A stretch of DNA of 64,000 nt from Eledone cirrhosa (taxonomy: Eukaryota): assembly GCA_964016885.1 (NCBI GenBank), contig OZ024740.1:69502001-69566000 (forward strand). Direction: 5' to 3'. The position numbers and the translations under genes are program-made. Below, one piece after another: positions 1 to 64,000 of this stretch. Numbering within the stretch: the first letter of the stretch is position 1; each line of letters begins with the position of its first letter. The notes under the pieces were generated by a model, which saw only the letters and a list, made by a program, of their open reading frames with translations, was not told the origin of the DNA and made no database searches.

Positions 1-15
1 AGAAAGCCAGACAGG

Positions 16-60
16 AATATTGGACTAGTTTCGATGTTGTTACATCTCATCAGCAATATT
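16..60 (-). ncRNA. Type I hammerhead ribozyme of the 463-bp unit (further - copies at 479-523, 942-986, 1405-1449, 1868-1912, 2331-2375)
   Basis: Minus strand reads AAUAUUG-CUGAUGA-GAUGU(AACA)ACAUC-GAAA-CUAG-UC^CAAUAUU: 7-bp stem I (extendable), intact core, 5-bp stem II, 1-bp stem III with palindromic CUAG loop, GUC cleavage triplet. Confidence 0.93.
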
Positions 61-2551
61 TACCTATTCCGGCCTCTCTAGAGAATCGTAAAAGCACATA
101 TCGTTATATGCTTTTTCTATGAAAATTAGTAGTGGGCAGACTAATTTGCATAGAGCGTGAGTACGTACCGGTTCAGCGGAGACGATAAAAACAAATAACG
201 AAACGAAATTGAATTTCGCTTCGTTTGTAACTCACTTTTGTATGACTGACGCTTAACCAATTAAGTTAAAAATGTACATCCACATATGTATACTGAAATA
301 TTAGTATGCATATGAATACACACACGTGTACATATGTAGATGTACCGAGTTTTTCACTGGACACTTTACTGTGAGTGTTCAGCTATTCTGTATGTAAACA
401 CACAGACAATCCGGTTTTTAGAGTCATACTGGTTTTCTAGGAAACACCTTTCCTCTATTCTCCAGAAAGCCAGACAGCAATATTGGACTAGTTTCGATGT
501 TGTTACATCTCATCAGCAATATTTACCTATTCCGGCCTCTCTAGAGAATCGTAAAAGCACATATCGTTATATGCTTTTTCTATGAAAATTAGTAGTGGGC
601 AGACTAATTTGCATAGAGCGTGAGTACGTACCGGTTCAGCGGAGACGATAAAAACAAATAACGAAACGAAATTAAATTTCGCTTCGTTTGTAACTCACTT
701 TTGTATGACTGACGCTTAAACAATTAAGTTAAAAATGTACATCCACATATGTATACTGAAATATTAGTATGCATATGAATACACACACGTGTACATATGT
801 AGATGTACCGAGTTTTTCACTGGACACTTTACTGTGAGTGTTCAGCTATTCTGTATGTAAACACACAGACAAACCGGTTTTTAGAGTCATACTGGTTTTC
901 GAGGAAACACCTTACCTCTATTCTCCAGAAAGCCAGACAGGAATATTGGACTAGTTTCGATGTTGTTACATCTCATCAGCAATATTTACCTATTCCGGCC
1001 TCTCTAGAGATTCGTAAAAGCACATATCGTTATATGCTTTTTCTATGAAAATTAGTAGTGGGCAGACTAATTTGCATAGAGCGTGAGTACGTACCGGTTC
1101 AGCGGAGAGGATAAAAACAAATAACGAAACGAAATTAAATTTCGCTTCGTTTGTAACTCACTTTTGTATGACTGACGCTTAAACAATTAAGTTAAAAATG
1201 TACATCCACATATGTATACTGAAATATTAGTATGCATATGAATACACACACGTGTACATATGTAGATGTACCGAGTTTTTCACTGGACACTTTACTGTGA
1301 GTGTTCAGCTATTCTGTATGTAAACACACAGACAAACCGGTTTTTAGAGTCATACTGGTTTTCGAGGAAACACCTTTCCTCTATTCTCCAGAAAGCCAGA
1401 CAGGTATATTGGACTAGTTTCGATGTTGTTACATCTCATCAGCAATATTTACCTATTCCGGCCTCTCTAGAGAATCGTAAAAGCACATATCGTTATATGC
1501 TTTTTCTATGAAAATTAGTAGTGGACAGACTAATTTGCATAGAGCGTGAGTACGTACCGGTTCAGCGGAGACGATAAAAACAAATAACGTAACGAAATTA
1601 AATTTCGCTTCGTTTGTAACTCACTTTTGTATGACTGACGCTTAAACAATTAAGTTAAAAATGTACATCCACATATGTATACTGAAATATTAGTATGCAT
1701 ATGAATACACACACGTGTACATATGTAGATGTACCGAGTTTTTCACTGGACACTTTACTGTGAGTGTTCAGCTATTCTGTATGTAAACACACAGACAAAC
1801 CGGTTTTTAGAGTCATACTGGTTTTCGAGGAAACACCTTACCTCTATTCTCCAGAAAGCCAGACAGGAATATTGGACTAGTTTCGATGTTGTTACATCTC
1901 ATCAGCAATATTTACCTATTCCGGCCTCTCTAGAGATTCGTAAAAGCACATATCGTTATATGCTTTTTCTATGAAAATTAGTAGTGGGCAGACTAATTTG
2001 CATAGAGCGTGAGTACGTACCGGTTCAGCGGAGAGGATAAAAACAAATAACGAAACGAAATTAAATTTCGCTTCGTTTGTAACTCACTTTTGTATGACTG
2101 ACGCTTAAACAATTAAGTTAAAAATGTACATCCACATATGTATACTGAAATATTAGTATGCATATGAATACACACACGTGTACATATGTAGATGTACCGA
2201 GTTTTTCACTGGACCCTTTACTGTGAGTGTTCAGCTATTCTGTATGTAAACACACAGACAAACCGGTTTTTAGAGTCATACTGGTTTTCGAGGAAACACC
2301 TTTCCTCTATTCTCCAGAACGCCAGACAGGAATATTGGACTAGTTTCGATGTTATAAAATCTCATCAGCAATATCTACCTATTCCGGCCTCTCTAGAGAA
2401 TCGTAAAAGCACATATCGTTATATGCTTTTTCTATGAAAATTAGTAGTGGGCAGACTAAGTTGCATAGAGCGTGAGTACGTACCGGTTCAGCGGAGACGA
2501 TAAAAACAAATAACGAAACGAAATTAAAATTCGCTTCGTTTGTAATAGGTA

Positions 2552-3522
2552 AATATTGCTAATGAGATGTAACAACATCGAAACTAGTTCAATATTCCTG
2601 TCTGGCTTTCTGGAGAATAGAGGAAAGGTGTTTCCTCGAAAACCAGTATGTCTCTAAAAACCTTTTTGTGTGTGTGTTTACATACAGAATAGCTGAACAC
2701 TCACAGTAAAGTGTCCAGTGAAAAACTCGGTACATCTACATATGTACACGTGTGTGTATTCATATGCATACTAATATTTCTGTATACATATGTGGATGTA
2801 CATTTTTAACTTAATTGTTTAAGCTTCAGTCATACAAAAGTGAGTTACAAACGAAGCGAAATTTAATTTCGTTTCGTTATTTGTTTTTATCGTCTCCGCT
2901 GAACCGGTACGTACTCACGCTCTATGCAAATTAGTCTGCCCACTACTAATTTTCATAGAAAAAGCATATAACGATATGTGCTTTTACGATTCTCTAGAGA
3001 GGCCGGAATAGGTAAATATTGCTGATGAGATTTAACAACATCGAAACTAGTCCAATATTCCTGTCTGGCTTTCTGGAGAATAGAGGAAAGGTGTTTCCTC
3101 GAAAACCAGTATGACTCTAAAAACCGGTTTGTCTGTGTGTTTACATACAGAATAGCTGAACACTCACAGTAAAGTGTCCAGTGAAAAACTCGCTACATCT
3201 ACATATGTACACGTGTGTGTATTCATATGCATACTAATATGTCAGAATACATATGTGGATGTACATTTTTAACTTAATTGTTTAAGCGTCAGTCATACAA
3301 AAGTGAGTTACAAACGAAGCGAAATTTAATTTCGTTTCGTTATTTGTTTTTATCGTCTCCGCTGAACCGGTACGTACTCACGCTCTATGCAAATTAGTCT
3401 GCCCACTACTAATTTTCATAGAAAAAGCATATAACGATATGTGCTTTTACGATTCTCTAGAGAGGCCGGAATAGGTAAATATTGCTGATGAGATGTAACA
3501 ACATCGAAACCAGTCCAATATT
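2552..3522 (+). ncRNA. Three + strand hammerhead copies in the inverted arm (2552-2596, 3015-3059, 3478-3522), each mutated
   Basis: Copy 1 has CUAAUGA and GUU. Copy 2 has a stem II mismatch (GAUUU). Copy 3 has loop CCAG instead of palindromic CUAG. Confidence 0.85.
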
Positions 3523-3765
3523 CCTGTCTGGCTTTCTGGAGAATAGAGGAAAGGTGTTTCCTCGAAAACCATTATGACTCTAAAAACCGGTGTCTGTGTG
3601 TTTACATACAGAATAGCTTAACACTCACAGTAAAGTGTCCAGTGAAAAACTCGGTACATCTACATATGTAAACGTGTGTGTATTCATATGCATACTATTA
3701 TGTCAGTATACATATGTGGATGTACATTTTTAACTTAATTATATATATATGTATATATATATATG

Positions 3766-3812
3766 GGAACCAGTAAGACCCCGACAGCTGAGCTCAAGCC
3801 GTTTCCACGGCT
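3766..3812 (-). mobile_element. Short fragment of HHR element family B in (TA)n
   Basis: gggaaccagtaagaccccgacagctgagctcaagccgtttc matches the family B copy at 56362-56470. Confidence 0.75.
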
Positions 3813-3875
3813 ACATATACAGACACATCTACAGAAATACACATATATACACATATACAAAATACATAAACATAC

Positions 3876-3934
<59 letters not shown>

Positions 3935-3958
3935 TATAGATATATATGTGTGTATATA

Positions 3959-3999
<41 letters not shown>

Positions 4000-4121
4000 G
4001 AAAGGTATAGAAAACATTATATGTATATATGTATGTATATATATGCGTGTGTGTATGTGTGTATATATGTGTGTATATATGCGTGTATATATGTATATAT
4101 AAACATATATATATATATACA

Positions 4122-4181
<60 letters not shown>

Positions 4182-4200
4182 CATACACGTACATATATAT

Positions 4201-4239
<39 letters not shown>

Positions 4240-4307
4240 TGTATATATATACCTATATACACGCATATAATCACAAATATATACACACATACACACACGA
4301 ATATATA

Positions 4308-4339
<32 letters not shown>

Positions 4340-4349
4340 CATACATATA

Positions 4350-5258
4350 CACATATTTATTCAGGTTTGTGGTTCACCACTGTATAGAGCTGGTCTATTC
4401 CGTATGGTCAATCGTAATGTAATAATATACAGAGTACTCAACGTAAAGCAGTTCAACCGTCTTTGTTTTTGTAGTTGGTGGTGCTATTACGGAGTTAAAT
4501 ATTATAATGACATGACAGGAGGTTGGATTTGTGTAAATCCTTGAAAGGTTTATTATACTATTATCATTTCAATGACCGGGTTCCGTATGAATCCGGTGAT
4601 ATCATCAGGTATTCGAAATATAATACGTGAATGTAATAGATAAAATCGATGGGGCTGAAAATCGAGGACCCGAGGGCGACCGCTATCTTGCACCCTCTAT
4701 CTTAGCCGGTCGCCCTCCAGTGACGTGGCTAAGGCTCACAGTGTGCTACTACCGGTCAGATAAAGGAAAACAGAAAGGGATGGGAACATAAGTTACAAGA
4801 CAAAAGAAAGAAAGAAAGAAAGGAGAGAGAACAAGGGGGAAGGAAGAAGAGGAGAAGCCAGGGTTAATGTCAGCTATAAGAAGAAAGACAGAAAGAAAGA
4901 GGAGGAAAGGTCGGTATTACAGTCAGGCCTTCTTCTCTCTCCTTCCTTTCTTTCCTTCTTTTGTCTTGTAACTTATGTTCCCATCCCTTTCTGTTTTCCT
5001 TCATCTGACCGGTAGTAGCACACTGTGAGCTTTAGCCACGTCACTCGAGGGCGACTGGCTAAGATAGAGGGTGTAAGATAGCGGTCGCCGTCGGGTCCTC
5101 GATTTTCAGCCCCATGGATTTTATCTATTACATTCACGTATTATATTTCGAATACCTGATGATATCACCGGATTCATACGGAACCCGGTCATTGAAATAA
5201 TCATAGTATAATAAACCTTTCAAGGATTTACACAAATCCAGCCTCCTGTCATTTCATT
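4350..5258. mobile_element. Asymmetric fold-back element in (TA)n with divergent hammerheads at 4555-4612 (-) and 5152-5209 (+)
   Basis: Arms ~4505-4860 and ~4925-5258 are inverted copies. AUAC-CUGAUGA-..ACCGG..CCGGU..-GAAA-U(G/A)AU(C/A)A-UA^GUAU, with consensus stem III palindrome AUGAUCAU. AATAAA follows. Confidence 0.88.
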
Positions 5259-5303
5259 ACATATACATATATATATATACATATACATATACATATATAT
5301 ATA

Positions 5304-5530
5304 TGACAGTCAAGTTTGCAATTTTCAACAGTTGAAAATTGCAAACTTGACTGTCACCACACATTATGAACCTGAAGATTGCGAAAGCATGAAAGTACTT
5401 GTTCAATTAACCATTAACATTTAATATTCTACCATACTATTTCATTCTAATACCATTATACATGGTAAAGGATTGTAAATAAAACGAGTAAATCAGAGAA
5501 AGTTGGAATACCTTTTATTAATATAATCTT
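5304..5530 (+). mobile_element. Small HHR element: 26-bp perfect snap-back hairpin (5304-5356) followed by a hammerhead at 5367-5405
   Basis: UGAAC-CUGAAGA-U-UGC(GAAA)GCA-U-GAAA-GUAC-UU^GUUCA, palindromic GUAC loop. Flanked by TA-rich microsatellite. Confidence 0.85.
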
Positions 5531-5559
5531 CTATACACAATCATACAGACCCGTGTATA

Positions 5560-5645
<86 letters not shown>

Positions 5646-5646
5646 G

Positions 5647-5702
<56 letters not shown>

Positions 5703-5722
5703 ATATATATATGTATATACAA

Positions 5723-5758
<36 letters not shown>

Positions 5759-5785
5759 ACACATATACATATATATATATATATA

Positions 5786-6230
5786 TACGATATTAAACAA
5801 ATGGAAACTATATTTATAAAACCATATTTATTTCATTATACATATTTCAGGGATACCATATTAAAAATATGGCATGCCTTCTTCAGATAAAATACAATAT
5901 ATAAGCAGTTTTATAAATAAATTTGACGTACCATAAATATTGATCAACTTCCATGTAAAAAGTTGATCTACTTCCATGGAAGTTGATCAATATTTAGGGT
6001 ACGTCAAATTTATTTATAAAACTGCTTATATATTGTATTTTATCTGAAGAAGGCATGCCATATTTTTAATATGGTATCCCTGAAATATGTATAATGAAAT
6101 AAATATGATTTTATAAATATAGTTTCCATTTGTTTAATATCGTATATCTACTCCAAAACTTGTTGGGTGCTTTATATCAGTTATAAAATATTTACTTTTT
6201 GTAACCCAACAATTTTAAATAAAACTTTTG
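5786..6230. mobile_element. Family C fold-back element in (TA)n with hammerheads at 5829-5894 (-) and 6036-6101 (+)
   Basis: UAUUUUAU-CUGAAGA-[long stem II ..GCCAUAUU/AAUAUGGU..]-GAA-AUAUGUAU-A^AUGAAAUA. Stem III is self-complementary with G-U pairs. Arms ~5786-5955 and ~5975-6146. Confidence 0.88.
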
Positions 6231-6231
6231 C

Positions 6232-6271
<40 letters not shown>

Positions 6272-6317
6272 CTATACATATATATATATATATACATATA
6301 TATATATGTATATACAC

Positions 6318-6356
<39 letters not shown>

Positions 6357-6403
6357 CATACATGCATGTATACATGCACATGCATATACATATACTAGCA
6401 GAT

Positions 6404-6436
<33 letters not shown>

Positions 6437-6630
6437 CATACACAGACGTACACATATACACATATATAAACATACACACCCATATATACACGTACACACA
6501 TATATATATACATATATATAAATATATACACATATACACGCACATATACATATATATATATATATATATATACATATGTATATATATATATATATACACA
6601 CATAAACATACATACACATTCACACATATA

Positions 6631-6716
<86 letters not shown>

Positions 6717-6719
<3 letters not shown>

Positions 6720-7613
6720 TATAAAGTATGTCCATAGAATCATTTGATAGGATATATACACCATCTCCTCTCTCAATCACCATAATCAACCAAACAAAAC
6801 CAATTAAACCAGGCTATAAGATTAAAAGGCACCTATGAAGAAATAATAGATAAATAAACGACACCCATCTACTCGCGATCAACACAGCCATAGAATATTT
6901 ACCCAACATTTCAATAGCACGTGGAATCGATTAAATATATCGTCAACCATACACAATTAGGTATACATTTAAAGTTAGAAGAAAAAATGTATATAAACAT
7001 ACGAAGATTACGTTTCTACCCATTGGGATTTCACTCGCGTTTGGAAATATCCCATCAAGGACAAGTTCATAAGCTTCGAATTCATCAGGAAACAAACTCA
7101 CTTGGACGAAGATTTTTCTTAAATGATCCCCGCCAGAAATGAATTCAAAATGGCTAAGAACTGTTGCGTGGCAGTGATCAAGTCGGAAAGAATGTGATTG
7201 GTGACTTACGGCGAGTGGACTGGTTGCTAGAAAGCGCAGCCTAATATTGCCTAAATTGCATCTCAACCTCATGGGAGATTATAAAATATAAAGATCTACA
7301 TATTCACAAACTAGACAAAGTCATGGATATATATATATATGTTTTTGGCAACCATTCACGATGTGGCTCAATGACGAATTAATTAATTAAATAACTAACA
7401 ATCAGAGCAATATACTATAATGTATGTCCATAGAATCATTTGATAAGATGTATACACCATCCCCTCTCCCAATCAGCATAATCAACCACACAAAAAAAAC
7501 AATCAAACCAGGCTATAAGATTAAAAGGCACCTATGAAGAAATAATAGATAAATAAACGACAGCCATCTATTCGCGATCAACAGCCATAGAATATTTACC
7601 CACCATTTCAATA
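6717..7613. mobile_element. Partial-tandem element (~696-bp unit with ~200-bp direct terminal repeats) in (TA)n
   Basis: 6717-6916 is repeated at 7413-7613. Only a degenerate HHR-like motif is present (CUGAUGA...GAACUUGUC, - strand 7060-7088). Confidence 0.65.
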
Positions 7614-7649
7614 TATATTATATACATATATACACATACATACACATAC

Positions 7650-7744
<95 letters not shown>

Positions 7745-7885
7745 TATATAAACACACACATACACATATATATATATATACACACACATATACACATATA
7801 CATACACATATATATATATACATATATATATATACATAAATATACACGTACATATACATATACATATATATATACATATATACAC

Positions 7886-7920
<35 letters not shown>

Positions 7921-7929
7921 TACACACAC

Positions 7930-7961
<32 letters not shown>

Positions 7962-8070
7962 GTACATATATATATATACATATACATACATATGTATATA
8001 TATATATATATATACATACACACAAACAATACATACATACATACATACATATATATACATATATATATAT

Positions 8071-8129
<59 letters not shown>

Positions 8130-8304
8130 AACACACAAACATGCCCATATGCAGGTACATGTGAACGCACGAACACACAGCGGTATCCATACAAACGAAC
8201 GGCCACTCATACAAATACATACAAACAAACATCTACTTATAAATAAACGCATATACACAGGCACAAAAACATTTCTAGAAGCAGAAAATGCAGATAAGTA
8301 AGAG

Positions 8305-9693
8305 GTACCTACATAAGAGAGTTTGTTCAGTAGCGGGCCCTTGGCGAATAAAATTTCGTAGCTCTCTGAGATACAAAGGTCGCAGCACTTGTGTCCTCCG
8401 ATGTATGAGCGCGCTCTCTGGAGTATTTTCCATTTAAGCGTGAAGGGGTGGATTTCCTTTTGAGGTCCCAAACATAGGAGGCGAGTGTTGTCTGATTTGA
8501 TTCGTCCGGTCTGCTGAAAGAGTGGGTATGGGCATACCACCCGGTCTTAAAGTTATTGGAAGTCATGCCGATGTAAGTCTTTTTGTTGTTGCAATCATCG
8601 GTGCCTGAGATGACATCGCATTTCTATACGATATCATTTGTCAGGCATTTGTTTTCAAGTGGGGAGGCTTCCTTATTTAGGCAATTACACAAGGCCCCAG
8701 TCCGAGGATTGGGTTCGGAGGTGTTTGGCTTATTTAATTTTTTAGAATTGTGATTGGCTATATTCCTAGCTAAGTTAGGTGTGGTGGAGTAGGAGAGTCT
8801 TATTGTGTTCTTATTAAAGATGGTGTAGTACCTATGTTGTATGGGGACGTCTGTGTTCAGCAAAGTGAAGAAAATCCTAGCTATAGGTGTAGAGACCTCT
8901 CTATTGAAGGGAGGGTTGTACCAGCTAATCTGCATATGCCTATTCCTCCTATGAAGACTTGCGGTGGTTTCTAGGTAGGTTATCTTTCTTTAAATCCGCT
9001 GCGGGCGAGGGCGTCATTGTAGTAGGAGGCACAGGCGTTAAAAATATCTTCATTGTCAGAGAGGCCAGAGATTCTAATAGAGACGCTTTTTACTAAGTTA
9101 TCAGTGATGTTTTGGGGGTGGTTAGAATTAACAATAATATATCTAAGGGACTCATTAGGTTTGTGGTACGGGTAATAGAAGGAAGTATCTAGGTCGAGAG
9201 TGACATTTAAAAAGTTGGTCCTAGTTATATTAGATTCTATAGTTATACTAAATCCTAGATTACGGAAGAACGAGCTTAAGTTTCTCCGAAACCCATCGGT
9301 GGTTCTGGGGTTAACCTTGTGCAGGTCGAAGAGGCTGTCGTCTCGGTATAAACCTCCGGTTAGGCCAGTAAAGAGGTTCTTCATGTGAAGTAAAATGTAC
9401 AGGCCCACAAGGTCGCTAATTTCAGCCGAGACACGCGCTCCCATGCTGACATCAAATGGGGTCTGAGACTTTTTGTTGAACGAGTATGATCCATCGTGGT
9501 ATGGGAAGCTCTTACGGGAATGGAGGATAACATCTTGCTCAGCATCGGCTATGGTGGTAAAATTCCTGACAAAGGTAATTGCGTCCTTCAGTAGGGGCTC
9601 CGAAATGGAAGCATAGTAGTTTTCTATGTTGAGTTGCAGGAAGCGAGTGTGGCCTTTCTCGGGTAATTCTTGGAACCAAGATATTGCCTCAGA
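8305..9693 (-). pseudogene. Penelope-like element RT + GIY-YIG endonuclease fragment (probably Naiad-type), with frameshifts and stops
   Basis: Motifs GLYRDD, FLNVTLDL, YPYHKPN..Y..VNSNHP, WYNPPF, CNC...[29 protein letters not shown]. Flanked by TA-rich tracts. Clade assignment is from motif recall only. Confidence 0.9.
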
Positions 9694-9694
9694 G

Positions 9695-9770
<76 letters not shown>

Positions 9771-10099
9771 TGAAGAGTTCATTCTACTGACATGGCTTTA
9801 AAAATGAGGCTTGTTTGCATAATTGCAAACGAATCGAATGTCATTATTAATATTCGAAAAACTCAGATTACATTTATTGTATTCAGCCATGTAGAGCGAA
9901 ACATTTTTTTTTATATATATATAAATATATATATATACATACATATATATATACATATATATAGAGAGATATAGATATAGATACATATATATATATATAC
10001 ATACTTATTTATATATGATATATATTTATCCCTATCGATCCGTCTTTGGATTTTAGTCTACAGATTTATTATTATTACATGCATACATATATATATACA

Positions 10100-10617
10100 T
10101 GATAGCTGCCCCCTCGTTATCGAGTATGGCCATTGCAATATATACCATTATTAATAATTATTAATTAATTCTATCGTGCAATGCCTGTGCGTGAAGATAT
10201 TTTTTAATTGATGAAAGACTGTGCACTGAGCCAATCCCACTCTCTGAGCGACAGTACCTTTAACCCTAAAAGAAGAAAAGATCAACATAATCGGTAACTA
10301 CTGAGCTGCAGGTTTATATCGGAGTTATACCAGTTTCCTGAGTTGCATTCTCCTAGAAGAATGCCCTGACAAAGGCTAGGTGTCCTTCACTCGCAGTGGT
10401 TTAACCGCGCGGTATATGTGTATATACATGTGTACATATTTACACACTTTCGGGTGACCTTTGACTCTTATGAGTTCTTCCGCCCTTTGACAGGTTTTGT
10501 TTTTTGTCCTGCCGGGTGTCCAAAATCACCCTCCTCACCAAGTAAACTTGGTGAGGTTTGCCGGTTTAGTCGCTGACGATCCGACCATGCCGCAGGTTGT
10601 ACTGGGTTACATGTTAC
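10100..10617 (-). mobile_element. Dispersed ~0.5-0.6 kb non-coding repeat (family D), resembling an RTE 5' region
   Basis: Reverse complement aligns with 36376-36985 and 59855-60385 (gtaacatgta..cagtacaa..catggtcgg..gcgactaaac..aaaacctgtcaaagggc). Confidence 0.7.
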
Positions 10618-10621
10618 ATAC

Positions 10622-10655
<34 letters not shown>

Positions 10656-10689
10656 TTATATATGTTTGATATAACTATAAATATGTAGG

Positions 10690-11043
10690 TTAGTACTAAG
10701 TACTAGCCGGTTACCGGTATGACAAAAGGCTCAATGCAAATTTTCAAGTGTGTTACAGAGCCGAGATACAAAGTGTTAAAACGATCAAATTTTAGTTTAG
10801 AACATTTATTAGGTGACAATTGTTTCTTCCAGAGGGAAGTCTGTATTCATCAGACATAAGGAATGTCGAAAACATGTAACTAGATTCCTAGTCAACTATG
10901 TACCCTAAATGTTCTAAATGACTAGGATTCTAGTTACACGTTTTCGACATTCCTTATGCTCCGATGATCCCAGACTTCCCTCTGGAAGAAACAATTGTCA
11001 CATAATAAATGTTCTAAACTAAAATTTGATCGTTTTAACACTT

Positions 11044-11048
<5 letters not shown>
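10690..11048. mobile_element. Fold-back element with hammerheads at 10809-10859 (-, intact core) and 10954-11005 (+, CCGAUGA core)
   Basis: UUAUGU-CUGAUGA-..CAGA(CUUCCC)UCUG..-GAAA-CAAUUG-UC^AC(C/A)UAA, palindromic stem III ACAAUUGU. Arms 10766-10894 and 10919-11048. Ends in (TA)n. Confidence 0.88.
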
Positions 11049-11113
<65 letters not shown>

Positions 11114-11302
11114 TACATAATATATATATATAGATATGTGTATATATATATATGACTTCCATTTTCTTCATCTTATAATGAATTAGCAGTGTGAGCTGTT
11201 GTTTGCTTGACTCTCATATGAGTATGAGTGGTTGCTTGTGATGGTTGTGTATAAATGGATCTGTTCGTCTGTACGCGTTTATGCTGTATTTTCTTGAATA
11301 AG

Positions 11303-11411
11303 GATTCGACTAAATATATTGGAAAGTTGACTAAGAAAGAACGAATGAACAAGAATGAAGAAGACACACTATGTATCCAGCGTACTGTAATAGACATCAG
11401 AAATAAATTAC
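11303..11411 (+). CDS. Candidate host exon (DSTKYIGKLTKKERMNKNEEDTLCIQRTVIDIRNKL)
   Basis: ttttcttgaataag acceptor, open frame, c|gtaagc donor, non-repetitive sequence. No homology recognised. Confidence 0.3.
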
Positions 11412-11704
11412 GTAAGCGGATAAAATATGGCTTACAATGTGTTTTGTTGATTCCCTAGAAGAGAAGTAAGGGAGTGCAAAGTAGAAACCCCATGTATGCT
11501 TCGAAATAATTCACGTTGAATTATGCTGCAGGGAAGTAATGAACAGAGGAAAAGAAGGGGAGAATGTTTCAAACTGAAATAAATGGCGATGTAAAATATA
11601 TATTACGCCCGTCCGACTTGAACGTTGATTTTTTTTTTTACAGAGACAAAATCATTACTTATGTGTATTGATTTTTTTTCTTTTATTTATCTTTTCATAA
11701 TACA

Positions 11705-11793
11705 CTAGCAGAAGAACCGTCCCTTCGGGCGGTTTTCTGCGAGCATATGTAATGTGCATATTGGTATTATACGCAAATATATATGTATATAGA
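11705..11793 (-). mobile_element. 89-bp miniature Helitron
   Basis: Minus strand A|TCTATATACATATA...GCAGAAAACCGCCCGAAGGGACGGTTCTTCTG-CTAG|T: TC start, subterminal GC hairpin, CTAG end, AT target. Confidence 0.7.
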
Positions 11794-11849
11794 TATAATA
11801 TGTAAAATGAAAAGTAAATTGACAGTATCTGCTACTTCGCCCACTTATT

Positions 11850-12315
11850 TCTAAGAGGGTCGTAGGGGAAGAGTCCTTCTCAAACACTCCTACCAGCGAG
11901 TTGTCAGCAGCAAACATTTCTAACTGATCCAGCTGGATCCCAAAGCGAGACCAGCCTAGCTGATGGATGTTATCCAACCATCTTAATCAGGGCCTATATC
12001 TGGGTCTCTTGCCGGTTGGTTTCGCCTGTAAAATCTGACCAGCGATTCTTTCCTAAAACATTCTAACTACAAACCCATAGTATCGGAGCTGTGATCTCTC
12101 AATTCTGAGAGGTAGTGGCTCTACCAGGAGTGACTCTCTGATCTCCGAGCTACGCATTTTATCGAGTAACCTTACTCCAGAGACCCTTCGTAGGAATCCC
12201 ATTTCGGCCGCTTGTATTTACAATTGTATTCTTTCGGTCATTACCCAAGATTCATGACCCTCGGTAAGGGTTGGCAGGAATACGATGAAGATAGCGAGTT
12301 TGGCTTTACACCAAC
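11850..12315 (-). pseudogene. RTE-clade LINE 3' fragment
   Basis: Translates to LPTLTEGHESWVMTER..QAAEMGFLRRVSG...SQLRYYG..RM...GKRPRYRP..RWLDNI. Confidence 0.8.
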
Positions 12316-12329
12316 CTTACTTCTTACCT

Positions 12330-13100
12330 GATCATTGTTTTGGGGGTCCGTATGGCATGGGTCCACCCAATCCACCTTCCCATAGGAGTCTTTTTTGCTG
12401 TTGAGGTTATGGTGGGGTGTCTACCTCATATGGGTCTACTGGGGAAGAAACGCCTAATGTCATGGTCTGTCTAGGTACACGGTGTCATAGGTAAGTCTAA
12501 ATAGGAGGCCCAGTTCATATGACTCGACGTCGCAGAACTCCACCTCACTCTCACTGATCATCTCCACACATTTTCCCACAGTAAAATCAATGTTAATGGA
12601 TGGGTATAGTGATACCACGTCCATAATGCCTATTATGCAGTTAGATAGGTTTTTGTTTTTGTTGCACTCATTGATTCTGCTGAGGAGGTCGTCTGTACTG
12701 TCACACATACATCTGGGGACATCTTCATTATGAGGCGTATAACCATTGAGAAGAAGTAGGAGATCCTGTAGTTGCTAGCGATATTGGCCCCGCATACAGG
12801 TCTTGTTGGTGGTCCTGTTGTCGGGTCGTCGACTGTCTTATGGTGTTTGCGGAGCACATACAAGGGCGGTATGTCATTGTTTGACGCCTGGAAGTTGTTG
12901 GCAGTGCGTCTGCTTGGCTTTAGGATGTCAGTCCACATCATCATGTGAACGTTGAGGATCTTCTCTCTCCCCTCATGTGTTTGTTGTGTAATTTCGCTCG
13001 TGCTGGTGAGGTGGGGTTGCAGAACCTTGATGTAGTTCGGCATGCTGTCTATCGACATCCTACCAGACTTATCTGTGGGTAGACACACTACCTCACCATC
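12330..13100 (-). pseudogene. Penelope-like element RT N-terminal fragment
   Basis: PTDKSG, IPPLYVLRKHHK, RPVCGA and MDVVSLYPSI motifs across a frameshift. Confidence 0.88.
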
Positions 13101-13371
13101 CATTGTGGGCTGCTTGAGGCTAACTAAGCCTTCTACAGGTTTCCTTCCAAGTTGTTGGAACTCTGGTCTGCTTTGCCTCTTAGTATATTTGTCTAATCTT
13201 ATTTCTAGCTATGGTGAACTGTGCCTCTCTCTAGTCATCTATTTGTTGTGGTATACAAACCCTTTTATTAAAGGGTAACCACGTTGGATAGATTTTATTC
13301 ATCTTATAATTTTTGTCAGCTGGGTTGAAGAATATTTTTTCTAAGGGGGTGTCATTATATCTATCGTCATA

Positions 13372-13560
13372 GGGCGGTGAATTGGCAGTATCGGTAGATG
13401 GTGGGACGCGATGCTTTCTAGGATGGTTACGTCCCCTTACAGTATGAGTTCAAATCCCGCCGAGGTTAATTTGCCTTTCATCCTTACGGGGTCGATAAAA
13501 TAAAGTACCAGTAATGTATTGGATGATTGCTGGCCTTGTGCCTAAAGTAGAAACAATTAT
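13372..13560 (+). mobile_element. tRNA-derived SINE family 1 (Meta-domain-like core) with 19-bp TSD
   Basis: A box tggcagtatcgg, B box gagttcaaatcc, core ttgcctttcatccttacggggtcgataaaataaagtaccag. TSD attatatctatcgtcatag at 13354-13372 and 13556-13574. Confidence 0.9.
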
Positions 13561-13769
13561 ATCTATCGTCATAGTTGTGTGTGTTGCTATTATTGTTGTT
13601 ATGGTTGTTGTTGTTCCTACCATTAACATTATAATTATTGTTATGATTCTTAGATGTATTGTTGTTTGCTGTATTGTTATTGTTGTTGTTACTGTTTTTT
13701 CTACCATTGTGGTTGTTACTTTTATTATTATGTTTCTTGTTTTGTTGTTGTTGTTGTTGTGCCTGTTAG

Positions 13770-13999
13770 ACTATATGTGTGTTTATATCTGTATTTTTGA
13801 CCGTTGGTGAGTCAATAATAAACATTGAGGACCAAATAAATTAACTGTGGAGATATAAAAGATACAGAAGCGAAAACTAACCAAACAGTGAGTGTGTTCT
13901 GTTATTATTTCTGGCAATATTATTACAACAATATGACCCTCCCCAAGTGTATCAATATTTGTTTCGACACACAATTTCATATCAAAAACCTCGTAAAAC
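13770..13999 (+). mobile_element. 3' terminal (pLTR) fragment of the PLE family seen at 26390-27945
   Basis: Reverse complement of 26390-26590 (ccaaacagtgagtgtgttctgttatta..tctggcaatatt..atatgaccctccccaagt). Ends in (TA)n. A further scrap lies at 33538-33592. Confidence 0.8.
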
Positions 14000-14026
14000 A
14001 TATATATATATATATATATATATATA

Positions 14027-16545
14027 CTAGTAGAAGTACTCGGCGTTGCCCGGGTGTAAGTCGACCTTTGGTCTGTTAGAATGTGTGAAAGTTACTTCCC
14101 GCGCATCACAGGTTCAAAACTTCGAACTTCAATGAAAAAAACATAGGTTAGTAGACACAGGTGTGTAATTTATTAATTGTAGTTACACAGTGTATTGTTG
14201 AAATTGCTCTCTGCACGACTGACGGAAGTCAAAATCGCTTGATATTGAATGTTCAGTTAATTTAAAGCAGGGTGAAAATGTCGATTACTTTCAGGGTTTT
14301 TTTTGTTTACAATTTTTTCGCTCACATGTGCAGAAGAAGAATTTAAAGGGCCTTTATCTTAACCGCTTCATAATGGCGAGTCTTTTGTGACAGTTTTCAA
14401 TAATATAGGACGTTCCTGTAAAAAGTTTTCCCATGTGTAACTTTGCCTTGTATTTTTGCGCAAAGTCGAGCCCCGCTTCAGTTTTATTGATTTTTTACAT
14501 CAATGCGTGATCTCTGAAGTAGATTTGAGTAGCTATAAAAGTGTCCCGGCAAATTAGCTATAGGTGAAAAAAAGTTGATCAAAATTGTATCGAGGGTTAT
14601 TGCCCTTTGCCACAGCCTCAAGCCTCGTCTGACGGGATGTTGGTGATTCCTCCGTCAGCGCTTATTGGCGACGAAGGCGAACATCAGAAAGCCTTGTCGT
14701 ACGTGATGTTGGTGACTAAACCAGCCGGGAAAGACGTCTATCAGCGAGTCGATATTCGCGCTCAGCAGGTGTTTCCTAGAGAAAATTAATTAATTCTGCT
14801 GTTTAGCTAAGCCAATGGCAGTGTCAATAGTAAATGAGAAAAGTCTAACATGAACAAAAGGGAATCAAGGTAAGACAATAAATTTAATATAACTACAATT
14901 AGAATGTTGTAGTTGCTTAAAAGTTCGTGATAGTTAGGATAAACGCAGTACTTGCTAACATTAAGGGAGAATATTGCATAAAGGATTAATCAATTGTGAA
15001 TGAACTCATACCTGAGAACGCCTAATTCGTTGTCTCAAAGCAATAGCTGTACCTTTTTTGAAGGTAAGTCTTGAACGTTTCCGTGTGAGCATAACGACGT
15101 GTAACGAGGCTGTTAGGTTAGAGAGAGGTGATTAAATACAGAGAGAGATGACACCAGATTCGTTAGCATGGTTACTGGTGAATGGGAAGGTTTGGAAATA
15201 TGATTACAAAAACTTACCTAATTTTGCCGTCTATAAATTGCACTTAAAATAATTAAATTTAATCAAAAAACAGCTCTGCGCTTTATACTCCGGTGAGCCT
15301 TATGTGTAAATAATACAATGGTAATCAATCACGGCTCGAACAGAAGTAATAGATCTAGAATAAAAGTAAAGAAGATAGCATTTTCTGGTTGGCCTTACAC
15401 GCCGTTGCGCGGACCTGATTTTAAATGATACGCCTTATATCCTGGTGAGCCTTATAGAGCGGAAAATATCTATTGGAAAAGAATACGAATTCATGACCAA
15501 GGTGTGACAAAATAGGCGTCTATACAGCACCTGAAACAAACTTGTCCAAAACCCTAGGATTTTTCTCGTTAAGTATCCACCCAAAAGGAACCGTTTTTTA
15601 GTTACAAAAAATTACCAAAGTGTATAGTAGCTATATTTCTGACATATCATGCCAAAAAGAACAATATATTCAAAAAATGTTCTAAAGTACATTCAATCTC
15701 TCTTTTTGACCGATATCTTAATAAGCAAGTTATCGATTTTTTATTGGCTGTCAGTGTCTATCTGCATGCAGGTGTGCACGTGTGCACAATTAATTGCAAA
15801 TACGCTCATAACATTTAGTCGTAAGCAGAACAAAAAATGCCATTAGAGGTGGGCTAATAATGAAGACACAAACCCTGGTGAACTTACGTTTAAACACCCG
15901 AAAAGTTACTCACTTCCTGTGCAAAAGACTGTATTATAAATTAAGTAATTTTTTAGAATCTTTTGTTTAAAAAATGAAAACATTGGTACGACGTAAATTT
16001 TTTTACTTGTATTGTATGTGTACAACACAACTTGGTCAACGTATTATTTAGTAATTTTTTTTTCAAAAAGCATGATTATTTAAGACTGTTTGAAAATTTA
16101 CTCATAGCTTTTAGGTTCACAAAAGACACCATTAAATTTGGTTCCCTTTTCAGATAGGGATAATACTGTATTTCCACTTGAATAAGGTGGAATATGAAAA
16201 GAGAAACTCTTTAATGGTCGGTCGTTTACTGAGACAGCTGGAAAGACATGCAGCTGGCCGTCCAATCAATAACGCACGTCCTTATATGGGCATTTGAAAT
16301 TTATTTTTATTGCGCCAGATGTAAACTAAGAGTTCTTGTGTTCGAATTCACATAAAATTTCATTGGAATCGAAAAATATTCTGTCATAGGGCCCGATTAT
16401 CGATTTTTCGAAAATTTCAAGTAACCTATTCCACTCTACGCGTTGAGTTTTATATATGTGTAAGGTTTCATGAAAATTGAATGAACGGTGTAGCCTGCAA
16501 GTTCGGTACACTAAACAATGTCCATCTTCCCTTTATATATATAGA
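14027..16545 (-). mobile_element. Non-autonomous Helitron (~2.5 kb)
   Basis: Minus strand begins A|TCTATATATATAAAGGG and ends CCCGGGCAACGCCGAGTACTTCTA-CTAG|T. No Rep/helicase recognised inside. Confidence 0.8.
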
Positions 16546-16549
16546 TATA

Positions 16550-16834
16550 TAACCAAAGATTAATATGGTTCGTTGATTAATCAACGAATACAATTTTACA
16601 ATAGATTAGAAGCACTCGACAAGAGATTCTCCTGGAGTATTTAATATTATTCAAAATGTTAATAAATGAAAAATATTCTCATAATCAAAATATATATTTT
16701 AGTATACATATTTCAAAGGTACAATAGTGTTTAAGTACGTTTTCATCAGACAAAATATTGTACCTTTGAAATATATATAATAAAATATATATTTTGATTA
16801 TGAGAATATTTTTCATTTATTAACATATTGAATA

Positions 16835-16838
<4 letters not shown>
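16550..16838. mobile_element. Family C-like fold-back element: complete hammerhead at 16695-16757 (-), right arm truncated inside stem II
   Basis: UAUUUUGU-CUGAUGA-AAACGUAC..GUACCUUU-GAA-AUAUGUAU-A^CUAAAAUA. Arms ~16647-16726 and ~16756-16837. Confidence 0.82.
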
Positions 16839-16933
<95 letters not shown>

Positions 16934-17462
16934 AGGAGAGAGAGAGAGAGGGAGAGATAGGGGAGGGAGTAAGAAAAATGTTTTTAATCAATTGAGACTT
17001 TCCTCGCAATTTCAAGATCGAAATTTCCTTTAATTGTGTTCAAGTAGAGACGCAAGCAACTGCGAGATATTTAGTCTGTGCTGGAACAATATAAAAATAT
17101 ACGCTGAGAGTGAACCTTATCGATATATCTACTTGGTGAATATAACCGACATATTTCCATCTTACAAGATCGCTGCAAAGCAAATCTCTTTAGTAAATTG
17201 AACAGAGTGGATTTGTCGAGTGAAGATATAAAAAATTGAAAAGAAATGCATACCGCTCCAGTCAAGACCTTTCGCCTCTACAATTTATTAACAGACATAA
17301 CCAGCTGGTAAATTGTTTTCCTTTTTCCTTTAGTCATATTTGTGACGTTAAGTTTTAACTTTTTCTTTCATAAATGGCCTTAATCAGAGTACCTTGTTCG
17401 TGTGATTTGTTATTTGTCGTTTGCAATTGATAAGATTTGAGCATATTATTAAAGCTGGTTTA

Positions 17463-17682
17463 GGGCGGTGGATTGGCAGCATCGGTAGAGTCGGACACCA
17501 TGCTTCTCAGCATAGAGTTGCGGACATTTACAGTCTGAGTTCAAATCCCGTCGAGGTTTACTTTGCATTTCATCCTTATGGGGTCGATAAAATAAAGCAC
17601 CAGTAACGTACTGGGATCGATTTAATCGACTCCCCCCCCCTTCCCCCAAATTACTGACCTTGTGCGTATACTAGAAATCATT
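17463..17682 (+). mobile_element. SINE family 1 with 17-bp TSD
   Basis: Same A/B boxes and core. TSD attattaaagctggttt at 17445-17461 and 17680-17696. Confidence 0.88.
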
Positions 17683-17902
17683 ATTAAAGCTGGTTTGTGG
17701 TTTGGTGCAATGAATGTTGTGTTCTGGTTTATATAGCATTTCAATAAGTTTCTCATTTATTCTGTAGTTAGCATGCAATTGATTCATGTTATACGATTAA
17801 GGTCAATCCTAATGGGTGTAGTATCTGGTGTATTTTTTATTGTATTTGTTCTATGGGTTGACCATAGAACAATGCAATCAACCCTCCCTCTTTCTTTCTC
17901 TC

Positions 17903-17980
<78 letters not shown>

Positions 17981-17997
17981 CATATATATATATATAT

Positions 17998-18195
17998 AAC
18001 GTAGGAATTGGGGTAAGGAACCAGATGGACCATAACGCACCAAAGTACTCAATACTTAGTGTAGTAGAGTGTGTAATAGGAACAAGTATGACCCCGACGG
18101 CAGAGTTCAAGCCGTTTCGACGGCTATTTCTGGACGAGTCATAAATAGCCGTCGAAACGGCTTGAGCTCTGCCGTCGGGGTCATACTTGTTCCTA
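17998..18195. mobile_element. Family B fold-back element carrying the 3' half of a hammerhead in both arms
   Basis: GUC-GAA-ACGGC(UUGAGCUCU)GCCGU-C^GGGGUC. Long left arm, short right arm, (TA)n on the left. Confidence 0.8.
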
Positions 18196-18218
18196 CATTT
18201 TCTTAGCATATATAAATA

Positions 18219-18482
18219 TATATGCTAAAAAAATGTAGAAAGTCTCAAACGTAGAAAAGTTGTACACGGCTTGGAAAATCGGTTAAAATACCACTATATA
18301 CAGGACATGTGGTTAGCTGCGGTTATAGAGATTCAAATGCTGTACCTCTGAAATTCAGTGTAAGATTTTGTGTTTCGGCTACTGGCCACCTTTTCAGTCT
18401 ATAAGGCTATTTTAAACAATTTTCTAACCTGTGTTTACAGGTATCTTCCTACGTTCGAGATTTTCTGCATTGCCTAAGAATA
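18219..18482. mobile_element. Degenerate MITE-like element
   Basis: Imperfect terminal inverted repeats aatgtagaaagtctcaaacgtag / ctacgttcgagattttctgcatt. Confidence 0.5.
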
Positions 18483-18664
18483 TTACTCAATTTTCTCTAT
18501 TATGTTTCCATCCGACTAGTTGAAGGAATGTCTCAGCATTTGAACTCACTCACTCGACGCTCCAATGTTTATGCACAACACAGAAACACACCCACACACC
18601 CACAGACATACATATATAGATGCATACATACATACATACATACATACATGCATACATACATACA

Positions 18665-18700
<36 letters not shown>

Positions 18701-18705
18701 TATAT

Positions 18706-18770
<65 letters not shown>

Positions 18771-18867
18771 CATATATACATATAGATATATATATGCATA
18801 TACATTACAAGCATAATGTTGGTTCGTATATGTAAATTCACACAATCGCGACTTCGGTAACACCTAC

Positions 18868-18931
<64 letters not shown>

Positions 18932-18934
<3 letters not shown>

Positions 18935-19150
18935 CGACGTACAGTGTTTAGGCAACCACGTCACATTTTTGTTCAACACTGACACAGGAACGATGTACTA
19001 GTTTCAAGCTTATTAGCAATCGTCAGCATCGTATACCTTCCTGCCAGATGGTTGAACGTCTGAAAGTATATACTTTCCTTATGCATATTAACGGCTGAGC
19101 AGCCTAATTTGCATATCGAGTGAGTTCAGTCGGCCGTACTACTGTACGTG
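18932..19150 (-). mobile_element. Small HHR element in (TA)n with hammerhead at 18990-19032
   Basis: ACGAUG-CUGACGA-UUGCU(AAUA)AGCUU-GAAA-CUAG-UA^CAUCGU. Octamer ATGCAAAT at 19107-19114. Very short terminal inversion (acgtacagt/actgtacgt). Confidence 0.87.
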
Positions 19151-19190
19151 TGTATACATATATGTATGTACGTATACATACATACATACT

Positions 19191-19234
<44 letters not shown>

Positions 19235-19239
<5 letters not shown>

Positions 19240-21955
19240 GAAAAGACTGTGTTTCTCTTTGTTGAATATACGTCACCAATTTAGAGGAGAAGTATTTAGA
19301 AGTTGGTAAGGTTGCCACGAGGAACCAGGTTTGGTAGAAAGATATGATAGGAATATCGACCACGACTTTAGCTTGTTTTTACATTATTTATTAACAAAGG
19401 TTGAGCTGGCATGCCAAGAGAAATTAAACAAACAAATTAAGATTCCAGAAAGACACGGGCTACTGGCTGAGAGAAGCGTTGCCAGGCCGTGGTTAATTTG
19501 TTGTGTTACATATTGGCTAGTGATTTCACGGCGCAAGAAAAATGGTTGTTTACCTTAGCACGGTCGAAACTGCGAGTCATAGCGTCCTCAAATCTTTGCG
19601 GGCTATTTCTCACTCAGAACGCGTAGGGATACATCTTCTTCTACTGGCGCTGATTGGCTGAGCTGAGCCAAATCACACAGAGAGAATATATGTGAGCCCG
19701 CGGAATGTAGGTCACTACATCACCTCCGAGCAGATTTTTAGCCGAAAATCGTTAACGATGAAGCCGAGGACCCACAGATTATTGAATCAGCAAGAACAAA
19801 TGCTGAAAGAGCACATCAGTGAAAAAATAATTGAGCAGAAAGATGCATGCAAGAAAAAAAAATGAGGCGCGACGAGCCGTGTTGAGCCGCTGTCAAATGA
19901 CTAGCTGTTTTGTAGTTTATACGTGACCAGCAAAGATCTACTAGAAAACAGATAAAGTCTGACATGGGCGAAGTTGCTGTTCTTGCATTAAATGTTAATG
20001 GTAAGTGTTGTACCAGTAGCTGTGAACGAAGCTATTATGGTAGTTTACCAGTGCTGGCAAGAAGATGATGGGTAGGCGAGAAAATGTTGGCCTCCCAGAT
20101 GTATTGCCGAATGTGCTAGGGAGCCAGGAAAAAATGGCTGGCTGCTTTGATAAGAAAAAAAGCAAGTTTAATCTGTAGGTGGGCTGCAATGCCACAATTC
20201 GGGCGAATCCACAGAAGTGGTGGAAATGCTGACAAGTCCAGTTCCATTTGTTGTTTTCCCGGTGAGTTGGGTATAATAACAAGATAGAGGTTGTTATGGA
20301 CGATGAATGTGCAACGAGATGCGAAACTGTTTGAGTTCAGCTGCAATTAGCATTTCGTGTTGCGGTGCAGGTGATTAAGCTGCAAGTGTCTATAGCATGT
20401 TTTGGTACCTCCAGAAGGTGAAAAGGGAACTCGCAGAATATTACGACGCTTGAAGATCATATACTATAGACAACAACATGTTGGTGTGTGTATATATGCA
20501 GGCATGTAATACAGCAAAGAAAATGTGTGCGTGCGGTCACATATACAATGCTAGAGAGAAATGTACATATAATACAGTTTTTAAAAAAATAAATGTCCAA
20601 AATAAATGCCTGAAAAAAAAAGAAAGAAAGAAAGAATTGTTTCTTTTCTTTTCACAAAAAGTTCGCTTCATTTTTCTTTGAGAACGCTCTTACTAGGGAG
20701 CTAGTAGAGTTGTTTTTGTTGTTAAAGCAAAGTCACAATGAATCTTCTGTAGAGTCAAAGTTTAGCGTTAAAGAACGCAGAGTCACCAATATGGCAGCCA
20801 CGTCTGACGCCATAATGGTGAGAAAACTAATGTCTTAATTTCTCGAGTCCTTGTGGTAACGAGACAGAAGGTATGGTGGTTGCGTCGGTAAAGTTACAAG
20901 CCGTTTCCTGGTATTGGTTAATAGTTAACCATGTGTTGTTGCTGATGGGTGGTACTTGGTGGTAGGCGTTTTGAAATTTCCTCGTGGCGTAAAGTTGTTG
21001 AAATACTGCTAATTTTTTTTCAAAAAATATTCTAAAGAAAATTTGAAAATATTCTAAAGAAAAAAAATTATTTTCCATGATGGCCGATCGAAAAATGTGT
21101 CCGTGATGAAGAAGCCGTCATGTGGCACGATGCAGCAAATCAGATGGCTGGGATTGAAGAAGACAAGCTGAACGCGGGAAAACAACATTTCTGAGTCTCC
21201 ATTTGTAATTTCAACAGAACGCCGAACGCAAAATTCCACATCCAGAGAAATCCTTTTTCTTTTAATTAATTCTTTTTGTGTTGTATTTTTGTGTTTGTCT
21301 GTATGCGTGCTTCAACAAATGGAATATTATGAATTTTATGGACTTACGCTAAGTGAGTCTAGCTACCCGATTCCAACATTCCAAATGTTAAGCCATTCCA
21401 CATTGCCGTTAAAACGAATGGCGAATTCAAATAGGCTGCGTTTTCATTCTTAATCATCGAGGCTCGCCAATAAAGGAAAATATTGTGTTTCTCTTTGTTG
21501 AATATAAGTCACCAATTTAGCGGAGAAGTATTTAGAAGTTGGTAAGGTTGCCACGAGGAACCAGGTTTGGTAGAAAGATATGATAGGAATATCGACCACG
21601 ACTTTAGCTTGTTTTTACATTGTTTATTAACAAAGGTTGAGCTGGCATGCCAAGAGAAATTAAACAAACGAATTAAAATTCCAGAAAGACACGGGCTACT
21701 GGCTGAGAGAAGCATTGCCAGGCCGTGGTTAAATTGTTGTGTTACATACTGGCTAGTGATTTCACGGCGCAAGAAAAATGGTTGTTTACCTTAGCACGGT
21801 CGAAGCTGCGAGTCATAGCGTCCTCAAATCTTTGCGGGCTATTTCTCCCTCAGAACGCGTAGGGATACATGCTCTTCTACTGGCGCTGATTGGCTGAGCT
21901 GAGCCAAATCACGCACAGAGAATGTATGTGAGCCCGCGGAATGTAGATCACTACA
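19235..21955 (-). mobile_element. Non-autonomous LTR retrotransposon (485-bp LTRs at 19235-19719 and 21471-21955) inserted in (TA)n
   Basis: LTRs ~96% identical by eye count, starting TGTAG on the - strand. PBS TGGCGAGCC at 21461-21469. Purine tract GGAGGTGA before the 3' LTR. No pol. Confidence 0.9.
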
Positions 21956-22019
21956 TATATATACATATATATATATATATACACATATACACATATACAC
22001 ATATACATATATACATAGT

Positions 22020-23152
22020 ATTAAGGATACAATTTATGGTTATGTATATAATAAAACCTTATATAATTATATATATTTTAAACCCTAAATAGTGAAAGAC
22101 AGTAATTCATTACTATCTTATTACCAGTAAGATAAATAGCTCAATGTAATAACATCAGTTGTTTTACAGAGCAGTTATATAGAAATTGCATGAATCAAAG
22201 TTCAGTTTAAATCATTTATTTGCTTACAATTGTTTCCTCCAAACCGAGGTTTGGTTTCTTCGGAGCAACTATTTAGTGATTTTTACGTACTTGACCTCCT
22301 TTTCAAGACAAGAGACATATAAAAACATATGTATATATTGATCCACAGTGGGTTGACATCCATCATAATAATATAATAATATGGCAATTTACATACATTC
22401 ATATTAAAGGACAAAATTAAAGTTAAAATTAAATAAAAATAAATAAAAATAAAAATAAAACATTGGCAGTTTATGAAGATAAAGCAAGAGGAAAGTTTAG
22501 AGTAGTCAGTGTACGAAACAGTCTCACGTGTGGCATGCACGCGTGTCTTATTTATACAGTATTATAGTGCGGCAGATTGATACATGTAAAACAAGCAGTT
22601 AAAGCAGGCAATCAATAGCATCATGGGGTCTGTATTGTTAAAGCATTTTTCACACACACCTGTACGACATATACGTGTAAGCCCGTTTGTAGAGAAACAC
22701 CAAAAATATAACAAATGTAACAAATGAGAAGCAAATCAGCACCACTGTGCTCGCACCCACCACCACTCACACAATCCAGGAAACGCAATTTATAAACTAC
22801 ATGTCCATTATACAATCCATGATGATTCGACATTGGGTGTCCGGTTACCCATGATACACTTCGATTCATAGATCAGGCTGTTTTATTTATTTTAATTTTA
22901 ATTTTAACTTTAATTTTGTCCTTTAATATGAATGTATGTAAATTGCCATATTATTATATTATTATGATGGATGTCAACCCACTGTGGGTCAATATATACA
23001 TATGTTTTTATATGTCTCTTGTGTTGAAAAGGAGGTCAAGTACGTAAAAATCACTAAATAGTTGCTCCGAAGAAACCAAACCTCGGTTTGGAGGAAACAA
23101 TTATAAGCAAATAAATGATTTAAGCTGAACTTTGATTCGTGTAATTTCTATA
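22020..23152. mobile_element. Fold-back element with hammerheads at 22220-22268 (-) and 23062-23110 (+), both with CCGAAGA core
   Basis: UUGCU-CCGAAGA-AACCAAAC(CUCG)GUUUGGAG-GAAA-CAAUUG-UA^AGCAA. Arms ~22178-22465 and ~22880-23152. (TA)n on both sides. Confidence 0.85.
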
Positions 23153-23221
23153 CATATATACATATATACATATATACATATATACATATATACATATATA
23201 TATACACACATATACATATAC

Positions 23222-23405
<184 letters not shown>

Positions 23406-23430
23406 ATAGAGGTGTAACACACAAGTTATT

Positions 23431-23900
23431 ATATATTGGTAAACGGAATAGAAATTGCTGACAAATTGTTCACAGTTGAAAAATGGTTTAATTAGGAATA
23501 AAAGAGTATTAGTGATTGTATGGGTTAGTATTCAGTTGTGGTTTTAAGTTTTTAAGTTTTTACCGGTTGCGCATTTCTAAATGCTTTTCAAAAATAATTT
23601 TGAGATAGAGTGTCCGTGCTGTTTGCTCTGATCTGATTAGTTTTGGGAATTCTACCTGTTTTTATGTTATTAACATAAAAACAGGTAGAATTCCCAAAAC
23701 TAATCAGATCAGAGCAAACAGCACGGACACTCTATCTCAAAATTATTTTTGAAAAGCATTTAGAAATGCGCAACCGGTAAAAACTTAAAAACTTAAAACC
23801 ACAACTGAATACTAACCCATACAATCACTAATACTCTTTTATTCCTAATTAAACCATTTTTCAACTGTGAACAATTTGTCAGCATTTTCTATTCCGTTTA

Positions 23901-23909
<9 letters not shown>
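23431..23909. repeat. Near-perfect ~240-bp-arm palindrome with 1-nt loop between (TA)n tracts
   Basis: Centre tgtta-t-taaca at 23670. One mismatch seen near the outer ends. No HHR found. Confidence 0.95.
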
Positions 23910-23965
<56 letters not shown>

Positions 23966-24972
23966 ATATGTATATATGTATATATGGATATATGTATTTA
24001 TGTATGTATGTATGTATGTATGTATATATGTATATATATATATATTTGTGAATTTTTATTGTGTGAATTTACATATACGAACCAACATTATGCTTGTAAC
24101 AAACTTTTGTATTACACTTTACAAGATGCGATTGCTTGTAGGTTCATATAATAAGCAATGAATACATACACTAGGGATTATATAGGACTGATTAATTAGG
24201 AATTCTGAACAATAACCTCGCAAGAACATACTGAGATTCATTCACAAGAAGGTTTAATTACTATATTTACTGATATCGTATATCTCAAACTCAGGGAATT
24301 CTGTCCAGGGAAATGCCTACCACTTATATTACCTTATCAATTTCCTTTCAACGTCCCTGTCTTCATCCTTCCTTTCTATATCCCGTTGACAGTTTGTCGT
24401 TCGTTATGGCTTTTGTTACTATTAATCTATGGAACGTATGTTACCTGTTGCATTTTTCCTTTCCGTCATTGCATTAGCACGAAGGTTTAGTGAAAAGAAA
24501 TCTCGGGAATATATATCAACACTGCTCTAAATTTATAAAGAAAACAAAGCGTGTCTAAGAACGTTCTATGTAGTTCTATCTCCAAGAAGCCAAGCATTTC
24601 ACTAAAGGGCACGAGGTGAAATGTTATAATCTATTTTGATTCTTCGTAGCAAAGAAATGTTCTAAGATATTTAATTGATTTATTGGTTGTACTTAAATCA
24701 TTTTGAATGACTTGAGCAGTGCCGCAATATCTCTCTTTAGATTTCATTGCAACTAATTGAGGTATTGCAATATATTAATTACTAGTGAATACACATATAA
24801 ATTGGGATATTGTTTCAAAATTGGTAACATGAAATACAAATAATATTTCTTGTAGGAAGATTTATATATCGAGATACCTGTAACGTGATCTCATCTATTA
24901 CGTTTCAACACGTTGAATATATTTTCCTTTGCATTATTCACTGCCCTATCTCCGTGCAGCAATCCATGAAAT

Positions 24973-25106
24973 AGTCTAGAAATAGCCGTCGAAACGGCTT
25001 GAGCTCTGCGGTTGGGATCATACTTTTTCCTATTACCCACTCTACTACCCTAAGTATTGAGTACTCTGGTGTGTTATGGTCCATCTGGTTCCTTACCACA
25101 ATTCCT

Positions 25107-25109
<3 letters not shown>
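24973..25109 (+). mobile_element. Family B element, single long arm ending in (TA)n
   Basis: agaaatagccgtcgaaacggcttgagctc...ccttaccacaattccttcg|atata. Confidence 0.82.
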
Positions 25110-25149
<40 letters not shown>

Positions 25150-25211
25150 AAGTTAAATAAAAGTCAAATGATTAAAATTTAGCTTCGTTTATTACTGCTA
25201 ATATATAAACT

Positions 25212-26181
<970 letters not shown>

Positions 26182-26192
26182 TATATATATAT

Positions 26193-26383
<191 letters not shown>

Positions 26384-26389
26384 TATATA

Positions 26390-27945
26390 TTGTTATACTT
26401 GGGGAGGGTCATATTTGTGTAATATTGCCAGAATTAATAACAGAACACACTCACTGTTTGGTTGGTTTTCGCTTCTCGCTTCTGTGTCTTTTATATCGGT
26501 AATCTAACTTACTCGGTCCTCAATGTTGCCATTGACTGACCGACGGTCAAAAATAATACAGATACAATATAGACACAAACACATATATATAGTTTATCAT
26601 AAATCTTTCGTTGCACATCTGCAACATCGTCAGTGGTGTTATATCTTCCTCCTGTTGTACTGTATGTCTACGCCATTTTTATTCAGTCTGTCTATATATT
26701 TATTTATGTATTTGCTTGTTTGTTTATTTTATTTTGTCTTCTTTGCGCATGCGTTTGCGCGTGTGTATAGTGTTTTGTTGACTAGTGTGTGTTTATGTGC
26801 TTGTTGTTATTGTGCTTGTGTATGTATTTATTTATTTATTTATTTAATTTTATTTACTTATTTATACTTCTCTTAGGTCAGTGTTGTTTATTTGGGTGTT
26901 GTTGTTATTCCATTCATTCTTTCTGTTTAGCTTTGGTCTTCTAATTTCTATTTCACTGGCCTCTCTGATTTGCCTATCTGCTGGGTCATTTCTATGTTTA
27001 GATATTATTCTAATTTCTATGTTGTCTATGTTACCGTCATGTTGTTGTCTAGCATGTTCGTATAGAACTGACCCGTTTTTTCGTCCTTTTAGTTCCCCCC
27101 AGTGTTGGTCTATCCTTTCACCTATGCTACGAGCTGTCTCACCTATGTATGTTGTTGTCATGTTTCTGCAAGTACCCTCTGTACATCTTATGCTATAGAC
27201 TACGTTTCTAGTTTTACAGTTTATCCGGGGGTTCACCTTACATATGATACATTTCCTATTAGTACAGTAGATTTTCTTAAAAGGGTAGGTTTTGCTGATC
27301 AGGGATTTTATGGTGGTTCCTGGCTTTTCTACCACCTTTATTTTTAAGTGGGTCTTTCTCAGGGCCTTTCTACACTGGTTGGCTAATTTCCCTCCAGGGG
27401 TGGCGTCCACAAACATGACACTCTGATATCTCTGGTTGTCGTACCATGATGTGGCCTTCCCTATCTTATGTCTAGCCCTATCTAAGCTATTCCATGATTT
27501 GCTCCTGTATAGTGGGCAAATTCCTTTCATGTCCAGTTCTATGAGGGTCTTATACTTTTCCATGGCTCCTTCGTATACTCTGACTCTGTCTCTTTGGTTG
27601 TAGCCAGAGATCTGCATGCGGTTGATGAAGTGTTGGATGTGTCTTTCCATTTCTGCTGGGTCGCACATGCGGGACACATTCTTCATCACTCGTACCAAAT
27701 CTGCGATTAGAATATTAAACTTAGCACTACTGGAAATTGCTGAGTTTTTGAGTATCAGGTATTTGGAGGCCATGGGTTTAGCATAGTGTGAGTGGAGAAT
27801 TTGGGCTCTCTCGTCTATAGTGTTAATCCAGAGTTCTGTGTCTAATACAGGTAGTCTATTGTTAGGGTGTTTGGAAGGGGAGTCGATAGTTACAGTTATA
27901 CTCTGGTGTATGGAATTAGCTATCTGCTGGATGCTTTCTATCGTG
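26390..27945 (-). mobile_element. Penelope-like element 3' half: RT thumb + Cys linker + GIY-YIG, then HHR-bearing pLTR, (TA)n on both sides
   Basis: Open frame to stop at 26862 with [58 protein letters not shown]. Confidence 0.93.
26595..26638 (-). ncRNA. Hammerhead in the PLE 3' pLTR (slightly decayed)
   Basis: CACCA-CUGACGA-U-GUUGCA(GAUG)UGCAAC-GAAA-GAUU-UA^UGAUA, about 225 nt after the GIY-YIG stop. Stem I is weak. Confidence 0.75.
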
Positions 27946-28013
<68 letters not shown>

Positions 28014-28018
28014 CTGTA

Positions 28019-28082
<64 letters not shown>

Positions 28083-28211
28083 TGAATTTGTAGGTTAGGT
28101 TTGCATTAGATATGAATTAATTGTCATGGTATTGTTGTTACTATTGTTTTTACTATTGTTGTTTCGCCCTATATCAATCCTGATAAAACAGTACTGTTAT
28201 CAAAGGTTGTA

Positions 28212-28385
28212 AATTGGCAGTATCGGTAGAGGGTCGGACGCCATGCTTTCCAACATAGTTACGTCCCTTTACGGTCTGAGTTCAAATCGCGTACTTTGCC
28301 TTTCATCCTTACGGGGTCGATAAAATAAAGTACCAGCAATGTACTGGTTAATTGCTGGCCTTGTGCCAAATGTAGAAAATCTATT
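28212..28385 (+). mobile_element. SINE family 1 with TSD ttatcaaaggttgta
   Basis: A/B boxes, core and flanking direct repeat. Confidence 0.85.
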
Positions 28386-28805
28386 ATCAAAGGTTGTATC
28401 TTTTTTTTTTGTATATCTGGAGTTGCATTCTGTGAGGCATTTATATATCGTAATGCGTTAGGTCATGGCATTAAAGAGATTTTGCAGATTTTTCTAGTAA
28501 GCAGAATAACCACATCCTAGTTATTTCAACATCTCTGTCTAGTTTTGAAGGTGTTACTATTAAGATGTATGGTTATAATAATATTTCTATGGTTTTGGGT
28601 TGGCGTATAGATGTAGGGGCTGAGGACGAGTTACATATGTCAGGTATTACAGGATATTGACGTAACGAAAAACTTCGACCTTGGGCTATTGTATACGTTA
28701 GGAAAATAATTCATATTATGAACATAATATATGCAATCAATTTGGTGACGATAGCGTCAATAAATCTATACATCGCTATCTTCATCTCTTTATTTCTATC
28801 TTTCA

Positions 28806-28918
<113 letters not shown>

Positions 28919-29049
28919 TTCTCTCACTATCTCTAGGGCTATAATTTGGGTACATATGGGTACATATTGATCTTTGGAAGATCAATATGTACCCATTCAC
29001 TTCTATTATGTGATCAGTATGTTATGAAAAGTGATAGCAACAGTCATTA

Positions 29050-29720
29050 ACAACATTCTTGAGAAGTTACAAACTTCGTCCCTCTTAATGATATATTGTA
29101 TAGATTTCGTAACAGCAGACCTCTGGAGACCTACTATGTCAATTAAGAAATGTCATGTACCCAATGATTTGGCTTTCGGCATCAGCAAAATGCTTCTTTC
29201 TAACACCTGAATATTCTGTCAGAACTGTCCAGCTCTGAGCTTCACACGGCTCTCAGTCTCGTGTTTCGATAGATTCTAGACAGTTCACAGCATGAAGATG
29301 TGGGTGGATGGCGCTCTGTTTCTGCCTTGCATTCTTTAACTGCAGTGTGCACTAAGAATTGGTTTCTTTCGCTCGCATTTTTCCCCTATACATTATTTAC
29401 CAATTTTCGTCATCTGCATCAAGACCCACCCAATGCTGATAATATTACCCTTCATTCGTCTCCGACATTTGGATGCAAGTTGAATATATATACAAGTTAG
29501 GAATCAAGCGCAATCTATGAACTACTATTTAAAGGGACATTTTAAAAAATCGCTCCAAGATGACACGCCTATCCTGTCTCTTTTGACAGGAAAAAACACC
29601 CTAACTGAATATACGAAGGACACGTTATTACACGTCACCCGAATATATATGAAAATCACGCAACTATACCCTGCATGAAGTTACAAATGCTATGCTTCAT
29701 CGTCACAGAGGTATTTTACA
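29050..29720 (+). pseudogene. Very old CR1/Jockey-like RT remnant
   Basis: Traces LNDILYRFRNSR (QYGFR-like) and ADNITLH (YADD-like). Heavily decayed. Confidence 0.4.
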
Positions 29721-30005
29721 CGTAACGGATATCTTTGACATAGAAATGACAGCATCTCAAACATTGCTCTTCTTCTTGAGGGACAGAAAATATTTCAGCT
29801 AGATGTATAGATAGTTACATGGATGGATAGATATAATAGTTGATAAATGTATGGATAGCTAGTTATCTAAACGAACAGTTGGAATGATAATTAGATCGAT
29901 AAAAAGAAAGATAGATAGATACATATATATATATATATGAGAGAGAGAGAGTGGGAGAGAAAAGTCAACTGCGAGATACGGGAGATTATTGTATATATAT
30001 GTTTG

Positions 30006-30058
<53 letters not shown>

Positions 30059-30084
30059 GTGTGTATATATATATATTCATATAT

Positions 30085-30215
30085 AAAGAATGAATAATAA
30101 CAGGTAGACATCATAAAAAGGTAGTTTATTCCGTGTGCTTACAAGTGTTTCCACGGTGGTGCTGCAGCCTAGTTCCGCTACGTGCAAATTCACAAGTATT
30201 TATACCTAATATATT
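30085..30215 (-). mobile_element. Truncated HHR element (3' half only) in TA-rich tract
   Basis: GAAA-CACUUG-UA^AGCA then AATAAA on the - strand at ~30125-30151. Resembles the 22220 family. Confidence 0.5.
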
Positions 30216-30216
30216 C

Positions 30217-30248
<32 letters not shown>

Positions 30249-30309
30249 GAATAAGTAACGATAGGTATACACACACATACATACATAAAAGCTCATTAGT
30301 GAATGTAAT

Positions 30310-30660
30310 GCCTGAATGGAACAAAACGCGGTAGTTTGGACATATTGACCACATGGCTGACCAGCGTATCCCTAAACAACTGTTTGAAGGGGAGCTGGCT
30401 CGAGGAAAAAGGAAAAAGTTTAAGCCAATGGAAAGGTTCAATTAAGCATTGAAGGAGAATTTGAGGAATGTAGGAATTGATTCAAAGAAAGTGGGAACTG
30501 CCGCAGTGGATGGATCTACCTGTAAATAAATATTAAGAGGAACATGAGAAAGAAACAGCCAGGGTGCGAATTTAAAATTAATGGGAACATTTCTATTTTT
30601 ACAGTTTCTGGTAAAATATGCCAGTCAGATGCTGGACTTTAATCTCATATAAGAGCACAG
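30310..30660 (+). pseudogene. RTE/BovB-like LINE 3' fragment
   Basis: FGHIDHMADQRIPKQLFEGELARGKRK...ALKENL and a terminal C2H2 trace (IC.S.AGL.SHIR). Confidence 0.75.
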
Positions 30661-31129
30661 AGAAAGGTACTTCATACAGACTACATAAAATACCTACCAG
30701 TTCGCCCTTATCAATGCCACATATTTCTTAAGGTCTGTAAATCTCAAGCAGGCCTGAAAAGACATCTCATCAAAAATAATGTGAAATTTAGTGGACGTTT
30801 TTTTAAAAGTGTATCTGGCCTGAAAAAACATTCTGGAACCAAGGAACATGTATGTTAAAGCGGTCAAGCTTTTTATTGAGCAGACAGCCGATATATATAT
30901 ATATATATATGTATACATGTGTGTGTGGGGGGGGGCGTGTGTGTGCCCCCATATGTGTTTGTGTGTGTGTATGTGTGACTGTTGGGTTTGCACCTAGAAG
31001 GTTCCTCAGCGAGGTACACCACGATCAATGGTGTTTTGTGGAAGACCTGCACTCTCGCATGCATACCTGTCTCCTCTGTCTTCGGCACCAATGCGGTCCA
31101 AAGGAAAGCCAAAGGTCGTTGTAGCTTGG

Positions 31130-31280
31130 CACCATAAAGGCTGCAACTCATGTCTATAGATGAGGGAACGGCAACAATGTGAAATAAAGTATTTTCCTGA
31201 AGGTCACAACAGAGTGATGGGTCCGAAGATCGAACACTCAACCTCCCGATTGTGAATCCAACTCTCTAACCGTTAAGCCG
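31130..31280 (-). mobile_element. tRNA-derived SINE family 2 (degenerate; another at ~41610-41720 -)
   Basis: Reverse complement resembles 62347-62460. Confidence 0.65.
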
Positions 31281-31457
31281 TTAAGCCACTTTGTGGTACC
31301 AAGATAAATACTCAGCGCGAAAGCAGAGAGATTAAAATAAGTGTAAGATTTATGGGAATCTTCGTCATGTTATACCCAATAAATATATATATATATGTGT
31401 GAGAGTATCCATACATACCGCCGCCATATATATATATCTAGATATATATATATATAT

Positions 31458-31573
<116 letters not shown>

Positions 31574-31621
31574 ATGTATGTATCTTTTGTATGTAAGTAT
31601 GTATATATTTATATATATATA

Positions 31622-31735
<114 letters not shown>

Positions 31736-32374
31736 CACACATACATATATATATATGTGTGTGTGTGTGTGTATGTGTATGTGGGGGGGGGGGTTACGAA
31801 TGTATGTATTACGCGCCTCTATGTGTTCGTCTATACATAGATATACATGTATATATCCCTGCAGATTTCTATAGGAATGTTTTCGGATGAAACGTGATAC
31901 ATCCAAGTGTTCATCAAAAATAATTGTTCGAACAATTCCTCGGAGATATATTCCGGAATATATTTTATTCTGATTGATTTCTGTAAAGAAAATTGGTTAG
32001 GACTTTAATGTTTGTGTGTTTTTTTAATCCTTTTCTTTTTTTCTTTACGTGTTAAGGTATTATTTAGAGGGCTCCAGTCTTTTTTTTTTTTTTCATTACT
32101 TTTTTTTTTTTGTATTTAGTCATAATTTCATTCTGCAATTTAAAGTATTTCTGCGGCAGCTACTTTGACAAGCAAACTAGCATTCTACTGTCATATATAA
32201 TGGAAAATGATACTACCTCGACAGAGAGCAATATTCTTATTTTCTATGGTGATATTGTTTTATAGTCATTACTGATATGATATTGCTTTTGTCCATCTTG
32301 AATTTGTGATTGCTGTAATATATTGTAAATCTGTTTTTGAGCAATAGCTTCCATTTATTTTTGCTTTCATTTCC

Positions 32375-32443
<69 letters not shown>

Positions 32444-32462
32444 CATATATATGTATATATAT

Positions 32463-32606
32463 AAGGAAGGTGTGGTAAGGAAACAGATGGACCATAACGC
32501 ACCAGAGTACTCAATACTTAGTGTAGTAGAGTGGGTAACAAGAAGTCTAGAAATAGCCGTCGAAACGGTTTGATCTCTGCCGTCGGAGTCTAACATTTTC
32601 CTATTA
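32463..32606. mobile_element. Family B fold-back element in (TA)n
   Basis: Long left terminus joined to + strand agaaatagccgtcgaaacgg..gccgtcggagtc. Confidence 0.82.
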
Positions 32607-32608
32607 TG

Positions 32609-32710
<102 letters not shown>

Positions 32711-32714
32711 TATG

Positions 32715-32745
<31 letters not shown>

Positions 32746-32753
32746 CCCCCCCC

Positions 32754-32788
<35 letters not shown>

Positions 32789-33165
32789 CATAAATTTGGT
32801 GATTAAGAAAATCCCGTGTTCAGCACCACCTGACATGCTAATACAGCAGTGCATTCTGAGTTCTTCTTGGTTCCACGAAAGCAATAGAACTCATTTTGGT
32901 CATCGTGGCTGATATTTGCTCTGTAATCCCGTTGGAGTAAAGAAATTGTGAGAAATCTTTTATTGGAGAACAATAAGTGATAACATATATCTTATGGTTA
33001 AATTGTCTGGTGGAGATGGTTATGATGATGTTTCCAGTAGTAATAAAAACAACAACAACCATCTGTTGTCGGAGCTTTAGATAAAAGAAAACATTGAAAA
33101 TATCATTATATATAAATATGGGGATATATACATATAGTATTATATTATATTTATATACGTACAAA

Positions 33166-33493
33166 GGCGGTGGATTGGCAGTATCGGTATGGGTCGGACG
33201 CCATGCTTTGTCGCAAATCGTTAGGGCGCTTTCAATTCTGAGTTCAAATTCTGGCGAGGTTAACTTTGCTTTTCATCCTGACGGGGTCGATAAAATAAAG
33301 TATCAGTAATACACTGAGTATTTGCTGGCCTTGTGCCAAATGTAGAAACAATTATATTTATATATGTACAGATATATGTTTGCATGCATAAATAATTGTT
33401 TCTCCATTTGGCACAAGGCCAGAAATTACTCAGTGCATTACTGGTACTTTATTCTATCGACCCTGTAAGGACAAAATTAACCTTGGCGGGATT
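33166..33493. mobile_element. Two SINE family 1 copies tail-to-tail (33166-33355 +, 33394-33493 -)
   Basis: Core and 3' ctggccttgtgccaaatg in opposite orientations. Confidence 0.8.
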
Positions 33494-33498
33494 TTATA

Positions 33499-33537
<39 letters not shown>

Positions 33538-33669
33538 TGTTATACTTTGGGAGGGTCATGTTGCCAACTGCTAAACAAATTCAGAAACGAAATATATATA
33601 TATACATATATATATATACATATATATATACACATATATATACATATATATATACATATATATATATAC

Positions 33670-33701
<32 letters not shown>

Positions 33702-33889
33702 TATACTTATATATGTAGATATATATATATGTATAATATATGTATATATATATATATATATATATGTGTGTATGTATGTATATATATGTACATATATGTA
33801 TATACACACATATATATACATATATATATATATATGTATATATAAATATATACATATATATATATACATATATATATACACATATATAC

Positions 33890-33921
<32 letters not shown>

Positions 33922-34595
33922 ATGTGTGTGTGTATGCATGATTGTGTCTGCGTCTCATTGTGTGTGTGTCCATGACTGTAGGTATGATTTCCAACTTTAT
34001 GAACTCATCGATATTCAAATAACACCTTACCAGTTCATAACTTTAACTGAATTATATTTTCTTCTTTCTAGTGCTTTCCATACAGCCATGTTACCATAGG
34101 CTATATATTCTAGCAAATAATTTATGAATAAACACGTGTTGAAAGATTTTGAATGGTAATCCTCTAGAGGATCTCGTCGGATCGCTTCCATAAAGCACTA
34201 TAAAACTGTTCTAGTAACAGCTATGATTGTTCTGCAATAACATAACTTTTAAATATTTTTTTGTGTCTCTAGCTTATGTGAAAAGAAACAAAAATTAAAT
34301 TATATAAAGTTTTTGATAGGCCGATATTGATACCGTTTATTAGAATTCTTCAAGAGCTCTTCGCCTCTGAGGACAATAGTCAGTAACGACATTACTTCAG
34401 AATGGAGGATAGAACCACAATTTATATATGTGTGAAGGGAATATTCTTTCTACACAATACACACAATGATATATAGAGTGAACTCGCTCAAACAGTCACA
34501 CTCTGCAGAATAAATAGAAAAATATACAAACAGAGACACACACATATAATTACACACACACACACACACACACACATACACACACACACACACAG

Positions 34596-34635
<40 letters not shown>

Positions 34636-34636
<1 letters not shown>

Positions 34637-34750
34637 ACGAAGGAAATGTGGTAAGGAACCAGATGGACCATAACGCACCAAAGTACTCAATACTTCCAGA
34701 ATTAGCCGTCGAAACGGCTTGAGCTCTGCCGTCGGGGTCATACTCGTTCC

Positions 34751-34788
<38 letters not shown>

Positions 34789-34797
34789 CATGTACAC

Positions 34798-34864
<67 letters not shown>

Positions 34865-34975
34865 ACAAAGGAATTGTGGTGAGGAACCAAATGAACCATA
34901 ACGCACCAGAGTACTCAATACTTAATAGAGTGGAAAATATGAAAAAGTATGACCCCGACGGCAGAGCTCAAGCCA
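34636..34975. mobile_element. Two family B elements (34636-34750 fold-back; 34864-34975 -) separated by (TA)n
   Basis: Shared aaggaaccagatggaccataacgcacca..gtactcaatactt terminus and HHR 3' half. Confidence 0.82.
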
Positions 34976-35238
34976 CGTCCTTTTAGGATCTGAGTTCAAA
35001 TCCCCCCAAGGTTAACTTTGCCTTTCATCCTTACGTGGTCGGTAAAATAAAGTACCAGTAATGCACTGGGTAATTGCTGGCCTTGTGCCAAAAGTAGAAA
35101 CAAAAGTAGTTTGCCCAAAACCCAGAGCTTTAGTGTAAATAACATAAATCTTCGAAAATGTGTTCCATCATTAGCAGAGATAAAAAGGGACACACACGTA
35201 GACACACGTACACACACAGACACACGCACATACACCAC

Positions 35239-35270
<32 letters not shown>
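34976..35270 (+). repeat. SINE family 1 3' part plus unique flank, duplicated in inverted orientation at ~37385-37727
   Basis: aaaacccagagctttagtgtaaataac..cgaaaatgtgttccatca..agcagagataaaaagggacacac is present on both strands. Confidence 0.8.
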
Positions 35271-35274
<4 letters not shown>

Positions 35275-35276
<2 letters not shown>

Positions 35277-36255
35277 TCATTCATTCATTCATTCGTCGAC
35301 TACTGTCGAGATGATGGATCTCAATCTCATGCCCCAGAATTCCCTGTCCCCCATCGCTGCCCCCAGGTCCCGTCTACTGATTCCCGTATCCCTAGAGATA
35401 ACGTCGGGGAATGACAGCTTCCTACTCCTAGTCAGGCTGGAGTCAGGGTTCCAGAGCAAGAGAGCGGATATGATTTCATTGCTGGCACGGTGACAGTGGC
35501 CAGCAAATTGAGCTCTCCGGGATTTTAGAAGGGCAGAGGCTCGAGGGAGTTTGCCATAGATTTTAGACAAGGTGGGATGTCGTTTCCAGGATAGGTTTTG
35601 CACTCTCATTAAGAGGCGGGTATATGTGCCATCCAATCTCCTCTCAATTTGTGATGTTAGTGTCCAAGTTTCGGATGCATGAAGTAATATGGGCTTAATG
35701 GTTGCTGGAATATTTCCAGTTTTAGCTTGTTGGTAAGTTGAGATGTCCATATGGCGTGCATGTCATTGCACGCTGACCATGCCATACCCTTCCTGGTTTG
35801 AAAATCCTTTTTGGAGGAGGAGATATATGAGCCAAGATACTTGTAATCTTCCACCTGCTTAAGGGTGGTACCATTAAGGATTCTGATGGGGTAGTTTGGG
35901 CTGTTTGCGCATCTGTTCACATACTCAGTCTTGGATTCGTTGAGGTACAGTCCAACACAGTTGGACGCTTGCTCTAATGACTTCAAAAGACTCTCAGCAT
36001 TTTCCAGTGACCGACTGATCAATGCGATGTCGTCAGCAAAGTCGGTGTCGGTCAAGTATTTTGCTGGGTAGCGTGAGCTTCTCCTAGGCTGTAGTTGGTA
36101 TCCCTTATCCTGAATCCTATCCACAGACATGCGCAAAACATAATCCACAACAATGATAAATAGATACGGAGCAAGGTATCGCCCTGTAAAATTCCAGCGA
36201 GGATTGAGAAAGGTGGTGTTTCCCCATCTGGGGTCAGGACAGGTGATTTGGTATC
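35275..36255 (-). pseudogene. 5'-truncated RTE-clade LINE with (GAAT)n tail
   Basis: GILQGDTL/APYLF, DTDFADDIAL, GLYLNESKTEY, YKYLGS, LLHASETWTL, RAQFAGHC. Tail at 35275-35293. Confidence 0.92.
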
Positions 36256-36375
36256 TGTATACATTACACGTATATATATGTATATATATGTATATATATA
36301 TACATATATATACGTGTAATGTATACAGATACCAAATCACCTGTCCTGACCCCAGATGGGGAAACACCACCTTTA

Positions 36376-36985
36376 TGTCAGGTCACCAGTTGGTGCTACT
36401 GGTAACATGTATCCCAGTACAACCTGTCTCATGGTCGGGTCGTTGGCGACTAAACTGGCAACCCCACCAAGGTTTCTTGGTGAGGAGGGTGACTTTGGAC
36501 ATCCTGCAGGACTAAAAACAAAACCTGTCAAAGGGCAAAGGAGCTCTTAAGAGTCAATGGCCATCCAAAATCACCGGGAGAGATGACCCCTTAGCCTTTG
36601 TCAAGGCAGAATTCTAGGAGAAGGAAAACTCTGATATAACACCTGCAACCCTGATGGTATCCAATGATGTTGACTTGTTCTTCTTTTTGGTAAATATCAT
36701 CTTGGTTAAGAGAGTGGGACTGGCTTTGTGCAGTGCCTTTGCTCACTATAAAAGCTTCACGGCACAGGCATTGCTTTATATCTGGAGATCTCTCTGCACT
36801 TGTCCTCACATGGTACCATGGGCCCAGCACTATGTGTCAATAATTGTCACAAGTGTAGTGTTTGTACCAGAGGTTTCAAGTCGCTGGCTGGACTAAAAAG
36901 TCACACTCGTTCAGCGCTTCGGTAGGGGTTCTCCTACATGGATATAAAGTAGTGGCCGTACTCGAAAACGAGTTGGCAGCCACCA
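36376..36985 (+). mobile_element. Family D dispersed repeat
   Basis: Homologous to 10100-10617 and 59855-60385. Confidence 0.72.
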
Positions 36986-36998
36986 TATATGTATATAC

Positions 36999-37069
<71 letters not shown>

Positions 37070-37073
<4 letters not shown>

Positions 37074-37372
37074 TTCAAAATATTAACAAAATAGATACTC
37101 TTGTGATAAATTATATTTTATTATACATATTTCAGAGGTACTGAGTTAAGTTCAACAGTACGTCCTCATCAGATAAAATAAGATGATGAATGACATACCC
37201 TGACATAGTAGATGGTTAAGATTCAGTGACTGAACCTTAACCATCTACTATGTCAGGGTATGTCATTCATCATCTTATTTTATCTGATGAGGATGTACTG
37301 TACCTCTGAAATATGTATAATAAAATATACTTTATCACAAGAATATCTATTTTGCTAATATTTTGAATTAAT
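37070..37372. mobile_element. Family C-like fold-back element with hammerheads at 37114-37180 (-) and 37276-37327 (+, stem II deletion)
   Basis: UAUUUUAU-CUGAUGA-GGACGUACUG..CAGUACCUCU-GAA-AUAUGUAU-A^AUAAAAUA. Centre ttcagt-g-actgaa at ~37228. (TA)n on both sides. Confidence 0.9.
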
Positions 37373-38997
37373 ATATATATATACATGTATAAATATGTGT
37401 GCGTGTGTGTAAGTGTTGTGTGTGTCTATGTGTGTACGTGTGTCTACGTGTGTGTCCCTTTTTATCTCTGCTACTGATGGAACACATTTTCGAAAATGTA
37501 GGTTATTTACACTAAAGCTCTGGGTTTTAGGCAAACTAAGAGGAGTAATAATTGTTTCTACTTTTGGCACAAGGCCAACAATTACCCAGTGCATTACTGG
37601 TACTTTATTTTATCGACCCCGTTAGGATGAAAGGCAAAGTTAACCTTGGCGGGATTTGAACTCAGATCATAAAAGGACGTAACTCTATGCTGCAAAGCAT
37701 GGTGTCCGACTCTCTACCGATACTGCCTAAGAGAAGTAATAATGTTATTTCCTTCGTAGCTCTATTAAATAGATGATTCTATCTAAAAGGAATTTCTTGA
37801 CTAGGGCTCTAGTCTAAGAAAAATCATTCTGCTATCGTTTTAACAGATCTCTACTCGTCTCAGTCGTAATTCTTCCTGCATCTTAATCCGTACAAGGCCA
37901 CAAGCTTTCACATGCACGTTCGTTTTGCTACGTTTTTTCCACAACTCTACAATTAATTTCTGTGTGTCTCGGGTTCTTTATTGTTCGGAGCCAGGTGTTA
38001 TTGGTTAGGCTGCTCTTCTGATATTGGTATTCTTGAGCATCTTCTGTAGGCCAAATTGTTGGATAGAGTCCAGCTTCAGAAATACTTTGCTGCCTTCTAC
38101 TATTTTTAACTTCCATAAAAAAGTTGGTAATTTACACTACGAGTATTACAATATGGTGTCAAATCTTCATTTTAATGCTTATACTTTATAATGTCCAGTT
38201 TTTGCTACATTATGGTTCCTACCTTGTAGAATCTACTGTTAACATCGGTTTCAACGCTTCCGTCACTACTGACAAATAAATAAATAAATAAATACATATA
38301 TATATATATTTATGTATATACATACTGAAGTAAAAGTTAAGTGGAAATATCCAAGAGTAAGAGCACGCAGTCAATAGGACTCTCGTGGCTTGAGTTTCTT
38401 CCGTTTTCCAGACTGGTACGTGCCTGCTTATCCTATACATCCAAGTGATGTTTACTTTATTTGTTGTATAAAGAACTATTTTCTATTGTAAAATAATCCA
38501 ACACATAAACATATATTCTATTGCTTGCTTAATATTCTTTGCTCATTTCCTATAGTTAGTATAGAGCTAACACCTACATCAAACTGGTAACTAAATACGA
38601 TGTCTATATTTAAAATAGGTGTCAACAAATCCATAGTGAATTTGAATTTATTAGCACTGATATAGCTCTTTATGTAAAACAGGAATAGAAACAAAAAGTG
38701 CAATATGTAATACATTTTATGTAACGCTTTATCAAAATAAAAGATGAAAAACTATAGAATACTTACCATGAATCGAAATAAATCATTCGGAGCAAAGATA
38801 TCATTGAGGAGACAGGAAACCCAGAGCTAAATGTGGGAACTATTATAGATATTTATTTTCTTTTTCTTTTGTGGTAACTACATTTATTGAACTTTCCGGT
38901 AGATTGTTTGCCGATAAAGTTTATCTGCAGCTTCCCTAGATCTGAATTCCCTCCCCCACCCACCGAATAAAATCCTAGATAGTTAAAAGAAAAGAAA

Positions 38998-39153
<156 letters not shown>

Positions 39154-40098
39154 CCACTAAATCTTAAAGATTTTTCAGCAGGAAATTGCCGCAGCAAGAT
39201 ATTTTGGAATGGATAAAACCAACATAAACCTTAACGCCTTTACACTAATGTAACACATTTTTACAATTATCTGTTCACTGATAATGTTTACAATTACCTG
39301 TATTGAAGGCGCTTGAATTAACAAAAACATTTCATATATTTTCAAATTTTTTACATTTAACGTCCCAACGCCTGACGTATACAAAGCCACCAGTAACATA
39401 GCTGAAAACGATAGTTCATATTTTACTGGTAATCGAAACCAGCTAGCAAACAGTGATCATAGAGAACTTACCTGTTGCGCTACATCTCTTTCGCGCCAAG
39501 TGTACAACATTCAGGAAACATAATTATTAGACAACGCAATAGTTTTAAAGATAGCTATACGAGTAATGAAGCATTTTATAAATACATTCGATAGTTCAAA
39601 GCCAAAATAAGAAATAGTTCTGTAACCTAAACAGTTCAGAGGATCAATCAAAATTTGTTGCTAACAAATATAAATTAAATTAAATAAAGCAAGAAAAGCG
39701 CAGAGCAAATAATTCTTTTAAAATATTCAAGAAAAACAGCCAGCGTGTTTGTAGATGAATTATACATCTCCAAAGATCAAATACTCAAAGCAGAGAAGAA
39801 CAATTTCGTAAATATCTTTGATGGTTAGCCAAACAATTTCTAGAATGAAGAAGTAAAAGTAAATATAAAAATTTGGAGGATTAGTAAAGTGTTTGAACTC
39901 AGGAGGACAACATTGAAAAATAAACCAACCAATATATGTTTAATTACTTATAACCAGACATAAACATTTAAGTGCACGTTCCTGCGAACAAACCAAGTGG
40001 AATCTAAATATTCACACCATTCCTTCTAGCAAAAATATAAGAGTATGTATGCCGTTCACTATTCTCGGTCCTCTCTATTTTCAGTTGTAAGAATCTCA

Positions 40099-40130
<32 letters not shown>

Positions 40131-40139
40131 GGGGGGGGG

Positions 40140-40336
40140 ATTCCCCGGTAGTAGTGTCGTGGTGTAATCACAACCCCAGAAAGTACTCAATACGTTGGTA
40201 GAGTATAAGCATCTTTATTATATATAGAAATGACTTCTGCGTGACTAGAACTATTTCATTTGTATGAAATTATCAAGGCATTCCTGATGATTTGAAACGA
40301 ATGAACGATTTCTATTTCTGTTAGAAGTCATATACA

Positions 40337-40338
<2 letters not shown>
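40140..40338. mobile_element. Old, diverged HHR fold-back element
   Basis: + strand CUGAUGA-UUUGAAACGAAU-GAA-CGAU-UUC near 40284. The - arm reads UUGAUAA-UUUCAUACAAAU-GAAA-UAGU-UC. Arms share atgacttct/agaagtcat. Confidence 0.5.
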
Positions 40339-40379
<41 letters not shown>

Positions 40380-40416
40380 TGTGTGTGTGTTGTGTGTGTG
40401 TGTGTGTGTGTTGTGT

Positions 40417-40520
<104 letters not shown>

Positions 40521-40848
40521 GAATTTCATAATCTCCGGTGGTGATTATCATTAATGTTTTATGCGTAATTAATTTATTATCTTTGTGCGTAGTTTTTACT
40601 TTGAGAAAATATTTATGAATGGAATAAACAATACGATTACGTTTTCATGTTCAGAATTGCTCCAGATATTATCCAAATAACTGTAAAAATAATTAAGGTG
40701 TGTAATTTAGTGGTTTCACTTTCGATTCGCTCATCGGTAGACGTGTTGTGTCATTACAAATGTCACTTCCTTAGCAAACGAAACTAAAATACATGGCTTC
40801 AAAATGATTACAAATACAAATAAGCTAACAGAAATGTTTTGTGTTTAG

Positions 40849-40923
40849 GTTTGCGTTTAGAAGAATTGTTTCGGAAGATTGCTAAAATGCTGTTTCAAGT
40901 ACAAGGAAATATAACGATACCAG
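40849..40923 (+). CDS. Candidate 75-nt phase 1-1 host exon (LRLEELFRKIAKMLFQVQGNITIP)
   Basis: Branch-like gctaac, acceptor ttttgtgtttag, open frame, donor cag|gtgagt. Confidence 0.5.
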
Positions 40924-42254
40924 GTGAGTAAAACTAGTTAAATATTAATAACAGCGTTAATTCATACAAAAAGAAATTGAAGAATCATTCAAACCTGCCA
41001 ATCTCTAAAAACGCAAATGTGGTGTACCATAAAAAGTGCCCCAAAACGGGGAGAAATGTGACACAAAAGGGTGATTTTACATAATGAAAGCTATATCCAT
41101 TTTCACAAGAAAAGACATTTCTCATCCACCCCAAAGTGGGTGGGATATCTCCCTGTCGGACGGGGAAATTGATAGGTCTAATGATTAAATAATAGGAAGA
41201 ACATGTCGAAATGTAAATATATCTCTCAGAAACCGGAAAGAATTTAGGGTGTCTTAATTTGAAGGGATTTAATATTAAATTCTTAATTATAGCGAAGATA
41301 CAAATAAGTAAAAAGTGATTGAATATTAGGAAGATATAGTCGAATTGTAAACAAATGTTGTACATAAGGAATTATAAAACAGAACGTGTCTCTAAATAGA
41401 GTTGGGAGTGTTGAAATCACGGAGAAAATATATTGAATTTATGCATTGATTAAATATTGGGTCTCCGTTAGTATCGACCATAAGTGTCCCATGTTATTCC
41501 CTTAACATGCTACTCGTGAAATTATTATGCTCATGACTGACCACGCCACAGAAACGTCTACTATTATCTTAGTTCTCTTGAATTACAATTCATTATTTCC
41601 AGATAAATGGACTAGAGCAATATAACATAATGTACCTTGCTCAAAAACACAACATGCCACCGAAAATCAAAACCACGAACTTATTATCGTAAGCCGAAAA
41701 CGCTATCAAAAACCGCGCCCCTTCGCTCCTTCAGTGTGGATAGTTTGAAAGAAAGGCCTATAAATGTGTTAATAATACTAAGTTATTAATACATCTTTTT
41801 TTTTTTCGTCGTTTATTCTTGATGCCGACGTATGTGCGCCTCGTGACATTTTAAACCTGTCAGAGCCCATATTATACACAGCGGATCTCAGCTAGAGAAA
41901 GTGATATAGAAGAAGAATCGATGGCTATACAGGCTTGGTACAGTTGTTTTTACTTCAAATGGATGTAACGCAACGTTGATATTGGCGGGATTTCAACTCA
42001 GAGTGCAGAAATCCAGAAAAAGCACCAAAGGTTCTTAAACCCTAACGTTTCTGCCAATTTTCCACCAATAAGTTATATTGCTGATGGTAGATTTACAAAA
42101 GTTCAATGAGTGTAATAAGGTTGGAAAACTACGAGCTGTATATATGAATTCAACTGTAGTGAACTGGGCGAAAATGCAATAAAATTATAGTAAATTACAG
42201 ATTACATTCTGAATATCGGAGATGGAATTTAAGTTCATAAAGTATTTGAATATC

Positions 42255-42680
42255 CCCAGGCTTCCCCTCCCAACGGGACTGGACCGATGAGGAGGTAAAT
42301 GGTCAGACACCATGGCAATCTTCTCATTCCGCAGTGGTCGCCCTCTCACCTGGGTTGCTTGATGTTGCGACACTTTCTTCAGCGGCAACCTTGTGTGTTC
42401 GTCTACCAGCCCTGGCTTGTTTGCCCGTGAAGATAAAGAGAGCAAATTGAAGAATTATCGGCTGCTCTTTGACAGGTTTGTGGTCGAGCCTGTGGTAGTA
42501 GAGAGTTCCGGGGTTCTTGGCACCTGGAGCACATCCCCACTACCTGCTATCAAAACGTAGTTTACTCCCCCCAGGAGCCAGCCCCGGGAGTTGGAGTGGC
42601 TGTTCGAGTGCGCCTATCTAGCCATCCTTCGGGGCAATATCTTCTCTATTTTGTCCGCTTGGACCCATGAGGCGGACTAA
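42255..42680 (+). pseudogene. CRE-clade non-LTR retrotransposon 3' remnant (restriction-like endonuclease)
   Basis: GLDR*GGKWSDT...GRPLTW..CCDTF...VVESSGVLG...LAILRGN matches the DGKRPDG..WD.T..DT / E..G..G / RGN pattern. Confidence 0.7.
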
Positions 42681-43108
42681 TCCTTAAACAGTGTATAAGA
42701 AACATTGGATGCTTGTTTTTTTTCATGAACATAGATAAATATATATTAATAATAAAAAGGTTAGTTATGTATCTAGATCGTGTGTAGATATTCAGTTATA
42801 AACTGCTAAAAACTGATATCATTCTTTCAGTAATCCTAGTCATTTAATTTTATTGCATGTTTCTTCATCTAAAGCTCCTACACAATTATAATCCAGTTAT
42901 CACTGTTGATTTTCTTTTTCTGTTTATTATACTCTACGTTCAATTAATAAAGATATACATTGAAAACACCGACTTACAGTTAGAATATACCCTATAATCG
43001 TATACTTGCCCCCTAAAATCTACCAAACGTTTGTAATGGAGAATTTTGTTAGTTTATTTGCGCTATCTCTGTATTTTGATATACGATTTATCTTGAAACA
43101 CATTGTAG

Positions 43109-43222
43109 TGGGAACATCTACCGTTGTTCTTATTGTGATCGGGTTGAACATTGCTATCCGCATGAATGTGCCCAGCCTATTGGCCTTGCTATTTCAGTGC
43201 ATCTCCCTCACCAACCTCCCAG
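43109..43222 (+). CDS. Candidate 114-nt phase 1-1 host exon (VGTSTVVLIVIGLNIAIRMNVPSLLALLFQCISLTNLP)
   Basis: tag acceptor (weak pyrimidine tract), cag|gtaaat donor, in frame with the 40849 exon, hydrophobic. Confidence 0.35.
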
Positions 43223-44372
43223 GTAAATCATTCGCTATGCTGTCTACCGGTATAATAAAGGAATATCTATCTGATGTACAAATATAGTGACATCCTTGAT
43301 TATATTTCAGTATTGATTGCAATAATATGGTGTAAAATATATAATTTTCCTATCTTAATTAAAATCCCTTAATACACTTTACCACATTTGGTTTTTCTCC
43401 TACCAATCTATTATGTTTATTTCTTAAAATATTATCAGCAGTTGCTGAACAAAGCTTAATTTCCTATCTTAAAAACCGTAATCATTGTAGGTATATTGCT
43501 AAATTGTTTGCTTTTTTAAACATTTATTATTATCTATCAGGTTAAGAAATCGGTTATAATAGTTTGTGGTATATGTTTCGGCTATCTGCACTCTGGGATC
43601 AAATCCTATTGACGCTACCTTTGTCTTAAATAATTTCCAGATTTTTAAATATAATACCAGTCTAGTGCTGAACTTAATTCTTTGTCTTTCTCACTATTCT
43701 CTCTCTCTCTCTCATTTTCTCTCTCTCTTTTTTGGAAGAAATTGGATAAGTCTAAACCTGGGGAGAGAACGGTTCCACAAAGTTCGAGTATCCATGTCAT
43801 GATGTATATTAGAAGTATACCCCTAACTATATTAGGGGTCCAAACACATGGGTGGCTAAAGTCAATTTATCTAGCTCTTGATTTCAACTCTCCAAAACAT
43901 ATTTAGCAAAATGTTTGATAATATATTGATAATATATTGATATAAGTTTTATATTATTTTCTGGCTCTAGGATATTTGTTTACAATTCCAGCTCCAACTA
44001 TTATTTGCCCTTCATCCAAATCGTCTTAACCATGAAAAAATAATTTACACAGGACCACGAGAAAAAATAAGGAGTTAACCGCTGTACTCCCTTCATTAAA
44101 TAACAATGTTAGTCCTTCGTAGAATTTTAATATTCTTGTCAGTACAATTTCGATTCTTCGCCTTCATAAATATCAAACCTTTTATCGAATACAAAATCGA
44201 AACTCAGCTTTGTAGATAGGAGATTTTTCAAAGCACTCGAAATTTTTTGTTATGGCTGTTTATAACTTTTCACACATAAATTACTGGCACAAAAGGTTTT
44301 ATGGCCACAATGTCCAAATACAAGGGTTTTTGTTCACTCATCTTCACCCACTGAAATTCGGTTACTGAAATG

Positions 44373-44411
<39 letters not shown>

Positions 44412-44413
<2 letters not shown>

Positions 44414-44600
44414 CGAAGGAGGTGTGGTAAGGAACCCGATGGACCATACCACACAGAGTACTCAATACATAGAGTAGTAGAGTGGGTAATAGGAAAATGT
44501 TTGACCCCGACGGCAGAGCTCAAGCCGTTTCGATGGCTATTTCAGTCCAGAAATAGCCGTCGAAACGGCTTCACCTCTGCCGTCGGCGTCAAACATTTTC
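44412..44600. mobile_element. Family B fold-back element in (TA)n
   Basis: Long left arm, short right arm, junction ggctatttc-agtcca-gaaatagcc. Confidence 0.85.
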
Positions 44601-44633
44601 ATATATATATATCAATTGAATATAGATTATATA

Positions 44634-44669
<36 letters not shown>

Positions 44670-44737
44670 AATGAAAAGTATAGAAATTATTGTAGCAAGA
44701 AGCCAACAGTATTCCATAATATATATATATATATAAT

Positions 44738-44814
<77 letters not shown>

Positions 44815-44916
44815 GTATATTGTCTCTGCGTATACGTGTATATACGTGTATTTGTGTATGCAGGGGGTTTGTGAGTGTGTCTCTCGCTCTCTTTCTCGAT
44901 GCGGTGTGTGTGTGTA

Positions 44917-45011
<95 letters not shown>

Positions 45012-46111
45012 TATATGTTTGTATTTGCATACAAATCACAAATTTATATATACGTTGTTTTTTTATAGACGACATTGGATAAAACGCAGCCTCTTTCAGA
45101 CAGTGAATGGTAGCATAACAGCCATTTATATTATATGGAAATCGTTATTCTACATAACAAATATTTAATATATTCCATGTCCCTGTTTTATGTTTTAACT
45201 ATGAATTTTCAATCATAATGATTGTAATATGATTCTGAAATCAATATTGTAAAATAATAAATTCGATGTTTAATTTTTTTTTTAACAAATAACACAAACA
45301 CTTCAAATTAAAGCTCTTGCTTATAATTAACGACAAATAGAACACATGTTAATTATCCGATCTGATCAACTTTAAACGAACACTAGTAATATTGATCAGA
45401 TCGTGTAAATATGTATGTCTTGTAATTTATTTATTCTCCTTTATGTAATCTGTCCATCGACTCAATTATATCAACTAAGACATAATATAAGCCAATGAGG
45501 GAATCTCAGACTTTCTGTTTAAGCTGCAAGAAATAGCAGCCAATGCTTGTGTAAAATCGTAACCAATTGTATTATATTGTGAAGGTACAATGCAACCAGG
45601 ATGTTGTATACATAGATATCCTATAATTTTAAAATGGGACGCTGTTTATCTGATTGAAATTCAAGGCTTATCGTAGATCAAACACACACATCTATTGTTT
45701 TCAGTTAAATCTAGATCAACTCTAATCGATAAGACATATCTCTGATTAAAGGCTTTCCACATATGACCACGGTGTCAATTTTCGGATATGTCTCGAACTG
45801 CATTAATCGATATGAAATTTACTTATTTATGTAGAATTAACTGGTATATCTAGCGAATTGTGCAACCATACACAGCCTCACTGGTTGACTTGACATATAC
45901 TTTATAATATGGGCTGGGTGTGGAATATTCGTTCAACGCAATCTGTATTTTTTAAGAAATTTCAATTAATGTTGCTGTCGCACAATCAACGAAAGGTCAT
46001 GAATGAAAATATGCTATTGTTTGATTTCCAATTGTAATAGAAAACAATAACATTTAAATTTTCAGCGGCCTCACTATTCAGTCATTATAAGAGATGCAAT
46101 ATAAATAAACA

Positions 46112-46215
46112 ACGCCGAGGTTGACTTTGCCTTTCATCCTTACGGGGTCGATAAAATAAAGTACCAGTAATGTACTGGGTAATTGCTGGCCTTGTGCCAA
46201 AAGTAGAAACAATTA
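46112..46215 (+). mobile_element. 5'-truncated SINE family 1 with 23-bp TSD
   Basis: attataagagatgcaatataaat at 46084-46106 and 46212-46234. Confidence 0.88.
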
Positions 46216-46441
46216 TAAGAGATGCAATATAAATTTTCATTAAAATCTCATATAATCAGTATTATGCTAATAGGCTCTTTCACCATATTCCGTATTCAAT
46301 GATATAGACTCTGATAAAGTAATTACAAAGTTTAAAATAAAATATCTAAACAATTTAACTAAATCCAGCCATTTACTGATGTGGCTTTTCAAAATTATGT
46401 AAACTTTATGATCAGGGTACTGAAATAATAATAATAATAAT

Positions 46442-49400
46442 GTTCTCTTTATTAACCACAAGGGTTTACATAAAGTAGACATTAAGGACAGTACAGGACA
46501 ATACAGGAGGGTACAAATGGGCATTTCTGCGTGTAAAAAAAACAGAGGATGTAATAAAATAACAAAGAAAGATTCCCCAATAGGGGGGAAACTTCCGAGG
46601 GACCATTGTGGAGAAAGCTCATTAAAAGACAGCAGTGGCCCTGACCACCAGGGCAAGTGACCTCTCCCAGTTTTCCACCTTTAATTTACAGACACATACT
46701 CAGAGTAGGCCCATTCACTCGGGCCATACTTGCCTCTCTCACCCATCTTTCAACAAAATGCTGGAAAGAGAGCACTTCCCTCTCTACCCTGATTTTCCTT
46801 TTCAAATGAAATTTGAAAAAGTTAATCAGGGCATCACCGAAGAGGTAAGTGCTCGTCTTCAGCCCTTTCAAACGTGTCCACAATACTATCTCTTTCGCCA
46901 TGGCCACCAGACAGATAAAAACTGCCTGCCCTTCCTGGCTAAAGGAAGAGGGCGGGGCAATCATCACGATGGACTCAGCTGATAGCTGGATCCATCCTAC
47001 ACGTGACAGCAGGTGTTCGACATAAACCCACAAGTCAGCAATGCTCGGACACTGGACGAGTGCGTGCAAGACGGTTTCGTCGCCCTGCGCGCATCTCGGA
47101 CATGCCCGGGTGACGGCACCTCCATGCCTGTAGAGTTTATCCCGAACTGGCAAAGCTCCCCGGTAGCACTGCCAGGCCAGGGATTTCTGGAAGTTCTCCA
47201 TAGGCCCCGGCCCGAAAGTCCTTCCGAAGAGATTGGCTAGTTGATTTTCGTCGACGCCTAGAGTTTCTCCAAGTACGTCGTCGCTCTTCCCCTCCACTAA
47301 TCCTCTATAGAACGCCAAGGTGGAGTTTCCACCGATCACATTGCCCGATTGGTCGAGGGCTGTGAGCGCCTGAAAACATTCCAGTCTCCAAGCGCTCCCT
47401 CTCGGTCTTCGCTTGACCCAGGACTGCAGCTCCGTCAAGGAGACGAGCTGGGGAAAGACGTGTCTACCAAACGGCGACCACACCTGATCACCGTCGAGGA
47501 AGAGGTGGAGATGTCGTAGCCTGAGCGCGTGTCTGCGCATCATCAGCCACGGCATGCCCAGCCCTCCACGTAACGGGTGATGACAGCAGATGGATCGCCT
47601 GACCATCGGAGCGCGTCCCTTCCACAAAAAGCGAAAGAGCAAACGCTCCAGCGCAGTCAGGCGGGGCTTAGGACAAGATACGACGGTCAGGCGGTAGTAG
47701 ATGACGGACGCAATGTACGCGTTAGCCACCTCCGCTCGACATTTCAGGGATAGCTTCCTCTCGGCCCATTTCTGAGTGAGAGAAGCCACCCTGCTCGTCA
47801 CCTCGTCCCAGTTTTTGTCCGTCTGGAGGTCCGGACCGAACCAGACCCCTAGCAATTTAACCGTCCGTCCGTCCAGCGCCCGACGACGCTGTTGGACGGC
47901 ATGGACCTGCCTCTCCAGGTGCCGAGCTGCAGGCCCACTGACATTTCCTGGTTGATCATTGCTCCTGTCACCGCTTCGTATTCTCTTAGTGTAGTGCCGA
48001 TCGCCTCGACGTGTTTGGCGTTCGACACCACTACGGTGACATCGTCCGCATATGCTGACACGGATCTTCCGCATCCTAGTTCGAGCGGGACCCCCTCAAC
48101 GTCTCCAGTTTGTGCAGTAATGGCTTGAGAGTCAATACGTACAAGAGGGACGAGAGGGGACATCCTTGGCGGACCGAGCGCATGATGTTGAACGGTTCCG
48201 AAAGGTGACCGTTCACTCTCACCACAGAGCAGATGTCGCTGTGCATCGTAGCGATCCAGCCTCTGAAGACGGGCCCAAAGCCAGCCGCCCTCAGGACTGC
48301 CGCTAGGTAACGATGGTCGACCCTATCGAAGGCTTTCGACTGATCTAAATTTATCAAAGACCCACCCGTGCCAGGTTCCCTAGCTACCCTCTCTACGATG
48401 TATCGCATGAGGTGGAGGTTGTGGTGGATGGATCTGTCGGGAATGGCGCATGTCTGCGCCACTCCCACCAGACCACCAACGATAAGCGCCAACCTCTTTG
48501 CTAGCACCTTGGCCAAAATCTTGAACTCTGTGTTTAGCAGAGTTATGGGCCAAAAATTATGTATGTTATCCTCCTTGTTCGGATCCTTTCTCAGCAGCGC
48601 CGCCGCACCTCGGCTCACAGAGCTGGGAATTCTCCCGTTCTGTTGCCAGTTGCAGTAGACGTCCGCCAAGAGGCCTCCGAACAAGTCTGGCATTTGTACG
48701 TAAAGATCATAGGGCAGACCATCCAAACCAGGCGATTTACCCCTTGTGCAGCCAGTCATTGCCTCCCGTACTTCAGCGGCTGTTATCGGCTTTTCGCAAC
48801 ACTCCACCTCAGTGGCCGAGAGCCGCGGCAGTCCGTCGAGGTAGACACTAAAGTCCATCCCTCGATCCGGCCCGCCACTGCCTCCGAACAGTTGAGCGAA
48901 GTGTCGCTGAAAAGCTTCACACATTTTCCCGGGATCGAGTAGCAATGCGCCCGTCGTGGTCCACCAAAGACCGGATCGTGGCTTTGTTGCTACGACGCGC
49001 CTCCGCCACTCGGGCCCATTGAACGGCTTTCGTCCCCTTGTGTCTGAGAGCACGCACCCTAGCTCTGACAACGCAGCCTTCGTGCTTTGCATTGAAGAAT
49101 TGGTCAAGGGCCAATGTCGCCGCAAGTACGTCGGTCGCGATGCCTTTGCGAAGCGCCTCATCTAATTTTTTAACTAATTCTCCCTCTGCTCTATTTTTCT
49201 CTATTGCTAAAGCCTTACTAAACCTAATGGACTCTATTCTAATTGCTCTTTTCAGAGCAAACCACCACTTGTTGTTGACGATGGCCCCGGTCAACGCCCG
49301 CTTAACTAGTTCGCTAATCCGGTCTCTGTAAGCCTTGCGCGCTGGTAAGGACGCGTTTAGCTTCCAGTAGCCGGGTCCTAGTCTATGAAGCCTATCTAAG

Positions 49401-52318
49401 TCAAGCACACAGATCACGAATTTGTGGTCCGTGTAGCTGACTATCTTGAATTGTGGACAGCCTATGCTAGACGTATCTATTTCCCTACAAAATATTCTAT
49501 CTAGATATGATTTGGATGACCTAATGCGATTTGTCCAAGTCCACATTGGTACATTCGGGAAATCCAATCGGTACTTGTCAGACAGTTCAAAACGCCTGAG
49601 CAGGCTGGTCAGACTCTTGCACCCTCCTTCCCTATCCACTAATCCCACACAATCCCAGTGTGCATCTAAGATCCCGTTCCAGTCGCCCACTAACACTAAA
49701 GAGCGGGACGTTTCAAGAAAGGTCTCCAGACGCCGGAAGAAATTAGGCCGCCCTGCTCCTGTCGGGATATAGACGGCCACTAACCTGAAAGCTTGCCCAA
49801 CTCCGCTGGTCACGTCCAGCACCACAAACTCACCTTCTGGGTCCATGAAGATGGCCCGTATGGCAAGATCAAAACCTCTCCATAAAAAGCACAGCAACTC
49901 CTCCCTCCGATCCCGGACGGCTGGAAGATGCGTACACATCGTAGCCGCCGATGATCGGTGCGAAGGCCCGTGCTTCGGAGATTCTGGTCTCGCTGATGGC
50001 CACTACATCTATGTTTAGTGACCTGAGGTCGTTGAGCAGGTGGCCCTACTTCCATGACGACCCCAAGCCACGCGCATTTATGCTGCCTATTCTGAGTGAA
50101 GTCATGTTGAAATGGAGTGGAAAAGATGGGAAATACCACTTACCTTACTTCTCATAGAGGAAGGACGGTTTTTCCATCCTTTTCACTGCTTGTGGCCTCC
50201 TCAGGAAGGATGTCCTTATAAATCCTCCTGGAGAGTGCTTGTCGGAAGTCTCCGATGTCTTTGGGGAATTTTTGTTTTAGTGTTATGTACGTTTTCTATG
50301 TGATGCGAGTGATTTGTATGTGTGGAGGTGGTGTGAATTTTTGGGTTGTTGTGTAGTATTTTTCTGTGATGCTGGTGTTGTGTTGGATGTAGTGTAATAA
50401 TTGGTTGTTGTTCAAATGTAATGCTGTGTAGTGTGTATCGTTTTGATTGTTTCGTTTTGTTTACGTTTGTTGTGGGTTTGTTTCTGTTTCGCATTTTGGT
50501 GACTTTTGTGGTGTAGGTGATGTTGGTGTTGGAGTTAATGATGGTGATGGTGTTGGTGTTTGGGGTGATGGGGTTGGTGATGCTGGTGTGGATGGTGGCA
50601 TATCTGTCCTAACTTCTTTGTTTGTTAATTTATTTGTTTCCCTCTGTATTTTGTTTTTGGAGGGGGAAGGAAAAAAATTTTTTTTTTTTTTTTCCTGATA
50701 CCCTTTCCCACTCCTCATTGTCACAATCTGTCTCCAGTTCTGATAGGCCGGGGAGTGGAAAATCCTCCACAGGCGTTAGTTTTGGTTGTGCCGTGGTGGA
50801 TGGTGTAGGCGCTGGTGCTAGTTCTGAAGCGTTGGGTGGTGGTGGTGTTGGTTTTACTGGTGGTGGTGGTGTTTGTTTTGCTACTGTTGCTGGGGTTGTT
50901 GCTGTTATAGTTGCTTCTGTTGTTGCTGCTACAGTTGTTGCTGCCATCTCTGCTACTGGTGGTGTTGATGGTTTAGTCACTGGGGTGGGTAGGAGAGGTG
51001 GCCTCAACCTTTTAGCCTGAGGGACAGAAAGCCCTTAGGTGGGTTCCTTCACCACAAAAGACACACCTAGGCCTTTTGCCCTCGACAATTACGCTGAGGT
51101 GACTGCCGTCAGTGAGGTCTATTATCTCTGGGATCTCCTCAATGCTTTTTTGTTCCGCTTGGATCAGGAGCTCCATCCCAGATCCGGACCAGTTCTCCTG
51201 CTTTTCTTTTGCTATTGCTATTATCTTGGTGTTGGCTTCGATACCGGCGAGGACGGCCGCTATTAGCCAGGGAATTTCGATAGCCGGTGGAACGTGGGTC
51301 ACCCTGTTTTACGAGTCGGTGGCCACAATAGCTTGGGACGAGTGTGAAGCCGTCACTTCTTAATGGGGCCATGGAGTGTTCTCTAGCCTCCTCTGGTGTT
51401 TCAAAGAACACGTCCACGGTTCCATACTTCTGCCCACGTCTGATGTGGGTTTTTCTTGCCCACACATGTCCCAAAGCTTTTTGGATTTGGGACTCGGATG
51501 CCCGTTCCACTCGGCGCGATTTTACATTAATTGTTCGATACGACACGGTGCATAGGCGCCCGATACTTCATTTTATTAGGTGGGAGGTGAGGCTGACCCT
51601 GTACCGATCTTTCTTTACCATTTTTTGGCATTTTCTAATTCCTCCTGAGTTACCGTAAATGCTTCGCACTGTTTTGCTACTCTGGCAAAACTCAGGGTGG
51701 TTTTTTTAATGTCATTGTTGCTGTTGTTGTTATCGTTATTTTTGTTATTATTCATTTTAGTTTCAGTTGTGGTGGTGGTGACGTCAGTGGTGTTCGGTGT
51801 GGAAGAGTCCAATTTGGTTGAAAACATTTCGACATCACGAGTTGATTTATTTTTTCCTTTTTTTTCTGTTGTCGCGGTGGTGGTGGTGGGGGGGGTTGTC
51901 GCGGTGGTGGTGGTGGTGGCAGTTTTAACACCTGCAGTCATTGGTAATGGCGGGATATGAATGTCTGCCTGAGACAAATTTAAAATATTGCTACTGACTA
52001 AATGTTTAGTGTTGGAAAACGTAGTAATATTTACAATGGTGGTGTCGGTGTGAGGTGTTAGATTATGAGGAAGGCTGTCAGCTTCGTGTGGCTGTGAGAC
52101 TTCCATGCTTTTTTTTTCAAAGAAATTTTTTTGATAATTATAAATGTTTAAATTTTGGGCACAAGGCCCCAATCTTTTTGGGTGTCCTTTTCGGAAAACA
52201 ATGTATGTGCGCTTATAAACAGTTAACAATAAAATTTTCCATAAATGGCAATTTTTAACAAACGTAAATAACAAACCTTTGCGGAGCTCACGATGATACG
52301 ATTTACTACGTAGGTCGC

Positions 52319-52320
<2 letters not shown>
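46442..52320 (-). mobile_element. Near full-length L1/Tx1-clade LINE (ORF1 ~52106-50150; ORF2 50105-46686, APE+RT+Cys), frameshifted, flanked by (AAT)n
   Basis: MTSLRIGSINARGL start, LVGDWN, SYLDRI, TDHK, GYWKLN, KSPGLDGL, DQSKAFDRVDH, RQGCPLS, YADD, CPRC..ETVLHAL..C. ORF1 has a CxxCxxxxHxxxxC knuckle. Confidence 0.95.
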
Positions 52321-52346
<26 letters not shown>

Positions 52347-52349
<3 letters not shown>

Positions 52350-54120
52350 GCATTTGACATGGTGCCTCATTCTTGGATCACCAAAAGCCTGGAGATCTTT
52401 AAGGTGGCAGATAACATCAGACAGTTGTTGGGCAAAAGTATGAAGTCCTGGGAAACAGAGTTAACATCAATTGGAGAATCCTTGGGAAGCGTGAAGATCA
52501 AGAGAGGTATCTTCCAGGGAGATAGTCTGTCCCCCTCTGTTGTTTGTCCTTGCCCTGATGCCCCTGACGAGTGTAGTGCGAAAAGTGAGAGAAGGATACA
52601 GGTTGGGAAAGGGAGGGCTTACCATCAATTACATCCTCTTCATGGACGATCTTAATCTCTTCGGGAAGAGTGAGTAGGAGTTGGATGTACTTGTTGACAC
52701 TGTCCGTATTTTCAGCAATGATATATGTATGCAATTTGGTATTAGTAAGTGTGGAGTCATTGTGATGAGGAGGAGTAAATTGAGCAGAAGTAACGGAATC
52801 CAGGTACCAACAGGTGAAATGATAAAGGAAATTGACTCTGAAGAAGGATACAAGTATTTGGGTGTTCTGGAGGCTGATGACATCAAGAACAAAAAAAATG
52901 AAGGAATTGATAAGAACTGAATACATTCGGAGAGTAAGGAGCGTATTAAAGTCACATCTGAACAGTAGAAATGCCATAAGTGCAGTAAATTCCCGAGCTG
53001 TGTCTATTATTTGGTACACTGCGGGAATTCTGAGATGAAATGTTGCTGAACAAAAAGAAATGGATAGAAAGACTAGGAAGCTATTGACTATCTACAACAT
53101 GTTCCACAAGAGGAGTGATGTCGATAGACTCTACTTAAGGAGATCTTAAGGTGGAAGAGGTCTTATCAGCATAGAGGACTGTGTTCAGATGGAGAAAAAC
53201 AACCTACACAAATACGTGACTGATAGTAAGGAGCCAATGCTCAGAACTGTACTGAAGGAGTGGACAATAGACCAGGGGATGTCCAAGGAGGAAATAACAT
53301 CAAGGAGAAAGAGCAGCCTTCAGGAAAAATCCCTTCATAGTATCTTCTTTGAGAAAACTGAATTTAGAGATCCACAGACATGGAACTGGTTGAAAAGAGG
53401 AGACCTTAAAAAGGTTACAGAAGGAATGTTAATGGCTGCACAGGAGCAGGCCCTCAAAACGAAGTGGTTGAAACACCATATTTATGTGGAAAGAGAGAGG
53501 AGACTGTGGCTCACATTGTATCCGAGTGTAAACACCTAGCCCAGACTCACTATAAGGGCTGGAGACATGATGTGATGGGCAGGGTGATCCACTGGCACCT
53601 ATGCAAAGTAAACAATTTACCACATTCTGAGAAGTGGTATGAGCATAAGCCAGAGTCGGTGATAGAAAACGATCAGGTGAAGGTGCTGTGGGATTTTAGG
53701 ATACAGACGGACAAGAAACTGGAACACAATAGACCTGACCTGGTGGTTGTGGACAAAGAAAAAAGATCGTGCCTGATTGTGGATGTGGCCTGCCCATTCG
53801 ACACGAGAGTGCAAGAGAAGGAGAGGGAGAAAATTAACCGATACCAGGACTTAAAGTGGGAGGTAAAAAGGATTTGGAACTGCCATGAAGTCAAAGTGAT
53901 CCCGATTGTCATAGGCGCACTAGGGACTATCTCAAAAAGTTTACAGGGATGGTTAAAGGAAATTGGCCCCTTCACGCTTTTTGGAACGCTTCAAAAGGCA
54001 TGCGTGCTGGGAACAGCAAGACCCTCCGATACGTCTTGAATATCTGAGTCTGCAGGTAGTGGCTTGATATTCATCTCAACAAACTTTCCAGTTAACTAAC
54101 ATCAATGACTGAGACTCAAA
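52347..54120 (+). mobile_element. 5'-truncated R4/Dong-clade LINE (RT + restriction-like endonuclease) between (AAT)n tracts
   Basis: KAFDMVPHSW, GIFQGDSLSP, FMDDL, YKYLG, ETVAHIVSEC, RHD, WDFRIQTD..HNRPDLV..D.ACP..EK..Y.DL. (AAT)n tail from 54121. Confidence 0.93.
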
Positions 54121-54177
<57 letters not shown>

Positions 54178-55351
54178 TAATAATAATAATAATAAATAAT
54201 GATAATAATAATAATAAGAAGAAGAAGATTTCAGCCTCCTTTCATTTCTGTTGTGTGATCGAGTAGTTGTTACGCTTCGACAGTATGTTAAATATTAGAA
54301 GCCATATGATGGATTTCCGAAACAAGTGCATTTGTGTACCGATTGTGTTAGAAAGATTCATTTAGCTCCATCTTACAGTCATCGACAAATATCTTTTGAT
54401 CTTTCGTAGGGAACAAAAGAAAGAAAGAAATAGAAAATAACAAAATAGTAATAAAAAACACAAATATAAGCAAAAAAATTTTTTTAAATTATAAAAGGAA
54501 AGACGATGGCGTTGACGAGAAGGAAACCAAAAAACTTTAAACCGAAACAGTTCAAAGAGATTGGAACAGAAGAAAAAATGTGATAAGAGGATATTAAATG
54601 AAATCTGTGCCAATATTTACAGGGATCACGTATTCGTTGAATATATTAGTTTACGGCTAAAAGTAACACAATTTAAACACAAAATACAATTTGTTCTTAT
54701 ATATATGAGTGTAGATTCTCATGTGTGTTTCTATTTTTCTGTTTATATGTTGCTTTAGATATAAATTTATGTATTGTGTAGTATAAATTTTGAACTTTGC
54801 AAACGTGTGCATATTTTTGGCCCATTTATTGAATAAATTTTCAAATTCTGGTTTTCGAATTCTTTCCTGTGTTGTGTAATGCAAATAAGCCTTGTGTCAC
54901 CAGCGTTATCTTTGGTTGTAGATTATTCAGCTCATATAATGATATAATTTATTTTGCAGAATCATGAAGATTCCAGCGTCAATTTTATATTTACTCATTT
55001 TTTTCTATATATGGAGAAATTATGAGAAATTATTCCATTATATCTTATCGGGGATAGTTTAGTATTGAATAAAAAGCAGGTTTGCTAGTTTCAGTCATTA
55101 AACAGCAATCGTAATAGGATTCCAGCCTTACGGGTTTAAGTCCATTTTATCGACCACTAACAGTTAAGTTAGGCTGCTTCTTCTAATCCTCTTTTAGGAA
55201 ACTTCATTTATCGATCGAATTAGTTACCTGCTCATATGAAATGAAGTAATAAGTCATATCGTTTTTTACTGGGATACACACACATCCACAAACATACATA
55301 CACCCCCCTCACACACATATATATATATCTATCTCTCTCTCTATATATATA

Positions 55352-55411
<60 letters not shown>

Positions 55412-55432
55412 CAAAAGGACAAACAAACACAC

Positions 55433-55980
<548 letters not shown>

Positions 55981-55988
55981 GTAATATA

Positions 55989-56040
<52 letters not shown>

Positions 56041-56195
56041 AGTTGAAAAAAAAAAATGAAAACGAAATTTCATTTCTCACTCTTAGTATGGCACTTACTT
56101 AAATGTAAGTATGTATGTAGGCTAAACTGATGCGTGCATATATGTATGTGTACCTGTATGCATATGTGTATGTGTATGTATGTGTGTATATATAT

Positions 56196-56256
<61 letters not shown>

Positions 56257-56321
56257 TATATATATGCATGCTACTGGACGTCTGTATACATATATGTATG
56301 TACGTATACATACATACTTAC

Positions 56322-56361
<40 letters not shown>

Positions 56362-56364
<3 letters not shown>

Positions 56365-56551
56365 AACCAGTAAGACCCCGACAGCTGAGCTAATTCTGGA
56401 CGGCTAATTCTGGAGTCCAGAATTAGCCGTCGAAACGGCTTGAGCTCAGCTGTCGGGGTCTTACTGGTTCCTATTACCCACTCTACTACCTCAAGTATTG
56501 AGTACTTTGGTGCGTTATGGTCCACCTGGTTCCTTACCACATTTCCTTCGT

Positions 56552-56552
<1 letters not shown>
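56362..56552. mobile_element. Family B fold-back element (short left arm, long right arm) in (TA)n
   Basis: gacggctaattctgga-g-tccagaattagccgtc-gaaacggc..gtc^ggggtc, with gctaattctgga duplicated at the junction. Confidence 0.85.
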
Positions 56553-56579
<27 letters not shown>

Positions 56580-56582
<3 letters not shown>

Positions 56583-57275
56583 ATAATAATAAATTTCAAG
56601 ACTAAAATCCAAAGAGGGCTCGATATGGATAAATATATATCAAATATATAAGAACCGTAGAGCAAATATTTATTAAAATAACAGATTAAAGTTTAAGCAA
56701 AAACTCGCTGCTTTCACCCTTAACGGGATCTTCTGAAACTAACAAAGTCAATCTGTAAACGCAGAAGTGGATATTTTAAAAAAACGTTGCAACCGGAGGA
56801 AGACAGGAAGACGATACTTTGGTTCGTCGAAACGTTCGCTATGCAAATAGGTAATGGTATAAATAAACGGAAATAAAAGACCATGTGACCTCTGCGCCGC
56901 TGAGGCCCTGGAAATACTCTACGCCACAGACCACATCTTAAACAAAAAATCTGAGGCAATTTCGGCTTGTAAACATAAATTGCACAAAACTTTCCTGTAT
57001 TACAGCCCCACGGTATACCCTAATGGATAGTACGATCTTTACGTGGATATTTTACGTCTTGATGTGGGAGCTAAGTATGTGTTTTATTTATACCGTTACT
57101 TATTTGCATAGCGAACGTTTCCACGAACCAAAGTATCGTCTTCCTGTCTTCCTCCGGTTGTAACGTTTTTTGAAATATCCACTTCTGCGTTTACAGATTG
57201 ACTTTGTTAGTTTCAGAAGATCCCGTTAAGGGGGAAAGCAGCGATTCTTTGCTTAAACTTTAATCTGTTATTTTA

Positions 57276-57282
<7 letters not shown>
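56580..57282. mobile_element. Fold-back element with HHR-like folds at 56690-56740 (-) and 57209-57259 (+), CAGAAGA core
   Basis: AGUUU-CAGAAGA-UCCC(GUUAA)GGG-N-GAA-AGCAG..UUGCU-U^AAACU. Arms ~56667-56868 and ~57085-57282. Confidence 0.7.
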
Positions 57283-57327
<45 letters not shown>

Positions 57328-57376
57328 GTATATGTATATATATGTATATATATATATATGTATATGTATATATATG

Positions 57377-57407
<31 letters not shown>

Positions 57408-57434
57408 GTATATATATATATACATATATATATG

Positions 57435-57471
<37 letters not shown>

Positions 57472-57492
57472 GTATATACATATATACATATA

Positions 57493-57560
<68 letters not shown>

Positions 57561-57599
57561 CGAAACATAAGTCAATTGCATGAAGTCATTATCCTTTAT

Positions 57600-57659
57600 T
57601 TACTGCTATATATATTTCGATGATAGCCATTGAATGGCTATGACCTCATCAGGCAGTGA
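57600..57659 (-). ncRNA. Type I hammerhead ~45 nt from a (TA)n junction
   Basis: UCACUGC-CUGAUGA-GGUCAUAGCCAUU(C)AAUGGCUAUCAUC-GAA-AUAUAUAU-A^GCAGUAA followed by AAUAAA. Confidence 0.9.
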
Positions 57660-59017
57660 GTCAGTTCTTAGATATGCCAGCTCTGTGTTTATAGTGTTGA
57701 TGATATCAGAGCCTTGGGACATATGAGCTTGTTAAGAATAATTTAATGTTGTCAGCAGGAATAGTCTTAATTCTCATTGGTCAGTTTGAAGATGCTAGTA
57801 GGGTTGGTATTTTACCTCAAAGAGGCAGGTGGTGTTGTAAAGTTCAAACCGTCAGGCAAGATGACAATAGTTCCATATGACTGATTTTCACAAAAAGCAT
57901 TCGTGGTCAGATATATATTCAATTGAGGTTAATAGTATGAAATAGATACTACAGGTTATTCTTAAATTGAGGAATTTATGTGGAGTGGTACTACTGAAAA
58001 TTATGGTTAGAGTAGATTACTAGAAAATTTACAAATGAAAAGACTTATATTGGTTGACTTGCACATACATTCACCCCCACCCCCACAGACACACACACAA
58101 ATACACACATACACATTGAGGAATTAATGTGGGGTGGTAATACTTAAAATAATGGTTAGAGTCAAATACTTAGATAGTTTAGAAATTTTAGAAATAAAAA
58201 GACCTATGTTGGTTGACTTGTACATACACTCATTCCTACCCCCACAGACACACACACATATACACATACAAATCCATGCAGGTGTGTATATATATATATA
58301 TGTACGCACATGTGCATATATATATACAACAGAGGCCCCCAAATCCTAGTATAAGGCAGACATAAAACTAGGTGGGTGTTATTTTTAAAGAAAGTAAGTA
58401 AAGTGCGTGTTTGGAAAAGTTATTGTTTAGACTAGACAAAGGTAGAGTGTGAAATATATCTTCACAGCAGTAGCTTGGGGGCTTTGGAGCTTAGGCGAAT
58501 CCCTTAGTACAGACATATATACCCATCCACACTTTTATACTTCTGGATGCGCGTGTATGTCTATATACACATGTGCACTCATACAAGGGAGTATATACAA
58601 ATATACTCCTAAGCATACACTCGAACATTTATCAATCCAACCTGGGGTATTAGTATTACGTTGCGTCCACATGAGTGTGTACATTCACGCAGTCCCAGTA
58701 TTCACACACAATGCACGGTTGCGGGCACTCATTCATGCGTATAGGTTTAGTACCTTGGAATAATAGTTCTTCCTGTGTGGGCCGCTCCCAGGGGGGGGGG
58801 TCCTCAGGTTCAATAAACGTGGTTTTGTTGACACCTAACCAGTAGAGGATCCGGTGGACCATCCACCATAGGGACTACAAACTATGGGTGGTTGTTGTTG
58901 TCCATTGGTCAATGGTACGGGGTGTAGGGGACCTAAATGGGGGGGGCGTTGTGGGTGGCCTTAACCGGGGTTTATCCATATAACTTGAGGAAAGTTCCCG
59001 TCCTTACACACACACAT

Positions 59018-59133
<116 letters not shown>

Positions 59134-59854
59134 GTGTGTATATATACATATATATGTGTGTATATATATATATATATAAATATATAAATGTATATAAACA
59201 TATGTATATAAGAAATGTCGGTCCTTCAAGACTTTCATTATCGAATAGTTTCGTCCTTTAATTCGATATCACCAGATATTACGAATTTTCAATTGATATC
59301 CATTGAGATATACGCCGAGTCTTAGACGTTTTAAACATGGCCGAACCCATCCTTTATTAGATCTGATGTTTCCGAAGAGAACGAAAGAATCGACATTTAG
59401 TACGTTATCTATTGATTTCAATTGAATGAAGGTCTGCGTTGACAACCATGGTATTTGTACTCAGCTCACAGAATGTCGGAACGTAATCTGCAAAGCATTT
59501 TATCCGATTTTCTAAAGAAACAACTCACCGTCTTCAATATAATAACTATTGTAAATGTAAAATGTAAGATAATCGATGCTAATGATAGGTTTTGGTGCAA
59601 ACTGTAGAGAAGTGCAATTTGATGAGTCCTTAATGTTCAAACGTATAATGAATAATAAAAGTAGTATATCTCTTTGCTCATTTCAACGTATTTTTAGCAG
59701 TTTCCATGTAATAGACAAGCCAATTTCAGGCTCTACACTTCCATGCTTGTTTATGTATATATGTATGTTATGTATGTATGTATGTATGTATGTATGTATG
59801 TATGTACGTATGTATCTATGAATGTTATGTATGTATGTTATGTATGTATGTCAG

Positions 59855-60385
59855 GTATGTCAGGTTGCTCTTCAGCGGTACTGGTAACATGTAAACCAGT
59901 ACAAGATGTGCATGGTCGGATCATCGGCGACTAAACCGGCATCCCCATCTAGCTTTCCTGGTGAGGATGAAAAACAAAACCCGTCAATGGCGGAGGAACT
60001 CAACAGCCATTCAATAAAGTTTGTTTTTTTCTGCCTTTTTTTTTTTGGCGAGACACTCCTGGTCTCCATTAATATATCTCTCTGAGAAAATGTCAATCTG
60101 ATATAAAACCTGCGACTTCGTTTGCATCCAATGATGTGGACCAGATCTTCTTTTTGGACAAATGCATTCGATGTTCAGAGAGTGGGATTGGCCCAGTGCA
60201 AAGCATTTCCTCACTTAAAACAGATTGAAGCACAGGTACCACTTGATGGGTGACATTTTGTTTGCGTTAGATGGCACGGCTAGCCAATGGCAAGTCTCTA
60301 GCATGACTAAAAAGCCACGTCCGTAATGCTCATGCTTACGTATCAAGCGATAGCATTACACAAAGTCGAGTTGCAGCCATCATCA
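59855..60385 (+). mobile_element. Family D dispersed repeat flanked by (TATG)n
   Basis: Homologous to 36376-36985. Confidence 0.7.
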
Positions 60386-61199
60386 TGTAAGTATGTATGT
60401 ATATATTTATGTATGTATTTATGTATGTATTTATGTATGTATGTGTATGCATGTATATATGCTTCTATGTATCTATGTTATCCCTTTTGCAATCGTTCAT
60501 CCTTTGAATCGGAAAAATGTTTTAAAGATGTTTAACGTTCCAGATATTTTGGCCATTTGTAGCTTATGAATTAAGGAGTTTCTTTCTCTACAAATCCATA
60601 CTTCGCTTCAGACAGGTTGATATATATTCCGAATATCTAATCATAATGGACTGCGCAATCTATTTCATATTGCTTTGAACCCTCCTCTTGTTTTTCTAGG
60701 CAGACAGCCTGCATATGGAACTAATGGTTTGATCATTACTTTCCCTCAACTTGATATTCTGTAGTGGTGTCATTTACAGAGATTGAACCTTTTATATTGA
60801 AGCTACATTAAACCGATTTTGAAACTATGGCAAATAATTTTTCTGCATTTGCCGTATACATATTTCAGTGTTTCAACTGTGGTTGAAACGGTACTTTTAT
60901 TTATCAAACCTGAAGGGATGAATAGCAGTTAACCCCATTTAAAGTTTCATCTCAGATCACAGATTGCCGAAACGAATATCAGAATGTATTTCATGCGACG
61001 TTTGAACGACGCTCCGTCTGAATAAATAATCAAGGGAGCTTGATAAATAAAGTGAAAGCTAGACTAAGTACTATGGAGACTGGATCTATATAATAGATGA
61101 TGTGACATCATAGTTATCACAGGGATCTCGGGAAAAGGTTCATGAGTTCCTATGATTGATAAAAACACACACACACACACATACATACACAGACACACG

Positions 61200-61241
<42 letters not shown>

Positions 61242-61738
61242 CACACATACGCACTTGCGAGTGCAGACCCTTTTACTTTTGTAGTTATGGACATGACGAA
61301 CGGGTAAGGAACTGCAACATCACATGGAGTGTGCTGGCTACGATGCTATTAAGGATTTAACCGATTATATACTCGTATCGAAATTCGAATGCAAATACTG
61401 GTTAATTTAATTTTGAGACTTTATCGTCACGTTACTGAATGTTTTCTCGAATACACACCCAACTTTCCTTCACCTTGCCCCTTTCTATTTCCTGAATTAC
61501 TAGATGACCCTATCACCTCCCACTTAAACATATATATATCAAATAATTCTCAATATTCATGAGATTAATAGAATCTTTTCATTATCGGATAATTAATTAG
61601 GGGATCATTGCTTGTTATTTTCTGAATCGAGTTATGTACTAGGGTTGATTTTACTGAGTTCATAGCACGAGCACTGGGGTCAATTTAATCGATTTCCTTT
61701 CCTAAAAAAAATTATTAGCCTTGTACATAAATCAGAAA

Positions 61739-61920
61739 CGGCAGTATCGGTAAAGTGTCGGACGCCATCCATTGACGTATAGAGTTACGGCCCTTGCCAT
61801 TCTGGGTTCAAATCCCGCCGAGGTTAACTTTGCCTTTCATCCTTACGGGGTCGATAAAATAAAGTACCAGTAATACACTGGGTAATTGCTGGCCTTGTGC
61901 CAAAAGTAGAAACAATTATT
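61739..61920 (+). mobile_element. SINE family 1
   Basis: A/B boxes, core, 3' gtagaaacaattatt. Confidence 0.9.
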
Positions 61921-62244
61921 AACAAATAATAGAATTTAACAGATATAAATATATACAATAATGTGATTGTTTCAAATGAATATAACAAACTTATAGAGAT
62001 TGTCTGTATTATGTACCTCCAGTATTATAAACTTTCTTACTACAACTGTGAAATGAAAAGTTCCAAGAAACCCACGATCCACTGAGAGAAACTAAAATAT
62101 AAGAATTCGCTACAAAATGTATTTTCATTCCAGATTGATTTTTATTTTTTAGTTTGATATTTAATGCTAATGTTTCATTAGGTACTCCACATCGATGATT
62201 CAAACTATAGACAACAGATACACACATACACCCACAGAAACAAA

Positions 62245-62343
<99 letters not shown>

Positions 62344-62346
62344 GCG

Positions 62347-62460
62347 CGTGGCTGAGTGGTTAGGGAATTAGATTCGCAATCGTAAGGTTGTGAGTTCGAT
62401 TCCTGGACGAGGCGATGCGTTATGTCCTTGAGCAAGACACTTTATTTCACGTTGCTCCTT
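62347..62460 (+). mobile_element. tRNA-derived SINE family 2
   Basis: tggctgagtggt A box, gagttcgattcc B box, gtccttgagcaagacactt core. Confidence 0.8.
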
Positions 62461-62559
62461 CTACCTGGAGTTGCGACCGAAAGATAGTATTAGCAATTGG
62501 AAAGACCAACGGAAACATTGTTCCCTCGGTCCGATTTGACGAAAGTCGATCGTTCCTTT

Positions 62560-62614
<55 letters not shown>

Positions 62615-62653
62615 ATAGATAAATACATATCTATATATACATATATATATATC

Positions 62654-62945
62654 AATGATATTAAATAAATGGAAACTATATTTATAAAACCATATTTATT
62701 CTATTATATTATTTCAAGGGTACCAATACTTATGTACGCTCTCATCAGATAAAATACAAAGTTTATTTTATAAATATTGACATATCCAGGAAGAGGATCT
62801 TAACGGTTCAAGGTTTTCCTGGATAGTTTCCATTTATTTAATATCATTGATATTATACTCCAGAAAATCTGTCGAATGCTTCGAATCAGTTATAAACATA
62901 TATATTTGTTGAATTACCAACAAATTAAATATTCCTTTATGCTTA
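62654..62945. mobile_element. Family C fold-back element with hammerhead at 62697-62756 (-)
   Basis: UAUUUUAU-CUGAUGA-GAGCGUAC..GUACCCUU-GAA-AUAAUAU-A^AUAGAAUA. Same terminus as the 5786 element (gatattaaa.aaatggaaactatatttataaaaccatattta). Confidence 0.85.
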
Positions 62946-63682
62946 TATATATATATGGATGTTTGCGTGTGTGAGTGTGCGTGAGAGAGAGAGTGTGGTG
63001 GGGGGAGTACGGTTGTATAAAAGTGTATGTCTGGGTGAGTGCTTATGTATATATAGTTATGAATGTATGTGCATGTGTAAGCATGTATATTTATGTATAT
63101 TGAATACAGCATTAACGAATTGTTACGTACGCGAAGCAACAACCAGGTCTCGGGTGTCAAACCTCACGTAGTATATTGGTCAAGTGCCATTTACCATCAC
63201 CTCAGTACTAACCATGCATTCTGAGTGAAATTAGATACACGAAAACTGTTCGTATGCACGGCGGTTTGACTGTACCTGTAATTCAAGCGTCACAGTCTTG
63301 CCTCACAGTGTAACGCTGAATGACCTTGACATTTACAGTAAGGGTAGACGTAAATGTGAAATGCTCAACCGCATACACGGAGATGTAATGAGTATGATGT
63401 TCGGTTGATATTGGGTCTAAAAGCGTCGAAATGAGTGCAAATCCAATCATTCATGTATATATCTATGTATACGTTTGTGTGTATGCCGGTTTGTTTTTCT
63501 CTGAGTTTGTATGTATGCATATAGAGATATGTACACTCGCATGTATATAAGCATGAATATACGTATATATGCATATAGGATTCTCACATGACGTATTGAG
63601 TACTATTCTATTATAGACTTCGATAGATACATATGCATTCAAACATCCCATACATACACAAGCATACACAATACACACAGAA

Positions 63683-63824
<142 letters not shown>

Positions 63825-64000
63825 ATATTTTCGAAATATCATAATGCAGTTGTTGAAACTCTGAAACAATTGGATCTCAGAATAGTCATTTTAACCATTT
63901 AAGAGCACTCAAATATCGTTATGTTCACTTTTTCGTTTACTTCTTATCATAAATAGGTAATTATATATATATATATAATATACATCCGAATATATATATA

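Follow-up and report, generated by a model that had tools for sequence, protein, structure and literature searches.

Non-LTR retrozymes of animals are small repeats with hammerhead ribozymes (HHRs), and their mobilisation by Penelope-like elements (PLEs) was argued from the co-occurrence of both in the same genomes and from similarity to the pseudo-LTRs (pLTRs) of PLEs (PMC7229834; preprint 10.64898/2026.07.22.740005). Insertions of PLEs are described as containing an inverted 5'-truncated copy together with a tail of 30–40 bp at one end (PMC8557442; PMC3846280) and as being biased towards (TA)n targets (PMC8557442). A mechanistic basis was provided by the report on a purified PLE protein, a predicted dimer, which cuts and extends both strands of AT-rich DNA and primes at two internal sites of its RNA, the tail corresponding to the sequence between those sites (PMC11167929). 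Here we describe an array of HHR-bearing repeats at positions 1–3740 of a 64,000-nucleotide stretch of the genome of Eledone cirrhosa (contig OZ024740.1, positions 69,502,001 to 69,566,000 of the forward strand), which we refer to as the window. In our preferred interpretation, to which we assign a probability of roughly 0.85, this array is a single back-to-back insertion of a young and dispersed non-coding HHR family, likely a non-autonomous retrozyme, which was likely copied by PLE machinery into (AT)n from two fixed internal priming sites.

Architecture of the insertion

The repeat shows a period of 463 bp at 97–98% identity between positions 1 and 3740 and is organised in two arms, which are reverse complements of each other and face outward, away from their junction at 2544/2545. 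With unit bases numbered from the first base 3' of the cleavage site, the array comprises the following features:

1..2545, minus strand: minus arm, a 463-bp array detected by Tandem Repeats Finder, with 5.5 units within the window
2544..3740, plus strand: plus arm, a 463-bp array detected by Tandem Repeats Finder, with 2.6 units
2544..2545, no strand: head-to-head junction between unit bases 256 and 418 with a 2-nt overlap, both arms being 5'-truncated
3053..3515, plus strand: reference unit of 463 nt, from cleavage site to cleavage site, the predicted monomer
3280..3353, plus strand: 'tail' segment in one of its internal copies (unit bases 228–301), located between the two fixed end positions
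3741..3764, no strand: (AT)n flank at the short (S) end

The plus arm proceeds from unit base 418 to its S end at unit base 227. The minus arm starts 4,734 bp to the left of the window (contig position 69497267) and measures 7,279 bp in full; its far boundary is a long (L) end at unit base 301, which is embedded in (AT)n, and its terminal unit lacks bases 98–270. The whole insertion thus encompasses 16 HHRs on the minus and 3 on the plus strand, 19 altogether, with (AT)n on either side. Seven units lie complete within the window and show differences at 2–12 of the 463 bases. Cleavage sites are located at 23, 486, 949, 1412, 1875 and 2338 on the minus strand and at 2589, 3052 and 3515 on the plus strand, with a spacing of 463 inside each arm and of 251 bp between the nearest sites across the junction. 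A preliminary description of this DNA had listed at least nine HHRs at a spacing of 463 nt, and nine motifs are indeed found in 1–3740, but they are distributed over two inverted arms (six minus, three plus) and do not form a single run. The most informative feature of the array, missed in the preliminary description, is that its arms lie back to back and stop at two fixed ends.

A dispersed family of non-coding units

A search of the 3.0-Gb genome with the exact 31-nt core of the motif identified 1,633 occurrences, compared to none for a reversed-pattern control, and the repeat is therefore not a local satellite. The entire unit matched 269 places, which are spread over at least 10 contigs, with identities of 96–100% among the matches listed (39 of 930 candidates scored). 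Dispersed multimeric loci, whose count the preliminary description had asked for, are thus documented by both searches, and its term 'satellite' is a poor description of the family, though at one locus a 470-bp subtype has expanded beyond 22 kb. Grouping of the first 100 cores yields 28 loci, a number that by rough extrapolation corresponds to several hundred loci in the genome. Across loci, the unit length varies between 463 and 470 bp. A sister family with a unit of 420–432 bp accounts for 11,409 exact cores; it is identical to the family described here in 258 of 478 aligned columns, keeps the core and has end positions homologous to those of the 463–470-bp family.

Two features of the unit lie outside of the ribozyme motif:

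340..585, plus strand: ORF of 81 aa, antisense to the HHR strand, with five copies in the window
3387..3394, plus strand: octamer ATGCAAAT, at unit base 335

All ORFs of at least 50 aa starting with ATG in 1–3740 are copies of this antisense ORF, and no ORF combining reverse transcriptase (RT) and GIY-YIG domains was found in the array. The 81-aa ORF has no match in Pfam. Only 25 of 186 units, most of which belong to the 463 subtype with few exceptions, contain it at full length, and it shrinks to 50 aa in the 466-bp and to 68 aa in the 465-bp subtype, which rules out its assignment as a gene and agrees with the earlier suggestion that the antisense frame is incidental. Of the 186 units, 181 contain the octamer, as do 21 of 26 sites of the sister family, and it is possibly an internal promoter element. 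The promoter of newt satellite 2 contains an octamer; a literature search for this newt promoter found no paper.

End classes in 61 loci

The ends of the insertions were characterised in 61 loci, consisting of 38 taken from the best-scoring matches and 23 further ones out of 28 that were taken in order of position. In their main chain, 47 of these loci are arranged head-to-head, none is arranged tail-to-tail and 14 are single-armed. Almost all outer ends belong to one of two classes, either S (unit bases 226–233) or L (unit bases 296–302). The pairing of the two classes is strict, with 41 of the 47 head-to-head loci combining one S with one L end, none showing S/S or L/L, and the remaining six containing one irregular end; in the position-ordered sample by itself, the S/L combination is found in 16 of 19 cases. 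The segment of about 70 nt between the S and L ends constitutes the tail. The longer arm is not tied to either class (the L arm is longer in 19 of 41 loci), and the median arm length is 668 bp. Conversely to the outer ends, the inner ends (n=94) are evenly scattered along the unit without piling up at the cleavage site, and in 28 of the 47 junctions the arms overlap by 0–4 nt. In twin priming of L1 elements, one outer end is fixed. The fixation of both outer ends in the present family rules out this classic mechanism.

The insertions reside in (AT)n, which flanks 40 of 40 left ends and 35 of 40 right ends. An impure repeat pattern that is common to both flanks was detected in 6 of 40 loci, compared to 1 of 240 cross-locus controls, suggesting that the microsatellite probably predates the insertion. 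The joint between the L end and (AT)n is also contained in contigs of one public DNA run.

The hammerhead motif

The motif was evaluated as type I hammerhead by the presence of the core CUGANGA / GAAA / NUH and of stems I, II and III. It contains a proximal stem I of 7 bp, the sequence CUGAUGA, a stem II of 5 bp, GAAA, a palindromic CUAG and the triplet GUC. Its nine copies in the window are:

23..53, minus strand: HHR core in family form, outer stem cut off by the window edge
486..516, minus strand: HHR core in family form
949..979, minus strand: HHR core in family form
1412..1442, minus strand: HHR with intact core and one distal stem I mismatch
1875..1905, minus strand: HHR core in family form
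2338..2368, minus strand: HHR with intact core and a stem II mismatch
2559..2589, plus strand: likely inactive HHR, its core being damaged (CUAAUGA, triplet GUU)
3022..3052, plus strand: HHR with intact core and a stem II mismatch
3485..3515, plus strand: HHR with intact core, palindrome of stem III lost (CCAG), extended stem I at 3452–3544

The catalytic core, initially described as intact, is kept in eight of the nine copies, the exception being the copy at 2559 with its altered CUAAUGA and GUU. The full family form, defined by core, stems II and III and the proximal part of stem I, is found in only four of nine. Stem I reaches 29 bp past a UA bulge, in line with the length of about 30 bp proposed earlier. 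The extended stem I fold is confined to the HHR strand (z –5.5 compared to –1.5 on the opposite strand), and when folded as a circle the reference unit reaches –152.6 kcal/mol with a z of –9.3 on the HHR strand and of –4.9 on the other. Within the scanned stretch 400–1500, the Rfam family HH9 matches three of three copies with E values of 8e-6 to 4e-5, the scores being below gathering; at the gathering score, no match was obtained in the entire window.

Self-cleavage by this hammerhead is predicted, and the calculated energies point to a requirement for two units. The active fold of the monomer has an energy of +0.2 kcal/mol compared to –7.2 kcal/mol for an alternative fold, and the palindromic stem III hexamer would pair with itself in a duplex of –4.8 kcal/mol. 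Hammerheads with a helix III of 1–2 bp and a palindromic loop were described as poor catalysts in their monomeric state and as active in dimers (PMC4209133), and from its short stem III and self-complementary hexamer, the Eledone unit is likewise predicted to cleave in a manner that depends on dimers. Among frog retrozymes, one of nine dimers was reported to cleave in vitro (preprint 10.64898/2026.07.22.740005). In comparison to the sister family, 6 of 18 base pairs are altered on both sides and 91% of the cells remain paired; this count of doubly altered pairs was reached in 48 of 500 shuffles, and the covariation rests on about two lineages. Selection acting on the hammerhead was not significant in a test within the family (p 0.52 and 0.14).

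Relatives of the repeat in RNA

Sequence run X6 joins two exons of ferritin across a GT..AG intron and therefore contains RNA of the same organism, whereas run X1 behaves as DNA. The contigs of X6 cover 26 of 30 bins of the repeat, and one contig of 162 nt, which belongs to a related subtype, spans the cleavage site and carries a compensatory change in stem II. In this single RNA library, whose type is unrecorded, the depth of the family is low compared to that of an ordinary intronic repeat. Carrying neither strand, ends nor topology, the X6 contigs show the presence of relatives only. Runs X4 and X5, which are labelled with other organisms, with two contigs each, unrelated loose ends and uncovered ferritin exons, were set aside as evidence of range.

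The probable RNA template of the arms

The arms cross the cleavage site and their inner ends ignore its position, which rules out cut linear monomers as template. A monomer circle is the template that we moderately favour from the distribution of variants, since uniformity extends over both arms in most loci. Among 40 complete loci, fixation over the two arms and two or more unit ranks was seen for 100 variants, including nine that are locus-unique among those examined, and 182 testable variants are unmirrored between the arms. The youngest loci are L026, L122 and L127, with 9, 6 and 7 full units; their two arms show almost no variation among these units, and each of the three loci carries a fixed variant of its own. 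A single monomer circle predicts uniform loci of this kind, and so does a uniform source array that was not sampled.

An uncut linear multimer would be a somewhat less probable template, and either kind of RNA may have been used. In the corresponding explanation of the array, which we regard as a serious alternative at less than even odds, the same element and the same PLE enzyme would have operated on read-through multimers that were never cut, long arrays would stem from long sources and from local duplication of DNA, and circles would play no part. Several observations speak in its favour. Each arm of the chimeric locus L105 combines sequence of a PLE, (AT)n and sequence of the retrozyme and runs uncut through the hammerhead. 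In L059 and L114, three alleles are common to the outermost units of both arms and missing from the inner units; three further variants with apparent mirror sharing, all in L116, vanished upon realignment and were dropped. In several loci, variants are shared at a period of 6, 5, 4 or 2 within one arm only, and one array exceeds 22 kb. HHR cleavage was moreover described as dispensable for a PLE in vitro, with unprocessed RNA as its dominant substrate (PMC11167929), and local amplification was proposed for retrozymes in preprint 10.64898/2026.07.22.740005. The same explanation is weakened by the uniformity of the three youngest loci with their locus-unique fixed variants, by the rarity of mirror-shared alleles (3 confirmed compared to 100 fixed variants), and by the short median length of the arms, as random 5' truncation would be expected to shrink arrays in every generation unless they were extended again.

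In the minus arm of the array in the window, variants recur with a period of 6 in one block and with a period of 2 in another one of four units. These variants are absent from the two full units of the plus arm, and nearly all are absent from other loci. Both patterns are likely the result of later local duplications of six and two units. A dimer of 926 nt, which the preliminary description had considered as an alternative to the monomer, can be discarded as template of this array, since the alternating variants cover only four units of one arm, the block with period 6 is separate and the full units of the plus arm are free of these variants.

Relationship to Penelope-like elements

The genome holds intact ORFs of 753–758 aa and of 1,217 aa in many near-identical copies, which we label as PLE-like based on look-alikes in the Atlas (RT, GIY-YIG, HTH_animal) and on motifs read by eye; searches of Pfam and PDB with these proteins returned nothing informative. 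In the RT/GIY-YIG family of 1,217 aa, 9 of 12 loci display two arms in view, and all nine combine one short with one long end. The same footprint is shared by both PLE families (753–758 aa and 1,217 aa) and by four other families of HHR-bearing ends, and the tails of four PLE-type families have lengths of 45–96 nt, which bracket the approximately 70 nt of the retrozyme family. Re-insertion by a PLE, as initially postulated, is thus in agreement with the footprint of the ends and with the rule found in the 1,217-aa family, and the insertions were likely made by a Penelope-type RT-endonuclease. The unit shows no clear sequence match to these PLE and HHR-bearing end families, and a profile search of 1.0 Mb, together with a search around the two PLE families, revealed no coding PLE with the same tail or hammerhead.

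The shared footprint would also fit units that are only pseudo-LTR remnants of 5'-truncated autonomous PLE copies and not an independent family, and homology of frog retrozymes to pLTRs has been published (preprint 10.64898/2026.07.22.740005). We consider this unlikely, as in none of the 61 loci a unit runs straight into a PLE ORF, whereas passage from unit to unit occurs up to 16 times per arm, and as the profile search has not revealed any coding relative. Finally, the tandem structure, the local duplications and the one very long array might suggest an ordinary satellite that DNA recombination had dispersed, its inversion being a local accident or an assembly artefact, a view that we regard as highly improbable in light of the strict S/L pairing of two fixed ends at 41 independent loci, the scattered inner ends, the (AT)n targets and the recurrence of the L end–(AT)n joint in contigs of the public DNA run.

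Discussion

In the mechanism that we propose for the retrozyme family, a multimer would be transcribed by read-through, and the octamer may be part of an internal promoter for this transcription. Cleavage is predicted to proceed mainly in dimers of two units, while the monomer would remain quiet, and a host ligase would close the released monomers into circles. Combining the footprint with published in vitro work, we infer an enzymatic cut in both (AT)n strands, after which both ends would be primed on the same RNA, one around base 227 and the other around base 301. Each cDNA would then continue through the cleavage site and extend over a varying number of units, for which copying around a monomer circle would be the simplest route. 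The scattered stops of the two arms and their head-to-head joints, mostly with an overlap of 0–4 nt, would reflect the final step, and variant sharing suggests that the minus arm in the window was later lengthened by local duplications. The same end class never occurs twice in any of the 41 classified loci. As a tentative account, whose odds we place just short of even, a single enzyme dimer bound to one circular RNA would assign one priming site to each cut end, and both arms would roll around the circle until their cDNAs meet.

If the rolling-circle reading holds, the family would provide direct structural evidence for animal retrozymes moving as circles on PLE machinery, and a small and defined substrate to study how head-to-head insertions of PLEs are formed. 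The element class is already known; the family adds the end footprint of PLEs on multimeric arms, together with counts. Its RNA of 463 nt makes two questions testable, the distinction between circle and uncut multimer as template and the origin of head-to-head PLE insertions.

Judged by its sequence, the repeat likely belongs to the non-LTR retrozymes of animals, the class suggested in the preliminary description, with tandem non-coding units of low GC content (below 45%), one type I HHR per unit and many loci. The metazoan retrozymes described in PMC7229834 and preprint 10.64898/2026.07.22.740005 likewise consist of non-coding tandem units with one type I HHR and a GC content below 45%, their predicted circles are highly self-paired, they form dimers to large multimers and they share their genome with PLEs. 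The unit of 463–470 nt exceeds the 170–400 nt reported in PMC7229834 and falls within the 51–972 bp of preprint 10.64898/2026.07.22.740005. For retrozymes of the literature, circles were demonstrated (PMC7229834; 10.64898/2026.07.22.740005), whereas in the Eledone family they are a prediction. The head-to-head footprint with two fixed ends sets the Eledone arrays apart, with the word 'inverted' being absent from the main text of PMC7229834 and 'head-to-head' and 'tail' from preprint 10.64898/2026.07.22.740005. Our literature search, which covered few subscription papers, found no published description of a PLE tail or inversion on retrozyme multimers, although the supplements of PMC7229834 and of the preprint may show such arrays.

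In amphibians, newt satellite 2 and the axolotl retrozymes share the short stem III and palindromic loop of the motif (PMC7229834; PMC4209133). Activity and transcripts were demonstrated for these elements, and the likeness to the Eledone family considered here is that of the motif's build. Elements from Chlamys such as MRC1 are also non-autonomous dependants of PLEs with multicopy head-to-tail insertions (PMC8557442). Their autonomous partner is known and has 3' sequence in common with them, in contrast to the Eledone family, where the search for a partner in 1.0 Mb and around two PLE families was negative, and their clade was reported to lack canonical hammerheads (PMC8557442), whereas the Eledone unit contains one.

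Endonuclease-containing PLEs resemble the Eledone insertions in the inverted 5'-truncated arm, the tail at one end, the hammerhead in the repeat, the AT-rich or (TA)n targets and the two internal priming sites (PMC8557442; PMC3846280; PMC11167929). Unlike in the described PLEs, the repeat in Eledone contains no ORF and a single short unit makes up the multimers of either arm, and its tail of about 70 nt exceeds the 30–40 bp published for PLEs. The use of one priming site per arm is strict in the Eledone loci, whereas the PLE characterised in vitro was reported to show no difference in start site between strands (PMC11167929), and this one-site-per-arm rule extends the two-site result obtained in vitro.

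Relatives and irregular copies of the main retrozyme family

The main retrozyme family of 463-470-bp units is accompanied by a sister family, for which we find 11,409 exact hammerhead cores, and by a 470-bp subtype (89% identical).

L153:1336-3236 and L141-L158 (loci on the contig bearing the window, G000:C1): sister retrozyme family, unit 420-432 bp
G000:C1:95645001-95667000 (L159, L110, L160), single strand: uninterrupted array of the 470-bp subtype

The S and L ends of the sister family (unit bases ~227 and ~301 in the main family, counted from the cleavage site) are homologous to those of the main family, and the base of stem II in its hammerhead contains a U-U mismatch. The array of the 470-bp subtype exceeds 22 kb, with neither of its ends being reached, and it is either a retrozyme turned satellite or else a source locus.

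Certain loci of the main family are irregular in their organization.

L105:1771-8073: chimeric head-to-head structure
L021:5267-5393 and L056:6002-6032: isolated 31-bp piece at the L end, unit bases 271-301

In the chimera, each arm combines the end of a Penelope-like element (PLE), (AT)n and a stretch of retrozyme that runs from roughly base 280 across the hammerhead, an arrangement that possibly reflects one insertion primed at the retrozyme L site. The detached 31-bp pieces, one followed by a jump to base 97 and the other accompanied by an extra inverted copy, are possibly products of abortive priming.

Retrotransposons in the window

7608-9783: degenerate member of a 753-758-aa PLE-like family
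12633-13208 and 26417-28094: fragments of a 1,217-aa PLE-like family
46686-51567, minus strand: non-LTR retrotransposon that is frameshifted and contains endonuclease-like and RT ORFs

The 753-758-aa family has many intact copies outside the window and a tail (the sequence between S and L ends) of 71 nt. The 1,217-aa family, which carries an asparagine-rich insert, is very young, with 99% identity between copies, and its tail, of which there are 45- and 59-nt classes, consists of the beginning of the family's own ORF. The RT ORF of the non-LTR element matches RVT_1 (E 1.8e-16).

Other hammerhead and hammerhead-like repeats

L023:5600-8900: 310-bp hammerhead repeat, unrelated
Window 5886 and 6044; 37172 and 37284; 57652; 62748: hammerhead-like motifs of other families
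Window 3765-3810, adjoining the S end, and longer copies around 17784-18224 and 56271-56639: abundant short repeat

The 310-bp repeat is likewise arranged head-to-head (3 + 8 cores seen), terminates in (AT)n and has a core resembling that of the 753-758-aa PLE-like family. Two head-to-head pairs are found among the further motifs, the pair at 5886/6044 having one short and one long end, and several of their tails open with a similar ACTC...GAGT hairpin, as read by eye. The short repeat at 3765-3810 contains hammerhead-like words in unusual order.
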